In this document: piece after piece, positions 1-64,000 of the stretch
Position numbering within the stretch: position 1 is the first letter of the stretch
How the letters are laid out: every line of letters begins with the position of its first letter
From: a virus
Taxonomy: Duplodnaviria > Caudoviricetes
Reading direction: 5' to 3' (one strand)
Length of the DNA: 64,000 nt
Virus record (IMG/VR): IMGVR_UViG_2862421350_000002
Span: 1 to 64,000 of that record
Program-made: the position numbers and the translations under genes
The notes under the pieces: model-generated
Databases searched by the model: none
The model's input: the letters and a program-made list of their open reading frames with translations, nothing else
Told to the model about the DNA's origin: nothing

Positions 1-72
1 GAGGGCGATGGCCAGGCCAGCGGCGGTGTGTGCGGGGGTCGGGTTCTGGCCGGTGGGGTGGTTATCGGTCAT
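1..72 (-). CDS. Hypothetical protein, 5' part only
   Basis: ATG at 72 (MTDNHPTGQNP), GGAAGG RBS, downstream of the promoter near 215-240. Confidence 0.55.
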   Translation of the reverse strand, partial: MTDNHPTGQNPTPAHTAAGLAIAL

Positions 73-211
73 CGTGGTGGCCTTCCGGGGCGTGGTGGGT
101 GGTGCTGGTGGACGATGGGGCCACCACGCCGGAAGGCCTCCTGGGGGAGGACCGGTTGGGAGTCGCACCGCGGGCCTTAGGCCTCGGAACCGGAGGCCCG
201 GGTGCGCACCC

Positions 212-244
212 AACATACCCACTCTCGTATTGCGTAGCAATACG
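212..244 (-). promoter_or_regulatory. Promoter with palindromic operator
   Basis: TTGCTA-17-TATGTT on minus strand; palindrome CGTATTGC-GTA-GCAATACG at 226-244 overlaps the -35. Confidence 0.7.
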
Positions 245-254
245 GTTCGAGGTT

Positions 255-1628
255 CTATGTGTGGGCCATGTCGACAAACCGGCTGTAGTGCCCCTGGAAC
301 GCAACCGTGACCGTGGCAGTTGGCCCGTTGCGGTGCTTCGCCACGATGATGTCCGCCTCGCCGGCGCGCGGGGACTCCTTCTCGTACGCGTCCTCCCGAT
401 GGAGAAGCATCACGATGTCGGCGTCCTGCTCGATGGATCCCGATTCGCGGAGGTCGGACACCATGGGCTTCTTGTCGGTGCGCTGCTCCGGTCCGCGGTT
501 GAGCTGTGACAGGGCGATGACGGGCATGTGGAGCTCCTTCGCGAGGAGCTTGAGGCCGCGAGAGATCTCGGAGACTTCCTGCTGGCGGCTCTCGGCGGCC
601 TTCCCGCCGTTCTGCATGAGCTGCAGGTAGTCGATGACGATCATCTTGATGCCGTGGCGCTGAACCATGCGCCGGGCCTTGGCCCGGATGTCCATCATCG
701 TGAGGTTCGGGGACGCGTCGATGTAGATCGGGGCCTGCTTGATCTCGGCCTGGGCGGTCGCGAGGCGCGTCCAGTCGTCCTCGGTCATCGATCCGCTGCG
801 GATGTGGTGCAGGGCGACCTTCCCGGTGGCGGACAGCAGCCGGTAGTTGATCTCGCGGCGGCCCATCTCGAGAGAGAAGAACGCGGTCGGCATATCGCCC
901 TTGACGGAGCAGGCGCGGATGAAGTCCATGGCGAGGGTGCTCTTGCCCATCGCGGGCCGTCCAGCGACGACGATGAACTGCTCGGGGTGGAACCCGGTGA
1001 GGAGCTGGTCGAGGTCCATGAACCCGGTGGGAAGGCCGGTGAGGTCGGTGCCGCGGCGTCCGATCTCCTCGATCCAGTCGATGTCCTCCTCGAGGGTGTC
1101 GCCGGCCAGGGCGTAGTCCTCGTCGGCGTTCTCGTCGGCGACCTGGAACAGCTCGGCGCCCGCGGTGTTCAGGTCGTCGGCGAGTTCACCGTCTGCGTAG
1201 CCGAGCTGGGTGATGCGGGTGCCCGCTTCGACGAGGCGGCGGCGGGTGGCGCGCTCCTTGACGATGTCGGCGTAGTACGAGGCGTTCGCCGCGGTGGGCA
1301 CGGCCTGGACGAGGGTGTGGAGGTAGGTGGCGCCGCCGACCTTGGTGAGCATGCCGGTCTTGGCGAGCTCGGCGGCGGTGGTGATGGGGTCGGCAGGCTC
1401 GCCCTTCGCGTACAGGTTGAGGATCGCCGTGTAGACCATCTCGTGGGCGGGCCGGTAGAAGTCGCGGCCTTTCAGCTTCGCCTCGGTGACGACGTCCTCG
1501 ATGGCGTCCTTGGACAGCAGCATGCCGCCGAGGACGGACTGCTCGGCGTCCAGGTCCTGCGGGGGCATCCGGTCGAACATGCCGCGGTCGCGGTGTGCGG
1601 GCTCGGCAGCCTGCGGGGGGATACTCAT
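255..1628 (-). CDS. dnaB: Replicative DNA helicase
   Basis: GRPAMGKS Walker A, IDYLQL, LSQLNR, DLRESGSIEQDAD, KHRNGP; AAGGAG RBS before ATG 1628. Confidence 0.97.
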   Translation of the reverse strand: MSIPPQAAEPAHRDRGMFDRMPPQDLDAEQSVLGGMLLSKDAIEDVVTEAKLKGRDFYRPAHEMVYTAILNLYAKGEPADPITTAAELAKTGMLTKVGGATYLHTLVQAVPTAANASYYADIVKERATRRRLVEAGTRITQLGYADGELADDLNTAGAELFQVADENADEDYALAGDTLEEDIDWIEEIGRRGTDLTGLPTGFMDLDQLLTGFHPEQFIVVAGRPAMGKSTLAMDFIRACSVKGDMPTAFFSLEMGRREINYRLLSATGKVALHHIRSGSMTEDDWTRLATAQAEIKQAPIYIDASPNLTMMDIRAKARRMVQRHGIKMIVIDYLQLMQNGGKAAESRQQEVSEISRGLKLLAKELHMPVIALSQLNRGPEQRTDKKPMVSDLRESGSIEQDADIVMLLHREDAYEKESPRAGEADIIVAKHRNGPTATVTVAFQGHYSRFVDMAHT

Positions 1629-1709
1629 GGTGTGGCTCCTTCGGGAGTCCCGGAAGCAGCGGCCGGCCCTTGGACGGGGAATCACCGGCCGCTGCGCTCG
1701 TGTTCGGGG

Positions 1710-2876
1710 TCAGGCTCGGGCGAACTTCGGGTGGCACTCGGGGCACGGCACGTCACGCCCGTCAGGGAGCTCCCTGGTGCGCTGGTACGCGGCTGCGGGC
1801 CTCTCGCCGACGTTGCACACCCCACACCACTCCACAAGGCCGCCAGAAGCCGCCTGAGCCCCGGGAAGGGGCTTCTCCTCGACGCGGCGGCGCTTCAGGT
1901 TCCGCACCCGGTACGGCATAACCCTCGACGGGCGGGTCGCCGGCTTGTCCGCGTCGTCCTGGACCAGAACCAGCTCAAGGAACGTGTCGAACTCGTACCC
2001 CTGCGTGTGAGCTCTCGAGGCCAGCAGCGGGGCGAGCGCCCGCGCTTCGTCCGGACCCATCTGCCACTTCCCAGGGAGGTCCTGAAGGAACGCGTCAGCA
2101 GCCCGGATCTCCTCGGTGGTCGGCTGGTAGTCGTCAGCAGTCAGCGCGCACTGCTCGGCGTACCGGTCAGCCTTCGGCGCCCTTCCCTTGTTGCGGGGGT
2201 TAGGGGGAGGAGTACCTCCTCCTCCCTCCGGGGGGTGTGGGGGGGACGGCTCAATGCGTCCCGGAATTGGGGAAGCATTCTGACCTGCGGGAACACGCCT
2301 TCCACCACGTCCCGGAACTGGGGAACTGGTGTAACCGGATCCCTGGTTCCGGGAAGCATTCTGACCTGCGGCTTTCCCCGGTCGCCCAACTTCCCCATCC
2401 ACCAGTTCCCTGGTTCCGGAACGTGTTCTGACCTGCGACTTCTCGGAGGGCTTCAGAGGGTCGCTGCCTACCTGGCGGGCCTGCCAGTCGGGGTTCCACG
2501 CCGGGTTGTCGTACAGCCTGTACGCGATTCGGCCCTTGCGGCCCGGGTGCTTCTCGTTCGGCAACTCGACCCGCAGCAAGTAGCCGGCCGCGATGATCCG
2601 GGTGAACGACTCGTACACCGAGTTCTTCCCGACGAGCTCCTCCCGATTCTTCGTCGACCGAATCCCGCGCTCCTTCAGTCGCTCCCACACCCTCAGCGGT
2701 GTGACGTCCATTCCGGAGGTGACGTCGAAGAGAACTTGCAGCAGCACGACGTAGTCGATGCCGTCCACAAGGTCGGAGCCCACACCCATGTGGGCAGGTA
2801 CAGATACGCCGCTGACCGGCACTTTGGCGCGCGTGATGCCGCCGTTCTCGTTGAACTCCTCAGCCTGCGGTTTCAC
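1710..2876 (-). CDS. Phage replication initiator (lambda O-like organisation)
   Basis: Directly upstream of dnaB; wHTH-like N-terminus, central linker encoded by DNA repeats, C-terminal CxxC...CPECHP. Confidence 0.7.
   Translation of the reverse strand: MKPQAEEFNENGGITRAKVPVSGVSVPAHMGVGSDLVDGIDYVVLLQVLFDVTSGMDVTPLRVWERLKERGIRSTKNREELVGKNSVYESFTRIIAAGYLLRVELPNEKHPGRKGRIAYRLYDNPAWNPDWQARQVGSDPLKPSEKSQVRTRSGTRELVDGEVGRPGKAAGQNASRNQGSGYTSSPVPGRGGRRVPAGQNASPIPGRIEPSPPHPPEGGGGTPPPNPRNKGRAPKADRYAEQCALTADDYQPTTEEIRAADAFLQDLPGKWQMGPDEARALAPLLASRAHTQGYEFDTFLELVLVQDDADKPATRPSRVMPYRVRNLKRRRVEEKPLPGAQAASGGLVEWCGVCNVGERPAAAYQRTRELPDGRDVPCPECHPKFARA
2257..2437. repeat. Iteron-like repeats, putative lytic origin
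   Basis: TTCTGACCTGCG at 2278, 2359, 2426; CGTCCCGGAAYTGGGGAA at 2257, 2308; CCCTGGTTCCGG at 2341, 2408. Confidence 0.7.
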
Positions 2877-3103
2877 GCGGTCACCCCCGCCGTACGGAGG
2901 ATCACAGAGCGTGGACTTGTTGGCGTGACTCTCGGGGCCGATACTGTGTGCATCGAGATCTGCTCTCTGAAGGTGGAGCTCGTTGATGCAGCGGGTTCCC
3001 GTCCGCTGTTGTGCTTGGAAGCCCGGTGGTCTGCGATCCGCCGGGCTTTCGCACGTCCAGGACTACCGCGTACCGCGGCTATGGCTGGACGTAAGCGGCT
3101 CAC
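2873..3103 (-). CDS. Hypothetical protein
   Basis: 4-bp overlaps with both neighbours. Confidence 0.45.
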   Translation of the reverse strand: MSRLRPAIAAVRGSPGRAKARRIADHRASKHNSGREPAASTSSTFREQISMHTVSAPRVTPTSPRSVILRTAGVTA

Positions 3104-3381
3104 GACTCGCCGCCTGAAGCGCGGGGGTGCTCCCGGAAGAACGCGAGGAACGGCTCGGTCTCCATCACTGTGGCCTTGGCCAGTTCCCAGTACGGGTAGG
3201 GCCGGCCGTCGCCGAACGGCCAGTCCGGGTGTGTGGCTGCGATGTAGCGAATGCCCTGGTGGGTGATGTGCTCGACGATTCCGAGCTGGATGAGGAGTTG
3301 CGCGCCGCTCTGGTAGGTCACCGCGGGAGGGAGGCGGTGTTCGGTGGCGCTCACCACTGGTGGACGATCATGGAAGGGCAC
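3100..3381 (-). CDS. Small putative DNA-binding protein; start uncertain
   Basis: ITHQGIRYIA..PDWPFG motif; first gene of the replication operon. Confidence 0.55.
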   Translation of the reverse strand: MPFHDRPPVVSATEHRLPPAVTYQSGAQLLIQLGIVEHITHQGIRYIAATHPDWPFGDGRPYPYWELAKATVMETEPFLAFFREHPRASGGES

Positions 3382-3555
3382 AAGTGTGCGCTGGTGGATC
3401 TCACTAGTAGGCTCCGGTGTGTGGGTTAACTCTTCGCGGGTTCTCTCACTGCTGCCGACTTCGCAGGTCGGTAGTGCTCAAAGGACGGCCGGGCGGGGTC
3501 GGTAGCCCCCTCGGCCGTTCGCGCGTCCGAGCTGGATGCCGGGACGCTTCAACGG

Positions 3556-4356
3556 TCAGGCGCCAACCCCCTCGGGACCGTCGCCCTCGATAGACCATCC
3601 ATACCGCAGCGTCCACTGGTGCGTGGGCATGATGTGCTCGGTCACCTCGACGACGCGCCCCTCGGCGGTCCGGGCGATGTGGAGCAGCTCGTAGACGCGC
3701 GCGTCCTCGGCGAGCTCCAGAGCCTCGACCTCGGCCTGCGACGGAGGCCGGACGTTGATCTCCTCGGTAATGTCGGACTGCGCCTGACCCATCTCGGCAA
3801 GGCGGCTGATCATCCCTCCGGCCCCGGTGTCGATGTCCTCAAGGGCGCTCCCGAACCCGATGTCACCCGGCACGTAAGACGTGGCGAGCTGGACCGGGGT
3901 CTCGTCCGCGAGCATCCGGCGCGACCGCGAAAGGGTCGACACCTCGTCCGCTGACACTTCGAGCAGTTCGGCGATGCGCGCCGGCGGGGCGACCCGGTCA
4001 ACGCTGACCTCGGACACGGCCCGCATCCCGAGCGCCTTCACCTCCGACGCAAAGGCGCCCCGAGACGGCGCCCCGTCGGCAGTGGCCTCCCGGAAGGTCT
4101 TCGTGTACCGGACGTTGGCGTCCCGGTGGATCTTGTTGAGCAGAGGGCTCACGGCGTAGTTGCGTCCTTTCTTGATCAGGTACCCCTCGGCCAGAAGCAG
4201 GCGGACTGCCTGACCAACGGTTCCTCGGTTGGTTTCGTACCGCGTGGCCAGCGTCGCGTCCCCAGGCAGTGAAGCGCCGGGCGCGAAGGTGCCGTCAGTG
4301 ATGGCGGTACGCAACAGATCTGCGACATGGCGGTATGCCGGACGGTTGCTAGTCAT
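3556..4356 (-). CDS. GntR/HutC-family repressor (KorSA/TraR-like)
   Basis: PAYRHVADLLRTAITDG wHTH plus UTRA-type C-terminus; divergent from the transfer operon. Confidence 0.9.
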   Translation of the reverse strand: MTSNRPAYRHVADLLRTAITDGTFAPGASLPGDATLATRYETNRGTVGQAVRLLLAEGYLIKKGRNYAVSPLLNKIHRDANVRYTKTFREATADGAPSRGAFASEVKALGMRAVSEVSVDRVAPPARIAELLEVSADEVSTLSRSRRMLADETPVQLATSYVPGDIGFGSALEDIDTGAGGMISRLAEMGQAQSDITEEINVRPPSQAEVEALELAEDARVYELLHIARTAEGRVVEVTEHIMPTHQWTLRYGWSIEGDGPEGVGA

Positions 4357-4392
4357 GGTCAAAACCTTACCCGCAACACCTTTACTGGGCAA

Positions 4393-4436
4393 CGCAATGC
4401 GAGCTATTGACATCGCATTGCGAGTTGGTGTTGAGT
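4393..4436 (+). promoter_or_regulatory. Transfer-operon promoter with operator
   Basis: CGCAATGCGA (4393) and TCGCATTGCG (4413) inverted arms flank TTGACA at 4407-4412. Confidence 0.75.
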
Positions 4437-4564
4437 AGGTCACGTCGGAAACGGCGGGAGCCCTGAAATGCCAAACGGCCCTGGTGCTGAAGACACCAGA
4501 GCCGCTCAGGGGCCCGAAAGCCCGACGGACCGTGTTCCACCTGCTCAATCAGGAGGAGATCCGC

Positions 4565-4702
4565 GTGAATCAGCGTAGCCGCATCACCGGACAGACCGCA
4601 CCCACCACCAGCAACGACATGGACGAGGCCCTCCGCCGCGTCCAGGGCCGACCCGCCCCCACCACGAGCCCCCGCCTCACCGCGACGGCGGTGGCGGCAT
4701 GA
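4565..4702 (+). CDS. Small hypothetical protein
   Basis: AGGAGGAG RBS, GTG start, ATGA overlap with the next gene. Confidence 0.6.
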   Translation: MNQRSRITGQTAPTTSNDMDEALRRVQGRPAPTTSPRLTATAVAA

Positions 4703-5508
4703 GCTTCGTACCGGCCCCTCGCGTCGCCGACGTCTACGAGTCCCACGACCGGGAGCGCTTGCGCCTGAGGTCCGCGGCCTCCCCCTGCATGAACCCGATC
4801 CTCAGCGCCGAAGCGGCCGTAGCACAGACCGCGCTTCTGCTGGAGAACCTGACCCGGGAGCACGAGGAGAACCTCGACCGCCTCAACCGGGCACGCACTC
4901 TCCTCGGCCTGGACGCTGTCCCGCAGCCGATCTCGGCCCCGGAGCCGGCCCCCGCCACGCCACCGTCTTCCACGCAGCCCAAGACCACGCTGCCGCCGCG
5001 CCAGGCCAACATGCACCCGACGTACACCGACCACGCTGGTCGCATCACCAGCCGGGCCCGCCTCACCACCCTCACCAAGACCACCGGCTTCTTTCGCACC
5101 GCCACCGGCGAAACCTGGCGTTGGGTGGCCTCCGCCACCTACGTCGACCTCCTGGAGGAGCTGTTCGCCGGCGCACCGGTCGTCGCCACCCTCTTCGACC
5201 GCGGTGACGGATTCGTCGTCATCCAGGCGGTCCGCCCCGCGAGCCGCGTGGACTGGGACACCGACGAGTTCGACTTCAACGAGCACGCCGGACTGGGGCA
5301 GGCCACGGTCACCCACCGGCAGGGCATGAAGAAGATCCTCGCCAAGCAGAACGGCCTGGTCTGCGCGTCCTGCGACCGCAACCTCGGAAAGCACGCTCAG
5401 GCCGCCATCGCGGCAGAGCCCCTCAAGCCTACGGTCCTCATGTGCCGACCGTGCAAGGAGGACTGGCGCGACGCCCAGGCCGCCCGCCCCCTGAAGGCGG
5501 TGGCGTGA
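4699..5508 (+). CDS. Hypothetical protein with C-terminal C4 zinc finger
   Basis: CASC...CRPC; translationally coupled. Confidence 0.75.
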   Translation: MSFVPAPRVADVYESHDRERLRLRSAASPCMNPILSAEAAVAQTALLLENLTREHEENLDRLNRARTLLGLDAVPQPISAPEPAPATPPSSTQPKTTLPPRQANMHPTYTDHAGRITSRARLTTLTKTTGFFRTATGETWRWVASATYVDLLEELFAGAPVVATLFDRGDGFVVIQAVRPASRVDWDTDEFDFNEHAGLGQATVTHRQGMKKILAKQNGLVCASCDRNLGKHAQAAIAAEPLKPTVLMCRPCKEDWRDAQAARPLKAVA

Positions 5509-5735
5509 TGGCCGCTCTCCCCGTCACCCCGCACCCGCGTCTCGTCGCGGAGATCGTCGACCTGGCCACCCAGTACGACTACGACGTCATCGACCTCATC
5601 GACAACGTCGAGTACGTGTTCGCGGTCATCGACCCCCAGTCGTACCTCGACGACGTGTTCGGCTCTCCCGACGCCGAAGCGTCCCTTGCCGCGTACGAGC
5701 AGCTGGTCACCGGCGAATGGGACGGCCGGCTGTGA
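5508..5735 (+). CDS. Small acidic hypothetical protein
   Basis: TGATG overlap, high GC3. Confidence 0.7.
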   Translation: MAALPVTPHPRLVAEIVDLATQYDYDVIDLIDNVEYVFAVIDPQSYLDDVFGSPDAEASLAAYEQLVTGEWDGRL

Positions 5736-5869
5736 CCGCCGCCGAAGCCAACGCCAACGCTGCTACAGCGGCCGCGCTCGAAGCCGCCCGCGCCCAAGCC
5801 GCCCAGGACCTTGCGGCCGCCGAAGAAGCTGCCGCCCGCCTCCACCAGCTCACCGGAGGCGACCAGTGA
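5732..5869 (+). CDS. Ala-rich 45-aa peptide
   Basis: GTGA overlaps at both ends; MTAAEANANAA...TGGDQ. Confidence 0.6.
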   Translation: MTAAEANANAATAAALEAARAQAAQDLAAAEEAAARLHQLTGGDQ

Positions 5870-6258
5870 CCCCCAACCCCGTGCACACCGCCGGGAACGC
5901 GGTCCCCCCGCTCGACCCCGACCTCGCAGGTGTCCTCGACGACCTGGACGGCATCCACGCCGGCATCGACCTCATCCGCGACGGGATCCGCCTCCTCGCC
6001 CTCGACCGCCACACCCCGGACGGCACGCAGACGCTCCTCGCGACGCTCGCCGGTTCGGCCGGCGCCGACGTGGTCACCGCGGTGGCCCACCTCGTCGCCC
6101 GGTTGGCCAACGCCGACCTCAACCCCGCCCTCCACGGCCTCCCACTCGACACCCAGAAGACCACCCGCCACCTCGGCGAGCAGGCCGCCTACCACCTCGC
6201 CGACCCCGACCTCCACCAGCCCGCCTCCGAAGCCTCCGCCACCATTACCGGCACCTGA
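5866..6258 (+). CDS. Hypothetical protein
   Basis: GGAGG RBS, GTGA overlap. Confidence 0.75.
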   Translation: MTPNPVHTAGNAVPPLDPDLAGVLDDLDGIHAGIDLIRDGIRLLALDRHTPDGTQTLLATLAGSAGADVVTAVAHLVARLANADLNPALHGLPLDTQKTTRHLGEQAAYHLADPDLHQPASEASATITGT

Positions 6259-6268
6259 AAGGTCCGAC

Positions 6269-6436
6269 ATGTACGAGTGCGCGAACTGCGGGGCTTCCTG
6301 CGGCTACCGGCACCGGACCGGCGACCACCTGTTCTGCAGCGCCGACTGCCAGGCCGCAGCACCCAACGACGACACACCGATCTGGGACCCCCTGATCAAG
6401 GCACCGCCGACCGACACCACGAAGCGCCCGTTCTGA
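6269..6436 (+). CDS. Small zinc-finger protein
   Basis: CANC...FCSADC; GAAAGG RBS. Confidence 0.65.
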   Translation: MYECANCGASCGYRHRTGDHLFCSADCQAAAPNDDTPIWDPLIKAPPTDTTKRPF

Positions 6437-6459
6437 CCCGACACCAGAAGGAGACCACC

Positions 6460-6768
6460 ATGACCGCCACGAAGACCCTCACCGCCGACAGCCTCATCGC
6501 CGAGTACGCCGACGACATCGCGTTCGCCGCCGAAGAAGAGCAGCCCGCCACCACCGTTGACGACTTCGCCGCCCAGCTGCGGGACGCCATCCGGAACTTC
6601 GAACGCGCCGGAATCAACGGCGGAGACGAGCTGGAGAACGCGGCCACGTACCTGGTCGACGCCGCCACCAGCACCAACCCCACCGAGCAGGCCGTGTTCC
6701 TGAAGAAGGCCGCCAAGGGCCTGGCCTACGTCGACGACATGGTCTCCGAACTCCGCGACATGGTCTAA
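6460..6768 (+). CDS. Hypothetical protein
   Basis: AAGGAG RBS, codon bias. Confidence 0.75.
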   Translation: MTATKTLTADSLIAEYADDIAFAAEEEQPATTVDDFAAQLRDAIRNFERAGINGGDELENAATYLVDAATSTNPTEQAVFLKKAAKGLAYVDDMVSELRDMV

Positions 6769-6825
6769 CCCCCGCCCCCATCCGAAGCCTCCGCCGCCAT
6801 CACCGGCACCTGAAAGGACCCGCAC

Positions 6826-7026
6826 ATGAGCACCCACGCCGACGCCATCGCCGCCGCCGACAACCTCCGCCGCGAACTCTCCGCCGCCGGAGCCCACCAC
6901 GACCCCGCCGGCATGACCGACACCGACATCACCCGCATCACCGCCGCCGTACAGCACCTCGCCGCGGTCACCAACGGCAACCAGCACCAGACCCACGAAG
7001 CCATCCACACCGCCCACGCCGCCTGA
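6826..7026 (+). CDS. Hypothetical protein
   Basis: GAAAGGA RBS. Confidence 0.65.
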   Translation: MSTHADAIAAADNLRRELSAAGAHHDPAGMTDTDITRITAAVQHLAAVTNGNQHQTHEAIHTAHAA

Positions 7027-7132
7027 CCCGGCCCGCCCTGTCGTCACCAACCCCCACCGGTTGGTGACGGCATGGCAGCCCGGACCACCCCGGCCCTGCA
7101 CCCCGCCACTCAACGACGAGAAAGGCACCCCG

Positions 7133-7291
7133 ATGACCGCCACCGAATTCCGCCAGCAGCACGGAGACCCCACCACCTGGACCACCGCCGACATCGAAAC
7201 CCAGCAGAACCTCGCCGCCTGCGACGCCCACCCCAACGACATCAAGGCCGCCGCCGACCGGCTCCGCGCACTCCTCGCCCCCGCCGCCTGA
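7133..7291 (+). CDS. Small hypothetical protein
   Basis: GAAAGG RBS; MTATEFRQQHGDPTTW. Confidence 0.65.
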   Translation: MTATEFRQQHGDPTTWTTADIETQQNLAACDAHPNDIKAAADRLRALLAPAA

Positions 7292-7323
7292 CCGCCGCTA
7301 CCCGCACCCGAAAGGACCGACCC

Positions 7324-8337
7324 GTGAAGCTCCTCCCGGCCAAGGCGACCAACCGGTCCCCCCTCCTCTGGCCCGCACTCGGCCTCTCCGCCGCCTCCCT
7401 CGCCTGGACCACCTGGAGCCTCGTCGACCTCCTCGGAGCAGGCCTCATCGGCGTCACCGTTGCCGCCGGCGCCGACGTCATCTGGGGATCCGTCATCATC
7501 GCCGAAGCCCGCGGCCTCCGCGTCGCCGTCGGCAAGAAGAAGAACCGCAACATCGTCTCCGCCTTCGGCTGGGCCTCCCTCCTCGTCGTCGCCGCCTTCC
7601 TCGCCCTCCACGGCATCCAGAAGGACAGCCTCGCCATGGCCGCCGCCGGCCCCTTCCTCCCCTTCGGCGCCAAGGCCGTCTGGGCCCTCGCCCTCGCCGA
7701 CATGCGCGACCCCGCCGCCCTCACCGACAACGAGAAGAACACCCTCGCCGAGATGGAACGCCACATGGCGTTCGAGGAGGCGCAGCACCTCATCGAGATG
7801 CGGCGCCGCGAGATGGGCGCCGAACGCCAGATGTCCGAGGTGTCCGTCGACTTCGACATCGAACTGATGCGGCAGGACAAGACCCGCGAACTGATGCGCC
7901 GCCGCCCCCTGGAACTCACCGCCGGTGATGCGGCTGGCGATGCGCACCGCATCACTGATGCGCCGCACGACCGCCTCACCCCTGATACGGCCACTGGGTA
8001 CTCCGCATCATCCGCCCAGCACACGATGCTCAACGCGGCCGCCCACCGCACCGACGCGGTTCGTGAAACCGCAGCTCAGACCCATGATGCGCCCCTGATG
8101 CGGACGACACGCGACCCGGCTGCGGCGCCCCGTATCGCCGGTGAGGCGCAGCACCTCGAAGGCCTCTCCAAGGCCGCCGCAGTCCGAGTGATGCGTGATG
8201 CGGACCCCACCGCATCAGCGCCGCAGATCGTGGAGCGCCTCGCGCATCACGGAATCGAAGCGGACCCCGGATACGTCCGCACCGTCCTTTCCCGCACTAA
8301 GCAGCAGCGCAACACCACGGAAGGCGGCTACCTGTGA
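7324..8337 (+). CDS. SpdB-like multi-TM spread protein with C-terminal HTH
   Basis: About 4 hydrophobic helices, coiled coil, terminal APQIVERLAHHG..YVRTVLSR; upstream of traB. Confidence 0.7.
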   Translation: MKLLPAKATNRSPLLWPALGLSAASLAWTTWSLVDLLGAGLIGVTVAAGADVIWGSVIIAEARGLRVAVGKKKNRNIVSAFGWASLLVVAAFLALHGIQKDSLAMAAAGPFLPFGAKAVWALALADMRDPAALTDNEKNTLAEMERHMAFEEAQHLIEMRRREMGAERQMSEVSVDFDIELMRQDKTRELMRRRPLELTAGDAAGDAHRITDAPHDRLTPDTATGYSASSAQHTMLNAAAHRTDAVRETAAQTHDAPLMRTTRDPAAAPRIAGEAQHLEGLSKAAAVRVMRDADPTASAPQIVERLAHHGIEADPGYVRTVLSRTKQQRNTTEGGYL

Positions 8338-8852
8338 GCCGCCACACCGCCCCGGCGCCGCAGACGGCCACCCCGTCTGCGGCCCGGACCCACGACCGCA
8401 TCACCACCGCCCCGGTCACGCTCCAGCCAGCCATCGCCCCGGCCCCGCCGGCTGCCCCGGACTGGCCGACATGGGGGCAGCGGATCCTCCCCACCCCGCT
8501 CCGCGGTCTCCTCGTCGACCTCGGCATGTGGCAGGACCCCCAGCCCCTGCCGCCGTCCGGGCACCTCACCCAGACCATCGCAGTCCTCGACCGGTACGGA
8601 TGGTGCCGGTCCCTCGACTACAGCCCCACCGGGCGGATGTGTATCCGCGGCGCCCAGAACCTCCTCGAAAAGACCGGCCACGTCACCCCCGCAGCCCGCG
8701 ACCGGGCCGTCGACCACATGCAAACCGTCCTGTCCCGGCACGGCGTCACCATGCCGTTCCACGCTTGGAACGACCTCCCCCACCAGCAGTTTTCCAACAT
8801 CCAGACCCTCCTCACCCGAGCCGCGTACACCGCACGAGCGAACGGAGAATGA
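8334..8852 (+). CDS. Conserved actinobacterial mobile-element protein (DUF6197-like)
   Basis: GWCR...MCIRGA...AWND motifs. Confidence 0.65.
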   Translation: MSRHTAPAPQTATPSAARTHDRITTAPVTLQPAIAPAPPAAPDWPTWGQRILPTPLRGLLVDLGMWQDPQPLPPSGHLTQTIAVLDRYGWCRSLDYSPTGRMCIRGAQNLLEKTGHVTPAARDRAVDHMQTVLSRHGVTMPFHAWNDLPHQQFSNIQTLLTRAAYTARANGE

Positions 8853-9481
8853 CCGTGACCGCCCCCGACAACCACGAGTTCGAGCGCATCATCCACGGCG
8901 GAATGCAGCCCCCCACCGCACCCCCCACCTGGGCCGACCCCACCCCCTACGGCACCTCCGCCGGGCACGCCCACACTGCCAAGACGGGTCTCACCACCCG
9001 CGGGAAAGCAGCCCTCGGACTCGGCGCCGCAGTCCTCGCCGGCGGCACCCTCCTCGGCTATCAGTCGTACTCCGCCAGCACCGCCCAGGCCGACCTCAAA
9101 GCCCAGGAACTCGCCCTCAAGTCCGAAGCTCTCGAGCTCGAGAAGCTCAAGGTCCTCAACGAGACGAAGACGGTCGCCGAGAGCAAGGCCACCGAGCAGG
9201 CCACAGCCCGTCAGACCGCGGTCGACACCTGCGTGAAGGGCCTCAAGAGCCAGGTCGGGAAGGGCTACGGCGCCCCGACGTACGGGGAGATCGTCGAGGA
9301 CTGCCAGTCCCAGTACCCGGACACCTCCGCCACCACCGACATGCAGGCCGCCAGCTCGTCCAGCACCTCCTCCGGCAGCACCGGAGGAGGCATCAACGAC
9401 GCCGCCGTCCTCGGCATCGGAGCCCTCGTCCTCCTCGGCGGGTTCGCCGTCCGGAAGAACACCCGCCCCAACCCTGCGTAA
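8849..9481 (+). CDS. Membrane protein (two TM segments, coiled coil), Spd-like
   Basis: Hydrophobic segments near both ends, ATGA overlap. Confidence 0.7.
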   Translation: MTVTAPDNHEFERIIHGGMQPPTAPPTWADPTPYGTSAGHAHTAKTGLTTRGKAALGLGAAVLAGGTLLGYQSYSASTAQADLKAQELALKSEALELEKLKVLNETKTVAESKATEQATARQTAVDTCVKGLKSQVGKGYGAPTYGEIVEDCQSQYPDTSATTDMQAASSSSTSSGSTGGGINDAAVLGIGALVLLGGFAVRKNTRPNPA

Positions 9482-9611
9482 CCAACCCGACCTACTACCT
9501 ACCTCTTCCCGCGCCGAAAAGCCCCGGTCAACCCCCGCACAGGACGGGCAAGATCCGGGATTCTCCGGCGTGGGAAGTAGGAAGTAGGGACTACCGAGAG
9601 TGAGGAATGTG

Positions 9612-11603
9612 ATGTCGGCAGACGCCGCACCGGCAGCCGCCACCACCCCCAGCATCGCGATTCCGCCTGCCCCGAACACCGCCCCCACGGCCACCGGGGC
9701 GGGCCCGCGGCAGAGCCTCCTCGCGTCCATGGTCGCCCCCGTCGAACCCGCCCGACCCGCCTTCACCCTCGACCCCGCAACCGCCGCACAGAACCCCACC
9801 CAGGGCGGCACCGACGTGCCCTCCGGAGGGGTCTCCAGCGCCTCCTTCCACGACGACACCACCCCCGCCGACACCAAGACGAACAACGCCTCCGGGAACG
9901 GCGCGGGGAAGCCGAAGCAGGGCATGATCCGGGCCCTCGTCCTCGCCGCCGCCGCACGGTGGGCGAAGGGCGGCGGCACCGCGAACAAGCGCCTCGACAT
10001 GCACAAGGCCCGCGCCCAGGCCGACCAGGTCAAGGAGACCCGGCAGGTCACCGTGAACCGCAGCCCCGGCACCGGAGGGGGCACCGGAACCGGCAAGGGG
10101 GCCGGTGCCGGTGGGGGCCGCGACTCCAAGGGCTCCGGCACCGGCTCTGCGGGCGGGTCTGGCGGGAAGTCCCTGGACCGGAAGTCCTCCGGCGGCACCA
10201 AGAACAGCGGATCCACGGGGCCGAAGAACAACACCAGCCCGGCCAAGAGCCCGAAGAGTCCGTCAGCCTCCGACAAGAACAGCAACTCCCGCGGCTCCTC
10301 GGGGTCGTCGGGCTCCTCCGGGCGCGGTAGCACGGGCGGGACAGGGGCAGGCGGGTTCGGAGGCGGCAAGAACACGGGCGGCGGCCGGACCGACTCCAGC
10401 GCCACACCGAAGCCGACCAAGACCAAGGACACCGCGGCGAACACCCCGAAGCCCTCGGTCGCCCCGAAGGGCAGCGGCAAGACCAGCACCGGCGGCGGCG
10501 CGGCGTCCGGCGGGGCGAAGGGAAGCGCAGGCAGCGAGGGCAAGCCGGGGAAGGACGGCAAAGCCGGCCCCGCCCCGACCGCCCCCAAAGGGCCGTCCGC
10601 AGGCGGCAGCACCAACACCAAGGACGCCCCGGCCAGTCCCCGGATCCCGAAGCAGACCACCAACGACAAGAAGACCACCGACAAAGACGCCAGCGACACG
10701 GCCAAGGACCCCAAGGCCAAGCCGGACCTGACGAAGGACCAGAAGCCGAAGGACCCCGCCACCAAGGACAGCGACACCCCGAACAAGCCCGACCCGGCCG
10801 ACAAGGCGACCGGCGACGAGAAGCAGCCCACCGGCAAGACCACCACCCCCGACCAGACCACTACCGCCGACGCCAGCGGGAAGCCCCTCGCCACCCAGCC
10901 AGCCCGCGAAACCGGCTACCGCGACGGCGCCCGTGCCGGAAAGGTCGCCGCCCACGTCCGCGCCTACCGTGACGGCGTGAAAGACGGCTGGGCCGACAGC
11001 CTCACCGCCGCCGACCACGAGAAGGCCCTCCTCGACGAGGCCCGCGAAGACCGCAAGCACAGCCGCGACGAAACCCGAGAGAGCGAGCAGCCCGTGGCCA
11101 CCGTGATCGCCAGCAGCGCCGACCACCACGACACTGCCCCCGGCGGACCGCAGCCCATCCAAGTCGCCGGGATCGACGCCAAGAACCTCCACCTCGGCGA
11201 CGGGGCCTCCCGCACCACCATCAGCCGCGGCGAAGTCCGCTCACTCAAGCAGTTCGAACGCCGCCTCGAGGAGCGGCTCGCCACCCTCCAGCAGACAGCC
11301 GACACCACCAAGCAGCTCCAGGCCCACGCCGAAGGCCAAGCCCAGCAGGCCCAGAACCTCCTCGAGCAGGCCAAGGGCGTCCAGGGCGGCGACAAGCTCG
11401 CCTCCGCCCTGTCCCGCCTCACAGAGGACGCCAAGAAGCAGGCCACCGAAGCCGAAGAGATCCACAAGCGGGCCGTACGGTCCGCCGACGCCTGCGCCGC
11501 CGTCCTCGCCAACGCTTCCACCCGCTACGGCGGCATGTACCAGGCCGTCGTCGACTCACCCGAAACACTCCCCGCCGAACTCACCTACTACCAGGGAGCC
11601 TGA
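9612..11603 (+). CDS. Large G/S/K/T low-complexity transfer protein with C-terminal helical domain
   Basis: Long ORF, GAGGA RBS; C-terminal ~125 aa resembles the next protein. Confidence 0.75.
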   Translation: MSADAAPAAATTPSIAIPPAPNTAPTATGAGPRQSLLASMVAPVEPARPAFTLDPATAAQNPTQGGTDVPSGGVSSASFHDDTTPADTKTNNASGNGAGKPKQGMIRALVLAAAARWAKGGGTANKRLDMHKARAQADQVKETRQVTVNRSPGTGGGTGTGKGAGAGGGRDSKGSGTGSAGGSGGKSLDRKSSGGTKNSGSTGPKNNTSPAKSPKSPSASDKNSNSRGSSGSSGSSGRGSTGGTGAGGFGGGKNTGGGRTDSSATPKPTKTKDTAANTPKPSVAPKGSGKTSTGGGAASGGAKGSAGSEGKPGKDGKAGPAPTAPKGPSAGGSTNTKDAPASPRIPKQTTNDKKTTDKDASDTAKDPKAKPDLTKDQKPKDPATKDSDTPNKPDPADKATGDEKQPTGKTTTPDQTTTADASGKPLATQPARETGYRDGARAGKVAAHVRAYRDGVKDGWADSLTAADHEKALLDEAREDRKHSRDETRESEQPVATVIASSADHHDTAPGGPQPIQVAGIDAKNLHLGDGASRTTISRGEVRSLKQFERRLEERLATLQQTADTTKQLQAHAEGQAQQAQNLLEQAKGVQGGDKLASALSRLTEDAKKQATEAEEIHKRAVRSADACAAVLANASTRYGGMYQAVVDSPETLPAELTYYQGA

Positions 11604-11605
11604 CC

Positions 11606-11986
11606 ATGGCCACCGACATCCGGTTCCGGGAACTCCAGAAAGCCGTCAACGACCTCGGCAAGCAGGTCGTCCGCGCCTCCGAGATGATCCACCAGCACGG
11701 CGAGCACATCACCGGTGAAGCGCAGGACACCGCCCGCACCGCCGAAGGCATCGCCGCCATGGGCGTCGACCCCGAAACCGTCGCCGAGACCCAGCACCTC
11801 GCCCGCCTCATGGACGGACTGTCCGACTCCGCCCACGCCTACGTGTCCGCCGCCGACGCCACGGCCAAGTCCGCCCGCGCCGCCCACGCCCAGAACCAGG
11901 CCTCCCACGGCGGCATCGCCGAAGCCGTCGCCCGCTCCACGGTCCAGACCGACAACCTGCACCGCGAATGGCTCCGCGAGGAGTAA
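11606..11986 (+). CDS. TraA-like helical hairpin protein
   Basis: 126 aa, all-helical, immediately upstream of traB. Confidence 0.7.
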   Translation: MATDIRFRELQKAVNDLGKQVVRASEMIHQHGEHITGEAQDTARTAEGIAAMGVDPETVAETQHLARLMDGLSDSAHAYVSAADATAKSARAAHAQNQASHGGIAEAVARSTVQTDNLHREWLREE

Positions 11987-12054
11987 CCCCACTGGGGCGG
12001 CCGCCCCGCCCCGGCCCCTTTCCCGCCCGGCACCCCCACCGTCAGGAGACCCCC

Positions 12055-14331
12055 ATGACCACGCCCGCCACCACGACCACCCGGTCAGCCACCACCGAAC
12101 GCGCCATCGCCATCGCCACCACCGCAGCCCCCATCGCCACCGGCATCCTCGCCCCCCTCCTCGACGGAGGCGCCGCCTTCACCGCAACCCTCGCCTACGG
12201 GGGAGCAGCCGGCTTCCTTGCCGCGAACTACATGGGCCGCCTCCCACCCGCCCTCCGCGCGAACCTCCCCGCCGCCGACATCGCGGAGGCTCACCGCGGC
12301 CCCCTCTTCATCTCAACGCTCACCACCGGCACTGCCCTCGCCATGGGCACCCTCATGGGCCCCGAAGGCTCCGACGCCCTCATGGCCGGCATCCTCGACC
12401 AGCCCACCATCCCCGGCATCGTCTCCCTCGGCTGGTGGGCCGCCGTCGCCCTCGTCCCCTTCAAGCTCCGCAATGTCCTTCGCCGCGTCCACCCCGCAGC
12501 CGCCCCCAGCCCTTCGGTCACCCCTCACGCAGCCCTGGCCACCGAAGCCGACCACATCGCCCAACGCTGGGGACACCACATCTCCCACCCCAAGACCGGC
12601 ACCCACCGCGGCCAGATCCTCACCGTCAACACCGTCACCCCCACCCGCTGGGCCGGCATCATCACCGCCCCCGTCGGCGGCACCGTCACGGTCACCCCTG
12701 ACGCCATCTCCTCCGTCTACCAAGTCCCCGCCGCCTGGATCACCCTCCAGCCCGGCGCGCACGCGGGGGAGCGGCAGATCACCGTCAACCTCACCCCACC
12801 CGCCGACGTCGACCCCACCACCCTTGCCGGGGCCTGGCGCAAGTGGGTCGCCAAGACCAACGGCATCATGGCCGGCACCCACCTCGAGGACGTCCAGGAC
12901 GACCCCAACACTGGCGGCCAAGTCGCCTACGTCGTCGCCGGCGAGAACCTCGACCGGCTCCCCACCCCCGACCAGGCAAGCCTCGCCGGAGCCCTCCGCA
13001 CCAACACGCTCCTCTGCTCCTACACCCACACGCCCGGAAACCCCCGCCGCGGCGAGATCCGCCTCATGAAGGAGAACCCGCTCCAGAGCGGCGTCCCCTT
13101 CCCCGGCCGCCACGTTCTCGAGATCAGCGCTGGCGGATACGTCCAAGTCGGCCGCCACGTTTCCGGCTTTCCCGCCCGCATCCAGTTCACCGACCCCACT
13201 CTCGGCGCCCGACACGTCTTCATCGCCGGCGTCACCGGCTCCGGCAAGGGCGGCCTCGTACAGATCGTCGCCCTCGCCGACCACGTCAACGGCCACGCCA
13301 TTATCTACATCGACCCGAAGGGCTCCTCGAACCCCGACATCGAAACCATCGCCGCCTACTCAGGCCTCGGCGAAGAAGGCTCCATCCAGGGCCTCCGTGT
13401 CGCTTACGCCCTTATGCAGTGGCGGATCGCCGAGTCCGCCCGCCTCAAGATGAAGAACTTCGTCGCCACCCCGGAACGCCCCTGGGTCCGCGTCATCCTC
13501 GACGAAGCCCACGTGCCCCTTTCTGAACTCGAGGAGCACAAGAAGGAAGCCCAGACCATCCTCGAGGCGCTCGCAGCGAAAGCCCGCTCCCTCGGCATCA
13601 TCCTCTGCATCGTCAACCAGGCCATGAACGCTGACAAGCTCGGCGGCTCCACCGCCCTGCGCACCAACGTCATCCAAGGCGGATCCCTCGTCATGCTCCG
13701 CACCGACTCCGGCCAGCAACACCTCGCCACCACCGGCTTCGAAGGCGTCGACCCCGGCCAGATCCCCGCCGCCTGGGACGTCGACCGCCCCCTCGTCTAC
13801 GACTCCACCGTCACCCTCAAAGACCCCCGCACCACGTTCGGACTGGGCTACACCCTCGGCCCCGGCGGCACAGCCGAGATGATGCGCACCTTCATGCTCG
13901 AGTCCGCCGCCCCCCACATCGACAGCAGTGCGGTTGCGTACCCCGCAGACTGGCCCGACTGGGACAACCGGTACGACATTGCGAATACCCCGATCCTCGG
14001 AGGGGACCAGGCCGGCAGCGACTTCGACTTCCCTTCCACCCCCGGCACCCTCTCCGTTCCCCCGCCACCGAAGAAGCTGACCAGCACCGACGACAAGATC
14101 CTCCAAGCCCTTAAGGACGTCGCCGACCCCATCGGCCACGACACCGCGTACCTCCACAAGGACCAGCTCGCCACCATGACCGGATCCAGCGGATCCACCC
14201 TCGACAACGCCCTCACCCGCCTCACCAAGACGGGCCAGATCCACCGGCGCACCGAGGGCGACAAAGTCATCCGCGGCGAGTACGGGCCCGGCCCGGGGCC
14301 CGCAGACGACACCACGACCGAGACAGGCTGA
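12055..14331 (+). CDS. traB: FtsK/SpoIIIE-like conjugative DNA translocase
   Basis: N-terminal TM helices, GVTGSGKG Walker A, VILDEAH Walker B, C-terminal wHTH. Confidence 0.88.
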   Translation: MTTPATTTTRSATTERAIAIATTAAPIATGILAPLLDGGAAFTATLAYGGAAGFLAANYMGRLPPALRANLPAADIAEAHRGPLFISTLTTGTALAMGTLMGPEGSDALMAGILDQPTIPGIVSLGWWAAVALVPFKLRNVLRRVHPAAAPSPSVTPHAALATEADHIAQRWGHHISHPKTGTHRGQILTVNTVTPTRWAGIITAPVGGTVTVTPDAISSVYQVPAAWITLQPGAHAGERQITVNLTPPADVDPTTLAGAWRKWVAKTNGIMAGTHLEDVQDDPNTGGQVAYVVAGENLDRLPTPDQASLAGALRTNTLLCSYTHTPGNPRRGEIRLMKENPLQSGVPFPGRHVLEISAGGYVQVGRHVSGFPARIQFTDPTLGARHVFIAGVTGSGKGGLVQIVALADHVNGHAIIYIDPKGSSNPDIETIAAYSGLGEEGSIQGLRVAYALMQWRIAESARLKMKNFVATPERPWVRVILDEAHVPLSELEEHKKEAQTILEALAAKARSLGIILCIVNQAMNADKLGGSTALRTNVIQGGSLVMLRTDSGQQHLATTGFEGVDPGQIPAAWDVDRPLVYDSTVTLKDPRTTFGLGYTLGPGGTAEMMRTFMLESAAPHIDSSAVAYPADWPDWDNRYDIANTPILGGDQAGSDFDFPSTPGTLSVPPPPKKLTSTDDKILQALKDVADPIGHDTAYLHKDQLATMTGSSGSTLDNALTRLTKTGQIHRRTEGDKVIRGEYGPGPGPADDTTTETG

Positions 14332-14691
14332 CCCTTGCCCCGCACCACCCGAACGGTCACCGCCCGCCTCCCCGGCGGGCGGTACCTCGTCGCCATCCTC
14401 GACCCTGACACCGCCGCCCAGCACAGCCCGCTGCGCCGCCACCTCCGCACCGAAGCGACCCAAGCGACCGAACGTCGGCAGGGACCGAAGGGGCCCGAAG
14501 CCGGAGAACTCCCGGCGGACGGCACCGGCCCAGGCTGACGATCCGGGGAAGAGCAGCCCGGACAAACCCTGATTCGTACGCCACGCTGGTACTGCACGGC
14601 CGGTCAGGGAGCCCCGGTGTCCCCGCGCCCACTCCCCGACCGGCCGGCCGCACACCGCGCCGCCCGGCCCCCAGCCGCCAGCGGCGCACAA

Positions 14692-14725
14692 CGGCCCCTC
14701 CAGTACCCGAGGTCTGGAGGGGCCG
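14692..14725. terminator. Hairpin between convergent units
   Basis: CGGCCCCTCCAG...CTGGAGGGGCCG. Confidence 0.65.
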
Positions 14726-14748
14726 CCGTACGTCCAGGACGTGGCCGG

Positions 14749-15447
14749 CTACTTCACCGGCTTCCACACCGCGCACCGCTCCGACGTGAACTGACCGTCA
14801 GACGACGCAATCGTCACCGTGATCGACCTGGCCGACGTCGCGAAATTGTTGTCGATGATGTCCCCGCCCTCCGACGTCCGCTCCCAATAGCAGTCCTCCA
14901 CCCGGCCCGACGCCCGATACGTACCCGGCGGGATCGTCACCAGGTCCTCGTCCTCCTCCAACTGCTCCGCGGTCGGCTGCTTCGACGACACCACGTACGT
15001 GCCGTTCCCGAACCACCGCTCGTAGTCCCCGGACACGGCCTCCTTCACCGTCTTCGTCCACTTCGGGCACAGCTTCGGAACCCCCGCCAGCAGCATCGCT
15101 TCACCCGAGCCCTCCAGCATTCCGGACTCGACCAGCCACTGCGGCCGCGACGCCCCATCCACCGCGCTCACCGGCAGCGAGTCGCAGATGTCCCGCACGA
15201 ACTCCGACGCCGACCCGTACAAGTCATCGACGATCCACCCCTTCTCGTCCGACATCCGGTCGATGTCACCCTCCGGCCCGGCCGCGTACACCGGCTCCGG
15301 ATCTTCAGTCACCGGCGGCACCGTGCTCGGTACCACCTCCGGGCTCGACACCGCGGACGCCGGCTTCCCGTCGTCGCCCCCTCCACCGCACCCCGACACC
15401 AACACCACCGCAGCCAAACCAGCCGCCACGAACCCCACCCCACGCAT
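14749..15447 (-). CDS. Lipoprotein
   Basis: Signal peptide with LVSGC lipobox; PGTYR..CYWER..DIIDN domain. Confidence 0.8.
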   Translation of the reverse strand: MRGVGFVAAGLAAVVLVSGCGGGGDDGKPASAVSSPEVVPSTVPPVTEDPEPVYAAGPEGDIDRMSDEKGWIVDDLYGSASEFVRDICDSLPVSAVDGASRPQWLVESGMLEGSGEAMLLAGVPKLCPKWTKTVKEAVSGDYERWFGNGTYVVSSKQPTAEQLEEDEDLVTIPPGTYRASGRVEDCYWERTSEGGDIIDNNFATSARSITVTIASSDGQFTSERCAVWKPVK

Positions 15448-15574
15448 CACTCTCATGCGCCGCAGAATGACACCCCACCAGAGCAGGGGGAAGGAAAACC
15501 GGGACATCGGGGATCATCAGTAACAGGCGCGGGGCCTAACCAGCACAACCACACACAGCGGGAGCCCTACCGCC

Positions 15575-16111
15575 ATGGCAAAAGGAAAGCCCGTCGAAGC
15601 CGAAGTCTCCGCCCGCCGCGCCAAGCTCATCAGGCTGCGCCGCGAAGGCGTCCGCTACGACGACCCACGCATCCTGGACCTCGGATACAGCGACAGCGGT
15701 GCCGCCCGTAAGGACGTTATCCGCGCCCTTGAACGGAACCGCAACGAGGAAGCCGCCGAGGTCTCCGTCTACCGGCAGCAGGAGAACGAACGCCTCGACT
15801 CCCTCCTCGAAGCAGTCTGGGACAAAGCCACCACCCCCAGCCTCGTCTTCAACAAGGAGCGCGAGGTTGTCGCCGAGGAGATCGACCTCAAGGCCGTCGA
15901 CACCGTCCTCAAGCTCATGGACCGCCGCGCCAAGCTCAACGGCCTGGACATGCCGCAGCGCACCGAACTCTCCGGGCCCGACGGCGGCGCGGTCCCGTTT
16001 GGCACCGGGTCCCTCGACGAGCTGAACGCCCTGATCGGCTTCGCCGGACAGAACACCCCCACGAAGGCGACCGCCAAGCCGAAGGACACCGGTGGCAACA
16101 CCGACGGATGA
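15575..16111 (+). CDS. terS: Terminase small subunit
   Basis: N-terminal HTH, RRAKLNGLD..ELSGPDGG; overlaps terL. Confidence 0.8.
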   Translation: MAKGKPVEAEVSARRAKLIRLRREGVRYDDPRILDLGYSDSGAARKDVIRALERNRNEEAAEVSVYRQQENERLDSLLEAVWDKATTPSLVFNKEREVVAEEIDLKAVDTVLKLMDRRAKLNGLDMPQRTELSGPDGGAVPFGTGSLDELNALIGFAGQNTPTKATAKPKDTGGNTDG

Positions 16112-19100
16112 GCTCCTCGAGGACGCACTGCTCCACGAATACCGGGAGCTGCCCGTCCCCGAACGGCGCCGTATCGCCCAAGCGGCCAGCCCCGACATCC
16201 GCCTCCGCCTCGCCTGGGTGGAGCGGCAGATGGCCATGGACCGCTCTCCGGGCGCCCTCGCATCCGTCCTTACCGAAGGCCGGGAGAAGCAGGCCCCGCA
16301 CCTCGACATGATCGACGACGTGTTCCGGCGGATTGCCGCAGGGGAGCGAATGCAGGTGATGATCACCTGCCCGCCAAGGCACGGGAAGGCGCTGGCCCTT
16401 GAGACGCCCATTCCCACGCCGAAAGGCTGGACGACCATGGGCGAACTCAAGGCCGGCGATGAGGTCTTCGACGAGCTCGGGAAGCCGTGCACGGTCACCT
16501 GGACTTCGCCCACTTGGTACGACAGGCCGTGCTTTGACGTCGTCACCGACAGCGGCGGACACATCGTTGCGGACTACGCCCACGAGTGGAAGGCCAGCCT
16601 GGACCGGCGGTACCCCGATCGTCTCTACAACACCTGCGACCTCGCACGCACGCGCGCCAAGCAAGCAATGATCTGGACAGCGAACGCCCTCGAGCTCCCG
16701 GACCAAGAGCTCCCCGTACCGCCGTACCTGCTTGGAGCCTGGCTGGGAGATGGGCGCTCCGACGATGGCGGCATAACGGCGGACCCGGAGGACGCCAAGC
16801 ATCTGCGAACCGTCATCCACGAGCTTGGCTACAAGACGGTCCAGTGGTCGAGGCCAACCGTCTTCGGTGTAGTCGGCTTGCGCAGCCAGCTCCGCAGTCT
16901 TGGAGTGCTCGGCAACAAGCACGTCCCGGCGCAGTACCTGCGAGGATCGATCGAACAGCGCAGGGCTCTGCTTCAAGGCCTCGTGGACACCGACGGGCAT
17001 GTGGCCAAGGACGGGCAGGTCGAGTTTTGCAGTATCAAGCGAGGACTCGCGGAAGCCGTGCAGGAGCTGGTGTACAGCTTGGGCGGGAAAGCCTCGCTCA
17101 TCACAGGAGACGCCACGCTCAACGGGCGCTTCATCTCCAAGAAGTACCGCGTGATGTTCTACATGGAGGGAGCCGCTCGGCTGCCACGCAAGGCAGCCAA
17201 GTGCCGTACCGGCATACGGAGCAACCGGCACTACGTCATGGCGATGCGGCGTAGCGCGACAGCCACCCGCTGTATCGAGGTCGACTCCCCATCACACCTC
17301 TTCCTGGCCGGTCGAGCCATGATCCCCACCCACAACAGCCAGCGCGCCTCCCGGTGGGGGCCGCTCTGGTACCTCCGCCGGAACCCGACCGCCCGGGTCA
17401 TGCTCGCCTCGTACGGTGCCGAGCTCGCCGACGACCACGGGCGCTGGGTCCGCGACCAGCTACGCCTTCACGGCAACACCCTCGGCGTACGCCTCGACCC
17501 CGCCTCCCGGGCCGCGAACCGCTTCGACCTCGAAACTCCCCGCGGGTCATCCGTACGCGGCGGCATGGTCACTGCTGGCGTCGGAGGGTCGCTGACCGGC
17601 AAGGGATTTTCGCTCGGCGTCATCGACGACCCGTTCAAAGGTTCCGACGACGCGAACAGCCCTGCCCAGCGCCAACGCGTCTGGGACTGGTACCGGTCCG
17701 TGTTCTACACCCGCCGCGCCCCCGGCGCCTCCATCGTCCTCATTAACTGTATAGTGGGATCCATGAGAGCTTTGGGGGGAGATGGGCGCTGGAAGCCCAT
17801 ATCTGAGATTCGACCTGGCGACACGGTTGTGTCTCTGGCGGATGATCAGAAGACGCTTGTCACGGCCAAGGTCATGGGTCAGCGACTGTCCGGGGAGGAC
17901 GCCACGCTCAACGTCGCGACGGATCGGCTGTCCCTTCGGGTGAACGGACGGCACCCCTTCGCCGTTCTTCGCTCGGACAAGGTGCGCCCTGATCCGCTGA
18001 AGGACCTCCACTGGGTCAGGGCGGAGGACTTGGAGGTGGGTGACCTCGTCATCACGACCAAGTCACTTCCGGACGACTACGTGGCGAGCGATGTCCTACC
18101 GGACGGGTCACCTGTCGATGAAGAACGCGCCTGGTTGCTCGGATACCTACTCGGAGACGGGTGGGCTGGGGAGAACAGACGAGCCAACGGCCGGATCAAC
18201 TACTACGTGGCCTGCGCTAAGGGCAGCAGCCAGAAGGAGTGGAAGCAGGACCTGGATGATCGCTTGTTCGCAGCGCTGGATGGGTGGTCGCCGAACAAGG
18301 TCTACGAGACCAAGTTCGGGTACTGGCGGACCGAGTGGGCTGACGGAGGGCGACTCCTGCGCCAGATGGGTTATGGAAGCGGCGCGAGGGGCAAGCGCGT
18401 GCCGGACTGCGTTTGGGGCTGGTCTCCGAGTCTGCGGCGCGCGTTCCTGTTCGGATACGCAGAAGCTGACGGAGGGCTCCAGTACAAGGGGAAGAAGCGT
18501 GACACCGCGCCCGTGTGGCGTATCGGGTCGGTCAATAAGGAACTCCTCGATGACGTGCGGGACCTTGCGCTGACCTGCGGTGTCAGGCCGACCACCGTCT
18601 TCGTGGACAGGCCGCGTTGGCAGCAGCCTCCCGGGAGCCCGAAGCCGGTTCTCAGCACCCTCTGCAGCATCGGTCTCTCCTTCGGTCCATCCCACGCAGA
18701 AGGGCGGGGATCGATCCGAATCGGCTCACCACACCCGGCCCCTGAGCATCTGCGCTACGAGAGGATCAGGAGCATCACTCCCGGCCCTGCCTTGCCCGTA
18801 TACGACCTTGCGGTCGAGGGAACGGAGAATTTCGTCGCCGAAGGGTTCGTGGTTCACAACACGCGCTGGCACGAGAAGGACCTCTCCGGGCAGATCCTCG
18901 ACACCGAACCCGAGAACTGGACCCTGATCGACCTCCCCGCCCTCGCTCTCTCCGACACCGACCCCCTCGGCCGGCAACCCGGCGAAGCCCTCTGGCCCGA
19001 GCAGTACGACGAAGAGGAACTCGCCCGCACCAAACGAGCCGTCGGTGAACGTGTCTGGTGGGCCCTCTACCAACAGCAGCCCCGCCCCCTCGAAGGCGGC

Positions 19101-19718
19101 GTCTGGCAGTGGGCATGGATCACCGACAACCGCATCAACCCCGTTGCGTTCCGCGCCGTCGACCTCACCCGCGTCGTCGTCGCCCTTGACCCCGCGGGAG
19201 GCGACACCCCCGGGCACGACGAATCCGGGATCGTCGCCGCCGGCCGTTCCGCCGACGGCCACTACTACGTCCTCGCCGACCGCACCGGAAGCCATAGCGC
19301 CGAAGCCCGCGGCCGTGAAGCCTGCCTCCTCGCCCTTGAACTGCAAGCCGATGCCATCGCCGTCGAAACGAACTACGGCGGCGACATGGCCCGCCAGAAC
19401 GTCATCCAGGCCTGGAACGAGCTCGAGCGGAATGGGCGCACCAAGGGGCAGCCGATGCCCCGGGTGGTGGACGTCACCGCGAAGAAAGGCAAACGCCTAC
19501 GCGCCGAGCCCATTGCCCAGCTGTACGAGACGAACCTGGTGCACCACCTTGCCGAGTTCCCATCTCTCGAGACCCAGATGGTCACCTGGGTGCCCGGCAT
19601 GGACTCACCCGACCGGCTCGACGCACTCGTCCACGCACTCACCGAGCTCGCCAACCCGGCCGCAGCGTCCGTCGGAACCAGTACGTACAGCGACCACCGC
19701 CTGACCGGGCGCCGCTGA
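16092..19718 (+). CDS. terL: Terminase large subunit with two inteins (about 521 aa mature)
   Basis: PPRHGK/S, IDDPFK, TRWH, LYQQQP, LDPA, SPDRLDA. Confidence 0.95.
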   Translation: MATPTDELLEDALLHEYRELPVPERRRIAQAASPDIRLRLAWVERQMAMDRSPGALASVLTEGREKQAPHLDMIDDVFRRIAAGERMQVMITCPPRHGKALALETPIPTPKGWTTMGELKAGDEVFDELGKPCTVTWTSPTWYDRPCFDVVTDSGGHIVADYAHEWKASLDRRYPDRLYNTCDLARTRAKQAMIWTANALELPDQELPVPPYLLGAWLGDGRSDDGGITADPEDAKHLRTVIHELGYKTVQWSRPTVFGVVGLRSQLRSLGVLGNKHVPAQYLRGSIEQRRALLQGLVDTDGHVAKDGQVEFCSIKRGLAEAVQELVYSLGGKASLITGDATLNGRFISKKYRVMFYMEGAARLPRKAAKCRTGIRSNRHYVMAMRRSATATRCIEVDSPSHLFLAGRAMIPTHNSQRASRWGPLWYLRRNPTARVMLASYGAELADDHGRWVRDQLRLHGNTLGVRLDPASRAANRFDLETPRGSSVRGGMVTAGVGGSLTGKGFSLGVIDDPFKGSDDANSPAQRQRVWDWYRSVFYTRRAPGASIVLINCIVGSMRALGGDGRWKPISEIRPGDTVVSLADDQKTLVTAKVMGQRLSGEDATLNVATDRLSLRVNGRHPFAVLRSDKVRPDPLKDLHWVRAEDLEVGDLVITTKSLPDDYVASDVLPDGSPVDEERAWLLGYLLGDGWAGENRRANGRINYYVACAKGSSQKEWKQDLDDRLFAALDGWSPNKVYETKFGYWRTEWADGGRLLRQMGYGSGARGKRVPDCVWGWSPSLRRAFLFGYAEADGGLQYKGKKRDTAPVWRIGSVNKELLDDVRDLALTCGVRPTTVFVDRPRWQQPPGSPKPVLSTLCSIGLSFGPSHAEGRGSIRIGSPHPAPEHLRYERIRSITPGPALPVYDLAVEGTENFVAEGFVVHNTRWHEKDLSGQILDTEPENWTLIDLPALALSDTDPLGRQPGEALWPEQYDEEELARTKRAVGERVWWALYQQQPRPLEGGVWQWAWITDNRINPVAFRAVDLTRVVVALDPAGGDTPGHDESGIVAAGRSADGHYYVLADRTGSHSAEARGREACLLALELQADAIAVETNYGGDMARQNVIQAWNELERNGRTKGQPMPRVVDVTAKKGKRLRAEPIAQLYETNLVHHLAEFPSLETQMVTWVPGMDSPDRLDALVHALTELANPAAASVGTSTYSDHRLTGRR
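16389..17336 (+). mobile_element. Class 3 intein with LAGLIDADG endonuclease (316 aa)
   Basis: Ala1 (ALALETP), HEW, TRCIEVD, PTHN/S; LGAWLGDG and LQGLVDTDG. Confidence 0.9.
17748..18860 (+). mobile_element. Class 1 intein with LAGLIDADG endonuclease (371 aa)
   Basis: Cys1, HPF, VYDLAVEGTENF, VVHN/T; LGYLLGDG and FGYAEADG. Confidence 0.92.
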
Positions 19719-19790
19719 CCGGGGGCAGCACCAGAGCCCCGCGACCGTACGCTGATCACATGGCGCGGGGCCTGTCACAGAGGAGTTCTG

Positions 19791-21692
19791 GTGGGTCTCA
19801 GGCAGATCGCCATCCACGCATGGAGCTGGCTGAACTACAAGCCGGTGTACTCCGACGCGATGGGCATGCCCAACCGGCGGGCATTCCCCGAGGCCCAGGC
19901 CATGTGGGTGCCCGCCGAAGACGAGCGGCGCCTCGCCGCGTACAAGCTGCTGTCCGCGTACGACCACAACCAGGCCGCCGAGATCGCCGAGGTCGTCGAC
20001 GGGGCATCCGCCCGCGACCGGCGCGAGTTCGGCGATCCGTCAATGTTCATCGACACGCTCGTCGCGAACGTCCTGGGGCGTGACCAGAAGATTGTGGTCC
20101 CCGGCGCCGAGCAGACCGCGGCAGGGGAGGCTGACGCAGCGTCTGTCGCCATGGCGGAACGCGTCCAGGACCTGTTGCGGGACTGGGCCAAGGCTGAGCT
20201 GCTGCCCATGCGCCTCCAGCAGTGCGAACGCAAGACCGTTGCCCTCGGGGACGGTGTGTACCGCATGGCGTGGGACCCGGCGAAGCGCCGGCCGACGCTG
20301 CGGGTCACAGACCCCGGGTTCTACTTCCCCGTGATCGGGGAGGACGACGACGGCGGCGAGTACCCGCGGCGCGTCCACTTCGCATGGGAGCTGCCCGCCG
20401 ACCCCAAGCGGGGTCTCAAGGCCAGGTTGCGGCGCATCACGTACGAGCTGGACTGGATTCGGCCCCTCACCGTCGCAGGGGTCGACGAGACCGGCACGCG
20501 CGCCGTCCGAGCCCTGCCCCCGCCTCCCGACTCCGTCCCAAGCGACGCTGACGCCACCGAGCCCGTTGGCCCCGCCCTGACCCCTGGCGACATCATCGAG
20601 CCCGAGTCCGGGGCCATCGCCCGCCAGTACGCATGGAACGACGAGCCCTCCTACTTCACCTGCTACCTCACCGACGCCACCTGGATCATCGGCGACATCA
20701 AGGGCCCCGTCGACGTCGACTCCCTCCCCGCCGCCGGGGCCACCTACGCAACCCGGTCCGACGGAGAAGTCCTCGACCACCTCGACCTCCTTATCGACTT
20801 CATCCCGGTCGTTCATGTCCCCAACACGGTGCCGCCGGCCGAAGAGCACTGGGGGCAGTCGTCCCTCGCGAAGGCGTTGCAGGTCTTCGACGAGCTGGCC
20901 GGCTCCGACACCGACTCCGCCCGCGCGTCCGCAACCACCGGGCTGCCGATGCTCGCCGTGTCCGGCGTCAGTGACCCCCGGCAGGAACTGGCCGCGGGCC
21001 CCGGCATGGTCTTCAAGCTGGGGGACAACGGGCGCCTCACCGCCGTCGACACCTCCAACGCCCTGGCCGAACTCCGCAACCACGTCGCCGACCTCAAGGA
21101 CCGGGCGTCAACGATCGTGCGCCTGCCTGCGGTGTCCCTGGGCACCCTCAGCCCGTCCGAGGTGCCGTCCGGGTTCGCCATGCAGATCAGCCTCGGCCCC
21201 CTCGACTCCCTCATCGGCAGCATGCGCCTGGCCCGCGAACACAAAGAAGCCCTCGTCCTCAAGTTCGCCCAACGCCTGTACATCGCAGGGCAGCACCCCG
21301 ACTGGGTGGGCGTCACACCGCAGGACGCCGAACTGGTCCGCGGCCCGTACACGCCGACCGACAAGGCCGCTGTCCTCGAGCAGGTCGCCAACGGGGTAGA
21401 GAAGGGTGTTCTGTCTCTCGAGACGGGGGTGCGGATGCTCACCGACGCCGGTTTCCCCATCGACGACGTCGAGAGGGAGATCGAGCAGATTCAGTCCCGT
21501 CAGTTCGAGCAGGCCCGGTTCCTCGCCGACGCCCTCGGCAACGCGGAAGAGGTCGCCGACTTCCTCGGACGGCAGGCCCCGGAACAGCAGGAGGCTCCCG
21601 CCCCCGTCCTTCCCCCAGTCGGCAACGAGGGAGAAGAGGACGACGAAGACCCCCTGACCCAGGGGCAGCAGGGGAGCGGGGGCAACGAATGA
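19791..21692 (+). CDS. Portal protein
   Basis: Follows terL; LGDGV, FIPVVHVPN..WGQS, PSGFAM. Confidence 0.85.
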   Translation: MGLRQIAIHAWSWLNYKPVYSDAMGMPNRRAFPEAQAMWVPAEDERRLAAYKLLSAYDHNQAAEIAEVVDGASARDRREFGDPSMFIDTLVANVLGRDQKIVVPGAEQTAAGEADAASVAMAERVQDLLRDWAKAELLPMRLQQCERKTVALGDGVYRMAWDPAKRRPTLRVTDPGFYFPVIGEDDDGGEYPRRVHFAWELPADPKRGLKARLRRITYELDWIRPLTVAGVDETGTRAVRALPPPPDSVPSDADATEPVGPALTPGDIIEPESGAIARQYAWNDEPSYFTCYLTDATWIIGDIKGPVDVDSLPAAGATYATRSDGEVLDHLDLLIDFIPVVHVPNTVPPAEEHWGQSSLAKALQVFDELAGSDTDSARASATTGLPMLAVSGVSDPRQELAAGPGMVFKLGDNGRLTAVDTSNALAELRNHVADLKDRASTIVRLPAVSLGTLSPSEVPSGFAMQISLGPLDSLIGSMRLAREHKEALVLKFAQRLYIAGQHPDWVGVTPQDAELVRGPYTPTDKAAVLEQVANGVEKGVLSLETGVRMLTDAGFPIDDVEREIEQIQSRQFEQARFLADALGNAEEVADFLGRQAPEQQEAPAPVLPPVGNEGEEDDEDPLTQGQQGSGGNE

Positions 21693-21757
21693 CGCAACCC
21701 GTGCTTTCCTTGGATCAAGGCGCGGGGCCTGGAACAAGTTTGGGAGGACTTGCGCTT

Positions 21758-22501
21758 ATGCGTCGCCCCACGCAGCACCACCGCATCCCCACCACCCAGC
21801 CGGCGTGGATGCACCCCTACACCGGCGTGACCGCCCTCGGCGTGTTCTACAACGACGGCGGCACCCCCCCGGCCGGAGACTCGAACCCCCAGGACCCCCC
21901 GAAGCCCAGCCCGCCCGCCACACCCCGCACCTTCACCCAGGACGAACTCACCGCGCTCGCCGCGAAGGAGAAAGCCCAGGGGGAACGCGCCGGCGCGAGG
22001 GCCGCCCTCGAGAAGGTTGCCGCCGACCTCGGGTTCACGAACCTTGAGGACGCGAAGGCGTTCATCGAGGAAGGCCGCAGGGCCAAGGAAGCCCAGCTCA
22101 CCGAGCAGGAGAAGCGGGAACGTGAACTCGCCGACCGCGAGGCCCGCGCTGACGCCCGCGAGAAGGCCGCCGCCGACCGGGAACGGGCCGCGACCCGTCG
22201 GGCCATCCTCGTCGGGCTCGGTGCGACCGGTGTAGACCTCGAGGACGCTGTCGCCCTTCTCCGTGTCCCCGACGACGCCGACGACACCGCGATCACCGAG
22301 GCTGCCGAAGCGCTCAAGGGGCGCCGCGGTGAGCTCTTCGGAGTCGCCCGCCCCAGTGACCCGGCGGCCGTCTCGGGGCTCCCCCCGGCCCCCGGCGGTG
22401 CACCCGCCGGAGGACCCCCCGCACGCCAGACCCCCACCGGTAAGCCCGGCGACCGAGGGCGCGAAATGGCCCGCCTGCGCGGCCACAAGCCCGCCGCATA
22501 A
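21758..22501 (+). CDS. Capsid scaffolding protein
   Basis: TFTQDEL motif, charged coiled coil, GGAGGA RBS. Confidence 0.8.
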   Translation: MRRPTQHHRIPTTQPAWMHPYTGVTALGVFYNDGGTPPAGDSNPQDPPKPSPPATPRTFTQDELTALAAKEKAQGERAGARAALEKVAADLGFTNLEDAKAFIEEGRRAKEAQLTEQEKRERELADREARADAREKAAADRERAATRRAILVGLGATGVDLEDAVALLRVPDDADDTAITEAAEALKGRRGELFGVARPSDPAAVSGLPPAPGGAPAGGPPARQTPTGKPGDRGREMARLRGHKPAA

Positions 22502-22611
22502 CCACAGACTTCCCGGCCACTGGTCGGGGTTGGGACCACGCCCTCTCCTCGTGGACGCACACCCCACGGGGTGCAGCTGTCACCGCACGCCGCTTTCACG
22601 AGGAGAAGGCA

Positions 22612-23037
22612 GTGAACGACTTCCAGCCCTCCTCCTACACGGACAGCGTCACAGCCGACCGGCCGTGGCTCGCGTCCCTGGTAGGAGTCCAGGACACCAA
22701 CACCATCACCCTCGACCTGAGCAAGTTCACCGCGGACACCCACTACGTGGTCTCCGCGAACCCGCTGCTCCAGGGTCGTACGGTCATGAAGTCCGGCATC
22801 CCTCTCGGGAAGATCACCGCGTCCGGGCTGTACGCCCCGTACGCGTCCGCTGCCGTGGACGGCAGCGAGGACCTCGCAGGGTTCCTGGTCTCCGAGATCA
22901 GCTTCAACCCCACCTCCGTGAAGGCTTCCGGTGCCCTTCTGTGGCACGGAGAAGTCTTCGCCGCAGAGCTCCCCGTCGCCCTCGACCCGGCCACCGTCAC
23001 CTCCGTGGCGCCCGGCGTCAACATCCACTACCGGTAG
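22612..23037 (+). CDS. Head decoration protein
   Basis: SGIPLGKITASGLYAPY..DG..LAGFL; upstream of the capsid gene. Confidence 0.8.
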   Translation: MNDFQPSSYTDSVTADRPWLASLVGVQDTNTITLDLSKFTADTHYVVSANPLLQGRTVMKSGIPLGKITASGLYAPYASAAVDGSEDLAGFLVSEISFNPTSVKASGALLWHGEVFAAELPVALDPATVTSVAPGVNIHYR

Positions 23038-23052
23038 AAGGAGGAGATCACT

Positions 23053-24105
23053 ATGGAGGCTCTTGAGCTCCTCCTGCAGGACACCAACGACACCGACCTG
23101 ACGGTGTTCGCCCGCTCCATCGACACCCCCGCGAACTACCGGCTCACCCAGGAAGTGCTGCCCGAGCGGCAGATCCAGGGCGTCCGGTTCAAGACGACGT
23201 CCGCGAAGCGGCGGGTCAACGCCGCGAAGTTCCGGGCGTACGACGCGCCGACGGCCATGGCGAAGCGCCAGGCCGAGCGAGTCGTGAACGAGGGCATGCT
23301 GCCCGCCCTGGGCCAGACCCTCGCCGTCTCCGAGATGGACCAGATCCTCCTCGACGTCGGCCACGGCCAGGACACCCAGCAGTACATCGACCTGCTGTAC
23401 TCCGACGTGGAGCGGCACGTCGAATCCATCAAGACGGCACAGGAACTCGCCGCCGGCCAGCTCCTGGCCACCGGTGCGGTCAACCTCCCCGGCCTGGGCC
23501 TGGACGTCGACTGGAACGTCCCGGCGCTGAACATGCCGACCGCGGCAGTCCTGTGGGACGACCCGGCCGCCACCCCCCTGTCCGACGAGCGGGCGTGGAT
23601 GGACTACCTCGTCGACAACGGCGCCCCCGCCCCGCGCGAGATCATCACCTCGCGTCGGGCTCGGGCACTCCTCGCGTCCAACGCCGAGTACCGGACCGCC
23701 TACTACGGCTCATCCACCGTGGGCGGAACCCCGACCGCGACGCTCGCACCGAACGAAGTCGACACGGTCCGAGCCCGCTACGGGCTCCCGCCGATCGTCA
23801 CGTACGACGTGCAGGTGTGGAACGACGACGTCTACCAGCGTGTCCTCCCGGACAACAAGTGGATCATGGTGCCGAACGTTCCGGCCTCCGAGTGGGCACA
23901 GACCCAGTACGGAGTCACCCGCGAAGCCGCCAAGTTCACGTCCGGCACCAACCCGGCGCTCGTCCGGGAAGAGGCCCCCGGCATCGTCGTCGTCTCCAAG
24001 GTCGACGACAACCCCGTCCAGATCTACACCCGCGGCGCTGCGATTGGCATGCCCGTTCTGTACGTCCCGGACATCCACATCTCCGCGACCGTCCTCGGGG
24101 CGTGA
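23053..24105 (+). CDS. Major capsid protein (lambda gpE-like)
   Basis: Position, 350 aa, strong RBS, FRAYDA and C-terminal MPVL motifs. Confidence 0.85.
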   Translation: MEALELLLQDTNDTDLTVFARSIDTPANYRLTQEVLPERQIQGVRFKTTSAKRRVNAAKFRAYDAPTAMAKRQAERVVNEGMLPALGQTLAVSEMDQILLDVGHGQDTQQYIDLLYSDVERHVESIKTAQELAAGQLLATGAVNLPGLGLDVDWNVPALNMPTAAVLWDDPAATPLSDERAWMDYLVDNGAPAPREIITSRRARALLASNAEYRTAYYGSSTVGGTPTATLAPNEVDTVRARYGLPPIVTYDVQVWNDDVYQRVLPDNKWIMVPNVPASEWAQTQYGVTREAAKFTSGTNPALVREEAPGIVVVSKVDDNPVQIYTRGAAIGMPVLYVPDIHISATVLGA

Positions 24106-24110
24106 CCGCC

Positions 24111-24404
24111 ATGGCCAAGCTCAGCAAGGCCGTGTACGTACGCGACCCGGAACGCCACCGAACCGTCGTCCTGCTCCCGGGCGAGGAACCCGCACCGCAC
24201 CTTGCGGCACTGGTCACCAACCCCGACTGCTGGGAAGACGGCAAGGCGCCGTCCGCCCAGGACGACGCCGACACCCCGCCCAAGGACGAAACGGCCGCCA
24301 AGGGCGACGACTCCGAGGACACCAAGCAGGCCGCCCGTAAGACGGCGGCCAAGAAGCCGGCCCGGGGCCGGACGGCCGCCGATGAGGGCACCGGCGGCCA
24401 GTAA
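24111..24404 (+). CDS. Small head-associated protein
   Basis: VTNPDCW motif, follows the capsid gene. Confidence 0.65.
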   Translation: MAKLSKAVYVRDPERHRTVVLLPGEEPAPHLAALVTNPDCWEDGKAPSAQDDADTPPKDETAAKGDDSEDTKQAARKTAAKKPARGRTAADEGTGGQ

Positions 24405-24489
24405 GCGGCGTGCGGGCCCGACCCCCTGGTGGGGCGCCAGGCCGGGCCCGCACCTGCACCCCTTCCCCCGCCCCTGACAGGAGGACCTG

Positions 24490-24819
24490 GTGGACACAGC
24501 CGTACAGGCCTGGCTGATCTCCCAGCTCGGCGCCGACACCGACCTCATAGACCTCACCGTCCGCTACACCCGCCTCGGCACCGCCCGTGCGGTGGCCCTC
24601 GAAGTGGTGCGCGAGCGCCTGGCCGCCCTGCTCGCCTCACCCGGCTCGGTGTCCGTGTCCGGGGTCGTCTCCGTCAACTTCGGCGCGAACATCACCGCGT
24701 ACGAGCGGCAGATCCTGTCCCTCGAATCCGGTGAACCGCCCGCACCCGACGATCCGGACGACGGCGACACCAGGGACAGGCTCGGCATCATGTACCTCAC
24801 CGAACGGCCCCGCCGATGA
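24490..24819 (+). CDS. Head-to-tail adaptor
   Basis: Size, position, AGGAGG RBS. Confidence 0.65.
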   Translation: MDTAVQAWLISQLGADTDLIDLTVRYTRLGTARAVALEVVRERLAALLASPGSVSVSGVVSVNFGANITAYERQILSLESGEPPAPDDPDDGDTRDRLGIMYLTERPRR

Positions 24820-25649
24820 GCACCCCCACCCGGCGCCGCACCCTGCGCGCCCGCCTTCTGGACTTCATCCGCGGTGGAGTCAGCCGCCTTACAAGCGCGT
24901 GGCGGATCCTCACCGACGCCCAGAACCGGCTCCTCACCGCCCTCGCCTCCATCCGGCCCGGGCGCGCCGCGGCCGCCCGCATCCGCGCCGCCGTCCTCAC
25001 CTTCCAGCAGGCCCTCGCCGCATTCAGCCGGGACACCGGGGCGTTCATCGAACGCTGGGCCGCCACCGACCTCCCCACCGCGTACCGCGACGGGTCCCTC
25101 GCCATGCTCGACCGGGCCGACCGCCCCCACCGCTCCTGGTCCTGGACCCGCCGGCACCAGAGCACCGTCACCACCCTGACCGCCCAGTATTACGCCGACC
25201 TCATGGGCCGCCTCCAGGAAGCCATCCGCCGGGGACAAGCCTTCCTCCGCGCCGCCCAGGACGCCGCCCGCGCGAGGGTCACCCAGTTTGACGCCGGGAG
25301 CTTCGACCCGGACGCTCTGCGCCAGCAGCACCCCCTCAACACCGTCATATACGTCAACGACGCCCGGCACCCCGTGGAGACGTGGGCGGGGGCCGCCTTG
25401 TCCTGGCAGGCCGTCACCACCGCCAACGCCGGGGCGGTCACCACGGCGTACGAGCAGCTCGGCTGCACCCGCGTCCAGGTCCGTGATGGGAACGGCTGTG
25501 GCTGGCAGAGCCACGACGACTCCGATCTTGCCGACGGCACCTACCGCAGCATCGACGACGCTCTCGCTCACCCCAGCGCGCACCCGAACTGCCAGCGCGA
25601 ATTCCTCCCGCACTTCGACCGCCCCAACGCCCTAGGAGCCCTCGCATGA
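24816..25649 (+). CDS. MuF-like minor head morphogenesis protein
   Basis: C-terminal HPNCQR motif. Confidence 0.7.
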   Translation: MSTPTRRRTLRARLLDFIRGGVSRLTSAWRILTDAQNRLLTALASIRPGRAAAARIRAAVLTFQQALAAFSRDTGAFIERWAATDLPTAYRDGSLAMLDRADRPHRSWSWTRRHQSTVTTLTAQYYADLMGRLQEAIRRGQAFLRAAQDAARARVTQFDAGSFDPDALRQQHPLNTVIYVNDARHPVETWAGAALSWQAVTTANAGAVTTAYEQLGCTRVQVRDGNGCGWQSHDDSDLADGTYRSIDDALAHPSAHPNCQREFLPHFDRPNALGALA

Positions 25650-26017
25650 TCAGCCCTGAGAAGTTCCGCAAGAAGCCCGTCGAGATTGAGGCCGTACACC
25701 TCACCAACGGCGTCGCTCCCGACGAAGTCGCCTCTTGGTGCGGGGGCCGAGTGGCCGCCCATCCTGAGCAGAACTACACCGGTGGAGCGATCGTCATCGA
25801 GATTGACACCCTCGAAGGCACCATGCGGGCCGAGCCCGGCGACTGGATCATCAAGGGAGTGGCAGGCGAGTTCTACCCCTGCAAGCCGGACATCTTCGAA
25901 GCCACCTATGAGGGGGCGGGCTCTACAGATGTCAGCTCGGATGCCGTTCGCTGCTGTGGTCGACCGCAGAACGGCATCTGCGTTCATGACGTCATCCAGC
26001 CTTCTCCGGGACGGTGA
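25646..26017 (+). CDS. Conserved phage protein
   Basis: KKPVEIEA..TLEG..GDWIIKGVAGEFYPCKPDIF. Confidence 0.8.
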   Translation: MISPEKFRKKPVEIEAVHLTNGVAPDEVASWCGGRVAAHPEQNYTGGAIVIEIDTLEGTMRAEPGDWIIKGVAGEFYPCKPDIFEATYEGAGSTDVSSDAVRCCGRPQNGICVHDVIQPSPGR

Positions 26018-26021
26018 GCGT

Positions 26022-26405
26022 ATGACCGCCCCGAGCATGGCCGATGAGCCCCGTCACGTCCGTATCACCGCCGACGGCGTCATGGGTTCCGTCGCAGTCG
26101 ACGGCACCGACATCAGCAAGTCCGTCCAGGGTTACAACCTGGAACACCGCGTCGGCTCCGCCCCGCTCCTCGTCCTCTACGCCGCACCGCAGACCGGCGT
26201 GCAGTTCGACGGCCTCGCGCACGTCGCGGTCGGCGACCAGCAGGACCCCGGCGACACCGTCGCAGCGTTCCTCGCCAACATCGACCCCGCCGCCCTGAGC
26301 CGCGCCGCCCTGAACCGCGACGATCTCGACGGCACCCCCCACGAACTCACCCGCGCCATGCTCCAGACCCTCGCCGACATGGCCCTCGGCAAGGCAGGCA
26401 CCTGA
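26022..26405 (+). CDS. Hypothetical phage protein
   Basis: Codon bias, TGATG overlap. Confidence 0.65.
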   Translation: MTAPSMADEPRHVRITADGVMGSVAVDGTDISKSVQGYNLEHRVGSAPLLVLYAAPQTGVQFDGLAHVAVGDQQDPGDTVAAFLANIDPAALSRAALNRDDLDGTPHELTRAMLQTLADMALGKAGT

Positions 26406-26863
26406 TGGCCGGACTCGACCAAGCGCTCGCCGGCGTCACCCGATGGATCGGCAACAACCTCCTCATCGACACCGTCCGCGTCACCCGACCCGGCAGCGGC
26501 GAACCCGTCCTGAACACCAACACAGGCCAACTGGAGTACCCCGAAGGCGACGTCCTGTACGAGGGGCCGGGTGGGGTTTTCCCGTCCAGCGGTACCACTG
26601 AGCGGGCCGCTGTACCCGACGCGAGCCAGCCGTGGACACAGCAGCAGAAGCTCGCCTACTTCCTCTTCACCCCGCTGCCCGCGCCACCCCCGCCCGAGAG
26701 CGCCATTGTGTCCGTCGTCGCCGTGCACGACCCGGCCCGGACCGCGCTCCTCGGGCGCACCTGGACGTGCGCCGGACCGGGAATGGCCAGCACTGTCGAG
26801 GTCGTCCGCAAAACACCGCTGGACCAGAACACCATCCCGGCCGGCGTGGATGGTGGCATGTGA
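26405..26863 (+). CDS. Head closure/stopper protein (DUF6093-like)
   Basis: DTVRVTRP..TG..LYEG; position. Confidence 0.7.
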   Translation: MAGLDQALAGVTRWIGNNLLIDTVRVTRPGSGEPVLNTNTGQLEYPEGDVLYEGPGGVFPSSGTTERAAVPDASQPWTQQQKLAYFLFTPLPAPPPPESAIVSVVAVHDPARTALLGRTWTCAGPGMASTVEVVRKTPLDQNTIPAGVDGGM

Positions 26864-27249
26864 CGCCCGATGAGATGGCCGACCGGCTCGACGCCGCCGC
26901 CGACAGCCTCGGCGACGCCATCGCCCGCCGCGTGGTGCACACCGCCGAACTCGGGCGCGGCATGATCCGTGCCAACGCCACCGGCCGCCCCGGCCCCAAC
27001 GTCATCACCGGCAAATACCGGTCCTCGTGGGAAGTCGTCGGCCGGGCCATCCCGCACGGAGCACAGTGCACCATCGGCACCAACGCCCCCCAGGGCCGCC
27101 GCCTGGAGTACGGCTTCTGGGACATGACCGACAGCATCGGCCGGCACTTCTACCAGCCGCCGTACCCCCACGTCGGGCCCGCCGTACCCCGCATGGAAGC
27201 CGTCCTGCGTGAACAGATGCTCGGCGCCGTTCAGGAGGTGCTGGGATGA
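26860..27249 (+). CDS. HK97 gp10-like neck protein
   Basis: TGKYRSSW..RLEYG..PYPHVGPA. Confidence 0.8.
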   Translation: MTPDEMADRLDAAADSLGDAIARRVVHTAELGRGMIRANATGRPGPNVITGKYRSSWEVVGRAIPHGAQCTIGTNAPQGRRLEYGFWDMTDSIGRHFYQPPYPHVGPAVPRMEAVLREQMLGAVQEVLG

Positions 27250-27695
27250 TCGACCGCCTTCCCGTCACCATGGCCCTGTCAGCGCTCCTCGCCTCCGCCA
27301 CCAGCCTGCCGGTCGGCCGGGGCAGCAAGCCGCCCAACATCCCACCCCCGTACTTCCTGCTGTACGCCATGCCCGCCGAACTGTCCGGTGCACCGCTGGC
27401 CGACGAACACGAGGACGCCTCGCTCGTCTACCAGGTGACCTCGGTGTCCGGACCGGACCCGTCGAAGCCAGACTCGCGGGGTGTCGCTGACCAGGCGGAG
27501 TGGATGGCCGACAAGGCGCGCAAGGCTTTCCTCGGGCGCGACCCGGCAACCGGATTGTGGCTGCGCACCCTCACCATCCCCGGCGTGAAAGTCACCGCCC
27601 GGTCCCTCGACGTTGAAGCGGGGGGAACGAATGATCCAGCCGATGCCATCATGAGTTACGTGCAGAGGTTCAGGTTCGACCTGACCCCCGCCTGA
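27246..27695 (+). CDS. Tail terminator
   Basis: Position before the major tail gene; PPYFLLY..YQVTSV. Confidence 0.7.
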   Translation: MIDRLPVTMALSALLASATSLPVGRGSKPPNIPPPYFLLYAMPAELSGAPLADEHEDASLVYQVTSVSGPDPSKPDSRGVADQAEWMADKARKAFLGRDPATGLWLRTLTIPGVKVTARSLDVEAGGTNDPADAIMSYVQRFRFDLTPA

Positions 27696-27825
27696 CATCT
27701 GATCAGGCGTTTCACCGCACCGCGGCGGCCCCTTCGCGGACGTGCCACTCGTGGCCGACTCCCACACCGCATCGCATTCAGGGGCCACACGCCAGCAGGC
27801 ACAGCCCCGGGACAAGGGGCCCACC

Positions 27826-28296
27826 ATGGCCAGGTTTAACCGCAAGGGCGTCACGAAGATTCTCTTCGCCGACACGATCGCCGACACCGGATACATGCCG
27901 ACGCTCGTCGAAGTCACCGGAGCCGAGGACTACACCAAGGCCATCGCCGCCGTCGACGGGTTCTCCATCGAGAACCAAGAGATCGACACCCCCGACATGG
28001 ACTCCACGTTCGTGGCGAAGATCCCCGGCGACGACAGCGCAGCCGACAGCTCCCTGACGTTTTACGAGGACGACACCACCGACGACATCGAAACCGCCCT
28101 CGCCAAGGGCACCACCGGCTTCATCATCATCTGCCGCAAGGGCAAGGCCGCCAGCACCGCAGGCATGGACGTCTATCCGGTACGCGTCGCGTCGAACTCC
28201 GCGACGATCACCGCCGACAACGAGGCCGCGAAGATCGCCGTCCGGTTTTCCATCACCGACCGGCCGCTGCTCAACGCCACCGTCCCGGCTGCCTGA
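27826..28296 (+). CDS. Major tail protein
   Basis: Position; IDTPD..KIPG..LTFYED. Confidence 0.8.
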   Translation: MARFNRKGVTKILFADTIADTGYMPTLVEVTGAEDYTKAIAAVDGFSIENQEIDTPDMDSTFVAKIPGDDSAADSSLTFYEDDTTDDIETALAKGTTGFIIICRKGKAASTAGMDVYPVRVASNSATITADNEAAKIAVRFSITDRPLLNATVPAA

Positions 28297-28393
28297 CCCC
28301 CTCTCAGCTCCCGGCCGGGCCCGACAGCGTTTCGGGAAGGGGCGCCCGTTGGCGCCCGGCCGGGTCCCCTTCCCCTGACGGAGGACCCTCCTC

Positions 28394-28954
28394 ATGACCA
28401 CCGCACGAAAGACCGCCGCACCCAAGCCTCCCGCTGCCGCCGTAGCGCAGGATGCGCACTGGGCCGCGACTCGGGAGCGGCTCCTGGCCCGCGCCCGCCC
28501 CGTCCTGAAGCTGACGATCTGCGACGACGACGGGGCGAAGCAGGCCGTGTACGCCGCCCGGGCCGCCGAGCTGGAGGCCAAGGGGGAGGCGGAGCGCAGC
28601 CCGGAGGACGAAGCCGCCCAGGCCGCCCACCGGGTGGCCGCCGCCGCCCTTGCCGACGCGCAGGCAGCCCTCGACGCCGTGTCGATCCCGCTCCGCTTCC
28701 AGGCACTGGACCGCAAGACGTACAAGGAGCTTCTCGCCGCGCACCGGCCGACGGAGGAGCAGGCCGAGGACGGCTACGACTTCAACCTCGACACCCTCGG
28801 TCCCGTGCTCATCGCCGCCGCCTCCCTCGACGGGATCACCGAGGAGGACGCGCAGACGTTCCTCGATGACTGGTCGAAGGCGGAAGCCGAATCGCTCCTG
28901 AACACGGCCTTCGGGGTGCAGCGCGAAGAGCGCATGGACCTGGGAAAAGGCTGA
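28394..28954 (+). CDS. Tail assembly chaperone (gpG)
   Basis: Between major tail and tape measure genes; ends LGKG over slippery GGGAAAA. Confidence 0.85.
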   Translation: MTTARKTAAPKPPAAAVAQDAHWAATRERLLARARPVLKLTICDDDGAKQAVYAARAAELEAKGEAERSPEDEAAQAAHRVAAAALADAQAALDAVSIPLRFQALDRKTYKELLAAHRPTEEQAEDGYDFNLDTLGPVLIAAASLDGITEEDAQTFLDDWSKAEAESLLNTAFGVQREERMDLGKG

Positions 28955-29346
28955 TCGCCGATGAAGCCTTTCGTGTCGAACTGGCCCTCTGCGACCGGTG
29001 GGGTATCCCGCACTCCCAGTTCCGGGGTGCAGGCGACGGCACGTGGACGGCACGCGACCGGGAGAAGGCACTGGCCTACCAGGAGTACCTCTCCACGGTG
29101 TGCCCGCAGTGCCGGACCCGGCACGACGACTGGGACCACGGCGGCCCCGACGAAGAGGACGCCTGGGCGGCCACCGTGCAGCTGTGCATCGGCTGCCAGG
29201 TCATCGCCGACAAGCAGGCCGAACTGTCCCGCGACAAGGGCGACGACACCCACGGACTCAAGGTCGCACTGATCCCCGCAGCGACCGCCGCGGCGATCGA
29301 AGCCGAACGAGAGCAGAAAGCACACCGCCGCCGGCACGGCGGCTGA
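28948..29346 (+). CDS. Tail chaperone -1 frameshift extension (gpT)
   Basis: Open -1 frame RLIADEAFRVEL..CPQC..CIGC after G GGA AAA at 28942-28948. Confidence 0.8.
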   Translation, partial: RLIADEAFRVELALCDRWGIPHSQFRGAGDGTWTARDREKALAYQEYLSTVCPQCRTRHDDWDHGGPDEEDAWAATVQLCIGCQVIADKQAELSRDKGDDTHGLKVALIPAATAAAIEAEREQKAHRRRHGG

Positions 29347-29372
29347 CAACGAAGACGAGAGGAGGGCGGCCG

Positions 29373-32300
29373 GTGGCCCACTGGAATCTCGACGTGTCCT
29401 TGCGCGGGCAGGGCAACAACCTTTCCCGCAAGCTCAAGACGGCGGCCGCCGACGCCCGCGACCTGGCCGACGCCGCCCGCGACGCCCAGAGCGAGGTCAC
29501 CCAGCTCGGCACCGTATCAACCGCCACCGGGAAGGCCGTCAAGAAGCTCGGCACCGCCTCCGAAGCGGCAACCGCCCGGCTCCTCGCGATGGGAGCCCAG
29601 GCCAAGTCCGCTGCAAAGGACATGCGGAAGCTGGAACGGGACCTGGCGTCCGCGGACGCCCAGATCCGGGCCATGGCCAACGAGGTCAGCATCCGTGCTG
29701 AGCTCGACGACCAGACCGCTACCGGCACCGCGTCAGTACGGGCATCACTCGCCACCCTGGCAGGGCTCAGCCCCATCGGCCTGCGGGCCACCCTCGACGA
29801 CGACACCGGGCTCGGGATTGCGGCCGTCACTGCTGCCCTCGCCAACCTGCGCGCCCAGAGCCCCGTCGACATCACCGCGACCTTCACCGGCGACAGCAGT
29901 CAGATGGTGACCGCCGCCACCGCCATCGGCGACCTGCGCGACCGGGCCGACAGCGCGGACACAGCCCTGGCCGCACTTGCCGCACAGTCCGCCACCACCG
30001 CGGCCGCCCTGAACACCGTCCAGCAGGAAGCCCGCGACGCCTCCCGCGCCCTCCGCACGCTGCGCGCCCGTGCCGCCGCCGCTGCCGAGGCGCTCGAGGA
30101 GCTCGGCAGCCGGGCCATCCTCGCCGCGACCGGGCTGCGCAGTCTCGGCGACGGGGCGAACACCGCCAACGGCAACCTGACCGCCCTGTCCGGGAACACC
30201 CGGACCCTGCGCGGCGACATGGACGACCTCGACGGCACCCTCACACGCGTCACCGGGCGCCTTGGAGGGCTGAGCGGGTCCCTCGGCACGGTCAGCACCA
30301 CCAGCAGTGGCACGACCGGCAACATGCGGAACCTCATGGTCGCCGCGGTCGCCCTCGGTACCGCCCTCATCCCCATTGCCGCAGCCACCGCCCCGATCGC
30401 CGCCGGGCTCGCCGCATCCGGGGCCGCGATCGGAGCGTTCGGCCTAGCGGTAGGCGGTCAGATCGCCGCGCTCGCCGAAGCGTCCGAGGCCGAGACGAAA
30501 TACCAGGACGCGGTCGACGAGCACGGCAAGTCCTCCGAAGAGGCCGCCAAGGCCGAGGCGGAGTACCTGCGGACCCTGGCCGACATGCCCCCCGCCGCCC
30601 GGGAATCCGCCGCCGCCCTGGCCGTCCTCAAGGACGAGTACAAAGACTGGTCGAACGCTCTGGCCGGCGACACCATGCCCGTCGTCACCAAATCCATGGG
30701 CCTCTTCCGTGCGCTCCTCCCGCACACCACCGGCCTCGTCAAGGGCACCTCCCGGGAGCTCGACCGGCTCCTCAACGTCGCCGCCGGCGGCATGACCACC
30801 CCCGGCTTCGACCGGTTCATCAAATCCTTCACGGCCTTCGCCACCGGGGCCCTGGCCCGCGGCACCACCCACCTGACGGGCTTCATCCAGGCCCTCAACA
30901 CCGGCGAGATTGGTGCCGACCTCCGTGAGTTCATGGCCTACGCCCGCGAGCACGGGCCCCTTGTCGGTGAAACGCTGATGAACCTCGCGAAGGCCGTCAT
31001 GACCCTGCTGGTCGCAGCCTCCGACATGGGCGTCAGCGTCCTTACCGCCGTCAACGCCCTCGCCCAGCTCGTCAACGCCATCCCCCCCGAGGCCCTGTCC
31101 ACGTTCATCCAGCTGTACGCGGTCATGAAACTCGTGACGCTCGGCATGGCCGCCATGGGCGCCGTCGCAGGCGGGGCCGCGCTCGCCAACGTCACCGCGT
31201 TCGGCCGCGCCATGATGTTCGGTGGGGTCCGCCCGGCGATCGGCGGCGTCATCCAGGGCATGTCGGGGCTCCAGAAGGCTGCCGTTGCCCTCGGTGTTCT
31301 CGGCGTCGTGGCGATCGGCCTCGACATGCTGACCGACAAGGTCCGCGACGCGCCGCCGGATGTCGACAAGATGACGAGCAGCCTGGCCCGCTTCGCCGAT
31401 TCAGGCCGCGTGGCCGGCGAGATGTCCCGCGTTTTCGGCAAGGACCTGTCCGGCCTGGTCGACACCCTCAGCGTGATGGGTTCGAAAGGTAAGGGTGCCG
31501 ACTTCTTCGCGGCCTTCGAGAAGAGCCCGGTCAACCTGAAGGAGTCGAAGAAGGAGTTCGAGGCGTTCGACAAGAGCCTCGCTTCCCTCGTCACCGGCGG
31601 CAAGGCCGACCTTGCGGCGGCCGGGCTGGCCCGCGTCAAGGCGATGATGGAGGCGGCGGGGAAGCCGACGGCCGGAATGAAGGATCGGCTCACCGAGTAC
31701 AAGGAGGCGCTGGCTGCCGCAGCGTTCGAGCAGCAACTTGCCGCCGACGGCATGGGCCTGTTCGGCCAGCAGGCGCAGGCGGTGCAGACGAAGCTGGACG
31801 CGCAAAAGGCAAGCACCGACGGTCTACGCCAGTCGATCGTCGCTTTGAACGAGACGAACCGGGCCGCGCTCGGCGGGATGATCGGATTCGAGGCCAGCAT
31901 CGACGCCGCCGCGAAAGCGGCGAAGGAGAACGCCGGGGCCCTCAAGATGGTCAACGGCGAGCTCGACCTGAACTCCCCGAAGGCCCAGGCCGCAGCGACT
32001 GCTCTCCAGGACCTTGGGGCGAAGACCGACGAAGCAGCAACCGCCGCCCTCGACTCCGGAAAGTCGTGGGAGTACGCGAACGGGATCTACGAACGCGGCG
32101 AGCAGGCCATCATCAAGTCCGGCCAGGCGATGGGCCTCACCAAGGCCCAGGCCCAGGCCCTCGCCGCCACCGTGCTGACCATCCCGGAGAAGAAGGTCAG
32201 CACGATCGAGATGCGGCGCGAGGACGCCATCGCCGGTCTCGACGCCGTCATCGCGAAGATCAAGGCCACCCCCGGCAACAAATCCGTCACCGTGAAGGCC

Positions 32301-33932
32301 CTCACCGCTGACGCCCGCGCACTGCTCGACGAACTCGGCTACAAGACGAAGACACTGCCCGACGGCAGCGTCCAGGTCACCGCCCGCACCGGTAGCGCCC
32401 TGTCCGGTCTGCAGCAGGTCAAGTACGCCCGCGACAGCCTCTCCGACAAGACGATCACCATCACCACGAACTACCGCGTCACCGGCTCCACCGCCCGGCG
32501 TGAGGGCGCGCACGGATCCCAGCTCCGGGAAGCCGACGGCGGGATCGTCGACTACTACGCCGACGGCGGTATCCGCGGCCGCGCCACCCGGCACTTCGCC
32601 GACGGGTCCGAGAACCACGTCGCCCAGATTGCCCCTGCCGGCGCAATGCGGGTGTGGGCCGAGCCGGAGACCGGCGGGGAAGGGTACGTCCCGTTCTCTC
32701 CGTCGAAGCGCCCCCGGTCCCGGGCCATCACCGAGGAGATCGTGCGCCGCCTCGGAGGCGACCCCGCAGCGATCCAGTGGAACGCGGACGGGAACGTCAC
32801 CGACTGGCGGTACGACCCCGCCAGCGGGTCCCTGTACTCGCCCACGGACGCAGGGCAGGCCGGGCACAAGACGAAGAAGGTGAAGGTCAAGGGCAAGAAC
32901 GGCAAGACCACCACCAAAGACGTCGAATACTTCTCCCTGGCCGCAGTTGAGAAGCAGCTCAAGGCCAACTCGAAGGCCACCCGGGTCTGGAACAAGGACC
33001 TCGAGAAGGTCGCCGACCGGGTTGGTGGTGACGTCGCAGACGCCCTGGCCGCTATGGGCAAGGACGGTGTGGCCCTCGCGAAGAAGATGGCGAACGGGTC
33101 GACGAAGTACATCAACGAGATGGCGGCCGCCCTCCGTGGCCTGTCCGCGACGGCCAAGGCCAGCCTCACGGACTACACCCGGCAGCTCGACAAGGCCACC
33201 GGCGCCGACTCCGCGTTCACTCGCAATCTCGCCACCCTCGCGGCCCGCGGGTACGGGGACCTCGCCAAGCAGCTCGCCGCCCAGGGCGACACCGCAGCCC
33301 AGCAGCTTGCCGCCTCCGCCGTTGCCGACACCAAGAAGGCCGGCAAGGCGAACACCGCGGCGAAGAAGGCCAACACCGCCCTCACCGGCGACGAGGTCGA
33401 CCAGCTCATCGCGATCATCGCCGCGATCAAGACCAGCAAGACGGGCATCCACACCGTCTCCGATGCCACCGGGCTCGGCGAGGACGCCATCATCGCCACC
33501 GCCACGAAGGCCCAGGCCCAGATCAAGTCGTCCCTCGGCGCCCGCGCGGCAAAGTTCATCGCCGACCTGGCCCGCGCCAACAAGGGGCTCAGCTACGAGA
33601 ACGGCGGGATCCGGGAGGGCATCTACTCCACCCGCGGCGGCGCGGTGACCTTCGCTGAACCGTCCACCGGCGGCGAGGCGTACATCCCCCTCGGAGCCGC
33701 GAAGCGCGGCCCGGCCACGAACGTCCTCCGAGACGTGGCCTCCCGCTTCGGAGTCGGCCTCACCGACGCCACCAGCAGCCGCCCCATGGTCATCGTCCGC
33801 GAGGGCGGCGACACCAACGTCACCGTCCACACCGTCCGCACCGGGGCATCCGCCTCGGACATCGGCGCCCAGGTCGGGCGCAGCGTCCGCAGGGCGCGCA
33901 GGGGAGGGGTGAGCGCCCGTGCCGCCGCTTGA
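29373..33932 (+). CDS. Tape measure protein
   Basis: 1519 aa, Ala-rich helical; two AEPxTGGExYxP motifs; GAGGAGG RBS. Confidence 0.92.
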   Translation: MAHWNLDVSLRGQGNNLSRKLKTAAADARDLADAARDAQSEVTQLGTVSTATGKAVKKLGTASEAATARLLAMGAQAKSAAKDMRKLERDLASADAQIRAMANEVSIRAELDDQTATGTASVRASLATLAGLSPIGLRATLDDDTGLGIAAVTAALANLRAQSPVDITATFTGDSSQMVTAATAIGDLRDRADSADTALAALAAQSATTAAALNTVQQEARDASRALRTLRARAAAAAEALEELGSRAILAATGLRSLGDGANTANGNLTALSGNTRTLRGDMDDLDGTLTRVTGRLGGLSGSLGTVSTTSSGTTGNMRNLMVAAVALGTALIPIAAATAPIAAGLAASGAAIGAFGLAVGGQIAALAEASEAETKYQDAVDEHGKSSEEAAKAEAEYLRTLADMPPAARESAAALAVLKDEYKDWSNALAGDTMPVVTKSMGLFRALLPHTTGLVKGTSRELDRLLNVAAGGMTTPGFDRFIKSFTAFATGALARGTTHLTGFIQALNTGEIGADLREFMAYAREHGPLVGETLMNLAKAVMTLLVAASDMGVSVLTAVNALAQLVNAIPPEALSTFIQLYAVMKLVTLGMAAMGAVAGGAALANVTAFGRAMMFGGVRPAIGGVIQGMSGLQKAAVALGVLGVVAIGLDMLTDKVRDAPPDVDKMTSSLARFADSGRVAGEMSRVFGKDLSGLVDTLSVMGSKGKGADFFAAFEKSPVNLKESKKEFEAFDKSLASLVTGGKADLAAAGLARVKAMMEAAGKPTAGMKDRLTEYKEALAAAAFEQQLAADGMGLFGQQAQAVQTKLDAQKASTDGLRQSIVALNETNRAALGGMIGFEASIDAAAKAAKENAGALKMVNGELDLNSPKAQAAATALQDLGAKTDEAATAALDSGKSWEYANGIYERGEQAIIKSGQAMGLTKAQAQALAATVLTIPEKKVSTIEMRREDAIAGLDAVIAKIKATPGNKSVTVKALTADARALLDELGYKTKTLPDGSVQVTARTGSALSGLQQVKYARDSLSDKTITITTNYRVTGSTARREGAHGSQLREADGGIVDYYADGGIRGRATRHFADGSENHVAQIAPAGAMRVWAEPETGGEGYVPFSPSKRPRSRAITEEIVRRLGGDPAAIQWNADGNVTDWRYDPASGSLYSPTDAGQAGHKTKKVKVKGKNGKTTTKDVEYFSLAAVEKQLKANSKATRVWNKDLEKVADRVGGDVADALAAMGKDGVALAKKMANGSTKYINEMAAALRGLSATAKASLTDYTRQLDKATGADSAFTRNLATLAARGYGDLAKQLAAQGDTAAQQLAASAVADTKKAGKANTAAKKANTALTGDEVDQLIAIIAAIKTSKTGIHTVSDATGLGEDAIIATATKAQAQIKSSLGARAAKFIADLARANKGLSYENGGIREGIYSTRGGAVTFAEPSTGGEAYIPLGAAKRGPATNVLRDVASRFGVGLTDATSSRPMVIVREGGDTNVTVHTVRTGASASDIGAQVGRSVRRARRGGVSARAAA

Positions 33933-34821
33933 GCTGACGGACTGGCAGTACGACCTGGGCGGATTCCTCATGGGCGCCGGAACCTCTATCCAGGTCCTGG
34001 AGACTACCGGCCTCGGCCGGCCCCCGGTCCGGGACAACGACGTTGACCAGCCGTCCATGGACGGAGTGTTCGCCGGTCCGGACTACTACGGGGCCCGGCA
34101 GGTGCAGATCGACGCCGCGATCCGTATCCCCGGCGACCCTGCCGCCTGCCACGACGTCGTAGCCGCCCTCCAGGCCGACGCCGACGACCCCGCGGTCCGG
34201 CTGGCCGGCGGGGTAACGATGCCGCTGCGGATCCTGCGCCCCGGCCGTTCAGTGAAGCGCCTGGACGGCCGGCTGCGCCGAGTCGACCCCGAGTACCGGC
34301 AGGTCATCCACGGCTACGTGCCCCTGGACATCGAGTTCATCGCCACCGACCCCGGCTTCTACGCCGACGAGGAGACCACCACCGAGATCCCCCTCGGCTG
34401 GCTCACCGGCGGCGGGTTCGCGGCCCCGATCGTCGCCCCGATCTTCGTCCAGTCAGGCACCACCGCCGCCGACCGTCCCGGGTGGGCCATCAACGCGGGG
34501 ACCGGGCACGCCTGGCCCGTCATCCGCATCACCGGGCCCGTCGCCAACGTGTCCGTCATCCACTCCACGTCCGGCCGCCGCCTCGACCTCCCCACCCTCA
34601 ACCTGACCGCGGGCCAGTGGGTGGAGATCGACACCCGACCCGGCTACCGAACCGTCACCCGGGAGAACGGCGGCAACGCCTCCACGCTGCTCACCCCCAC
34701 CTCCCGCATCGACCTCTTCAGCCTGCCCCCGGGCCAGTCCGAGTTCCGGTGGACCGGCTTCGACGCCACCAACACGTCCCGTCTCCGCCTGACCTGGCGC
34801 GACGCCTACACCGCCCTCTGA
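33919..34821 (+). CDS. Distal tail protein (Dit-like)
   Basis: Follows tape measure gene; ATDP.FY, WPVIRITGP, LTWRDAY. Confidence 0.8.
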   Translation: MPPLELTDWQYDLGGFLMGAGTSIQVLETTGLGRPPVRDNDVDQPSMDGVFAGPDYYGARQVQIDAAIRIPGDPAACHDVVAALQADADDPAVRLAGGVTMPLRILRPGRSVKRLDGRLRRVDPEYRQVIHGYVPLDIEFIATDPGFYADEETTTEIPLGWLTGGGFAAPIVAPIFVQSGTTAADRPGWAINAGTGHAWPVIRITGPVANVSVIHSTSGRRLDLPTLNLTAGQWVEIDTRPGYRTVTRENGGNASTLLTPTSRIDLFSLPPGQSEFRWTGFDATNTSRLRLTWRDAYTAL

Positions 34822-34831
34822 GGAGCACACC

Positions 34832-35773
34832 ATGCCGCTGTACCCAGTGCCGATCCTCACCGACGGCGCCACCCACTCCGCAGAGCAGTTCCGCGCCATG
34901 GTCCAGGACCTCGCCCGCGGCGCCGAGGGCATCACCCAGGGCACCGACCTCAAGGTCACCCAACTCGGCACCCCCGGCGGCAGCGTCCAGGTCGCCAGCG
35001 GGTCCGGTGTCGTCCGCGGCCGGGTCAACGCTTTCCAGGGCAGCTACGCCGTACGCAACCAGGGCACCGACACCGTGACCGTCGCCTCCACCGGCGGATC
35101 GCCGCGCTCCGACATGCTGATCCTCCGGGTGGAGGACCCTCAGTACGAAGGCACCCTCAACCCCGAAGTCGACAACATCAACTACTTCCAGATCATCTCG
35201 AACGTGTCCTCCAGCGCCACGACGATCCCCGACGGGCGCACCGGTATCCCCTTGGCCCGGATCGACATCCCTGCGTCCACGTCCACGATCACCGACGCCA
35301 TGATCAAGGATCTGCGGACGATCGCGAACCCTCGCCGTGACCGGCAGATGTTCCCGCACTCTCCGTCCTCGGCCTCTACCGAGATCACTGGCAGTGCCAG
35401 CAGCTGGGGGTACTTCACCACCGAGGCCGGCTGGAGCCTGGCCGTCCCGACATGGGCCAGCAAGGCCCTGGTCCGCATCGACATGTACAGCGTCCGCGTC
35501 TCCACCGCGAACTTCTACGGTGCGGTCCGCGCCGTCTTCGGGTCCTCCCTCCTCGTCGTCCAGGCGGTGTCCGTGGACGACAACCAGGGAACCGCGATCC
35601 GCCGCATCAACGTAGGCATCGCCGACACCATCACCATTCCCGACGCCTACCGGGGCACCACCCAGCTCCTGCGCCCCCAGGCCGCCGGGTACTCCGGCAA
35701 TACCGGCCGGATCAGCGTCGACGGGTCCTCGACCTTCGTGTACGAGGTCGAGTTCTACGAGGGGCCCCGATGA
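34832..35773 (+). CDS. Minor tail protein
   Basis: PRSDMLILRVEDPQY..IPLARI..ITDAMIKDLR. Confidence 0.75.
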   Translation: MPLYPVPILTDGATHSAEQFRAMVQDLARGAEGITQGTDLKVTQLGTPGGSVQVASGSGVVRGRVNAFQGSYAVRNQGTDTVTVASTGGSPRSDMLILRVEDPQYEGTLNPEVDNINYFQIISNVSSSATTIPDGRTGIPLARIDIPASTSTITDAMIKDLRTIANPRRDRQMFPHSPSSASTEITGSASSWGYFTTEAGWSLAVPTWASKALVRIDMYSVRVSTANFYGAVRAVFGSSLLVVQAVSVDDNQGTAIRRINVGIADTITIPDAYRGTTQLLRPQAAGYSGNTGRISVDGSSTFVYEVEFYEGPR

Positions 35774-36876
35774 CCACAACCCCGGGCCGGGTCCTCACGC
35801 AGCACGCGCTGACGGGGGAGTGGCTGTCCACGGCCCTGCCGCTGAGCGATCTGGAGTACGGGCCCGAACTCAACGGGCCCGGCTCCCTCTCCGGGACCCT
35901 GTCGCCCCGTCTGCTGTCTCAGCACCCCACCCTCATCGACCCCGGCACCACCCTCATCTACGTCGAGGAGGACGGGGAACTCCGGTGGGGCGGCCTGGTG
36001 TGGCACCTGGAGATGCAGGGCGACCGCCTCTCCCTGGAGGCCGCCTCGTGGTCGTCGTACCTGCAGAAGCGCCGGGATCTCGACGGAAACTATGGGGGCC
36101 GCGGGCCGTACGTGTACGCCGACCCGTGCACCGTGATCCGGGACATCTGGGCGTACGCGCAGTCCATCCCCGACGGTGATCTCGGAGTCACCGTTGACTC
36201 GACCACGTCGACGGCGAAGGTCGGCACCCCCGCCGAGCCGCTCGCCTCACCTTTCTGGGAGAAACCGGTCCTTGGGGAGGCCGCCGACAACCTCGTCTCC
36301 GGTGAGGCCACCCCCGACTACACCTGCTCTGTGGCCTGGAACCCGGCCAAGACCGCACCCGTCCGCCGCGTGCGCCTCGGCTGGCCGCGCCTTGGGGCCC
36401 GCCGCACCGACATCACCTTCAGCTCCGGCGTGAACATCATCGAGGACCCCCCGGTCACGATGGCCGCCGACGACTACGCCCAGGTCGTCATCGCCACCGG
36501 CGAAGGCGACGGCTCCGCGAAACCCTCCGAGATCTCCGCCGTGCGCAACGGTCGGCTCCGCCTGGAGCACCTCATCGACATCCCCGACGTCAAAGGGCGC
36601 GACATCCTCGCCTCCCGCGCCGCTGCTGAACGGACCCGCCGGCAGAACCTCGGCTCCGTCGACCAGATCACCATCCGCAACACCCCCGCCGCCCCGTTCG
36701 GCTCCTGGCAGGTCGGCGACGACGTGTACACCCGCGTCAACAACGCCTGGACCAGCTACGTCGGCTGGCGGCGCATCACCGGCTGGCGGACCCAGCCCCA
36801 CGCCAACGGCGGGCCCCGCGCCGTCATCGACCTCCAACCCGCCGACTCCTACCAGTACGGAGGCGTCACCTCATGA
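35770..36876 (+). CDS. Minor tail/baseplate hub protein
   Basis: LNGPGSLSG, WGG motifs; position. Confidence 0.75.
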   Translation: MTTTPGRVLTQHALTGEWLSTALPLSDLEYGPELNGPGSLSGTLSPRLLSQHPTLIDPGTTLIYVEEDGELRWGGLVWHLEMQGDRLSLEAASWSSYLQKRRDLDGNYGGRGPYVYADPCTVIRDIWAYAQSIPDGDLGVTVDSTTSTAKVGTPAEPLASPFWEKPVLGEAADNLVSGEATPDYTCSVAWNPAKTAPVRRVRLGWPRLGARRTDITFSSGVNIIEDPPVTMAADDYAQVVIATGEGDGSAKPSEISAVRNGRLRLEHLIDIPDVKGRDILASRAAAERTRRQNLGSVDQITIRNTPAAPFGSWQVGDDVYTRVNNAWTSYVGWRRITGWRTQPHANGGPRAVIDLQPADSYQYGGVTS

Positions 36877-39443
36877 CCGTCGACATCGGGCGTATCCTCG
36901 CCGACATCGGACGCCGCCTGGCAAAGGTCGAGGCACAGTCCCGCCTCAAGTCCGCCTCGATAGACGACGCCGCACTCCTGGTCCGCGACGGCACCGGTTC
37001 CCTGCGCGGCATCGTCGGACAGCAGGGCGACGGCACCACCGCAGTCACCATCGTCAACGGCCCGCCCCCGCCACAACCGTCAGCACCGATCGTCACCTCC
37101 GTCCTCGGAGGGGTCGCCGCCTCATGGGACGGCCAGTTCACCGACGGCCAGGTACTGCCCCTGGACTGGTCCCGCGTGGAAGTCCACGCCTCGACGGACC
37201 CCGGATTCGTCCCGTTCGCTGGCACGCTGCACTCAACGATCGAAACCGCCCAGGGCGCCACGGTCATCGTCGCGACCGACGACCCGGTGTACGTACGGCT
37301 CCTCGCCCGCAGCACATCCGGCACCGCCTCCCCGCCCTCCACCCCAACCGGACCGCACGGGCCGACACCCGTGGTCGCCACCGAACTCCTCGACGGCATC
37401 GTCACCACCGTCAAGCTCGCCGACGACGCGGTCACCGCCGCCAAGGTCGCCGCCGCCGCCGTCACCCCCGACGCGCTCGCCCCGGTCCTCGCCGACACCG
37501 TGTCCCAGCGGTGGGTCGACACGATGGACGACCCCGCAGCGTGGACCCTCGTCGCCCAGGAAACCGGAGCCACCTGGTCACACCAAACCGTCACCGACGC
37601 CTCAGTCGGCGGCGGCAGTGTCGGGCAGGCCGCCGGATACGTTGGGGTACGCGGCACCACCCTCATCCCGCACGACCCCTCCACCATGTACCGCATCTCC
37701 GTGCGCATCCGGGCCAGCCCCGAGCCGGCCGCCGGCCCCGACACCTGCTACCTCGGCCTCATTGGATTTGCCGCAGACAGGACCACCATGGTCAACCGGG
37801 CCGGTGCGGACAGCGTCGACTCCCAGTACTACCCCGTAGCCAGGCTCCAGGCGGTGGCCGCCGCCGACGGGTGGACCGTGTACACCGGATTCATCCAAGG
37901 TCGCGGCGCCCCGGCCACCAGCGTCGGCGGCGGCCCGGCCCCGGACCCCTTGGCACCCGAACCGCTCCACAGCCAGGTCCGGTTCATCACCCCGTACCTG
38001 CTGCTCAACTACACGCGCCGCGACAACGCAGGCATCATGCAGGTCGACACAGTGTCAGTCGAGGCCCTGCGTACTGGTGTGGTGACCGCCGCGTACCTGG
38101 CGGCGGGAAGCGTCTCCACGTCGAAGCTCGTCGCCGGCGCCGTGCAGACCGCGCAGCTTGACGCGGAGGCTGTCAACGCCTCGAAGATCGCCGCCGGGGC
38201 CGTCACCACAGCGAAGCTCGACGCGCTGGCCGTGACTGCTGACAAGATCGCGGCGAACACCATCACCACAGCGAAGCTCGCCGCCGGGTCCGTAGACGCC
38301 ACTGCTCTGAAAGCCGACGCGATCACCGGCAAGACCATCACTGGTGGCGTCATCAACGGCGCCGAATTCCACTCCGATGATGGTGCGGGCGGCCTCGTCG
38401 ACATCGAGAGTGGAACCGTCCTGACGACAGCCTCCACTGGTTGGCGGATCGCCATCGACCCCAGTAAGCCTCAGCCCGCCGTCGTCTGGCTCAACGACAC
38501 CGGGGTCATCGCCGGAGAGATCAACGGCATGGGTGACTCCACCCGCCCCGGCCTCGTCCTGTCCTCCGGGCCCTTCACCGACGGAGCTGTCACCGACTGG
38601 CGGTGGGCCACCCGCTCCGGAGCCGACGGAGCCATCAACGGGTGGCGCACCGGGCGTTTCCGCGAATCCGACCAGAACACCATCCTCGGCGGCTATATCA
38701 ACCTCGCCCCCGACAAGGCCACCCTGGCCTGGATCGACACCGCCAACTCCGCCACGAACACCATTCTCCAGATCAGCCAAGGCCTCTTTGTGTTCGACGA
38801 AGGCCGCTTCGTCATCGAGCCACCCGTCTCATCGGCGCCAGCCTTCCACCTAGCTGCGCAGACCGGCCATACCGGACACCTCATCAGAGCCCAGGTCAAC
38901 CTCGTCAACCAGTTCGTCGTCACCGCAGGCGGGGCAGTCACCGCCACCGGATCCGTCACCGGGGCCAGCTTCACCACGGCGGGATCAGTCAACGCAGCCA
39001 CCGTCACCACCACCAGTAATGCCACAGTTGGTGGCACTCTCGGCATAGCCAACGCCACCGTCTCCGGGCAGATCACCAAGGACGCCACCTGGTCCACCCT
39101 CAGCACCGGAACCGGTTGGGCCGGATACGGCGGCGCCTACGGCATCGGACGCTACCGGCGTATGCCTGACGGCAGCGTCGTCATCCGCGACCTCATCAAC
39201 CGCACCGCCTCCACCACCATCCCCAGCGGCGAGATCGTTGCAACCCTCCCCGTCGGCTACCGCCCCGTCACCCAGGTCCAGCAGAACATTTTCGTCGGCG
39301 GCTCCTCCGGCGGCTCCCTCTCCATCAACATCAACACGAACGGCACTATCACCCTCACCAACATCACCCCCGGGGCCGTCACCTACCTCTCCACCGGCAG
39401 CGGCTACATCAGCCTGAACGGCTACCAGTTCTTCACCGACTGA
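36873..39443 (+). CDS. Tail fibre/host-specificity protein
   Basis: FN3-like N-terminus, AVTAAK repeats, TLPVGYRP tip domain. Confidence 0.8.
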   Translation: MTVDIGRILADIGRRLAKVEAQSRLKSASIDDAALLVRDGTGSLRGIVGQQGDGTTAVTIVNGPPPPQPSAPIVTSVLGGVAASWDGQFTDGQVLPLDWSRVEVHASTDPGFVPFAGTLHSTIETAQGATVIVATDDPVYVRLLARSTSGTASPPSTPTGPHGPTPVVATELLDGIVTTVKLADDAVTAAKVAAAAVTPDALAPVLADTVSQRWVDTMDDPAAWTLVAQETGATWSHQTVTDASVGGGSVGQAAGYVGVRGTTLIPHDPSTMYRISVRIRASPEPAAGPDTCYLGLIGFAADRTTMVNRAGADSVDSQYYPVARLQAVAAADGWTVYTGFIQGRGAPATSVGGGPAPDPLAPEPLHSQVRFITPYLLLNYTRRDNAGIMQVDTVSVEALRTGVVTAAYLAAGSVSTSKLVAGAVQTAQLDAEAVNASKIAAGAVTTAKLDALAVTADKIAANTITTAKLAAGSVDATALKADAITGKTITGGVINGAEFHSDDGAGGLVDIESGTVLTTASTGWRIAIDPSKPQPAVVWLNDTGVIAGEINGMGDSTRPGLVLSSGPFTDGAVTDWRWATRSGADGAINGWRTGRFRESDQNTILGGYINLAPDKATLAWIDTANSATNTILQISQGLFVFDEGRFVIEPPVSSAPAFHLAAQTGHTGHLIRAQVNLVNQFVVTAGGAVTATGSVTGASFTTAGSVNAATVTTTSNATVGGTLGIANATVSGQITKDATWSTLSTGTGWAGYGGAYGIGRYRRMPDGSVVIRDLINRTASTTIPSGEIVATLPVGYRPVTQVQQNIFVGGSSGGSLSININTNGTITLTNITPGAVTYLSTGSGYISLNGYQFFTD

Positions 39444-39584
39444 CCGCCGACCAGGGGGAGTGCCCGGCCCGCACACCCGTACGCTGATCCGTAGGGCGAC
39501 CCTCCGCCCGCGCTTCACACCCGAGGGACTGCCACCCGGCCCCGGCCGGCGCAGCACGCCAATCAGTCAGCTCGGGCGCGGGGA

Positions 39585-40424
39585 GTGCAGGAGCAGGCGT
39601 TGCCGGACACCTACGTCCGCGAGTACACCCCGGCCGGGCACCTCGGCCGCCACATGGCCTTGGACTCGCGGAGTCTCGCCTACCGGCGCCCGTACGACGG
39701 GCAACCCCTACGCGCCACCGCGTGGGAACCCCGCCTGCCCGTCCTCGACCAGACACGGCTCCTCTCCCAGGGCATCCACACCGCAGAGGCCTACGGTCTC
39801 GAGTCGGATGCCGACGCACTGGCCTCCTGTACCGGGAACGCGGCCACCGCCCTCCTGTCGGTCCTTCTCACCCCCGAGCAGGCGCACGCCGCCGCCCTGA
39901 ACCTGGCGGACCCGGCGATGGCGCAGCATTTCGCGATCGGCCTGTACGCCGACGCCACGACCTGTGACCAGTGGTCCGAACTCGCCTGGCCTGACCAGGA
40001 CGTTGGCTCGTCCGGGCTCGGCGTCGCCAAGGTCATGCGCGCACGCGGGCTGATCGACCAGTACGGGCACGCCACCACCGCCGAGGAGGTGTGCACGCTC
40101 CTGCAGACCGGCCCGGTGCTCCTCGGAATGCCGTGGCACGCCGCGTTCTCCGACCCTGACCTGGATGGGTTCATTGACGCTGACCCTGCCTGGGCGGACT
40201 CGCCATTGGAGGGCGGCCACGAGGTGTGCGTCACCGCCCTTGAAGCCGTCGCCCTCAACGACGGCACCCTCATGCCGGAGCACACGATCCTGCGCTTCAG
40301 AAACTCCCATGGCGCCGCGTGGGGAGACCACGGCGACGGCCGGCTCCGCCTCTCCACGTACCTGGCCATCCGCGACCAGGCCGACGTCATCCAGCCCCGC
40401 CTCGACTCCTGGAGAACCCGATGA
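39585..40424 (+). CDS. Papain-like cysteine peptidase
   Basis: DQ..SCTGNA, GGHEV, RNSHG..WG (Cys-His-Asn). Confidence 0.75.
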   Translation: MQEQALPDTYVREYTPAGHLGRHMALDSRSLAYRRPYDGQPLRATAWEPRLPVLDQTRLLSQGIHTAEAYGLESDADALASCTGNAATALLSVLLTPEQAHAAALNLADPAMAQHFAIGLYADATTCDQWSELAWPDQDVGSSGLGVAKVMRARGLIDQYGHATTAEEVCTLLQTGPVLLGMPWHAAFSDPDLDGFIDADPAWADSPLEGGHEVCVTALEAVALNDGTLMPEHTILRFRNSHGAAWGDHGDGRLRLSTYLAIRDQADVIQPRLDSWRTR

Positions 40425-40831
40425 GCCGCCTCAGCAAGCCCGACACCACCGACTCCCCTGACACCCCCAGCGCCAGCACGCCGGAGGAGACGCCCGCCCG
40501 TACCTCGGCGGCCTCCGGCGCACCGGAGCCCACAACGGCGACTGACGCCACCAGCGCGTACGAGCCGTACCCCGGCGCCCACTACTTCCACGGCGGCCGC
40601 CACAGCCAGATCGTCCACGCCATGGCCCGCCGCCTCGTCCAGGAAGGCCACTGGACCACCACCCAGCCTGCCGGGCCGGACTGGACGAACGGACACAAGC
40701 GGGCCTTCGCCGCCTTCCAGCACACCCTTCGCCCCAAGGAGGGCGGTGACGTCAGCGGCATTCCCGACGAGGTGGCGTGGGACCGGCTGCAGGTGCCCCG
40801 TGTCAGCCCCGTCCCGATCAGGGAGAACTGA
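40421..40831 (+). CDS. Stand-alone peptidoglycan-binding protein
   Basis: YPG..F..G..MARRLVQEG..GPDW..AAFQ..GIP...WDRL. Confidence 0.7.
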   Translation: MSRLSKPDTTDSPDTPSASTPEETPARTSAASGAPEPTTATDATSAYEPYPGAHYFHGGRHSQIVHAMARRLVQEGHWTTTQPAGPDWTNGHKRAFAAFQHTLRPKEGGDVSGIPDEVAWDRLQVPRVSPVPIREN

Positions 40832-40833
40832 CC

Positions 40834-41907
40834 GTGGCCACTCCGCTGTCCGCCGAGCGGCAACTCGCGGCTCTGCGCACCGAGGGTGTGAAGGTCTCGG
40901 AGCACCGCAGTTGGCGCACCCACAACCGCAACCACAAGGGAGCATGGGGCCCGGTCCACGGGGTGATGATCCACCACACCGTCAGCTCCGGCGACGACTC
41001 CTCAGTGGCCCTCTGTTACAACGGCCACTCCGCCCTGCCCGGCCCGCTGTGCCACGGAGTCGGCCGCAACGATGGCACCGTCGCGCTCGTATCGTCCGGC
41101 CGTGCGAACCACGCTGGCTCCGGCGACGGTGACGTGCTGCGCGCCGTCATCAACGAGACCGCCCTGCCCCCGGCCAACGAGGCGAACACCGACGGGAACC
41201 GGCACTACTACGGGCTGGAGATCGTCAACCTCGGCAACAACAAGGACACCTACACCCGCGCCCAGTACCGGGCCGCGGTGCTGTGGGCGGCCGCCCTATG
41301 CCGGGCGCACGGCTGGTCGGAGCGCTCGGTCATCGGCCACAAGGAGTGGCAGCCCGGAAAAATCGACCCCCGCGGCCCGATCGAGGGCGGCGGCTCCTTC
41401 TCGATGACCCAGTTCCGCGCCGACGTGCGAGCACAACTGGCGACGAAGCCGGGCAGCGACCCGACGCCGACCGCCCCCACCAAGCCGACGGCGCCGACGC
41501 CAGCCGTCAAGGAGGAACCGCCCGTGCCCGCCACGAAGGTCATCACCGAGTCCGTACCCGCGTCCGACCGACTCCCCGCCGGCGAGTACACGCTGATCAA
41601 GCTCGCCAAGGACACGGCCGCGCTCCAGGGCCCGTGCACCTACGTCGTCACCGCCTACGCCACGATCACCGGCACCCCCGGCACCAGGGTCACCGCCCGG
41701 TACCACGACCTGCCACTCGCCACCGGCCGCCCATCCCTCGACCTCCCAATCGACGGCGGCGTCATCGGCCCGGACGGCACCCTCAACCTCTCCGCCACCC
41801 GCAACGGAGGCCTCGACGCGAAGGAGCAACTCCGCCTGGAGCTGCGGGCCGACGCCGACGCCACCGTCACCCGACGTGTCCTGCGCGCCCTGCGCACCGA
41901 CGCCTGA
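40834..41907 (+). CDS. Endolysin, N-acetylmuramoyl-L-alanine amidase
   Basis: IHHT, ANHAG, GLEI, IGHKEW..KIDP. Confidence 0.92.
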   Translation: MATPLSAERQLAALRTEGVKVSEHRSWRTHNRNHKGAWGPVHGVMIHHTVSSGDDSSVALCYNGHSALPGPLCHGVGRNDGTVALVSSGRANHAGSGDGDVLRAVINETALPPANEANTDGNRHYYGLEIVNLGNNKDTYTRAQYRAAVLWAAALCRAHGWSERSVIGHKEWQPGKIDPRGPIEGGGSFSMTQFRADVRAQLATKPGSDPTPTAPTKPTAPTPAVKEEPPVPATKVITESVPASDRLPAGEYTLIKLAKDTAALQGPCTYVVTAYATITGTPGTRVTARYHDLPLATGRPSLDLPIDGGVIGPDGTLNLSATRNGGLDAKEQLRLELRADADATVTRRVLRALRTDA

Positions 41908-41924
41908 CCCAGAAGGAGTACCCC

Positions 41925-42188
41925 ATGAGCGACACTCCGTTCCCTCTCCCGTCCACCGAGACCGTCATCAAGGGAGCGCGCACCTACGCCCGCGACCTGG
42001 CCGAGCGCGTCACCGCAACGTTCCTTCAGACCTTCGTCGGCGGGCTGGTGCTGACTCAGCCGTTCGATATCGGCATGTGGGAGGCCGCCGCTGTCGGCGG
42101 TGTCGGCGCCGCGCTCTCTCTGCTGAAGGGGCTGGTCGCGCGGTGGCGGGACGTCACCCATTCCGCGTCGCTCGCCAAGGGTGTCTGA
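41925..42188 (+). CDS. Holin (r1t-like)
   Basis: ERVTATFLQTF, two TM segments, follows the endolysin. Confidence 0.8.
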   Translation: MSDTPFPLPSTETVIKGARTYARDLAERVTATFLQTFVGGLVLTQPFDIGMWEAAAVGGVGAALSLLKGLVARWRDVTHSASLAKGV

Positions 42189-42214
42189 CCCACCTCGCAC
42201 CAGGAGGCATGTAC

Positions 42215-42526
42215 GTGGACGCTGCGACCATCGGCGCCGTCGGAACGATCGTCGTCGGGCTCGCAGCGGCTGCGGCTGCTCTGATCGGACAGCGCACCAA
42301 CGCGAGGGCCACCCACCAAGGGGTTGTGATGACCGGGTTCGGTGGGCTCGTCAACGAGCTCCAGGAGGAACGGGCCGACCTCCGCGAGAAGCTCGCCCAA
42401 GCGCACGCCGAGCTGGCTGGGGAACGCTCCGACAAGGCCCAGCTGCACGCGCAGATCGCACAGTTGCAAGCCGAGATCGCCGAACGTGACCGCCAGATCG
42501 CCGCCCTACGGAGGACCGCCCCGTGA
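42215..42526 (+). CDS. Lysis-cassette membrane protein (TM plus coiled coil)
   Basis: AGGAGG RBS, N-terminal TM. Confidence 0.7.
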   Translation: MDAATIGAVGTIVVGLAAAAAALIGQRTNARATHQGVVMTGFGGLVNELQEERADLREKLAQAHAELAGERSDKAQLHAQIAQLQAEIAERDRQIAALRRTAP

Positions 42527-43206
42527 CCCGCCATCGCCCTGAAGGGATACTCGCTCGCCGCTGGCGGTCGCTCGCCGTCGCCGCGGTGCTTGCCGTGTTG
42601 TCCGGCGCGATCGTGCTGGTGTGGCTGCGCATCGATGCTGAGGCGCAGCGCACCGCGAATGTGGCGGCTGAGGCGGACCGGCGCGGTGACGCGGTGTCGA
42701 CGCTGGCCGGGGACGTGCGCACCCTACGCGCGCAGATCCAGGCCGAGGGCGGCACCCCTGCTGCACCGGACCCGGCGGCGGCGGTCGATGACCTGCCGGA
42801 CCGGGTCGAGGTCCCGGTGCCGATCCCCGGGCCGTCGGGCCCGCGCGGGCAGAAGGGCGAGGCGGGCACTCCTGGGAAGGACGGTACGGACGGGGAGCCG
42901 GGCGCGGCTGGGTCGCCGGGTCCGGCAGTCACGGGAGAGCCCGGCCGGGACGGGGTGAACGGCGCCGACGGAACCGACGGAGCACAGGGAATCCAGGGTG
43001 AGCGCGGCGAGAAGGGCGAGCCCGGCGAGCGCGGCCAGGCGGGTCCTCCTGGCCCGGCCTGCCCCGACGGATTCAGTCTCCAGCCGCCGCCGGGTGATCC
43101 GGATGGGCTGATGTGCCGGCGTGATGGTGCGCCACCGCCGGAGACTCCTGCCGGGTCACCGAGCCCGCTCGCTCTGGCGCTCGATCCGCGCCGCCAGTAC
43201 CCATGA
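42523..43206 (+). CDS. Membrane-anchored collagen-like protein
   Basis: TM, coiled coil, Gly-X-Y repeats, CPDG..C. Confidence 0.8.
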   Translation: MTRHRPEGILARRWRSLAVAAVLAVLSGAIVLVWLRIDAEAQRTANVAAEADRRGDAVSTLAGDVRTLRAQIQAEGGTPAAPDPAAAVDDLPDRVEVPVPIPGPSGPRGQKGEAGTPGKDGTDGEPGAAGSPGPAVTGEPGRDGVNGADGTDGAQGIQGERGEKGEPGERGQAGPPGPACPDGFSLQPPPGDPDGLMCRRDGAPPPETPAGSPSPLALALDPRRQYP

Positions 43207-43239
43207 TCGCGACGTGAAAGGGGCGGTCTGCCTGCCTAC

Positions 43240-43279
43240 CTGTCCTATAGTTTTGCGACTTTAATAACGTGATCTTGCT
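43240..43279 (+). repeat. 40-bp inverted repeat, left copy
   Basis: CTGTCCTATAGTTTTGCGACTTTAATAACGTGATCTTGCT; 39/40 match to the reverse complement of 55190-55229. Confidence 0.95.
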
Positions 43280-43444
43280 CAGATCTCCGGCCACGCTCCG
43301 CCGCTCATCGGCAATCCCCGGGTTACCGCAAAGCCGCTGGTCAGAACGGATTGTCAGTGGTCCCGTCTACCGTGGATTGGGTACGGACTGCCGGGAAGCC
43401 ACGGGGCTTCGGGAGCACGTCAGTCCCTGGCCCGGGGAGGCCGC

Positions 43445-43723
43445 ATGGCAAGGAGCAAGGTCACGTTCGACTCGAACGCGTTCCGCCGGAACCTGAACAA
43501 GGTCGCGAACGAGGCGGCAGGGAAGGTCGGGGCGAAGATCTCGGCGGTGCTGAATGGCATGTCGTCGGAGTTCGAGGGCCGGCCGGTGGAGGAGATCAAG
43601 CCGGTGTTGCAGCAGCGTTGGGCTGGTGTGGCTGGTGGGTCGATTACGGATCCGGAGTTGTCGGAATATGCAGCGAAGATCGCGGCGGGTGAGACGTTCG
43701 ACGTGAAGGTCAACGTACGCTGA
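43445..43723 (+). CDS. Hypothetical protein
   Basis: GGAGG RBS, followed by a hairpin. Confidence 0.7.
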   Translation: MARSKVTFDSNAFRRNLNKVANEAAGKVGAKISAVLNGMSSEFEGRPVEEIKPVLQQRWAGVAGGSITDPELSEYAAKIAAGETFDVKVNVR

Positions 43724-43727
43724 CACG

Positions 43728-43765
43728 GTGATGCCCCCGGCCACTTGTCCTGGCCGGGGCATCAC
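43728..43765. terminator. Bidirectional hairpin
   Basis: GTGATGCCCC..GGCCA / TGGCCGGGGCATCAC between convergent genes. Confidence 0.75.
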
Positions 43766-43775
43766 GCTGTGCGGG

Positions 43776-44015
43776 CTACTGCTCGGTTACGAGGAGGGCG
43801 GCAGGGGTTCCACCGGCGCTCCGGATCGGGGACACCTTCCACCCCTCGCCCTCCAGGGCGTACCTGATCTCATCGGCCCCGAGGCCTGCGCGCCCGAGGT
43901 GCACAGTGACCCTCCCGTTATCCGGGACTCCGGGGGTGGCGTGCTCGATTCGCTCGATCAGGTGTCGCTGATCGGCTACGAACGCAGCATCGGCAACGGC
44001 TTCGATTGAAGGCAT
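43776..44015 (-). CDS. Hypothetical protein
   Basis: GAGGA RBS, MPSIEAVADAA. Confidence 0.6.
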   Translation of the reverse strand: MPSIEAVADAAFVADQRHLIERIEHATPGVPDNGRVTVHLGRAGLGADEIRYALEGEGWKVSPIRSAGGTPAALLVTEQ

Positions 44016-44026
44016 GGTCGTGGTCC

Positions 44027-44422
44027 TCACCGCTCGGGGCCGAGGGCTCGGATGGTGGTGCACGGCCAGCTGATGTCGCCGTGGTTGGAGCACACGTCAC
44101 AGTAGGCCCCGGTTCCGGCGTCGGAGTCGCGCTTCTCGTGGAGTGCACGCACCCGCTGGATGGCGTCGCGCTGCTCGGCGAGCTTGGTGACGAACTGGGG
44201 GATGGTGTGGGTGTTCAGGTGCTCCAGGAGCACGGCGTCGATCTGTTCGATGTGGAGCCGTGCGGTGTCGGCCGCCATGCGCGTTACGACGTCGGAGATC
44301 GTCTCGCTGGGGCCCTGGGTGTAGCGGTTGGGGTTGTCTTCGGCGGTGGCCTGGGGTGCGTCGTGGTGCCACCCGCAGTCGAGTGGGCATTGGTAGCGCA
44401 TCGTCGGGCCGTAGGTCTGCAT
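44027..44422 (-). CDS. Zn-binding hypothetical phage protein
   Basis: CPLDCGW; RALH..CDVC..WPCTT. Confidence 0.65.
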   Translation of the reverse strand: MQTYGPTMRYQCPLDCGWHHDAPQATAEDNPNRYTQGPSETISDVVTRMAADTARLHIEQIDAVLLEHLNTHTIPQFVTKLAEQRDAIQRVRALHEKRDSDAGTGAYCDVCSNHGDISWPCTTIRALGPER

Positions 44423-44430
44423 GGTGGTCC

Positions 44431-44736
44431 TCACTGGTCGCTCTTGTGGGGCTTCTTCTCGTGGTTGCGCATGCTGGCCGGTGCTCCGATGTAGCCGCAT
44501 CGCTCGCACTCTTCCCACCCGGCGTCTTCGCGTGCTTTGTGGGTGACGGAGTGGCTGGGGCCGAAGCCCTTGGCGTGGAGCATCTGGGCGACGGAGCCGC
44601 CGTATTCGACGGCGATGAGGGCGGCTTCGGCGACCTTGTCGTGGCCTCGGGCGAAGAAGCTGCCGAGGCCGATGTCGGTGCCGCAGCCGCAGAAACACTT
44701 GCCGGTGGGGATGAGGCGGGGGAGGCTCTTCGTCAT
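44431..44736 (-). CDS. Zn-finger protein, probably leaderless
   Basis: CFCGCG..FARGHD; CERC..H; TACCTT just upstream of the ATG. Confidence 0.7.
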   Translation of the reverse strand: MTKSLPRLIPTGKCFCGCGTDIGLGSFFARGHDKVAEAALIAVEYGGSVAQMLHAKGFGPSHSVTHKAREDAGWEECERCGYIGAPASMRNHEKKPHKSDQ

Positions 44737-45176
44737 GCAGACCAAGGTAGCGCTTCTTGGTTGGCATTCATAGTCACTTTTCAAGAATGTGGGGCGGTCG
44801 GGGGCAGCAACTCGCCCCATCGGGCGCACCCTTGAACCATGAGCACTGACTCGACTCCCCGCGAGGTCGAGGCGCCCAGCCCCGACGACACCGCGCACCC
44901 CGGCGAACCACCCGACCCGCCGGAGCGGCCGCGCGAACCGGGCGCCCGGCCGGCCCCGCTGTCCCGGCTGCTGTTCCCGTGACGCGGATGCTGGGCGCCT
45001 GGTCGTCGCCGTGGTGCCCGTACTGTCGTGGCCCGGCGGGGGTGGACTGCCCGGACCGGTCGTGGTCGAAGAAGCAGCAGCGGGCGCGGGAGGAACGGGC
45101 CTGGCGGCGGGAACTTTTCCAATTCCCCCTCTACACTATTAAGGTCGACGAAATGTAAAGGGTGGGGCACAGCATC

Positions 45177-46076
45177 ATGCCGCGAGCGCTGACCGATGAG
45201 CAGGTCGAGGAAGTCCGCGCCCTGTACGCCCAAGGGGTCAGGACCGTAGAGATCGCTGAGCGGTACGGCGTTTCCCGCCCCACCGTCCTCAAGGCCGTCC
45301 CTGCGGAGGAACGGCGGCCGCGAGGCCCATGGAAGCCGTTCACGGAAGCCGAGGAGGTGGTCGCGAAGTACCGGAGCGGTCAGACCATCGTTGCCCTCGC
45401 CGAGGCATACGGCGTCGACACGACGAAGATCCGCCGGATTCTCATAGATGCTGGCGTCGAGAGGCGGCCCGCTAAGCCCCCTGCGCTTGACCTGCCAGCG
45501 AAGGAGATCGCCGACGCCTATCGCTCGGGTAAGACACTTCGCGCGATCGCCGCCGTCTACGGCGTTACTCCTGACCCGATCCGGCGTGTGCTGGCCGAGC
45601 AGGGCGTGGAGACGAGGTCGACCGGGTACGCCCCCTCGCTCAGCAGCGAGCAGAAGGAGGAGGCCCGCAGGCTGCGCGAGCAAGGTGCCAGCACCCTCGA
45701 ACTCGCGGAACGGTTCAGTGTGTCGCGAGCCGTCATGCAGGCAGCCGTTCGAGGTGTCCGAGGTCCCAACTCGGGCGAGAAGACTCGTCAGACAGACGCC
45801 GAGATCGTTGCCGCCTACGAACGAGGGGTAAGCATCCAGGAGCTAGCGCGCCGCAATGGAATGGCTCACCCCACCGTTACCAAGGTACTGAAGGACGCAG
45901 GTGTGGCGCTCCGTGGACGTGGCGCTCCTCGAAAAGGCCTGCCGGAGCACGAGATCCTTGAGAGAGCCAATTCGGGTGAGAAGCTGACTGATCTGGCCAA
46001 GGCGTACGGCATCAGCGATCCGACCCTCCGGCGCGTGCTCCGGGAGGGCGGGTTCCGCTTTCAGCGCTCCCGTTGA
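45177..46076 (+). CDS. Protein of six tandem HTH repeats
   Basis: Six ~50-aa units of the form Y..G.T...(I/L)A..YGV....I...L...GV. Confidence 0.85.
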   Translation: MPRALTDEQVEEVRALYAQGVRTVEIAERYGVSRPTVLKAVPAEERRPRGPWKPFTEAEEVVAKYRSGQTIVALAEAYGVDTTKIRRILIDAGVERRPAKPPALDLPAKEIADAYRSGKTLRAIAAVYGVTPDPIRRVLAEQGVETRSTGYAPSLSSEQKEEARRLREQGASTLELAERFSVSRAVMQAAVRGVRGPNSGEKTRQTDAEIVAAYERGVSIQELARRNGMAHPTVTKVLKDAGVALRGRGAPRKGLPEHEILERANSGEKLTDLAKAYGISDPTLRRVLREGGFRFQRSR

Positions 46077-46197
46077 GCCTGGCCGCGAATCGGGGCGATC
46101 CTTAGGATCGCGCACACAGCAGAAACGGCGGCGACCTCCGGATGCGGACCCGCGATAAGCTCACTTGCGTCCACTTAGCCTGATTCGTGAGGGTTCC

Positions 46198-46473
46198 ATG
46201 GTCCAGCACGCTGCTACGTGCCCGCTCTACCCGACTCACTGGCTCCGGTTCGCCGTGGCCACGACCGGACTCCTCCTCCAGGACCCGCCCGACCCGGGCG
46301 GAGACCGGATCTCGGCGATGATGCTGACCGACGCGCTCGCCCACCTTGCCGAGCTCCCGAATTGGGAGACCGTCACCCTGAAGGATGTCGTGGACCAGGT
46401 GGACTGGGTGGAGAGTTCTCCCAACCGCGAGTGGCTGCGGTCGCAGTGCACCTGCGGAGCTCTGGACGGCTGA
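46198..46473 (+). CDS. Hypothetical protein
   Basis: H..TCP N-terminus and CTCG C-terminus; GAGGG RBS. Confidence 0.55.
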   Translation: MVQHAATCPLYPTHWLRFAVATTGLLLQDPPDPGGDRISAMMLTDALAHLAELPNWETVTLKDVVDQVDWVESSPNREWLRSQCTCGALDG

Positions 46474-46514
46474 GCCAGCGTCGCACCTGAGCAGGCGGAC
46501 CGTTGCGTCTCACC

Positions 46515-46537
46515 TCGGATAACCTTTCGTTATCCGA
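46515..46537. promoter_or_regulatory. lox-like palindromic recombination/operator site
   Basis: TCGGATAA-CCTTTCG-TTATCCGA directly upstream of the recombinase. Confidence 0.75.
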
Positions 46538-46554
46538 TCACTCAGGAGGATCGC

Positions 46555-47616
46555 GTGGGAAACGCCCCCGCACCCATCCCGGAGTCCGACGAGGCGCTCA
46601 CGCTCCGCTGGGCCGAACGACACGGCGTCGACACTGCCCGCCGGCTGGTCGACGCGGAGAACCTCGCCGACGCAGTTGCGCGCGAGATCACCCCCGACAA
46701 CACGATCGACACCTACGCCAAGTCCTGGCGCGTGTGGAAACGGTTCTGCGTGTCCCAGAACTTCCCCCTCACCGAAGGAACCCGCGGCTCCCTCGTCGCC
46801 TTCGCCGTCTGGATGCTCCGCGAGGGCCGACAGGACGGCACCGGCTACGCACCCACCGCCGCCAAGACCCACCTGGCGGCCACCGCTGTGGGGTTGCGCC
46901 AGCGGGGCCACCCGGTGAGCAAGGACGTATTTGCTGAAGCCCGCGACGCCCTCGACGGCCTGGCCGTGCAACTCCTCAAGGCGGGTGAACGTCGGGGCCG
47001 CGGCAAGGCAGTGGCCGCCAGCGTCGATGGGTTGAGCATGATTGTCCGCGCCTGCCCGCCCGACCTGACCGGGCTCAGGGACAAGGCCCTCGTGCTCACC
47101 GGCTTCAACTTCGCCTCGCGCGCCTCCGAACCGGCAGGACTGCTGGCCGGTGACATCACGGTGCAGCCGCGCGGCATGGTCGTCTCCGTCCTCACCGGCA
47201 AAACGCGGTACTCCGTACGGGAAGCGAAGATCCCGTACTCGCAGACACCTGAACTCTGCCCGGTACGGGCTTGGATCGCCTACCGCGAGCAGCTCGTCGC
47301 CGAGCACGGGTCGAAGTGGGCCGCCCCCTCCACGCCGGCCTTCGTCGCCATCAGCCGCTGGGGAAAGGTAACGGGAGGCCTCGGTCCGGACGGCGTCACC
47401 CGTGCCATCAAGCGGATCTCCGCCCGCGCCCAGGTCCCGATCGTCTGGACCGGCCACTCTCTGCGCGCCGGCCTCGCGACCGAGGGACGCAGGAAGGGCA
47501 AGGACGCTGTCTCCATCTCCCGCCAGGGTGGATGGGCTCCCAACAGCCGCGAGATGCTCGGGTACATGCGAACGGCTGACGAATGGGACGACAATGCCTC
47601 CGCGGGACTGACCTGA
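46555..47616 (+). CDS. Cre-like tyrosine recombinase
   Basis: SRASE, GKT, GHSLRAG, QGGW, MLGY: full R-K-H-R-W-Y set. Confidence 0.93.
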   Translation: MGNAPAPIPESDEALTLRWAERHGVDTARRLVDAENLADAVAREITPDNTIDTYAKSWRVWKRFCVSQNFPLTEGTRGSLVAFAVWMLREGRQDGTGYAPTAAKTHLAATAVGLRQRGHPVSKDVFAEARDALDGLAVQLLKAGERRGRGKAVAASVDGLSMIVRACPPDLTGLRDKALVLTGFNFASRASEPAGLLAGDITVQPRGMVVSVLTGKTRYSVREAKIPYSQTPELCPVRAWIAYREQLVAEHGSKWAAPSTPAFVAISRWGKVTGGLGPDGVTRAIKRISARAQVPIVWTGHSLRAGLATEGRRKGKDAVSISRQGGWAPNSREMLGYMRTADEWDDNASAGLT

Positions 47617-48722
47617 TGCCTACGAGTGGAGCCGACGTGACCCCGAAGGTGTACGAGGCGGCGTCGGTGCGGCAGCTGTCCGCGGTGGTGGACGGCATGA
47701 CCGGCACGGTGTCCGACAGCCGACTGCGGCAGTTGCGGATGGTCGTCGGCATGTTCGACCGGGCGGTGGGCCGGGACGAGATGCCGGGCAGGGCGTCCCG
47801 GTCAGCAGCCCAGTTGTTCACGTGGGCGGCGCTACGCCCGTTCTGGGAGCTGGCGGCCGCCGGGGAACTGCGGCATTGGGAGAAGGACATCGGGAAACCG
47901 CTGCCGGTGACCACGCTGCGGGTGGTGCGGAACTGCTTGGAGGTTCTGGCTGGCCGGGTGCTGCCTGCGGGTCGGCGGGTGCGGTTGCCGGAGCTGGAGG
48001 CGCCTGTGCTGAAGTCGACGGTGGATGACCGGTCGTTGGCCGCCTTGTATCGGGGGATGGTGGATCTGGCGGCGACAGGGCCGTTGGTGCGGGACGGGAC
48101 GGCCCTGTCGCCGGAAGACCGGGCGCGGACGTTGGCGATGGTGGCGGTGCTGCTGGATGCGGGGCTGCGGTCGGGGGAGATGGCCGCGCAGACGTTGTCG
48201 GACCTGGCACCGGGGGTGGCGGCGGTGGGGGTGCGCCGGCGGGCCCAGCGGCGGGACGAGGCTCGGGCCGGGGAGGTTGCCGCGGTGACAGGGCTGCACC
48301 CGTCGACCGTGACGAAGGTGTTGTCCGGGTTGGGGCATGACCGGTCGTTGGCGACGGAGGCCCGGGTCCTGGAGGCTGCCGCGGCGTTGCCGCCGGTGCC
48401 GGAGGTGGAGTGGTTCGAGCTGCGGGAGGGGTCCCGGGTGGCGGTGCGCCGGTGGCTGGCCGTGCGGGAGCTGCTGGTGTCGGAGGATGTGCCGTTGACG
48501 GGGCAGCGGACAGCGTTGTGGGTGACGTTGACGCCGTCGAAGGCGGGGCCGATCGGGATCCCGCTGCGTCCACAGGGGCTCAGGCAGGCGTATGCGCGGG
48601 GGATCACGGCGTTGAACTGGGTGATGGCCGCGTCGCATGGGTGGGAGCCGTTGCCGACGACGATGGAGCAGGTGCGCCGGTCGGTGGACGTGGTGCCGCT
48701 GCTGGACCCGCCCGGGGTGTGA
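47616..48722 (+). CDS. Degenerate tyrosine-recombinase-fold protein with inserted LacI-like HTH
   Basis: LLDAGLRSGE box I; EVAAVTGLHPSTVTKVLSG; no HxxR and no terminal Tyr. Confidence 0.7.
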   Translation: MPTSGADVTPKVYEAASVRQLSAVVDGMTGTVSDSRLRQLRMVVGMFDRAVGRDEMPGRASRSAAQLFTWAALRPFWELAAAGELRHWEKDIGKPLPVTTLRVVRNCLEVLAGRVLPAGRRVRLPELEAPVLKSTVDDRSLAALYRGMVDLAATGPLVRDGTALSPEDRARTLAMVAVLLDAGLRSGEMAAQTLSDLAPGVAAVGVRRRAQRRDEARAGEVAAVTGLHPSTVTKVLSGLGHDRSLATEARVLEAAAALPPVPEVEWFELREGSRVAVRRWLAVRELLVSEDVPLTGQRTALWVTLTPSKAGPIGIPLRPQGLRQAYARGITALNWVMAASHGWEPLPTTMEQVRRSVDVVPLLDPPGV

Positions 48723-48727
48723 GCGGG

Positions 48728-48934
48728 TCAGGTGCCGGGGATGGTGTCCTGGTCGACTTCGTGGGGTGCGGCGGCTTGTGGCCGGCGGGCGGGATCGCAG
48801 TCCGGCCCCCATCCGTTCAGGCGTGAGCTGAGCGCGGTCAGCGGGCGTCCGCAGCGTCGGCAGTACCGGTGTCGGTAGCCGGTTGCGGGGTCGTTGATGA
48901 GGGTGGGCTGCTGGTTCCGGTGGGTGCGGGCCAT
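48728..48934 (-). CDS. DUF6011-like zinc-finger protein
   Basis: CRRCGRPLT..S...GWGPDC. Confidence 0.8.
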   Translation of the reverse strand: MARTHRNQQPTLINDPATGYRHRYCRRCGRPLTALSSRLNGWGPDCDPARRPQAAAPHEVDQDTIPGT

Positions 48935-49041
48935 GGGTTCAGTGTCCGGTGTGGTGGCGGCTGGTGCGAGGTGCGGTCTACAATCGCCGTGATCTCACGG
49001 TTGTGCCCGTGAGCGAGGCCACCACCCAAACGGGGCGGTGG

Positions 49042-49325
49042 CCTTCGGCGTTCACGGGGTCAGGCGGCCCGGTGGAGTGCGAGGCAGTCCGGGCACCAGC
49101 GCTCGTTCTCCTTCACCAGCCGGACCGGCACGTCCTGCTTCGGCCCGGGCGCTACGATCCCCTCTTCCTTGCTGCACGCGATGGGGTGGAAGTCGCATTC
49201 CCCGGTGCACCGGTGGCCGGGGGCGGGCTTGTGCCAGACGGTCTGGTCGGGGGTGCGGCCGTAGCCGGGGACACGTTCCGAGACGGCGAGCATGGCTTCT
49301 CCTTCGGCGTTCACGGGGTCAGGCG
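49042..49325. repeat. 25-bp perfect direct repeat at 49042-49066 and 49301-49325
   Basis: CCTTCGGCGTTCACGGGGTCAGGCG twice. Confidence 0.92.
49060..49293 (-). CDS. Small Cys/His protein
   Basis: AAGGAG RBS; WH..C..WCPDC. Confidence 0.65.
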   Translation of the reverse strand: MLAVSERVPGYGRTPDQTVWHKPAPGHRCTGECDFHPIACSKEEGIVAPGPKQDVPVRLVKENERWCPDCLALHRAA

Positions 49326-49606
49326 CCCCGAGTGGCGCTGGCGTCCTGCGCGGCAACACGGAGGCGGGCATATCGCAGGGGCGACTTGGCCTGGAAGAAG
49401 TGGCCGCGACGGTACTCCCGAACCTGCTCCCCGCCCTCATCGGTCAGGGCCAGGTAGCTGATGGAGCCGTAGGCGCTGAAGAGCCGGATGGCGGCCTCTT
49501 CGGCTGCCGACTCGCTCTCAACCGGGCGGGGCTCGATGTGGGGTGTCGGGTACTGCTGGTGCCGTCCGTCGCGGATGCCGCCGGTCATGGGGTGCAGGGT
49601 GAGCAT
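49319..49606 (-). CDS. Hypothetical protein
   Basis: AAGGAG RBS; MLTLHPMTGG. Confidence 0.65.
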   Translation of the reverse strand: MLTLHPMTGGIRDGRHQQYPTPHIEPRPVESESAAEEAAIRLFSAYGSISYLALTDEGGEQVREYRRGHFFQAKSPLRYARLRVAAQDASATRGA

Positions 49607-49616
49607 GGTGTTCTCC

Positions 49617-50015
49617 TTATGCGGCGAGGCTGGTGTGAGTCTGGTCGATGCGGCGGCTCGGGAGGTAGTCCCGGCCGAGTTCGCGGGCGATGAGTTGTGC
49701 GGGGCTACGCACCACGATGACCGCACCCGCCGGGGTCGTTGCCTCCGGGCGGTCCAGGACGAACGCCATGCGGTGCAGGGTGTAGCTGACGATCTTGTGG
49801 ACCAGGAAGCCCCGGGCCTCTCCCCGGAGGCGGCACATGGCGCGGACCTCGATGCGGCCGGACTTCGTGGTGCGGATGTCATACGGCTCGATCGTCCGGA
49901 TGGACTCGGTGCCGTCCTGGTCGAGGTAGGTGATGGTGACGGCTTCGGCGCGGTCCAGGGCTCGGTACAGGTCGGTGAGGGTCTTGGTGCTGGTCTGCTG
50001 GTTGGTGTGTCGCAT
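49617..50015 (-). CDS. Stand-alone WYL-domain protein
   Basis: ITYLDQDG..SIRTIEPY..AMCRLRGEARGF...KI. Confidence 0.85.
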   Translation of the reverse strand: MRHTNQQTSTKTLTDLYRALDRAEAVTITYLDQDGTESIRTIEPYDIRTTKSGRIEVRAMCRLRGEARGFLVHKIVSYTLHRMAFVLDRPEATTPAGAVIVVRSPAQLIARELGRDYLPSRRIDQTHTSLAA

Positions 50016-50047
50016 CTTGTGCCCCCGCGTCTCGTGGTGTTGTGAAG

Positions 50048-50093
50048 ACAGTACCTATATTCCATGGCGTACGCAATAGGAATGGGGTACGGT
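50048..50093. promoter_or_regulatory. Overlapping divergent promoters and operator
   Basis: TTGCGT-17-TACTGT (minus) and TGGCGT-17-TACGGT (plus) centred on GCGTACGC. Confidence 0.75.
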
Positions 50094-50171
50094 GGTCACA
50101 CCAGGAACCGCCTGGAGTACCCGCAAGCCCAACAGCTGTGGCGTACGCACTACAAAAAGGAGGACACTGGC

Positions 50172-50762
50172 GTGGCACACACCCCCATCACGCGCCCGCC
50201 TGGCCGCCCCCGGTCCGATCGGCGCGCGTCGCCGAGAGGACCCCGCCCCGTGGCACTCCGCCCCGAAGACCAGAAGCGCGTCAACGACCTCACCGAAGCC
50301 GCCCAGCACCTCCGTACCACCGGTGCCCCACAGCTCGCGGACAGCGTTGACTACGTCCTGTCCATGGACGGTCTCGCGTTCATCGGCCGACTGAGGTTGG
50401 AGCGCATGCACACGCAGGCCGCCGAGGGTGACCTCGACCCGAACCTGCCGATGGCGATGCCGCGCCCCGTCCGGGACCAGATCAAGTCGACGGCCCGTCA
50501 GCAGGGTCGGGATTTGACAGCGGAGGCGCACAAGGCGCTGGAGGAGTTTTGCGCTGGCCGGTTCACTCCGGACCGCCCGGTTCGCGCCGCACATGGTTCG
50601 GGCGAGGTGAAGGTGAACCTGAATCTTCGGGTTAACGCCGACCTGCGGGCCCGGGCGGAGAAGCACGGTAAGGACGTGGCCGCCGAGCTGGGCTGGGCGC
50701 CGCGCGCTTCGCATGTCATCACTGGCTGGCTGATCCGGGAGTTCACCGGGGCCAGTAGGTAG
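50172..50762 (+). CDS. Tandem ribbon-helix-helix regulator, putative repressor
   Basis: NLPMAMPRPVRDQIK and VNLNLRVNADLRARA; AAGGAGG RBS. Confidence 0.7.
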   Translation: MAHTPITRPPGRPRSDRRASPRGPRPVALRPEDQKRVNDLTEAAQHLRTTGAPQLADSVDYVLSMDGLAFIGRLRLERMHTQAAEGDLDPNLPMAMPRPVRDQIKSTARQQGRDLTAEAHKALEEFCAGRFTPDRPVRAAHGSGEVKVNLNLRVNADLRARAEKHGKDVAAELGWAPRASHVITGWLIREFTGASR

Positions 50763-50842
50763 TGCCCACCCCGTGACGGGGTGGGTTCGGACGCCGACAC
50801 CCGGGCCTGCCCCCGCACAGCGATAACCCCATAGGAGACCTC

Positions 50843-51838
50843 ATGGCCACGGCCACCGAGGCCCCCGCCAGCGTCACGGCGGAGGGCCCCACCTCGCACA
50901 CCCAAAACCAGGCAGTCCCCAGCATCTACCAGCTCATGGCCCTGGTCATGCGCGACGTCCGCGACGTCGGCAAGAACGGCTTCAACGACCACCAGAAGTA
51001 CAAGTTCCGTGGTGTCGACGACTTCATCGGCGCCCTCGCCCAGCCGCTCCGTGACCACGGCGTGTTCATGATGACGGAGATCCTCGACTTCCAGACCTCG
51101 GTCCGCGGAAAGATGAACGCCGTCCACATGCGGGTCGCGTTCCACTTCCACGGCCCGGCCGGCGACAAGGTCACCACCAGCACCCTGGGCGAGGCGTCCG
51201 ACACGGCGGACAAGGCGTCGAACAAGGCAATGTCCGCGGCGCTGAAGTACGCCCTGATGCAGACGTTCATGATCCCGGTCGACGCAGGGTCGCTCGACGA
51301 CGGAGACCGGGACCACCCAGTGGGCCAGCGGTCACCGGCGGACGCGTACCTGGAGCGGCTGCGGAAGCCCACGGTGTGGAACAACGTGACGGCGCTGACC
51401 GCGATGCACGCGGAGGCGAAGGGTGACGGCCTCTTGGGTTCGGCGGTGCAGGGCCCGGATGGGGAGACGACGCTTGGGGATCTGATCGTGTCCCGCGGCC
51501 GGCAGCTCAAGGACGAGTTGGCGGCCCGGGAGGAGCGCCAGGCGCAGGAGGCTCCGGTGGCGGCCGCGCAGGTGGCTGCCGAGCACGGTGCTGGCCCGGA
51601 CCCGATCGACAACCTCGTCGGCCAGGTGCAGCGCGGGTGGAACGACGCCACGGAGCTCACGAAGGTCCTTGCGGAGGCGGGGCGCCGAAATCAGCTGCTC
51701 CGGGAGGTCGACGGTCCGACCGGCGGCATGGTCCAGTTCGGCGACATGGTGACGGCCCGCGTACAGGAGCTCAAGGAGCAGGCTCGGCAGGCCGAGCGGA
51801 ACGGGCACACCGACACCCACGAGAGGAGCGCCGCCTGA
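50843..51838 (+). CDS. erf: ERF-family ssDNA annealing protein
   Basis: YKFRGVDD, GEASDTADKASNKAMSAALKYAL. Confidence 0.9.
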   Translation: MATATEAPASVTAEGPTSHTQNQAVPSIYQLMALVMRDVRDVGKNGFNDHQKYKFRGVDDFIGALAQPLRDHGVFMMTEILDFQTSVRGKMNAVHMRVAFHFHGPAGDKVTTSTLGEASDTADKASNKAMSAALKYALMQTFMIPVDAGSLDDGDRDHPVGQRSPADAYLERLRKPTVWNNVTALTAMHAEAKGDGLLGSAVQGPDGETTLGDLIVSRGRQLKDELAAREERQAQEAPVAAAQVAAEHGAGPDPIDNLVGQVQRGWNDATELTKVLAEAGRRNQLLREVDGPTGGMVQFGDMVTARVQELKEQARQAERNGHTDTHERSAA

Positions 51839-52848
51839 TGACCGCCTCTCAGGAGCGGGAGCACGGGTACGCGCGGTACAAGCTGGACAAGTGCCGCTGT
51901 TACACCTGCGCGTGGGAGGTGTCCCAGTACGTCGAGGCCCGCGCCCGGGCCATCGCCTACGGAACGTGGCAGCCGTTCGTTGACGCCGAGCCCGTCCGGC
52001 AGCACCTCCAGAACCTTCAGTCGTGCGGTATCGGCCTGCGCCGCATAGCCGAAGCCGTCGGCGTGGACAGGAAGAGGCTGCAAGCGGTCCTGACTGGCCG
52101 GCCAGAACGGGGTACGGGCCCGCAGGAGCGGGTGCGCCCGGAGTTCGCGGCGGCGGTCCTGGCTTTGGAGCATTCACTGGAACTGATGGGCCCCACCACC
52201 CCCATCAACGCGGCCGGTACCCACCGGAGGCTTCAGGCCCTGATGGTCGCCGGGTGGCCTGTGGAGCGGATTGCTGAGGCTCTGGGGCAGCGAACCTCCA
52301 ACATGGCGGCCTTGATGCTTCGCCCGCGGGTCATTGTCCGTACGGCCCTCACGGTCCAGGGCTTGTACGACCAGTGGTGGAAGTCCGACCCGCGTATGCA
52401 CGGTGTCGACGTTCAGGCGTACACCGAGACCCGGAAGCACGCCGCCCGCCTGGGGTGGGCTCCGGTCGGCGCGTGGGACGACGACACCATCGACGACCCG
52501 GCCGCGGTACCGGACCTGGGCGAGCAGGTCACGCGGACTGAAGCGATCGCCGAGGACGCCACCTGGCTGATGGAGAGCTTCGGCTACGACCGGCAGGCCG
52601 CCGCGGATCGTCTCGGCATCTCGAAGAACGGTGTCGCGCAGGCACTGTCGAGAACGGCGCGCGCAAGCGCCAACGGTTCAGCACCGACAGAACGGCCGGT
52701 GCTGACGTGGGAGCCCCCGAAGTGTGGCGAGGCACGCATGTACCGGCAGCATCTGCGCCGCGGCGAGTCCTGCGAGGAGTGCCGCGGTGCCAACGCTGCC
52801 GCGGATCGCCGGTACCGGCTGACAGGAAGCCGCGCGGAGGCGTCCTAG
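51838..52848 (+). CDS. Zn-finger/HTH phage protein
   Basis: HG..Y...CRCYTC, HTH segments, RRLQAL, WDDDTIDDP, C-terminal C..H..CEEC. Confidence 0.75.
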   Translation: MTASQEREHGYARYKLDKCRCYTCAWEVSQYVEARARAIAYGTWQPFVDAEPVRQHLQNLQSCGIGLRRIAEAVGVDRKRLQAVLTGRPERGTGPQERVRPEFAAAVLALEHSLELMGPTTPINAAGTHRRLQALMVAGWPVERIAEALGQRTSNMAALMLRPRVIVRTALTVQGLYDQWWKSDPRMHGVDVQAYTETRKHAARLGWAPVGAWDDDTIDDPAAVPDLGEQVTRTEAIAEDATWLMESFGYDRQAAADRLGISKNGVAQALSRTARASANGSAPTERPVLTWEPPKCGEARMYRQHLRRGESCEECRGANAAADRRYRLTGSRAEAS

Positions 52849-53120
52849 CCGCCTGTTCAGCCACTGCATCACCGGCCGGTCCCACCCCGGGGCCGGCCGA
52901 AGTCGTCTCCATCACCTGTTGGGAGGCCCGCCATGGGCGTTGTCCTGCTGTACCTGTCCGTCTCTCTGCTGCTGTCGGCGCCGTTCGGTGTGGCCGCGTG
53001 GCGGCACTGGTCGGACCGAATGCCCGACCGGCCCGGCGTCCCCCCGTTGTCCGAATCTGGGCCGCGATGACTCGACCCATGACCCAGCTGTACCGGAGCC
53101 CCGGAGAGGAGGCGATGACC

Positions 53121-53447
53121 ATGACCACCACCCAGCAGTACACCGCGATGGCCGCGGTGCTCGTCGTCCTGGCGGGCGCCGGCCGGGTCTGGTGGCAGAT
53201 GCACCGGTTGCGGCGGCTCCTGCGGTCGGAGCGTGCCGCCGCACTGCTGACCGATGCCACGCACCACCGGGACATGGAGGCGTTCCGGGCCAGGGTCGCC
53301 CGCGCGGTCGCCGAGCAGCGGGCCGCGGAGGAGTTCACAGCCCGGTTCCTGGACGACCTGGCGGTCATGGCCGCCGCCGACGAGGTGGTGGCCGCCGAGC
53401 TGGCCCGCACCACACACCACAACCCGCAGGAAGGGGACACCCCATGA
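53121..53447 (+). CDS. Small membrane protein
   Basis: GAGGAGG RBS, N-terminal TM. Confidence 0.65.
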   Translation: MTTTQQYTAMAAVLVVLAGAGRVWWQMHRLRRLLRSERAAALLTDATHHRDMEAFRARVARAVAEQRAAEEFTARFLDDLAVMAAADEVVAAELARTTHHNPQEGDTP

Positions 53448-54310
53448 CCACGACCGTCGATGCGATTGCCGCCCGGCAGCGCCTGGTGGACGACCGGCAC
53501 TACCGGTACCGCGGGTGCGCCCCCGACCCTGACACCCCGGGCATGTCCGCGGGGGACCCTGATGTGCCGCTGGACGCGTGGGGCCCGTACACGGGTGACG
53601 GTGCGGAGGCGCAGAAGACTCGCCTGGACCGGGAGAAGACCGCCCTGCAGATTTGCGGCAGGTGCCCGGTGCTGGCGCTGTGCCGCACCTACGCCAACAC
53701 CACCACCGTGGAGGTCGATGCGAACGGCCGGCAGGTCGAGCACCTCGTCGAGCCGGAAGGGGTCATGGGCGGGCAGAAGGCGCTGGCCCGGCACAAGGCA
53801 CTCATCGAACGCAAGCACGTGGAGGCCGCCACCGCCGTGGCGCCTGTGCGGGATCTGGCCGACGCCCGCACTCCGCAGAAGGTCGCGGTCCTGCTCGCCC
53901 TGGCCGCCGAGGTGGCGGACGTACGGGTGGCACACCGTGCCGGTATGGACCTGCGGACGTGCAACTGGCACCGCAGCGCCCTGTGCTCTCTCCTCGACCT
54001 GGACAAGGAGACCGCGACCCGCGACGAACTCCTTACGGTCGCGGTCCTGCGGGGGTTGCTGCCGTCGGCGGCCGGGGTGGTGTGGGACGGGCTGTGGCCT
54101 GTCGCCGCAGCTCCTACGACGGACGGTGTGCGCCAGCGGCGGATAGCCCCGGACATGCCGTTGACCGCCCTCATCCCGCGGCCGCGCACCCGACGCCGGA
54201 AGCCGCCGGCCACCGACACCCGGCTGCGCGTGCGGTACGTCGCGGTGCCTCTCTTCCCGGTGGCGCTGGTCGCCCCGGCCCCTACCCGAGCCCTGGAGCC
54301 CGCAGCATGA
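53444..54310 (+). CDS. WhiB-like Fe-S regulator with C-terminal HTH
   Basis: C...ICGRCPVLALC...EGVMGG. Confidence 0.82.
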   Translation: MTTTVDAIAARQRLVDDRHYRYRGCAPDPDTPGMSAGDPDVPLDAWGPYTGDGAEAQKTRLDREKTALQICGRCPVLALCRTYANTTTVEVDANGRQVEHLVEPEGVMGGQKALARHKALIERKHVEAATAVAPVRDLADARTPQKVAVLLALAAEVADVRVAHRAGMDLRTCNWHRSALCSLLDLDKETATRDELLTVAVLRGLLPSAAGVVWDGLWPVAAAPTTDGVRQRRIAPDMPLTALIPRPRTRRRKPPATDTRLRVRYVAVPLFPVALVAPAPTRALEPAA

Positions 54311-54743
54311 ACCAGCCCACCACCACCGCGGCGGCCGACGCCTCGTCACCGGCCCACGTCGACCGTGCCCTCGCCGACCGGTGCCAGACCTCCGGCGACT
54401 ACATCGCCGGCCTCATCGCCCACGGCCACCTCGAAGCCGCCGGCACACCCCGCAAGCTCCCCGCCGCCCTCTTCCCCGACCAGGACCCCGCCGCCGTGCA
54501 GCAGGTGTGGGACGCGGCGCTGGCGGTCGGGTACCGGGCCGGGCAGCTGTCCGTACGACCCACGTGGACGAGGGACGCCCTGGACCGTCTCCAGGCCGCC
54601 CTCGACGGGGCCGGGTTCGTGGCGATGGGACGTCTGGCCGCACGGTCCGCGACCCTGCACCCGCCCCGGCACCCCGCCGACGGCGAGCACCCCGCCGGGC
54701 ATGACGAGGACGACACCACGGCGCGGGACGGGGGCACTGGTGA
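54307..54743 (+). CDS. Hypothetical protein with probable 3' frameshift (frame stays open to 55080)
   Basis: ATGA overlap at the start; expected GTGA stop at 54741 is out of frame after a G run. Confidence 0.55.
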
Positions 54744-55171
54744 CCGCCCCCCGCCGCGGCCGGCCCGCCGTGTTCGCGCCCCCCGCCCAGACCGCCTACC
54801 TCGACCTCGTACACCACGGGATGCGGCTGGGGGACGCCGCCGAACACCTGGGCATCAACCGGGCCGTGCCCACCCGGCACGCCCGCACCGACCCCGAGTT
54901 CGCCACCCTGCTCGACGAAGCGAAGGCCGTGGGGGCGAAGGTACGGCGGGAGGGAGTACCGCACGACGAGTACCGGTACAACGTGCTCGGCTGCCGCTGC
55001 CCGGACTGCGGCCTGGCCGCCAGGGTCGGCCGCGCCGGACGCCGTACGGACGCAACCGCCGACGAACCCCCGGGCGGTGACACCACCGGGGACGTCCACC
55101 CGATCCGACTGGACGGGGCCGTCGTTGGCGACTCTTCTCTTCCTTCCTTTTTGCTGGCCAGGGCTTCTTGA
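54740..55171 (+). CDS. HTH plus Zn-binding protein
   Basis: RRGRP, AAEHLGI, H..YRY..GCRCPDC. Confidence 0.7.
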   Translation: MTAPRRGRPAVFAPPAQTAYLDLVHHGMRLGDAAEHLGINRAVPTRHARTDPEFATLLDEAKAVGAKVRREGVPHDEYRYNVLGCRCPDCGLAARVGRAGRRTDATADEPPGGDTTGDVHPIRLDGAVVGDSSLPSFLLARAS

Positions 55172-55189
55172 GGGGTACCGGGGAAGCTC

Positions 55190-55229
55190 AGCAAGATCAC
55201 GTTATTAAAGTCGCAAAAGTATAGGACAG
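55190..55229 (-). repeat. 40-bp inverted repeat, right copy
   Basis: AGCAAGATCACGTTATTAAAGTCGCAAAAGTATAGGACAG. Confidence 0.95.
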
Positions 55230-55613
55230 CGCCCCTGGCCCGTACGGCTGTGCGATGAGCCGCATACCTGACGACAAGTCGGATGAACAACACGATCAGC
55301 AAGGAGGCAGACAAGTGGCGAGAGGAACGGGTAGGCTGCGCTTGACGCCAGACGACCACTCAGGTCCCGGGTGTGCACAGACAAATAGAACGGCCTCGCT
55401 CCCCCGGCTGGTAACCGGGATCGACGCGAGGCCGGTGCCGCAGACAGTCCCTGAAGACTCCTACGGCCGGCCGACACACAACAACGACGAAGGTGCCGAC
55501 ATGGCGAAGCGTACCCGGGAATCATGCCCCGCAGACAGTAGGCCCCGCAGTTCCGGCGTGAAGATCACACCGCCGACGCACGCGGGCCCTGTCGCCACTA
55601 CCAACCACGTCGC

Positions 55614-56039
55614 GTGACCGCCGCCGTCCGGCAGCTTCGCCGGACAGTGCCGCACGTCGCTGCTCAGCCGACCAACAGCAGCCCTGACACCACCGAGGCG
55701 CACGGCCTCCCAGGTGGAGACTGCCTCTGTGGTCGCGGTGAGACCATCGGCACCTGCATCGTCACGGGCGACCGACTGTGGTTCCGGGCTTTCCGAGACT
55801 CGCCCGCCGCCTACCACTTCCAGCGCGTCACCGACTGGGCCTGCGTGGACTGTGTAGCCGACGCCGCCCTGGACGTGGCCACCGGAGTGATCCGCAACCA
55901 GATGCGTGAGCAGGCCCGCGAGCGCGCGGCAGAGATGAACGCACTGATGCGGACCAAGGCCATGCGACAGGAGGCTGGTCTGCCGCCCGTCTCTGCGGCC
56001 ATCCCTGAGGGTTGCGACTGGCCGGAGGGCGAGCGATGA
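55614..56039 (+). CDS. Hypothetical Cys-containing protein
   Basis: CLCG..CVDC; coupled to the next gene. Confidence 0.55.
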   Translation: MTAAVRQLRRTVPHVAAQPTNSSPDTTEAHGLPGGDCLCGRGETIGTCIVTGDRLWFRAFRDSPAAYHFQRVTDWACVDCVADAALDVATGVIRNQMREQARERAAEMNALMRTKAMRQEAGLPPVSAAIPEGCDWPEGER

Positions 56040-56308
56040 CCCTCGACCCTGCAGCGCAGCAGCGCTACCAGCGACTCGAAGCCCAAATCGCAACCCTCGG
56101 CGGCGAAGACGTGCCGATGACAACCGAGGAACTGCGCGACCTCCTCGGCGCGATCATCCACGGCCACAGCCACAGGGATCGCACGGACTTCGACCTCAAC
56201 CTCGCGATGATCGGCGTCGAGAGGCACGTCGAACTCCGCATCCAAGACTTCCTGGCCAAGCAGGCACAGGAGCAGACCTCGCCCAGCAAGGGGGATCAGG
56301 TGACCTAG
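56036..56308 (+). CDS. Hypothetical protein
   Basis: GGAGG RBS, ATGA overlap. Confidence 0.6.
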   Translation: MTLDPAAQQRYQRLEAQIATLGGEDVPMTTEELRDLLGAIIHGHSHRDRTDFDLNLAMIGVERHVELRIQDFLAKQAQEQTSPSKGDQVT

Positions 56309-56559
56309 CGATCTTCTAAGCGGGAGGTCCTGGGCCCCTTGGCGGGGGCACTTCCTCTACCGCTGGCCGCTGATGTTGGCGCATCGTGCGCGGCCACTTC
56401 CTACGGCTCGGTTTGGCGACCGAGCTAAGGCCCGACTTCCGACTTCCGGTTTGGCGACCGGGGCCGATCAGGTCGAGCGACTACTGGGTTCCCACCCATT
56501 CACGAGGACCCCATCGGGGCTCTCGCTTTCATCCATCCCAAGAAGAGGACGGGTACATA

Positions 56560-57942
56560 GTGCAGTACGACGCACCTGCTTGTCAGCTTGAGCGCGCAAA
56601 CGATGGCGATTCGCGGCAAAAGTCCACCCCAGAACTCGGCACCCAGTGCCCCACCCTGGCCCCGTGGGCGCCCGTCAGTGCCACCGCCATGGAGGTCGGC
56701 ACCACCACCTCCCGGCACACCGGCCCCCGGAACTGGCTCCGCTCCGTCGAGTGGCTTATCGCCGCCGGCCTCCACCCCAAGGCCAACCACACCACCCTCG
56801 CCGTCGCCCAGGACCTCGCCAAGCGCATGGACTACAGCACGGGGCACGTCCGCTACGGACTCGAGGACATGGCCGTACGGCTCGACCTTGACCGGTCCAG
56901 CGTCGCCCGGCACGTGAAGTACCTCCGTCAGCTCGGCGCTCTCGTGTGGGCGCAGCACGGCTCCCGCAGCAACATCAAGCGCATCCTCGGCCGCCCCGGG
57001 TACGCAGCCACCGCCACCGTGTACGCCGCGACGATCCCGGCCGCCTACGACCACGCCATGGGCCACCGCGTCCTCGGCGAGGGGTACGAGGCGCGGGCCA
57101 TCGCGGTCCGCCAGGAGACCGCCGTTGCCGGGGGTGCGAATGGGGCCGAATCGGCTGTGGACAACTCCCTTTCGGGCCCTGTGGATAACCCCGCTAAACG
57201 ATCTCTTGCGACCCCTTCCCTTACCCCAGCCACCTATGGGGTTCAGGTTCAGATGGTGGGGGGTGTAACTACTACCGCGACGCGGCAGCAAACCACCCCC
57301 AGCCCCCCCTCCCGGACGGCCAAAACCAACAGCGGCAGCAAGAAGCGGGCCACGATCCTCGGCAACACGGTCACCGCGACCGGCATGCGCCTCGGAGACC
57401 GCCTCGCCCACGCCATCCGCCGCGCCGTTCCGTGGACCCGCCGCGCCACCCACGACCAGCTCCGGTGGATCTGCGCCGACATGGGCGAGCAGCAGTGGAC
57501 CGAGGACCAGGCCGTACGGTTCACCGTCGAGACCGGCCACCAGCACGCCGCCGGATACGCCTGGAACCCCCACCAGCCCCACCGCGTCCTCGCTGCCGCC
57601 CTCCGCACCGCCGACGCCGACCAGCTCGAGGACATCCCCCTCGACTCGGCGCACACCGTGGCGTACGAGGACTCCACCGTCGCCCGCAACCGGGCCTCCC
57701 TTGAAGCGCTGTTCGCCCTGATCCCCGCTGACGCTGCCCCGGAGCTCGAGGAGATTCCGGCCGACAGGTACACCAACGAGGACCGGCTCCGCGCCCGCCT
57801 CAACTGGAACGACTGGCCCGAGGTCGCCCGCCACTACGCCGACGACCCCGACGACGCCCTCGACCTCTACGGCACCAAGCTCTGCACCTACGCCGTCGGC
57901 CGGGACGCCCGCGCCAACAACAGCACCCTCACCCACATCTGA
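56560..57942 (+). CDS. Plasmid replication initiator (Rep, wHTH)
   Basis: HTH MAVRLDLDRSSVARHVKYLRQLGAL; internal DnaA boxes; upstream of dciA and parAB. Confidence 0.72.
   Translation: MQYDAPACQLERANDGDSRQKSTPELGTQCPTLAPWAPVSATAMEVGTTTSRHTGPRNWLRSVEWLIAAGLHPKANHTTLAVAQDLAKRMDYSTGHVRYGLEDMAVRLDLDRSSVARHVKYLRQLGALVWAQHGSRSNIKRILGRPGYAATATVYAATIPAAYDHAMGHRVLGEGYEARAIAVRQETAVAGGANGAESAVDNSLSGPVDNPAKRSLATPSLTPATYGVQVQMVGGVTTTATRQQTTPSPPSRTAKTNSGSKKRATILGNTVTATGMRLGDRLAHAIRRAVPWTRRATHDQLRWICADMGEQQWTEDQAVRFTVETGHQHAAGYAWNPHQPHRVLAAALRTADADQLEDIPLDSAHTVAYEDSTVARNRASLEALFALIPADAAPELEEIPADRYTNEDRLRARLNWNDWPEVARHYADDPDDALDLYGTKLCTYAVGRDARANNSTLTHI
57156..57188. promoter_or_regulatory. Two DnaA boxes, putative plasmid origin
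   Basis: TGTGGACAA at 57156 and TGTGGATAA at 57180, reverse complements of TTGTCCACA and TTATCCACA. Confidence 0.75.
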
Positions 57943-57953
57943 CAGGAGCCCGC

Positions 57954-58487
57954 ATGCCCAAGCACGAGGACGCCAACCTCACCGCCGTACGCAACACGGT
58001 CAGCGAGAACATCAGCTTCTCCGAGGCTGCGAACCTGTCCGAGACCCCCGACACCCTCACCGACGCCCTTCACGCGCAGGCTCTCCTCCAGGCCGCCCGC
58101 ATCGTCACCGCCACAGCCACTCCGGGCAGTTCACTGACCGAGGTAGTCGAAGGGGTCGTGCGTGCACTTCACCGAGAAGCCGCCCGCCTGACCGCACCTG
58201 AGGCCGCTGGCACCGCCGACCCGAACCTCGCGGCCATGGAGAAGGCGTCCCGGGAGCTGTCCCCCGCACTTAGGCAGTCACGCGCGCAGCTAGCCGACGA
58301 TGCCGAACGATGCCCGGAGTGCACCACCAGCCTGGCTGCCTACTCCACCCACGAACTCGTCCACGTGCGTATGGAGCCGCGCCCGTTCTGCTCTGGCGAA
58401 TGCGCCATTGAGTTCGACGCCCGTCGCAGCGACGCCGCCGTTTACCACCGAGCCTGGGACGTCGTCCGTAAGGGAGACCGCTCGTGA
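57954..58487 (+). CDS. Hypothetical protein with C-terminal Zn motif
   Basis: AGGAG RBS; CPEC..FCSGEC. Confidence 0.6.
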   Translation: MPKHEDANLTAVRNTVSENISFSEAANLSETPDTLTDALHAQALLQAARIVTATATPGSSLTEVVEGVVRALHREAARLTAPEAAGTADPNLAAMEKASRELSPALRQSRAQLADDAERCPECTTSLAAYSTHELVHVRMEPRPFCSGECAIEFDARRSDAAVYHRAWDVVRKGDRS

Positions 58488-59248
58488 CCCAGCCGAAGAC
58501 GGCTGCCGGGGCGGACCTCGCCCGCCAGGCCCTCGCCGCCTACAAAGCCACCGCACCCAGACAAGGCGCCCCCAAACCCCGCCACCGCGCCCGGCGTGCA
58601 AACCGAGGCGCCGGCCGCGACCCCGTCGGCCTCAGCGGACTCCTCGGCCACCTCAACACCGAACAAGGCTGGGAACTCTCCCTCTCCGCCGGAAGCATCA
58701 CCGACCGGTGGGCCGCCCTGTGCCCCGAACTCGTCGGCCACGTCGAACCTGTCGCCTACGACCCCGACCGAGGACGCCTCGACCTCCGCCCCGCCACCCA
58801 TGCCTACGCCGCCCACCTCCGCCTCCTCGGCGGACAGATCGCCAAGCGCATCAACGACCAGCTCGGCCGCCAGGTCGTCCGCACCATCCGGCCCCTGCCC
58901 GTCGGCCCCATCACCGCCACCCCCGCGGCGGCCGCGCCCGGCCGACCCACCGTGCAACGCCCCATCCGCACCCGGGACACAGCGTGCGACGGGTACAAGG
59001 AAGCCCTCGCCGCGATCCGCCGAGCCGAGAAGCCCACGGTCAACCCGAAGGCCGCTGCGGCGATCGAGCGGCAGAACCAGGCGATGGCCCGCGAGCCCGA
59101 GGGCCAGTTCGCCGACGCCGTTGTCGCGGCCGAGGAAGCAGCCGGCCCGCAGCTGTCCGACTCCGAACGCGCCCGCCAAGCCGCCATCGCCCACAAGCAC
59201 ACCGGCGGCCACACCGCGCCCGTACGACGCGTCTTCGACGTCGCCTGA
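58484..59248 (+). CDS. dciA: DciA/DUF721 helicase-loader-like protein
   Basis: RDPVGL..GW..RW...LVGHVEP..AYAAHLRLL..I..RIN..LG..VVRTI. Confidence 0.82.
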   Translation: MTQPKTAAGADLARQALAAYKATAPRQGAPKPRHRARRANRGAGRDPVGLSGLLGHLNTEQGWELSLSAGSITDRWAALCPELVGHVEPVAYDPDRGRLDLRPATHAYAAHLRLLGGQIAKRINDQLGRQVVRTIRPLPVGPITATPAAAAPGRPTVQRPIRTRDTACDGYKEALAAIRRAEKPTVNPKAAAAIERQNQAMAREPEGQFADAVVAAEEAAGPQLSDSERARQAAIAHKHTGGHTAPVRRVFDVA

Positions 59249-59268
59249 GTTTTACGGCCGTAAAACTC
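59247..59268. promoter_or_regulatory. parS-like palindrome, copy 1
   Basis: Perfect 22-bp GAGTTTTACGGCCGTAAAACTC upstream of parA. Confidence 0.8.
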
Positions 59269-59366
59269 GCCCCGCCCAGAGCCCTCTCCGAAGACACCCG
59301 ACCGGTCTGACAGACTGCCCCCAGTCCGGAGTACCGGAACATCGGGAAGTATTCGGAGAGAACCAC

Positions 59367-60095
59367 ATGCCCTACATCACTGTGCTCTTGAACAGGAAGG
59401 GCGGAGTGGGCAAATCGCTCATCACCGTCAACCTGGCCGCCGTCCTCGCCGAGATCGTCGGCGAAGACCAGTCCGTCGCCGTCGTGTCGATAGACCCCCA
59501 GGCCACCAGCGTCGAGCACGCCGAAGAAGTCCGGAAGCAGGGCCGCGAAGTCCCCTTCCGCGTCGTCAACGCCAGCCGCAACGTCGAGCAGCTCCGCAAG
59601 CTCCGACGCGCCAAGGCCGACTTCGTCATCGTCGACACCCCCGGCTTCATGCCCCTCAACGAGGAAGAGGAAGACGACGACTCGATCGACCCCCTCGGCG
59701 ACGGCACCGTCGGAGACGCCCTCCGCGCCGTCCTCGACGTAGCCGACGACGTCATCGTCCCCCTCGAAGCCGAAGGGTCCGCCTTCCGCCCCACCCGCAC
59801 CACCATCGAACGCGTCCTCATGCCCCGGCAGATCCCCTACGGCGTCGTCGTCAACAACTGGGATCCCCGCGACGGCGAGATCGACCGCGACCGGACCATC
59901 AGCATGGTCAAGAAGCGCGGCTGGAACCTCTACAACACGACGCTCCGCCACTACAAGCCCCACACCCGCGGCATCACCAACGGACGCTTCTGCACCCAGT
60001 ACGAGTCCAACCACACCGCCACCAAGGCCAAGCAGGACTTCGTCGCCCTCGCCCTCGAGCACCAGATCCGCCGCCAGAAGCAGGCGACCCTCTGA
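59367..60095 (+). CDS. parA: Partition ATPase
   Basis: NRKGGVGKS, IDPQ, VDTPG. Confidence 0.95.
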   Translation: MPYITVLLNRKGGVGKSLITVNLAAVLAEIVGEDQSVAVVSIDPQATSVEHAEEVRKQGREVPFRVVNASRNVEQLRKLRRAKADFVIVDTPGFMPLNEEEEDDDSIDPLGDGTVGDALRAVLDVADDVIVPLEAEGSAFRPTRTTIERVLMPRQIPYGVVVNNWDPRDGEIDRDRTISMVKKRGWNLYNTTLRHYKPHTRGITNGRFCTQYESNHTATKAKQDFVALALEHQIRRQKQATL

Positions 60096-61240
60096 TGGCG
60101 ATGAACCCCAACGAGTTCGACGACTTCCTCGAGGACGACGACGCCCCCGACCACGTCATCGACACCCGGGCCGACGGCCGGCTCCTCCGTGTCCCCCTCG
60201 GCCGCATCTCGCCGAACCTCGTGAACCCGCGGAAAGACTTCGGCACCGAAGACGACCTCAAGGACTTCGGGCGCAGCCTGAAGCGCCGACAAATCCAGGC
60301 CGTCCCCGTCGTGACCCGCAAGGCGTACCTCAACCTCTGGCCCGACCACAAAGACGGAATCGGCAACGTCGACGTCGTCATCGTCAGCGGGGAGCGCCGC
60401 TACCGCGGAGCCAGCGCCGTAGACCTGCCGGCGCTCGAGTGCGTCATCAACGACGGGTACGCCGAGTCCCGCAAGACGTTCCTCGACGCGGTCGTCTCGG
60501 AGAACATCGACCGGCAGAACTTCGACGCCATCGAGGAAGCCAACGCCGTCGAGGTCCTCGTCGAAGCGTTCGGCACCGCCCGGGCAGTGGCCGAGCACTA
60601 CGAACGGGTCGACGGCTGGGTATCGCAACGCCGGATCCTGCTCCGCCTCGCCCCCGAAGCGCAGGAGCTCGTGCGCCGCCAGAGCATGCCGCTCGACGCG
60701 GCACGCAAGCTCGGCAAGCTCGTCAAGGACTACCAGTGGTCCGCCTCGGACCAGTTGCAGTGGTGGGAGGACGAACAGCAGGAGCGAGCGAAGAAGGCGG
60801 CGGCGAAGAAGGCGGCCCGCGCTGCGGAGCGAAAGGCCGCCGCTCAGGCCGCTCCGATGCCACCGAGTTTTACGGCCGTAAAACCGGTTGGTGTGGCACC
60901 GGCCCCGGACCCGGGCATTCCGCAGCGCGTCGAGCCGGAGCAGAGCAGCCCCGCCCCGACACCGGACCCGGCCCCGGCCGCTCTTCCGGTTCAACGGGAG
61001 ACGGCACCCTCGCCGACTCCAACACCATCAGAGGCCCCACTCAACGTTGCCACGCCCGCAGTGAGACCGACAGGACCCATTCGGCAGTCCGTAGCCGCTG
61101 AGCCCTCTGTCCGGGTGCAGCAGCTGCCGACGCACGACTGGCAGCAGCTCGCGGACATCGTCATCGCCGAACTCCCCCGAGCAGCACTGCAAAACCTGAC
61201 CGAGCGACTCCTCGAGGCGGCTACAAGCCGTTCCGCCTGA
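60095..61240 (+). CDS. parB: Partition protein (CTPase type)
   Basis: NPRKDF, GERRYR, ENIDRQN, HTH. Confidence 0.95.
   Translation: MAMNPNEFDDFLEDDDAPDHVIDTRADGRLLRVPLGRISPNLVNPRKDFGTEDDLKDFGRSLKRRQIQAVPVVTRKAYLNLWPDHKDGIGNVDVVIVSGERRYRGASAVDLPALECVINDGYAESRKTFLDAVVSENIDRQNFDAIEEANAVEVLVEAFGTARAVAEHYERVDGWVSQRRILLRLAPEAQELVRRQSMPLDAARKLGKLVKDYQWSASDQLQWWEDEQQERAKKAAAKKAARAAERKAAAQAAPMPPSFTAVKPVGVAPAPDPGIPQRVEPEQSSPAPTPDPAPAALPVQRETAPSPTPTPSEAPLNVATPAVRPTGPIRQSVAAEPSVRVQQLPTHDWQQLADIVIAELPRAALQNLTERLLEAATSRSA
60865..60884. promoter_or_regulatory. parS-like palindrome, copy 2 (inside parB)
   Basis: GAGTTTTACGGCCGTAAAAC. Confidence 0.8.
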
Positions 61241-61248
61241 CCCAACAG

Positions 61249-61293
61249 AACCGGCCCCGCCCTCACCATCACGGTGCGGGCGGGGCCGGTTTC
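61249..61293 (+). terminator. Terminator after parB
   Basis: AACCGGCCCCGCC...GGCGGGGCCGGTTT. Confidence 0.75.
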
Positions 61294-61885
61294 GTGTGCG
61301 GTCGGTTTCGGTCGCATTCCGGCACCTTGCCGGGGTTTTTCGGTCACACGTCCGAGTGACTCCACGACCCGCCCCTTCCCACCTGCGGCCGGTCGTGACT
61401 TGGCTGGAAACGCCGTGCGCCCAAACCGGGTACGGCAGCAGGGGCAGGGGCGCCCCCGCCCGGGTTCGCAGCACCCCTGCCCCTGCCCCAGCTCTCACCA
61501 GGAACCTTGCCCAACGCATTCCGCTGACGAGAGCCGAGGTCTACAATCGCCATCATCTGATGGGCATGCCCCGTGAGGTCTCAAGCCCCCGCAAGACCGG
61601 AAGCTGGCGTCGGCGAAAGCACCAGCCCCCGACCGCGGGGGCTTCCTCATGCCCACACCCAGACAGCAGCACGACCCTCCCGGACACCTGACCAAGGACT
61701 GGCCGGGACCCTACCCCAGCAGGGGCGCACCGGTATCAAAATCCAGACCTGCCTTACCCACGTGGCCAAATCAGTGTCACAGTGAACATCCCCCGGTATA
61801 GGCCACCGGCAGCCAGCCGGGGGAGGCCGCACGGACTGCGATCGTGTGGTCGCCCTTCCCAATGCCGGAGGAGCGGAGACGCCCC

Positions 61886-62293
61886 ATGCCCTCATCAGTC
61901 GAGCCCGCCCCCACCACGGGCCACCACACACCCGGGCCCCCAGGCCCCGACACCACGCGCCCGCCTGGCGATACGTCCAACCGGGTCATCCCGTTCGGCC
62001 GGCGCACCACCCGCACCGGGCGCGGCCGCCGCACCCCGCAGCCCGCCCTGCCGGAACGCGTCGTCGCCCCAGACAGCCCTCAGCAGCGCCTCGCCGAAAC
62101 CGCCGAAGCATGGTTCCTCGCCCGCGGCGCCACCCTGACCGACGAGACGACCGCCGACACCTACCGGGCCACCCTCGACCTGGTGCAGCTCATGATCGAC
62201 GGATCCCGCGCCGAGAACCTTGTCGGCGAGGACGAACACCAGACCCTGACCGGCATGATGCGCGGCCTCCGAGACACCCCCGACGTGCTGTGA
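61886..62293 (+). CDS. Hypothetical protein
   Basis: GGAG RBS, codon bias. Confidence 0.6.
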   Translation: MPSSVEPAPTTGHHTPGPPGPDTTRPPGDTSNRVIPFGRRTTRTGRGRRTPQPALPERVVAPDSPQQRLAETAEAWFLARGATLTDETTADTYRATLDLVQLMIDGSRAENLVGEDEHQTLTGMMRGLRDTPDVL

Positions 62294-62513
62294 ATATGCC
62301 AACCACCAATGCGGTTCGATGGGTGGCGACTCGACCACAGTCACACACAGCCCGTTGATCACTTAGCACTTTCTGTTCAACACGGGACCAATACGTGCCA
62401 TCATGGGCGTCCGGAACTACCCGGAGTCACACTCTCCGGCCACCGGCGCGCGCCCCGGCCCCACACCGCACGCCCCGCGCCCCCGGCCGGTTTCCAACGG
62501 GATCGGGGACACC

Positions 62514-63050
62514 ATGCTGGGAGACGACACCACCACCGAACGTAGACTCCGGCTCCTCCAGGCGGAGTTTACCCAGCTTGAGCAACGCGGGCCCGGTGAC
62601 GGGCGCACCGCCACCCGCACCGAATCACCCGCACCCCTCAACCTCGCCGTCATCGACCGCATCCGCGCCGCTGTGTACGAGGTCGAAACCCACACCCGCG
62701 CCGCCGTGCCCGACGCCGGCCCCCTCCCGGCGGACGCCGCCCGCGTCTACGACTGGGCACGCCAGCACACCGCAGACCTCGAGCCTCAACGCCAGCAGGC
62801 CCGCGAGACCCTGATCTACCGACAAGGCCTCGAGCACGCCATCGAGATGGGTGACGCCAGCGTCATCCGCAAGCACCCCTGCCCCGGCTGCGGATGCTGG
62901 GGACTCATCTGGCGGCCCGCCGCCCACCGCGCCGCCTGCGTCAACCGGTACTGCGTGGACCACGACGGGCTCTCCCACACCTGGCCACTCAAGACGCTCG
63001 CCCACCACCACGTCGCCCGCCAATTCGCCACGAAGACCAGCGCAACCTGA
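62514..63050 (+). CDS. Zn-ribbon protein, possible late regulator
   Basis: CPGCGC..CVNRYC. Confidence 0.65.
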   Translation: MLGDDTTTERRLRLLQAEFTQLEQRGPGDGRTATRTESPAPLNLAVIDRIRAAVYEVETHTRAAVPDAGPLPADAARVYDWARQHTADLEPQRQQARETLIYRQGLEHAIEMGDASVIRKHPCPGCGCWGLIWRPAAHRAACVNRYCVDHDGLSHTWPLKTLAHHHVARQFATKTSAT

Positions 63051-63183
63051 CCGCCCTCCCGACGGTCAAACAACCAGCACCCCCCGCAACAACCTCATCA
63101 CGCACAACCCTCACGGGCCCACCAGCCCACCCCGTGTCGGCCGCCGGAGCTGCGAACGATGGCCGCCCGACCCCGGGAGCACC

Positions 63184-63441
63184 ATGGCCGTCGAGCACTT
63201 CGTCCCTCACCCGGCACCGAACGACCTGATGCCCCTGCCGGCCATCTACGACCTCCTCCAGGACACCGGTCATCCCGCGTCCGAGTCAACGATCCGCCGG
63301 TGGATCGCCCAGGCGGAGGCCCGCGGTGAGGCCATGTACGTCGAGCGCCGGCTGTCCTTCGCCGGGCGCCGGCGGGATCTCGTGTCCGTCTCCGACATCC
63401 TGATGGCTCACCGTGACTGGGTGAACGGCACCGTGCCCTGA
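63184..63441 (+). CDS. Small HTH (Xis/MerR-like) protein
   Basis: SESTIRRWI. Confidence 0.65.
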   Translation: MAVEHFVPHPAPNDLMPLPAIYDLLQDTGHPASESTIRRWIAQAEARGEAMYVERRLSFAGRRRDLVSVSDILMAHRDWVNGTVP

Positions 63442-63463
63442 CTGGGCGTCACCCGCAGAGACC

Positions 63464-63500
63464 AGCCCTCACCCCTTTCCCCCGGGGGTGGGGGCTTTCT
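63464..63500 (+). terminator. Terminator
   Basis: AGCCCTCACCCC...GGGGTGGGGGCTTTCT. Confidence 0.65.
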
Positions 63501-63517
63501 CATGCCATCACCCCGAA

Positions 63518-63550
63518 CGTATTGCATAGCAATACGAGAATGGGTACTGT
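63518..63550 (+). promoter_or_regulatory. Promoter with palindromic operator
   Basis: CGTATTGC-ATA-GCAATACG; TTGCAT-17-TACTGT. Confidence 0.75.
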
Positions 63551-63608
63551 GGTGTCACCGGAAGGGAGAACACCCCCACCGGACCACCACCCCAACCAGG
63601 AGGCCGCC

Positions 63609-63962
63609 ATGGGCCACGCCGTGATGACGCACGCCCCCAACCGGGCCACCACCGTCAACTACGCCGACCTCACCGCCCTCGCACAGGACGCCTTCGACCA
63701 CCACATGGAGCAGGCCGACAACGCCCGCACCAACACCGACTACCGCCAGGCCATGACCTGCGCCGCCCTCACCGCCGGAATCCCCCTCCCCACCGGAGGC
63801 GAGATCGCCCTCTGCGCCTGCCCCAACTGCTGGGACTGCGACCGCATCTTCAACGCCAACGACCCCGACGCCCACCCCTTCGGGCAGTCCACCGGCTACA
63901 ACCTCGGCCGCATCCAGTGCCCCCACTGCACCGACGCGCACCGCGCGACCGACGAGCAGTAA
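63609..63962 (+). CDS. Zn-binding hypothetical protein
   Basis: AGGAGG RBS; CACPNC..C..CPHC. Confidence 0.7.
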   Translation: MGHAVMTHAPNRATTVNYADLTALAQDAFDHHMEQADNARTNTDYRQAMTCAALTAGIPLPTGGEIALCACPNCWDCDRIFNANDPDAHPFGQSTGYNLGRIQCPHCTDAHRATDEQ

Positions 63963-64000
63963 CCCACCGGCCCCCGCTCCTGCCAACCGCGACGTGGCAG

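Follow-up and report, generated by a model that had tools for sequence, protein, structure and literature searches.

A predicted inactive tyrosine-recombinase-fold protein with a LacI-type head, encoded beside a Cre-like recombinase gene in a pZL12-type plasmid-prophage

Phage repressors built on a dead integrase fold have been recognised only in 2023–2025, in Bacillus phages. MrpR is described as resembling tyrosine recombinases, as having lost recombination and as binding a repeated element, and SroF as a monomer that clamps an asymmetric, AT-rich box of 26 bp. According to Table 3 of the MrpR paper, MrpR keeps the Lys and Tyr of the active site and is without Arg-I, His and Trp. A literature search for a described family of the kind reported below found only the MrpR and SroF work.

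Active tyrosine recombinases provide the other comparison. The loxP site of phage P1 has a 13-8-13 layout, and in Cre-type recombinases the hairpin bearing the catalytic Lys packs against the DNA close to the point of cleavage. Both partners are catalytic in Xer systems, and the site consists of two different half-sites. The Streptomyces plasmid pZL12 is reportedly compared with P1 in the abstract describing it.

The window analysed here is a stretch of 64,000 nucleotides from a virus genome of 86,709 bases. It contains two adjacent genes, ORF1 and ORF2, together with the following features.

43240..43282, plus strand: AT-rich 43-nt repeat, copy 1, probably the '40-bp repeat' noted earlier
45111..47627, plus strand: replaced cassette that contains the palindrome and ORF1 along with a multi-HTH gene (45162-46076) and a small ORF (46165-46473)
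46515..46537, no strand assigned: perfect 9-5-9 palindrome (alternatively 8-7-8), 18 nt ahead of the start codon of ORF1; it may serve an ORF1-type integrase as lox-like core site or operator
46555..47616, plus strand: ORF1, predicted intact Cre-like tyrosine recombinase of 353 aa, with PF00589, phrog_216 and phrog_1 (integrase) and Cre matches
47616..48722, plus strand: ORF2, predicted catalytically inactive tyrosine-recombinase-fold protein, 368 aa from ATG 47616 or 361 aa from the likelier GTG 47637
48252..48386, plus strand: predicted three-helix LacI-type headpiece in ORF2, residues 213-257, the whole insert covering about 212-262
55187..55229, minus strand: AT-rich 43-nt repeat, copy 2, inverted, 11.9 kb from copy 1

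ORF1 is, by its residues and fold, a complete Cre-like tyrosine recombinase, in agreement with the first-pass annotation of this DNA. Its catalytic set (R189, K216, H301, R304, W327 and Y337) is invariant in all 31 aligned sequences, with the PF00589 score of 26.7 bits falling just under the cut-off of 27.1. Among PDB sequences, the best matches all belong to Cre or to Tre, which derives from Cre (E 0.003-0.05), and the phmmer alignment pairs the H, R, W and Y of ORF1 with Cre's own. Foldseek searches with the ORF1 model, which is itself mediocre (pLDDT 66, below 50 at the C-terminus), placed Cre or Tre in all matches listed to rank 30 (E 9e-8 to 4e-5), and Xer proteins appeared only from E 3e-4. 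Cre is the best match by both sequence and fold, the R-K-H-R-W-Y set has Trp fifth in both, an inverted-repeat site adjoins the gene in both cases, and the element hosting ORF1 is a Streptomyces plasmid-prophage of the pZL12 type. However, identity to Cre is just ~15-19% over the Foldseek alignments, and the candidate site differs from loxP in having 9-nt arms and a 5-nt spacer (or an 8-7-8 layout).

One exact copy of the palindrome is found in the window; of 100 shuffled controls, 9 contained one match when up to 3 mismatches were allowed. The same arms, around a different pyrimidine-rich spacer, lie 5' of the ORF1-type integrase in all three plasmids examined (L043, L044 and L045), and the candidate site is retained with the ORF1-type gene in four of four cassettes. 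Its arms are identical, which fits binding by a homodimer of a single protein. The palindrome was also considered as a LacI-type operator of ORF2 and rejected, as a search ahead of the other types of recombinase gene that come before ORF2 relatives did not find it, and it is present in plasmids without an ORF2 relative.

Comparison by blastn with L002, L004 and L001 showed that DNA homology ends at about 45110 and returns at 47628 (L002 and L004) or 47708 (L001). ORF1 is found within this segment of ~2.5 kb, which has no DNA homology in relatives that share 80-90% DNA identity with ORF2, and the mosaic boundary falls at the start of ORF2, with homology to the closest relatives beginning 12 nt into the gene. 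In three of three plasmids examined, no ORF2-like gene follows the closest relatives of ORF1 itself (68-79% identity), and two of these three plasmid records contain no ORF2-family member anywhere. By this pattern of homology, ORF1 with its own symmetric palindromic candidate site is a portable cassette, and ORF2 is part of the conserved, shared backbone of the plasmid-prophage. Such a compact Cre-like cassette may be useful for Streptomyces genetics. The small ORF 5' of ORF1 was rejected as a conserved accessory gene, the copy in the window being unrelated to those of L043 and L045, which are weakly alike (28% identity, E 3e-5).

The second gene had been read as starting at a TGATG overlap with the first. 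The letters are present (TGA 47614-47616, ATG 47616-47618), but ORF2 homologs at NCBI begin MTPK, corresponding to GTG 47637, and a GGAG lies ahead of that codon at 47627-47630. A 20-nt gap between the two genes is consequently the likelier layout; the source gene call for ORF2 begins at residue 12. That ORF2 is a real gene is indicated by its open frame, its GC3 of 0.90, its relatives (173 at E <= 0.001, and 109 representative clusters in a separate search) and the 44 invariant columns among 39 close homologs spanning 55-89% identity. A C-terminal motif is conserved across the family, with W343 in 31 and R354 in all 33 of the diverse relatives, and family members occur in 41 of 301 sampled Streptomyces-genus genomes (~1 in 7).

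The AF2 model of ORF2 (pLDDT 85.2) has the two-domain fold of a tyrosine recombinase, core-binding plus catalytic, over residues 12-363, matching XerA, XerH, Cre and Tn1549 Int at Z 10.5-11.6. Foldseek ranked XerA at the top (E 2e-4), then Tn1549 Int, XerH, IntI and Cre, with a probability of 1.00, while VIA-align gave Z 11.6 for XerA, 11.4 for XerH, 10.9 for Cre and 11.0 for the C-terminal domain of XerD (rmsd 3.5 A over 146 residues). ORF2 itself has no PF00589 match at E <= 1; its insertless relative P0140 clears the cut-off of that family (33.6 bits against 27.1), which supports common descent with the tyrosine recombinases. Direct alignment of the two neighbours was weaker, hhalign of the ORF2 and ORF1 families giving a weak match at box I (E 0.22) and the pairwise alignment of their C-termini not being significant alone (123 of 500 shuffles scored as high).

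On sequence and model together, ORF2 is predicted to be a tyrosine-recombinase derivative without the Tyr nucleophile, the hairpin Lys and the His, and we infer that it cannot cut DNA. Box I (LLDAGLRSGE) was found as previously described, all 39 close homologs share its R185 and E188, and Arg-I (R185) is present in 29 of 33 diverse relatives. The missing nucleophile was likewise borne out: the 25 residues that follow W343 contain no Tyr in any of the 39 close homologs or in 30 of the 33 diverse relatives, and ORF1 Y337 aligns with V353 of ORF2, or with Q352 if the 9-residue Trp-to-Tyr spacing of Cre is applied. The hairpin reads RRRxQ, followed by the HTH insert or a short loop, and Lys is seen there in only one of 33 sequences. 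One element of the first-pass annotation has to be given up, namely that EQVRR stands in place of HxLR. EQVRR (residues 351-355) falls 8-12 residues past the conserved W343, at the position of the Tyr helix. The equivalent of HxxR is more likely Q320-G-L-R323, a variable position placed by motif spacing alone, where His is absent and Arg is found in 28 of 39 close and 11 of 33 diverse sequences.

Within this fold, the stretch at about 48270-48390 that had been likened to a LacI DNA-binding head is predicted to be just that. The AF2 helices of the head (213-225, 229-237 and 245-257) are flanked by strands 203-207 and 264-268, which sets the insert between beta2 and beta3 of the catalytic-domain fold, at the Lys hairpin, as had been proposed; hhalign also sets the K216 hairpin of ORF1 at this position, weakly (E 0.22). 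The ORF2-family profile matches the headpieces of Cra/FruR/LacI/CytR (best E 7e-4), and AF2 residues 210-263 superpose on the CcpA and RbsR heads with Z 6.0-6.3 and rmsd 2.4-2.8 A over 45-48 residues at 26-30% identity. Precomputed PF00356 annotations are present in 20 of 120 homologs among those listed, while the window's ORF2 protein alone gave no PF00356 match at E <= 1. The predicted arrangement is a clean domain graft, with a LacI head exactly where the catalytic Lys hairpin touches DNA. A short loop replaces the head in 29 of 33 diverse relatives. In a tree, a clade of 10 (support 0.98) held all four insert-bearing sequences intermingled with six insertless ones, and the tree does not establish a single gain of the head. 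Other accessory modules occur in the family, including a C-terminal HTH_7 (P0124) and a C-terminal Cys-rich tail (L041), and such variation fits a protein whose job is DNA recognition.

The two genes had also been described as a coupled pair. This holds in so far as 21 of 31 informative insert-bearing loci have a co-oriented tyrosine recombinase gene immediately upstream (17 Cre-like, 4 XerC/D-like), frequently with a 4-nt overlap between the recombinase and the ORF2 relative (as in L002 and L041; the gap in the window is 0-20 nt). It does not hold in general, as the ORF1 cassette occurs without ORF2 and ORF2 relatives are found alone or behind parA. In the remaining 10 of the 31 loci no tyrosine recombinase was found within 6 kb, and solo chromosomal relatives whose neighbours were scanned sit among housekeeping genes. 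A further set of 32 loci in Streptomyces-genus genomes includes 25 where no tyrosine recombinase was seen within 1.5 kb, two of these (L058 and L059) having a ParA gene upstream. In the 56-kb plasmid L047 the family member comes right after parA and a small ORF, with the integrase 8.5 kb away. The upstream recombinases are only ~30-39% identical to ORF1, with the ORF2 relatives 55-90% identical. With homologs of each gene found unlinked to the other, ORF1 and ORF2 look like habitual neighbours and not an obligatory team. They recall XerC/XerD pairs in being two adjacent, co-oriented genes of the same fold. However, ORF2 is without a nucleophile, the nearby site has identical arms, and the recombinase partner is exchangeable.

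The 43-nt repeat is present as two inverted copies in the whole genome, 95% complementary to each other, and two copies are also found in six of the eight plasmids that carry it. The repeat is at least 92% conserved in seven plasmids of pZL12 size, whose ORF2 relatives are 46-90% identical and in two cases lack the head insert. The 43-mer does not co-vary with ORF2. The proposal that ORF2 is a dedicated partner redirecting ORF1 to these repeats is not supported, given the broken linkage, the palindrome that follows ORF1 and the independence of the 43-mer from ORF2. The repeat was also tried as a promoter and rejected, no sigma-70-type match being found in either copy.

We favour, with moderate confidence and by analogy, the reading that ORF2 is a non-catalytic, sequence-specific DNA-binding protein, most likely a regulator or architectural protein of plasmid-prophage maintenance comparable to MrpR and SroF; an obligatory subunit of this Cre-like enzyme is less likely. 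On this view ORF2 would hold one stretch of DNA in its recombinase clamp and read the bases next to it with the grafted head, and it would act like the dead integrase-fold repressors of SPbeta-type phages. The earlier suggestion of a retooled accessory factor, directionality factor or repressor is accordingly kept in part: a dead derivative with a DNA-binding head is predicted, and a repressor is a live option since SroF and YopR/MrpR are among the structural matches of ORF2 (9rd5 Z 10.2, 9rgl 9.9 and 8bpz 7.9; SroF Z 10.2, YopR/MrpR Z 7.9), while the dedicated redirecting partner is not supported. ORF2 shares with MrpR (YopR, SPbeta) and SroF (phi3T) the two-domain recombinase fold, the loss of catalysis and a temperate-phage origin. 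Unlike MrpR, it keeps Arg-I, Glu and Trp and is without Lys, His and Tyr. MrpR and SroF have no inserted HTH, and their hosts are Bacillus and not Streptomyces, the repressor role of ORF2 being putative. ORF2 is no closer to SroF/YopR than to true recombinases (Z 10-11.6), and neither protein was found in a PDB sequence search with the ORF2 family, so the analogy is a functional one only.

Several observations count against the regulator reading. Neither candidate motif tracks ORF2, the palindrome going with ORF1 and the 43-mer being independent. The persistence of a recombinase upstream across swapped lineages indicates a functional tie that a regulator leaves unexplained, and a WYL protein and an Arc-like protein near ORF2 are other regulator candidates. 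Additionally, pZL12.34c, the counterpart of ORF2 in pZL12, may be the repA of that plasmid, in which case a replication initiator would be the reading. The repA gene has reportedly been mapped by Zhong et al. in 2010 (J Bacteriol 192:3747); no repA or tra labels were found in 83 kb of the pZL12 GenBank record (record positions 1-32,629 and 60,000-90,435).

The functional tie would be met directly if ORF2 were a non-catalytic partner of whichever tyrosine recombinase is upstream, joining the synapse or binding accessory DNA by the core site and so setting direction, resolution selectivity or target choice. We regard this as possible but doubtful. The same-strand recombinase upstream in most insert-bearing loci, with overlaps or short gaps, an adjacency that outlives replacement of the recombinase by other lineages, and the retention of R185, E188 and W343 of the active-site pocket are in its favour, as are the two putative integrase genes that the pSLE1 paper describes on this related plasmid. 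Yet a specific interface is unlikely when the upstream enzymes have diverged so much further than ORF2, the ORF1 cassette does without ORF2 elsewhere, family members stand alone or behind parA, and the palindrome has identical arms where a heteromeric site has two distinct half-sites. A dead partner leaving a Holliday junction for endonuclease VII was considered and rejected. A gene for that enzyme, able to finish the half-reaction, lies between or beside the pair in only five of 36 loci (pZL12, L002, L016, L020 and L024) and is absent from this whole genome. The parA contexts suggest another reading, in which the family would consist of plasmid-maintenance DNA binders for partition or multimer control, acting for example near a centromere or resolution site, with the prophage copy keeping that role. 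Here the gene order in L047, L058 and L059 is joined by pZL12-type plasmids, in which the gene adjoins a putative resolution recombinase. With only three par contexts seen, no par genes beside ORF2, no centromere-like repeats found beside it and solo chromosomal copies among housekeeping genes, we consider this decidedly improbable.

Two further readings start from the state of the active site. The lost catalytic residues could mark ORF2 as a decaying, functionless relic of a duplicated recombinase gene; its open frame and GC3, the invariant columns, the C-terminal motif kept family-wide and the frequency of the family among sampled genomes contradict this, and we give it very little credence. 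Conversely, R185, E188 and W343 together with the conserved Arg 354 and 355 could hold a phosphate, as would be needed if ORF2 were still an enzyme with another nucleophile. Neither at the nucleophile position nor close to it is there a conserved Tyr, Ser or Thr (T348 and T349 are variable), and Lys and His are missing too, leaving this scarcely credible.

Should the regulator reading be true, the idea of integrase-fold repressors would extend to a family in about one in seven sampled Streptomyces-genus genomes. A broader version, unlikely in our estimate, is that an integrase-fold DNA-clamp regulator arose a second time, independently, in Actinobacteria as the ORF2 family. The LacI head would lengthen the DNA that is read, the protein in pZL12-type plasmid-prophages would be a maintenance or lysogeny switch also gating the neighbouring recombinase, and the chromosomal copies would be domesticated regulators. 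Gating of this kind would account for the retention of a recombinase gene, whatever its lineage, immediately upstream. ORF2 was also considered as a defence gene and rejected, PADLOC giving no matches.

Current annotation of ORF2-family proteins should be used with care, as the PGAP names 'LacI family regulator' and 'tyrosine-type recombinase/integrase' are both misleading. The three-helix head is like that of LacI/GalR regulators in sequence and structure, and PGAP calls some homologs 'LacI family DNA-binding transcriptional regulator'. However, ORF2 has the head only, as an internal insert and not at the N-terminus. No periplasmic-binding-protein-like effector or dimerisation core was found in ORF2, and with an internal head and no sugar-binding core the LacI name does not describe it; the remainder of the protein is predicted to be recombinase fold.

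The virus record has 86,709 bases with direct terminal repeats and is rated complete; the window covers 64 kb of it, with a G+C content of about 69%. The Cre-like tyrosine recombinase gene (ORF1) and the recombinase look-alike behind it (ORF2) lie in an early or maintenance region, with the structural operon on one side and WYL, Arc-like and ERF recombinase genes on the other.

Features of the ORF1/ORF2 region (coordinates, strand, description)
43240-43282 and 55187-55229, inverted copies 11.9 kb apart: 43-nt AT-rich repeat, probably the '40-bp repeats' of the first-pass annotation
46515-46537, no strand: perfect 9-5-9 palindrome, 18 nt before ORF1; position 46515 is where the first-pass finding begins
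46555-47616, +: ORF1 (Pfam, PHROGs, PDB sequence search, Foldseek)
47616-48722, +: ORF2 (GC3, homologs, AF2)
48728-48934, -: DUF6011 gene, downstream of ORF2
49617-50015 (-), 50064-50762 (+) and 50843-51838 (+), downstream of ORF2: the WYL-domain, Arc-like and ERF recombinase genes

ORF1 had been called an intact Cre-like enzyme, and this holds. PHROGs places it with the integrases, and its Pfam PF00589 score of 26.7 bits is just below the 27.1 cut-off. Its PDB sequence matches, 17 in all (E 0.003-0.05), comprise nothing but Cre and Tre, a derivative of Cre, and in that alignment the catalytic residues of Cre, numbered after Table 3 of the MrpR paper, pair with H301, R304, W327 and Y337 of ORF1. 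These four, together with R189 and K216, are invariant across the ORF1 alignment (31/31 sequences). AF2 gave a model of mediocre quality (pLDDT 66.4, falling below 50 at the C-terminus); even with this model, Foldseek returned Cre or Tre in every row listed to rank 30 (E 9e-8 to 4e-5), with Xer proteins behind.

ORF2 is a real gene, since its GC3 is 0.90 and it has 173 relatives at E <= 0.001 and 109 representative clusters. With 39 homologs as input, AF2 gave a good model (pLDDT 85.2), which matches full-length tyrosine recombinases over both domains (XerA Z 11.6, XerH 11.4, Cre 10.9, Tn1549 Int 10.7) as well as the catalytic domain of XerD (Z 11.0, rmsd 3.5 A, 146 residues); Foldseek likewise matches it to tyrosine recombinases. 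Because P0140, a family member lacking the insert, clears the Pfam PF00589 threshold, descent of the family from recombinases is well supported. What the first-pass annotation observed is confirmed with two corrections. The TGATG overlap at which the gene was said to start does exist, yet homologs begin at MTPK, that is at GTG 47637 with GGAG in front, so that a 20-nt gap between the two genes is likelier than an overlap.

The other correction concerns the motif EQVRR, which had been placed at HxLR; given where W343, the Tyr helix and HxxR fall in ORF2, EQVRR occupies the Tyr helix. Box I is present as described, with Arg R185 and E188 kept in 39/39 close homologs, and all 39 also retain W343 at the His/Trp position. 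The beta2-beta3 hairpin has no Lys, and no His is found at the HxxR-equivalent Q320/R323 (placed by spacing), where the Arg is variable. The protein does end without a Tyr nucleophile: the 25 residues that follow W343 contain none in 39/39 close and 30/33 diverse relatives, and ORF1 Y337 falls on ORF2 V353 in a tail alignment that is short and not significant on its own. Judged from these alignments, the catalytic residues of ORF2 are lost.

Structure prediction bears out a LacI-like HTH inserted at the Lys-hairpin site, with an HTH fold in the insert. The insert helices (213-225, 229-237 and 245-257), flanked by strands 203-207 and 264-268 in the AF2 model, align structurally with the heads of CcpA and RbsR at Z 6.0-6.3 (26-30% identity, rmsd 2.4-2.8 A). 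In a PDB search the ORF2-family profile matches the heads of Cra, FruR, LacI and CytR, with a best E of 7e-4. PF00356 is carried by 20 among the 120 ORF2 homologs listed. Only four of 33 diverse family members have the insert of ~45 residues, a short loop closing the hairpin in the other 29; in a tree made without the insert columns these four and six insertless members intermingle in a ten-member clade (support 0.98). Other extras in the family are a C-terminal HTH_7 in the protein P0124 and a Cys-rich C-terminal tail at locus L041.

Linkage was counted at 34 loci with insert-bearing ORF2 relatives, 31 of them informative and three with too little upstream sequence, using flanks of 1.5-6 kb, two home-made recombinase profiles and Pfam spot checks. 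A same-strand recombinase lies directly upstream in 21 loci, Cre-like in 17/31 and XerC/D-like in 4/31. No tyrosine recombinase was found within 6 kb in 10/31, against the proposed co-occurrence of ORF2 homologs with the Cre-like gene. Among these ten loci, the Pfam-scanned neighbours at L021, L025, L026, L029, L031, L033 and L034 are all of housekeeping types (short-chain dehydrogenases, methylmalonyl-CoA mutase, TetR regulator, ABC permease, MFS transporter, aldehyde dehydrogenase). The ORF2 family is present in 41 of 301 sampled Streptomyces-genus genomes. At 32 loci with 1.5-kb flanks, five have a same-strand recombinase upstream, one a divergent one, one a weak match and 25 none, with ParA upstream in two of these 25. 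On other Streptomyces plasmids, a longer subfamily (~425-435 aa, with a C-terminal extension) directly follows parA plus a small ORF, at L047 (NZ_CP108656.1 28530-31186), L058 and L059.

In blastn against the closest relatives (ORF2 DNA identity 90% and 80%), homology ends near 45110 and resumes at 47628, 12 nt into ORF2; by this comparison, ORF1 and the sequence back to ~45111 are a replaced cassette. Downstream of the nearest ORF1 relatives (68-79% identity) no ORF2-like gene was found in 3/3 plasmids inspected. A whole-record profile search of these plasmids gave no ORF2-family member in two; the third has one at a distance of 8.5 kb, preceded by parA and a small ORF. The gene at 45162-46076 (+), which forms the left end of the replaced cassette with ORF1, encodes a 304-aa protein consisting almost wholly of resolvase-type HTH repeats (HTH_7, E 2e-27, in several stretches); it might serve the ORF1 recombinase as an accessory DNA binder. 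An endonuclease VII gene adjoins the recombinase and the ORF2 relative, or separates them, at several of L001, L002, L016, L020, L024, L041 and L042, as does an RNase H gene at L002; both genes are absent from this genome's cassette.

The palindrome arms recur, with a different pyrimidine-rich spacer, before the ORF1-type integrase in 3/3 other cassettes examined, two of them in records without any ORF2 relative, and were not found before other recombinase types. The palindrome therefore belongs to ORF1, and its identical arms would fit binding by a homodimer rather than by an ORF1/ORF2 heterodimer. The two 43-nt copies are the only ones in the genome and bracket the 12-kb early or maintenance region; the repeat is not palindromic and has no sigma-70-type promoter match. 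It occurs in eight related plasmids at 87.5-95.5% identity, with two copies in six of the eight. Seven are of the size of pZL12, a related Streptomyces plasmid-prophage (no repA label in the parts of its GenBank record covered); in these the 43-mer is 92-95.5% identical while the ORF2 relatives are 46-90% identical, two of them without the head. Since a cognate site is expected to co-vary with its reader, this argues, if weakly, against ORF2 reading the 43-mer or directing a recombinase to the repeats, as had been proposed.

We lean towards ORF2 acting autonomously within the plasmid-prophage backbone, as a DNA-binding regulator or an architectural protein. Such a protein would bind DNA without cutting it, and the head, at the position where Cre-type enzymes contact DNA with their Lys hairpin, would extend the sequence that is read. 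A dedicated partner that redirects the Cre-like enzyme is mostly unsupported, given the replaced cassette and the ORF1 cassettes without ORF2. That ORF2 is a non-catalytic partner for any recombinase situated upstream of it is possible but rather doubtful, given the recombinase-free loci; only this reading accounts for the adjacency surviving recombinase replacement. A partition-linked maintenance role, for which the few loci behind parA may be considered, seems improbable. Little weight is given to a relic or cryptic enzyme.

For an autonomous DNA binder the closest known parallels in function are MrpR (YopR) and SroF, both among the structural matches of ORF2. They are described as integrase-fold proteins that have lost recombination, repress SPbeta-type phages and clamp asymmetric AT-rich boxes (PMC10516654; bioRxiv paper). 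However, they are no closer in structure to ORF2 than true recombinases are, and the resemblance looks convergent because the catalytic residues lost by MrpR and SroF are not the same set as those lost by ORF2.

The divergent WYL and Arc-like genes, separated by a 49-nt AT-rich gap, offer another candidate lysogeny switch. Several further repeats were noted. A perfect palindrome of 16-22 nt around TTTTACGGCCGTAAAA has two copies (59247-59268 and 60865-60886) and may be a centromere or an operator. A candidate operator set is formed by three occurrences of the AT-rich 13-mer CGTATTGCATAGC in intergenic AT-rich sequence, at 63518 and, outside the window, at genome positions 69404 and 84402. A 32-nt unit repeated directly three times at 2259-2438, with spacings of 81 and 67 nt, has an iteron-like layout. 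A 30-nt direct repeat (49042-49071 and 49301-49330; 97% identical, 259 nt apart) overlaps with its first copy the end of the 49060-49440 (-) gene and has its second copy inside the same gene.
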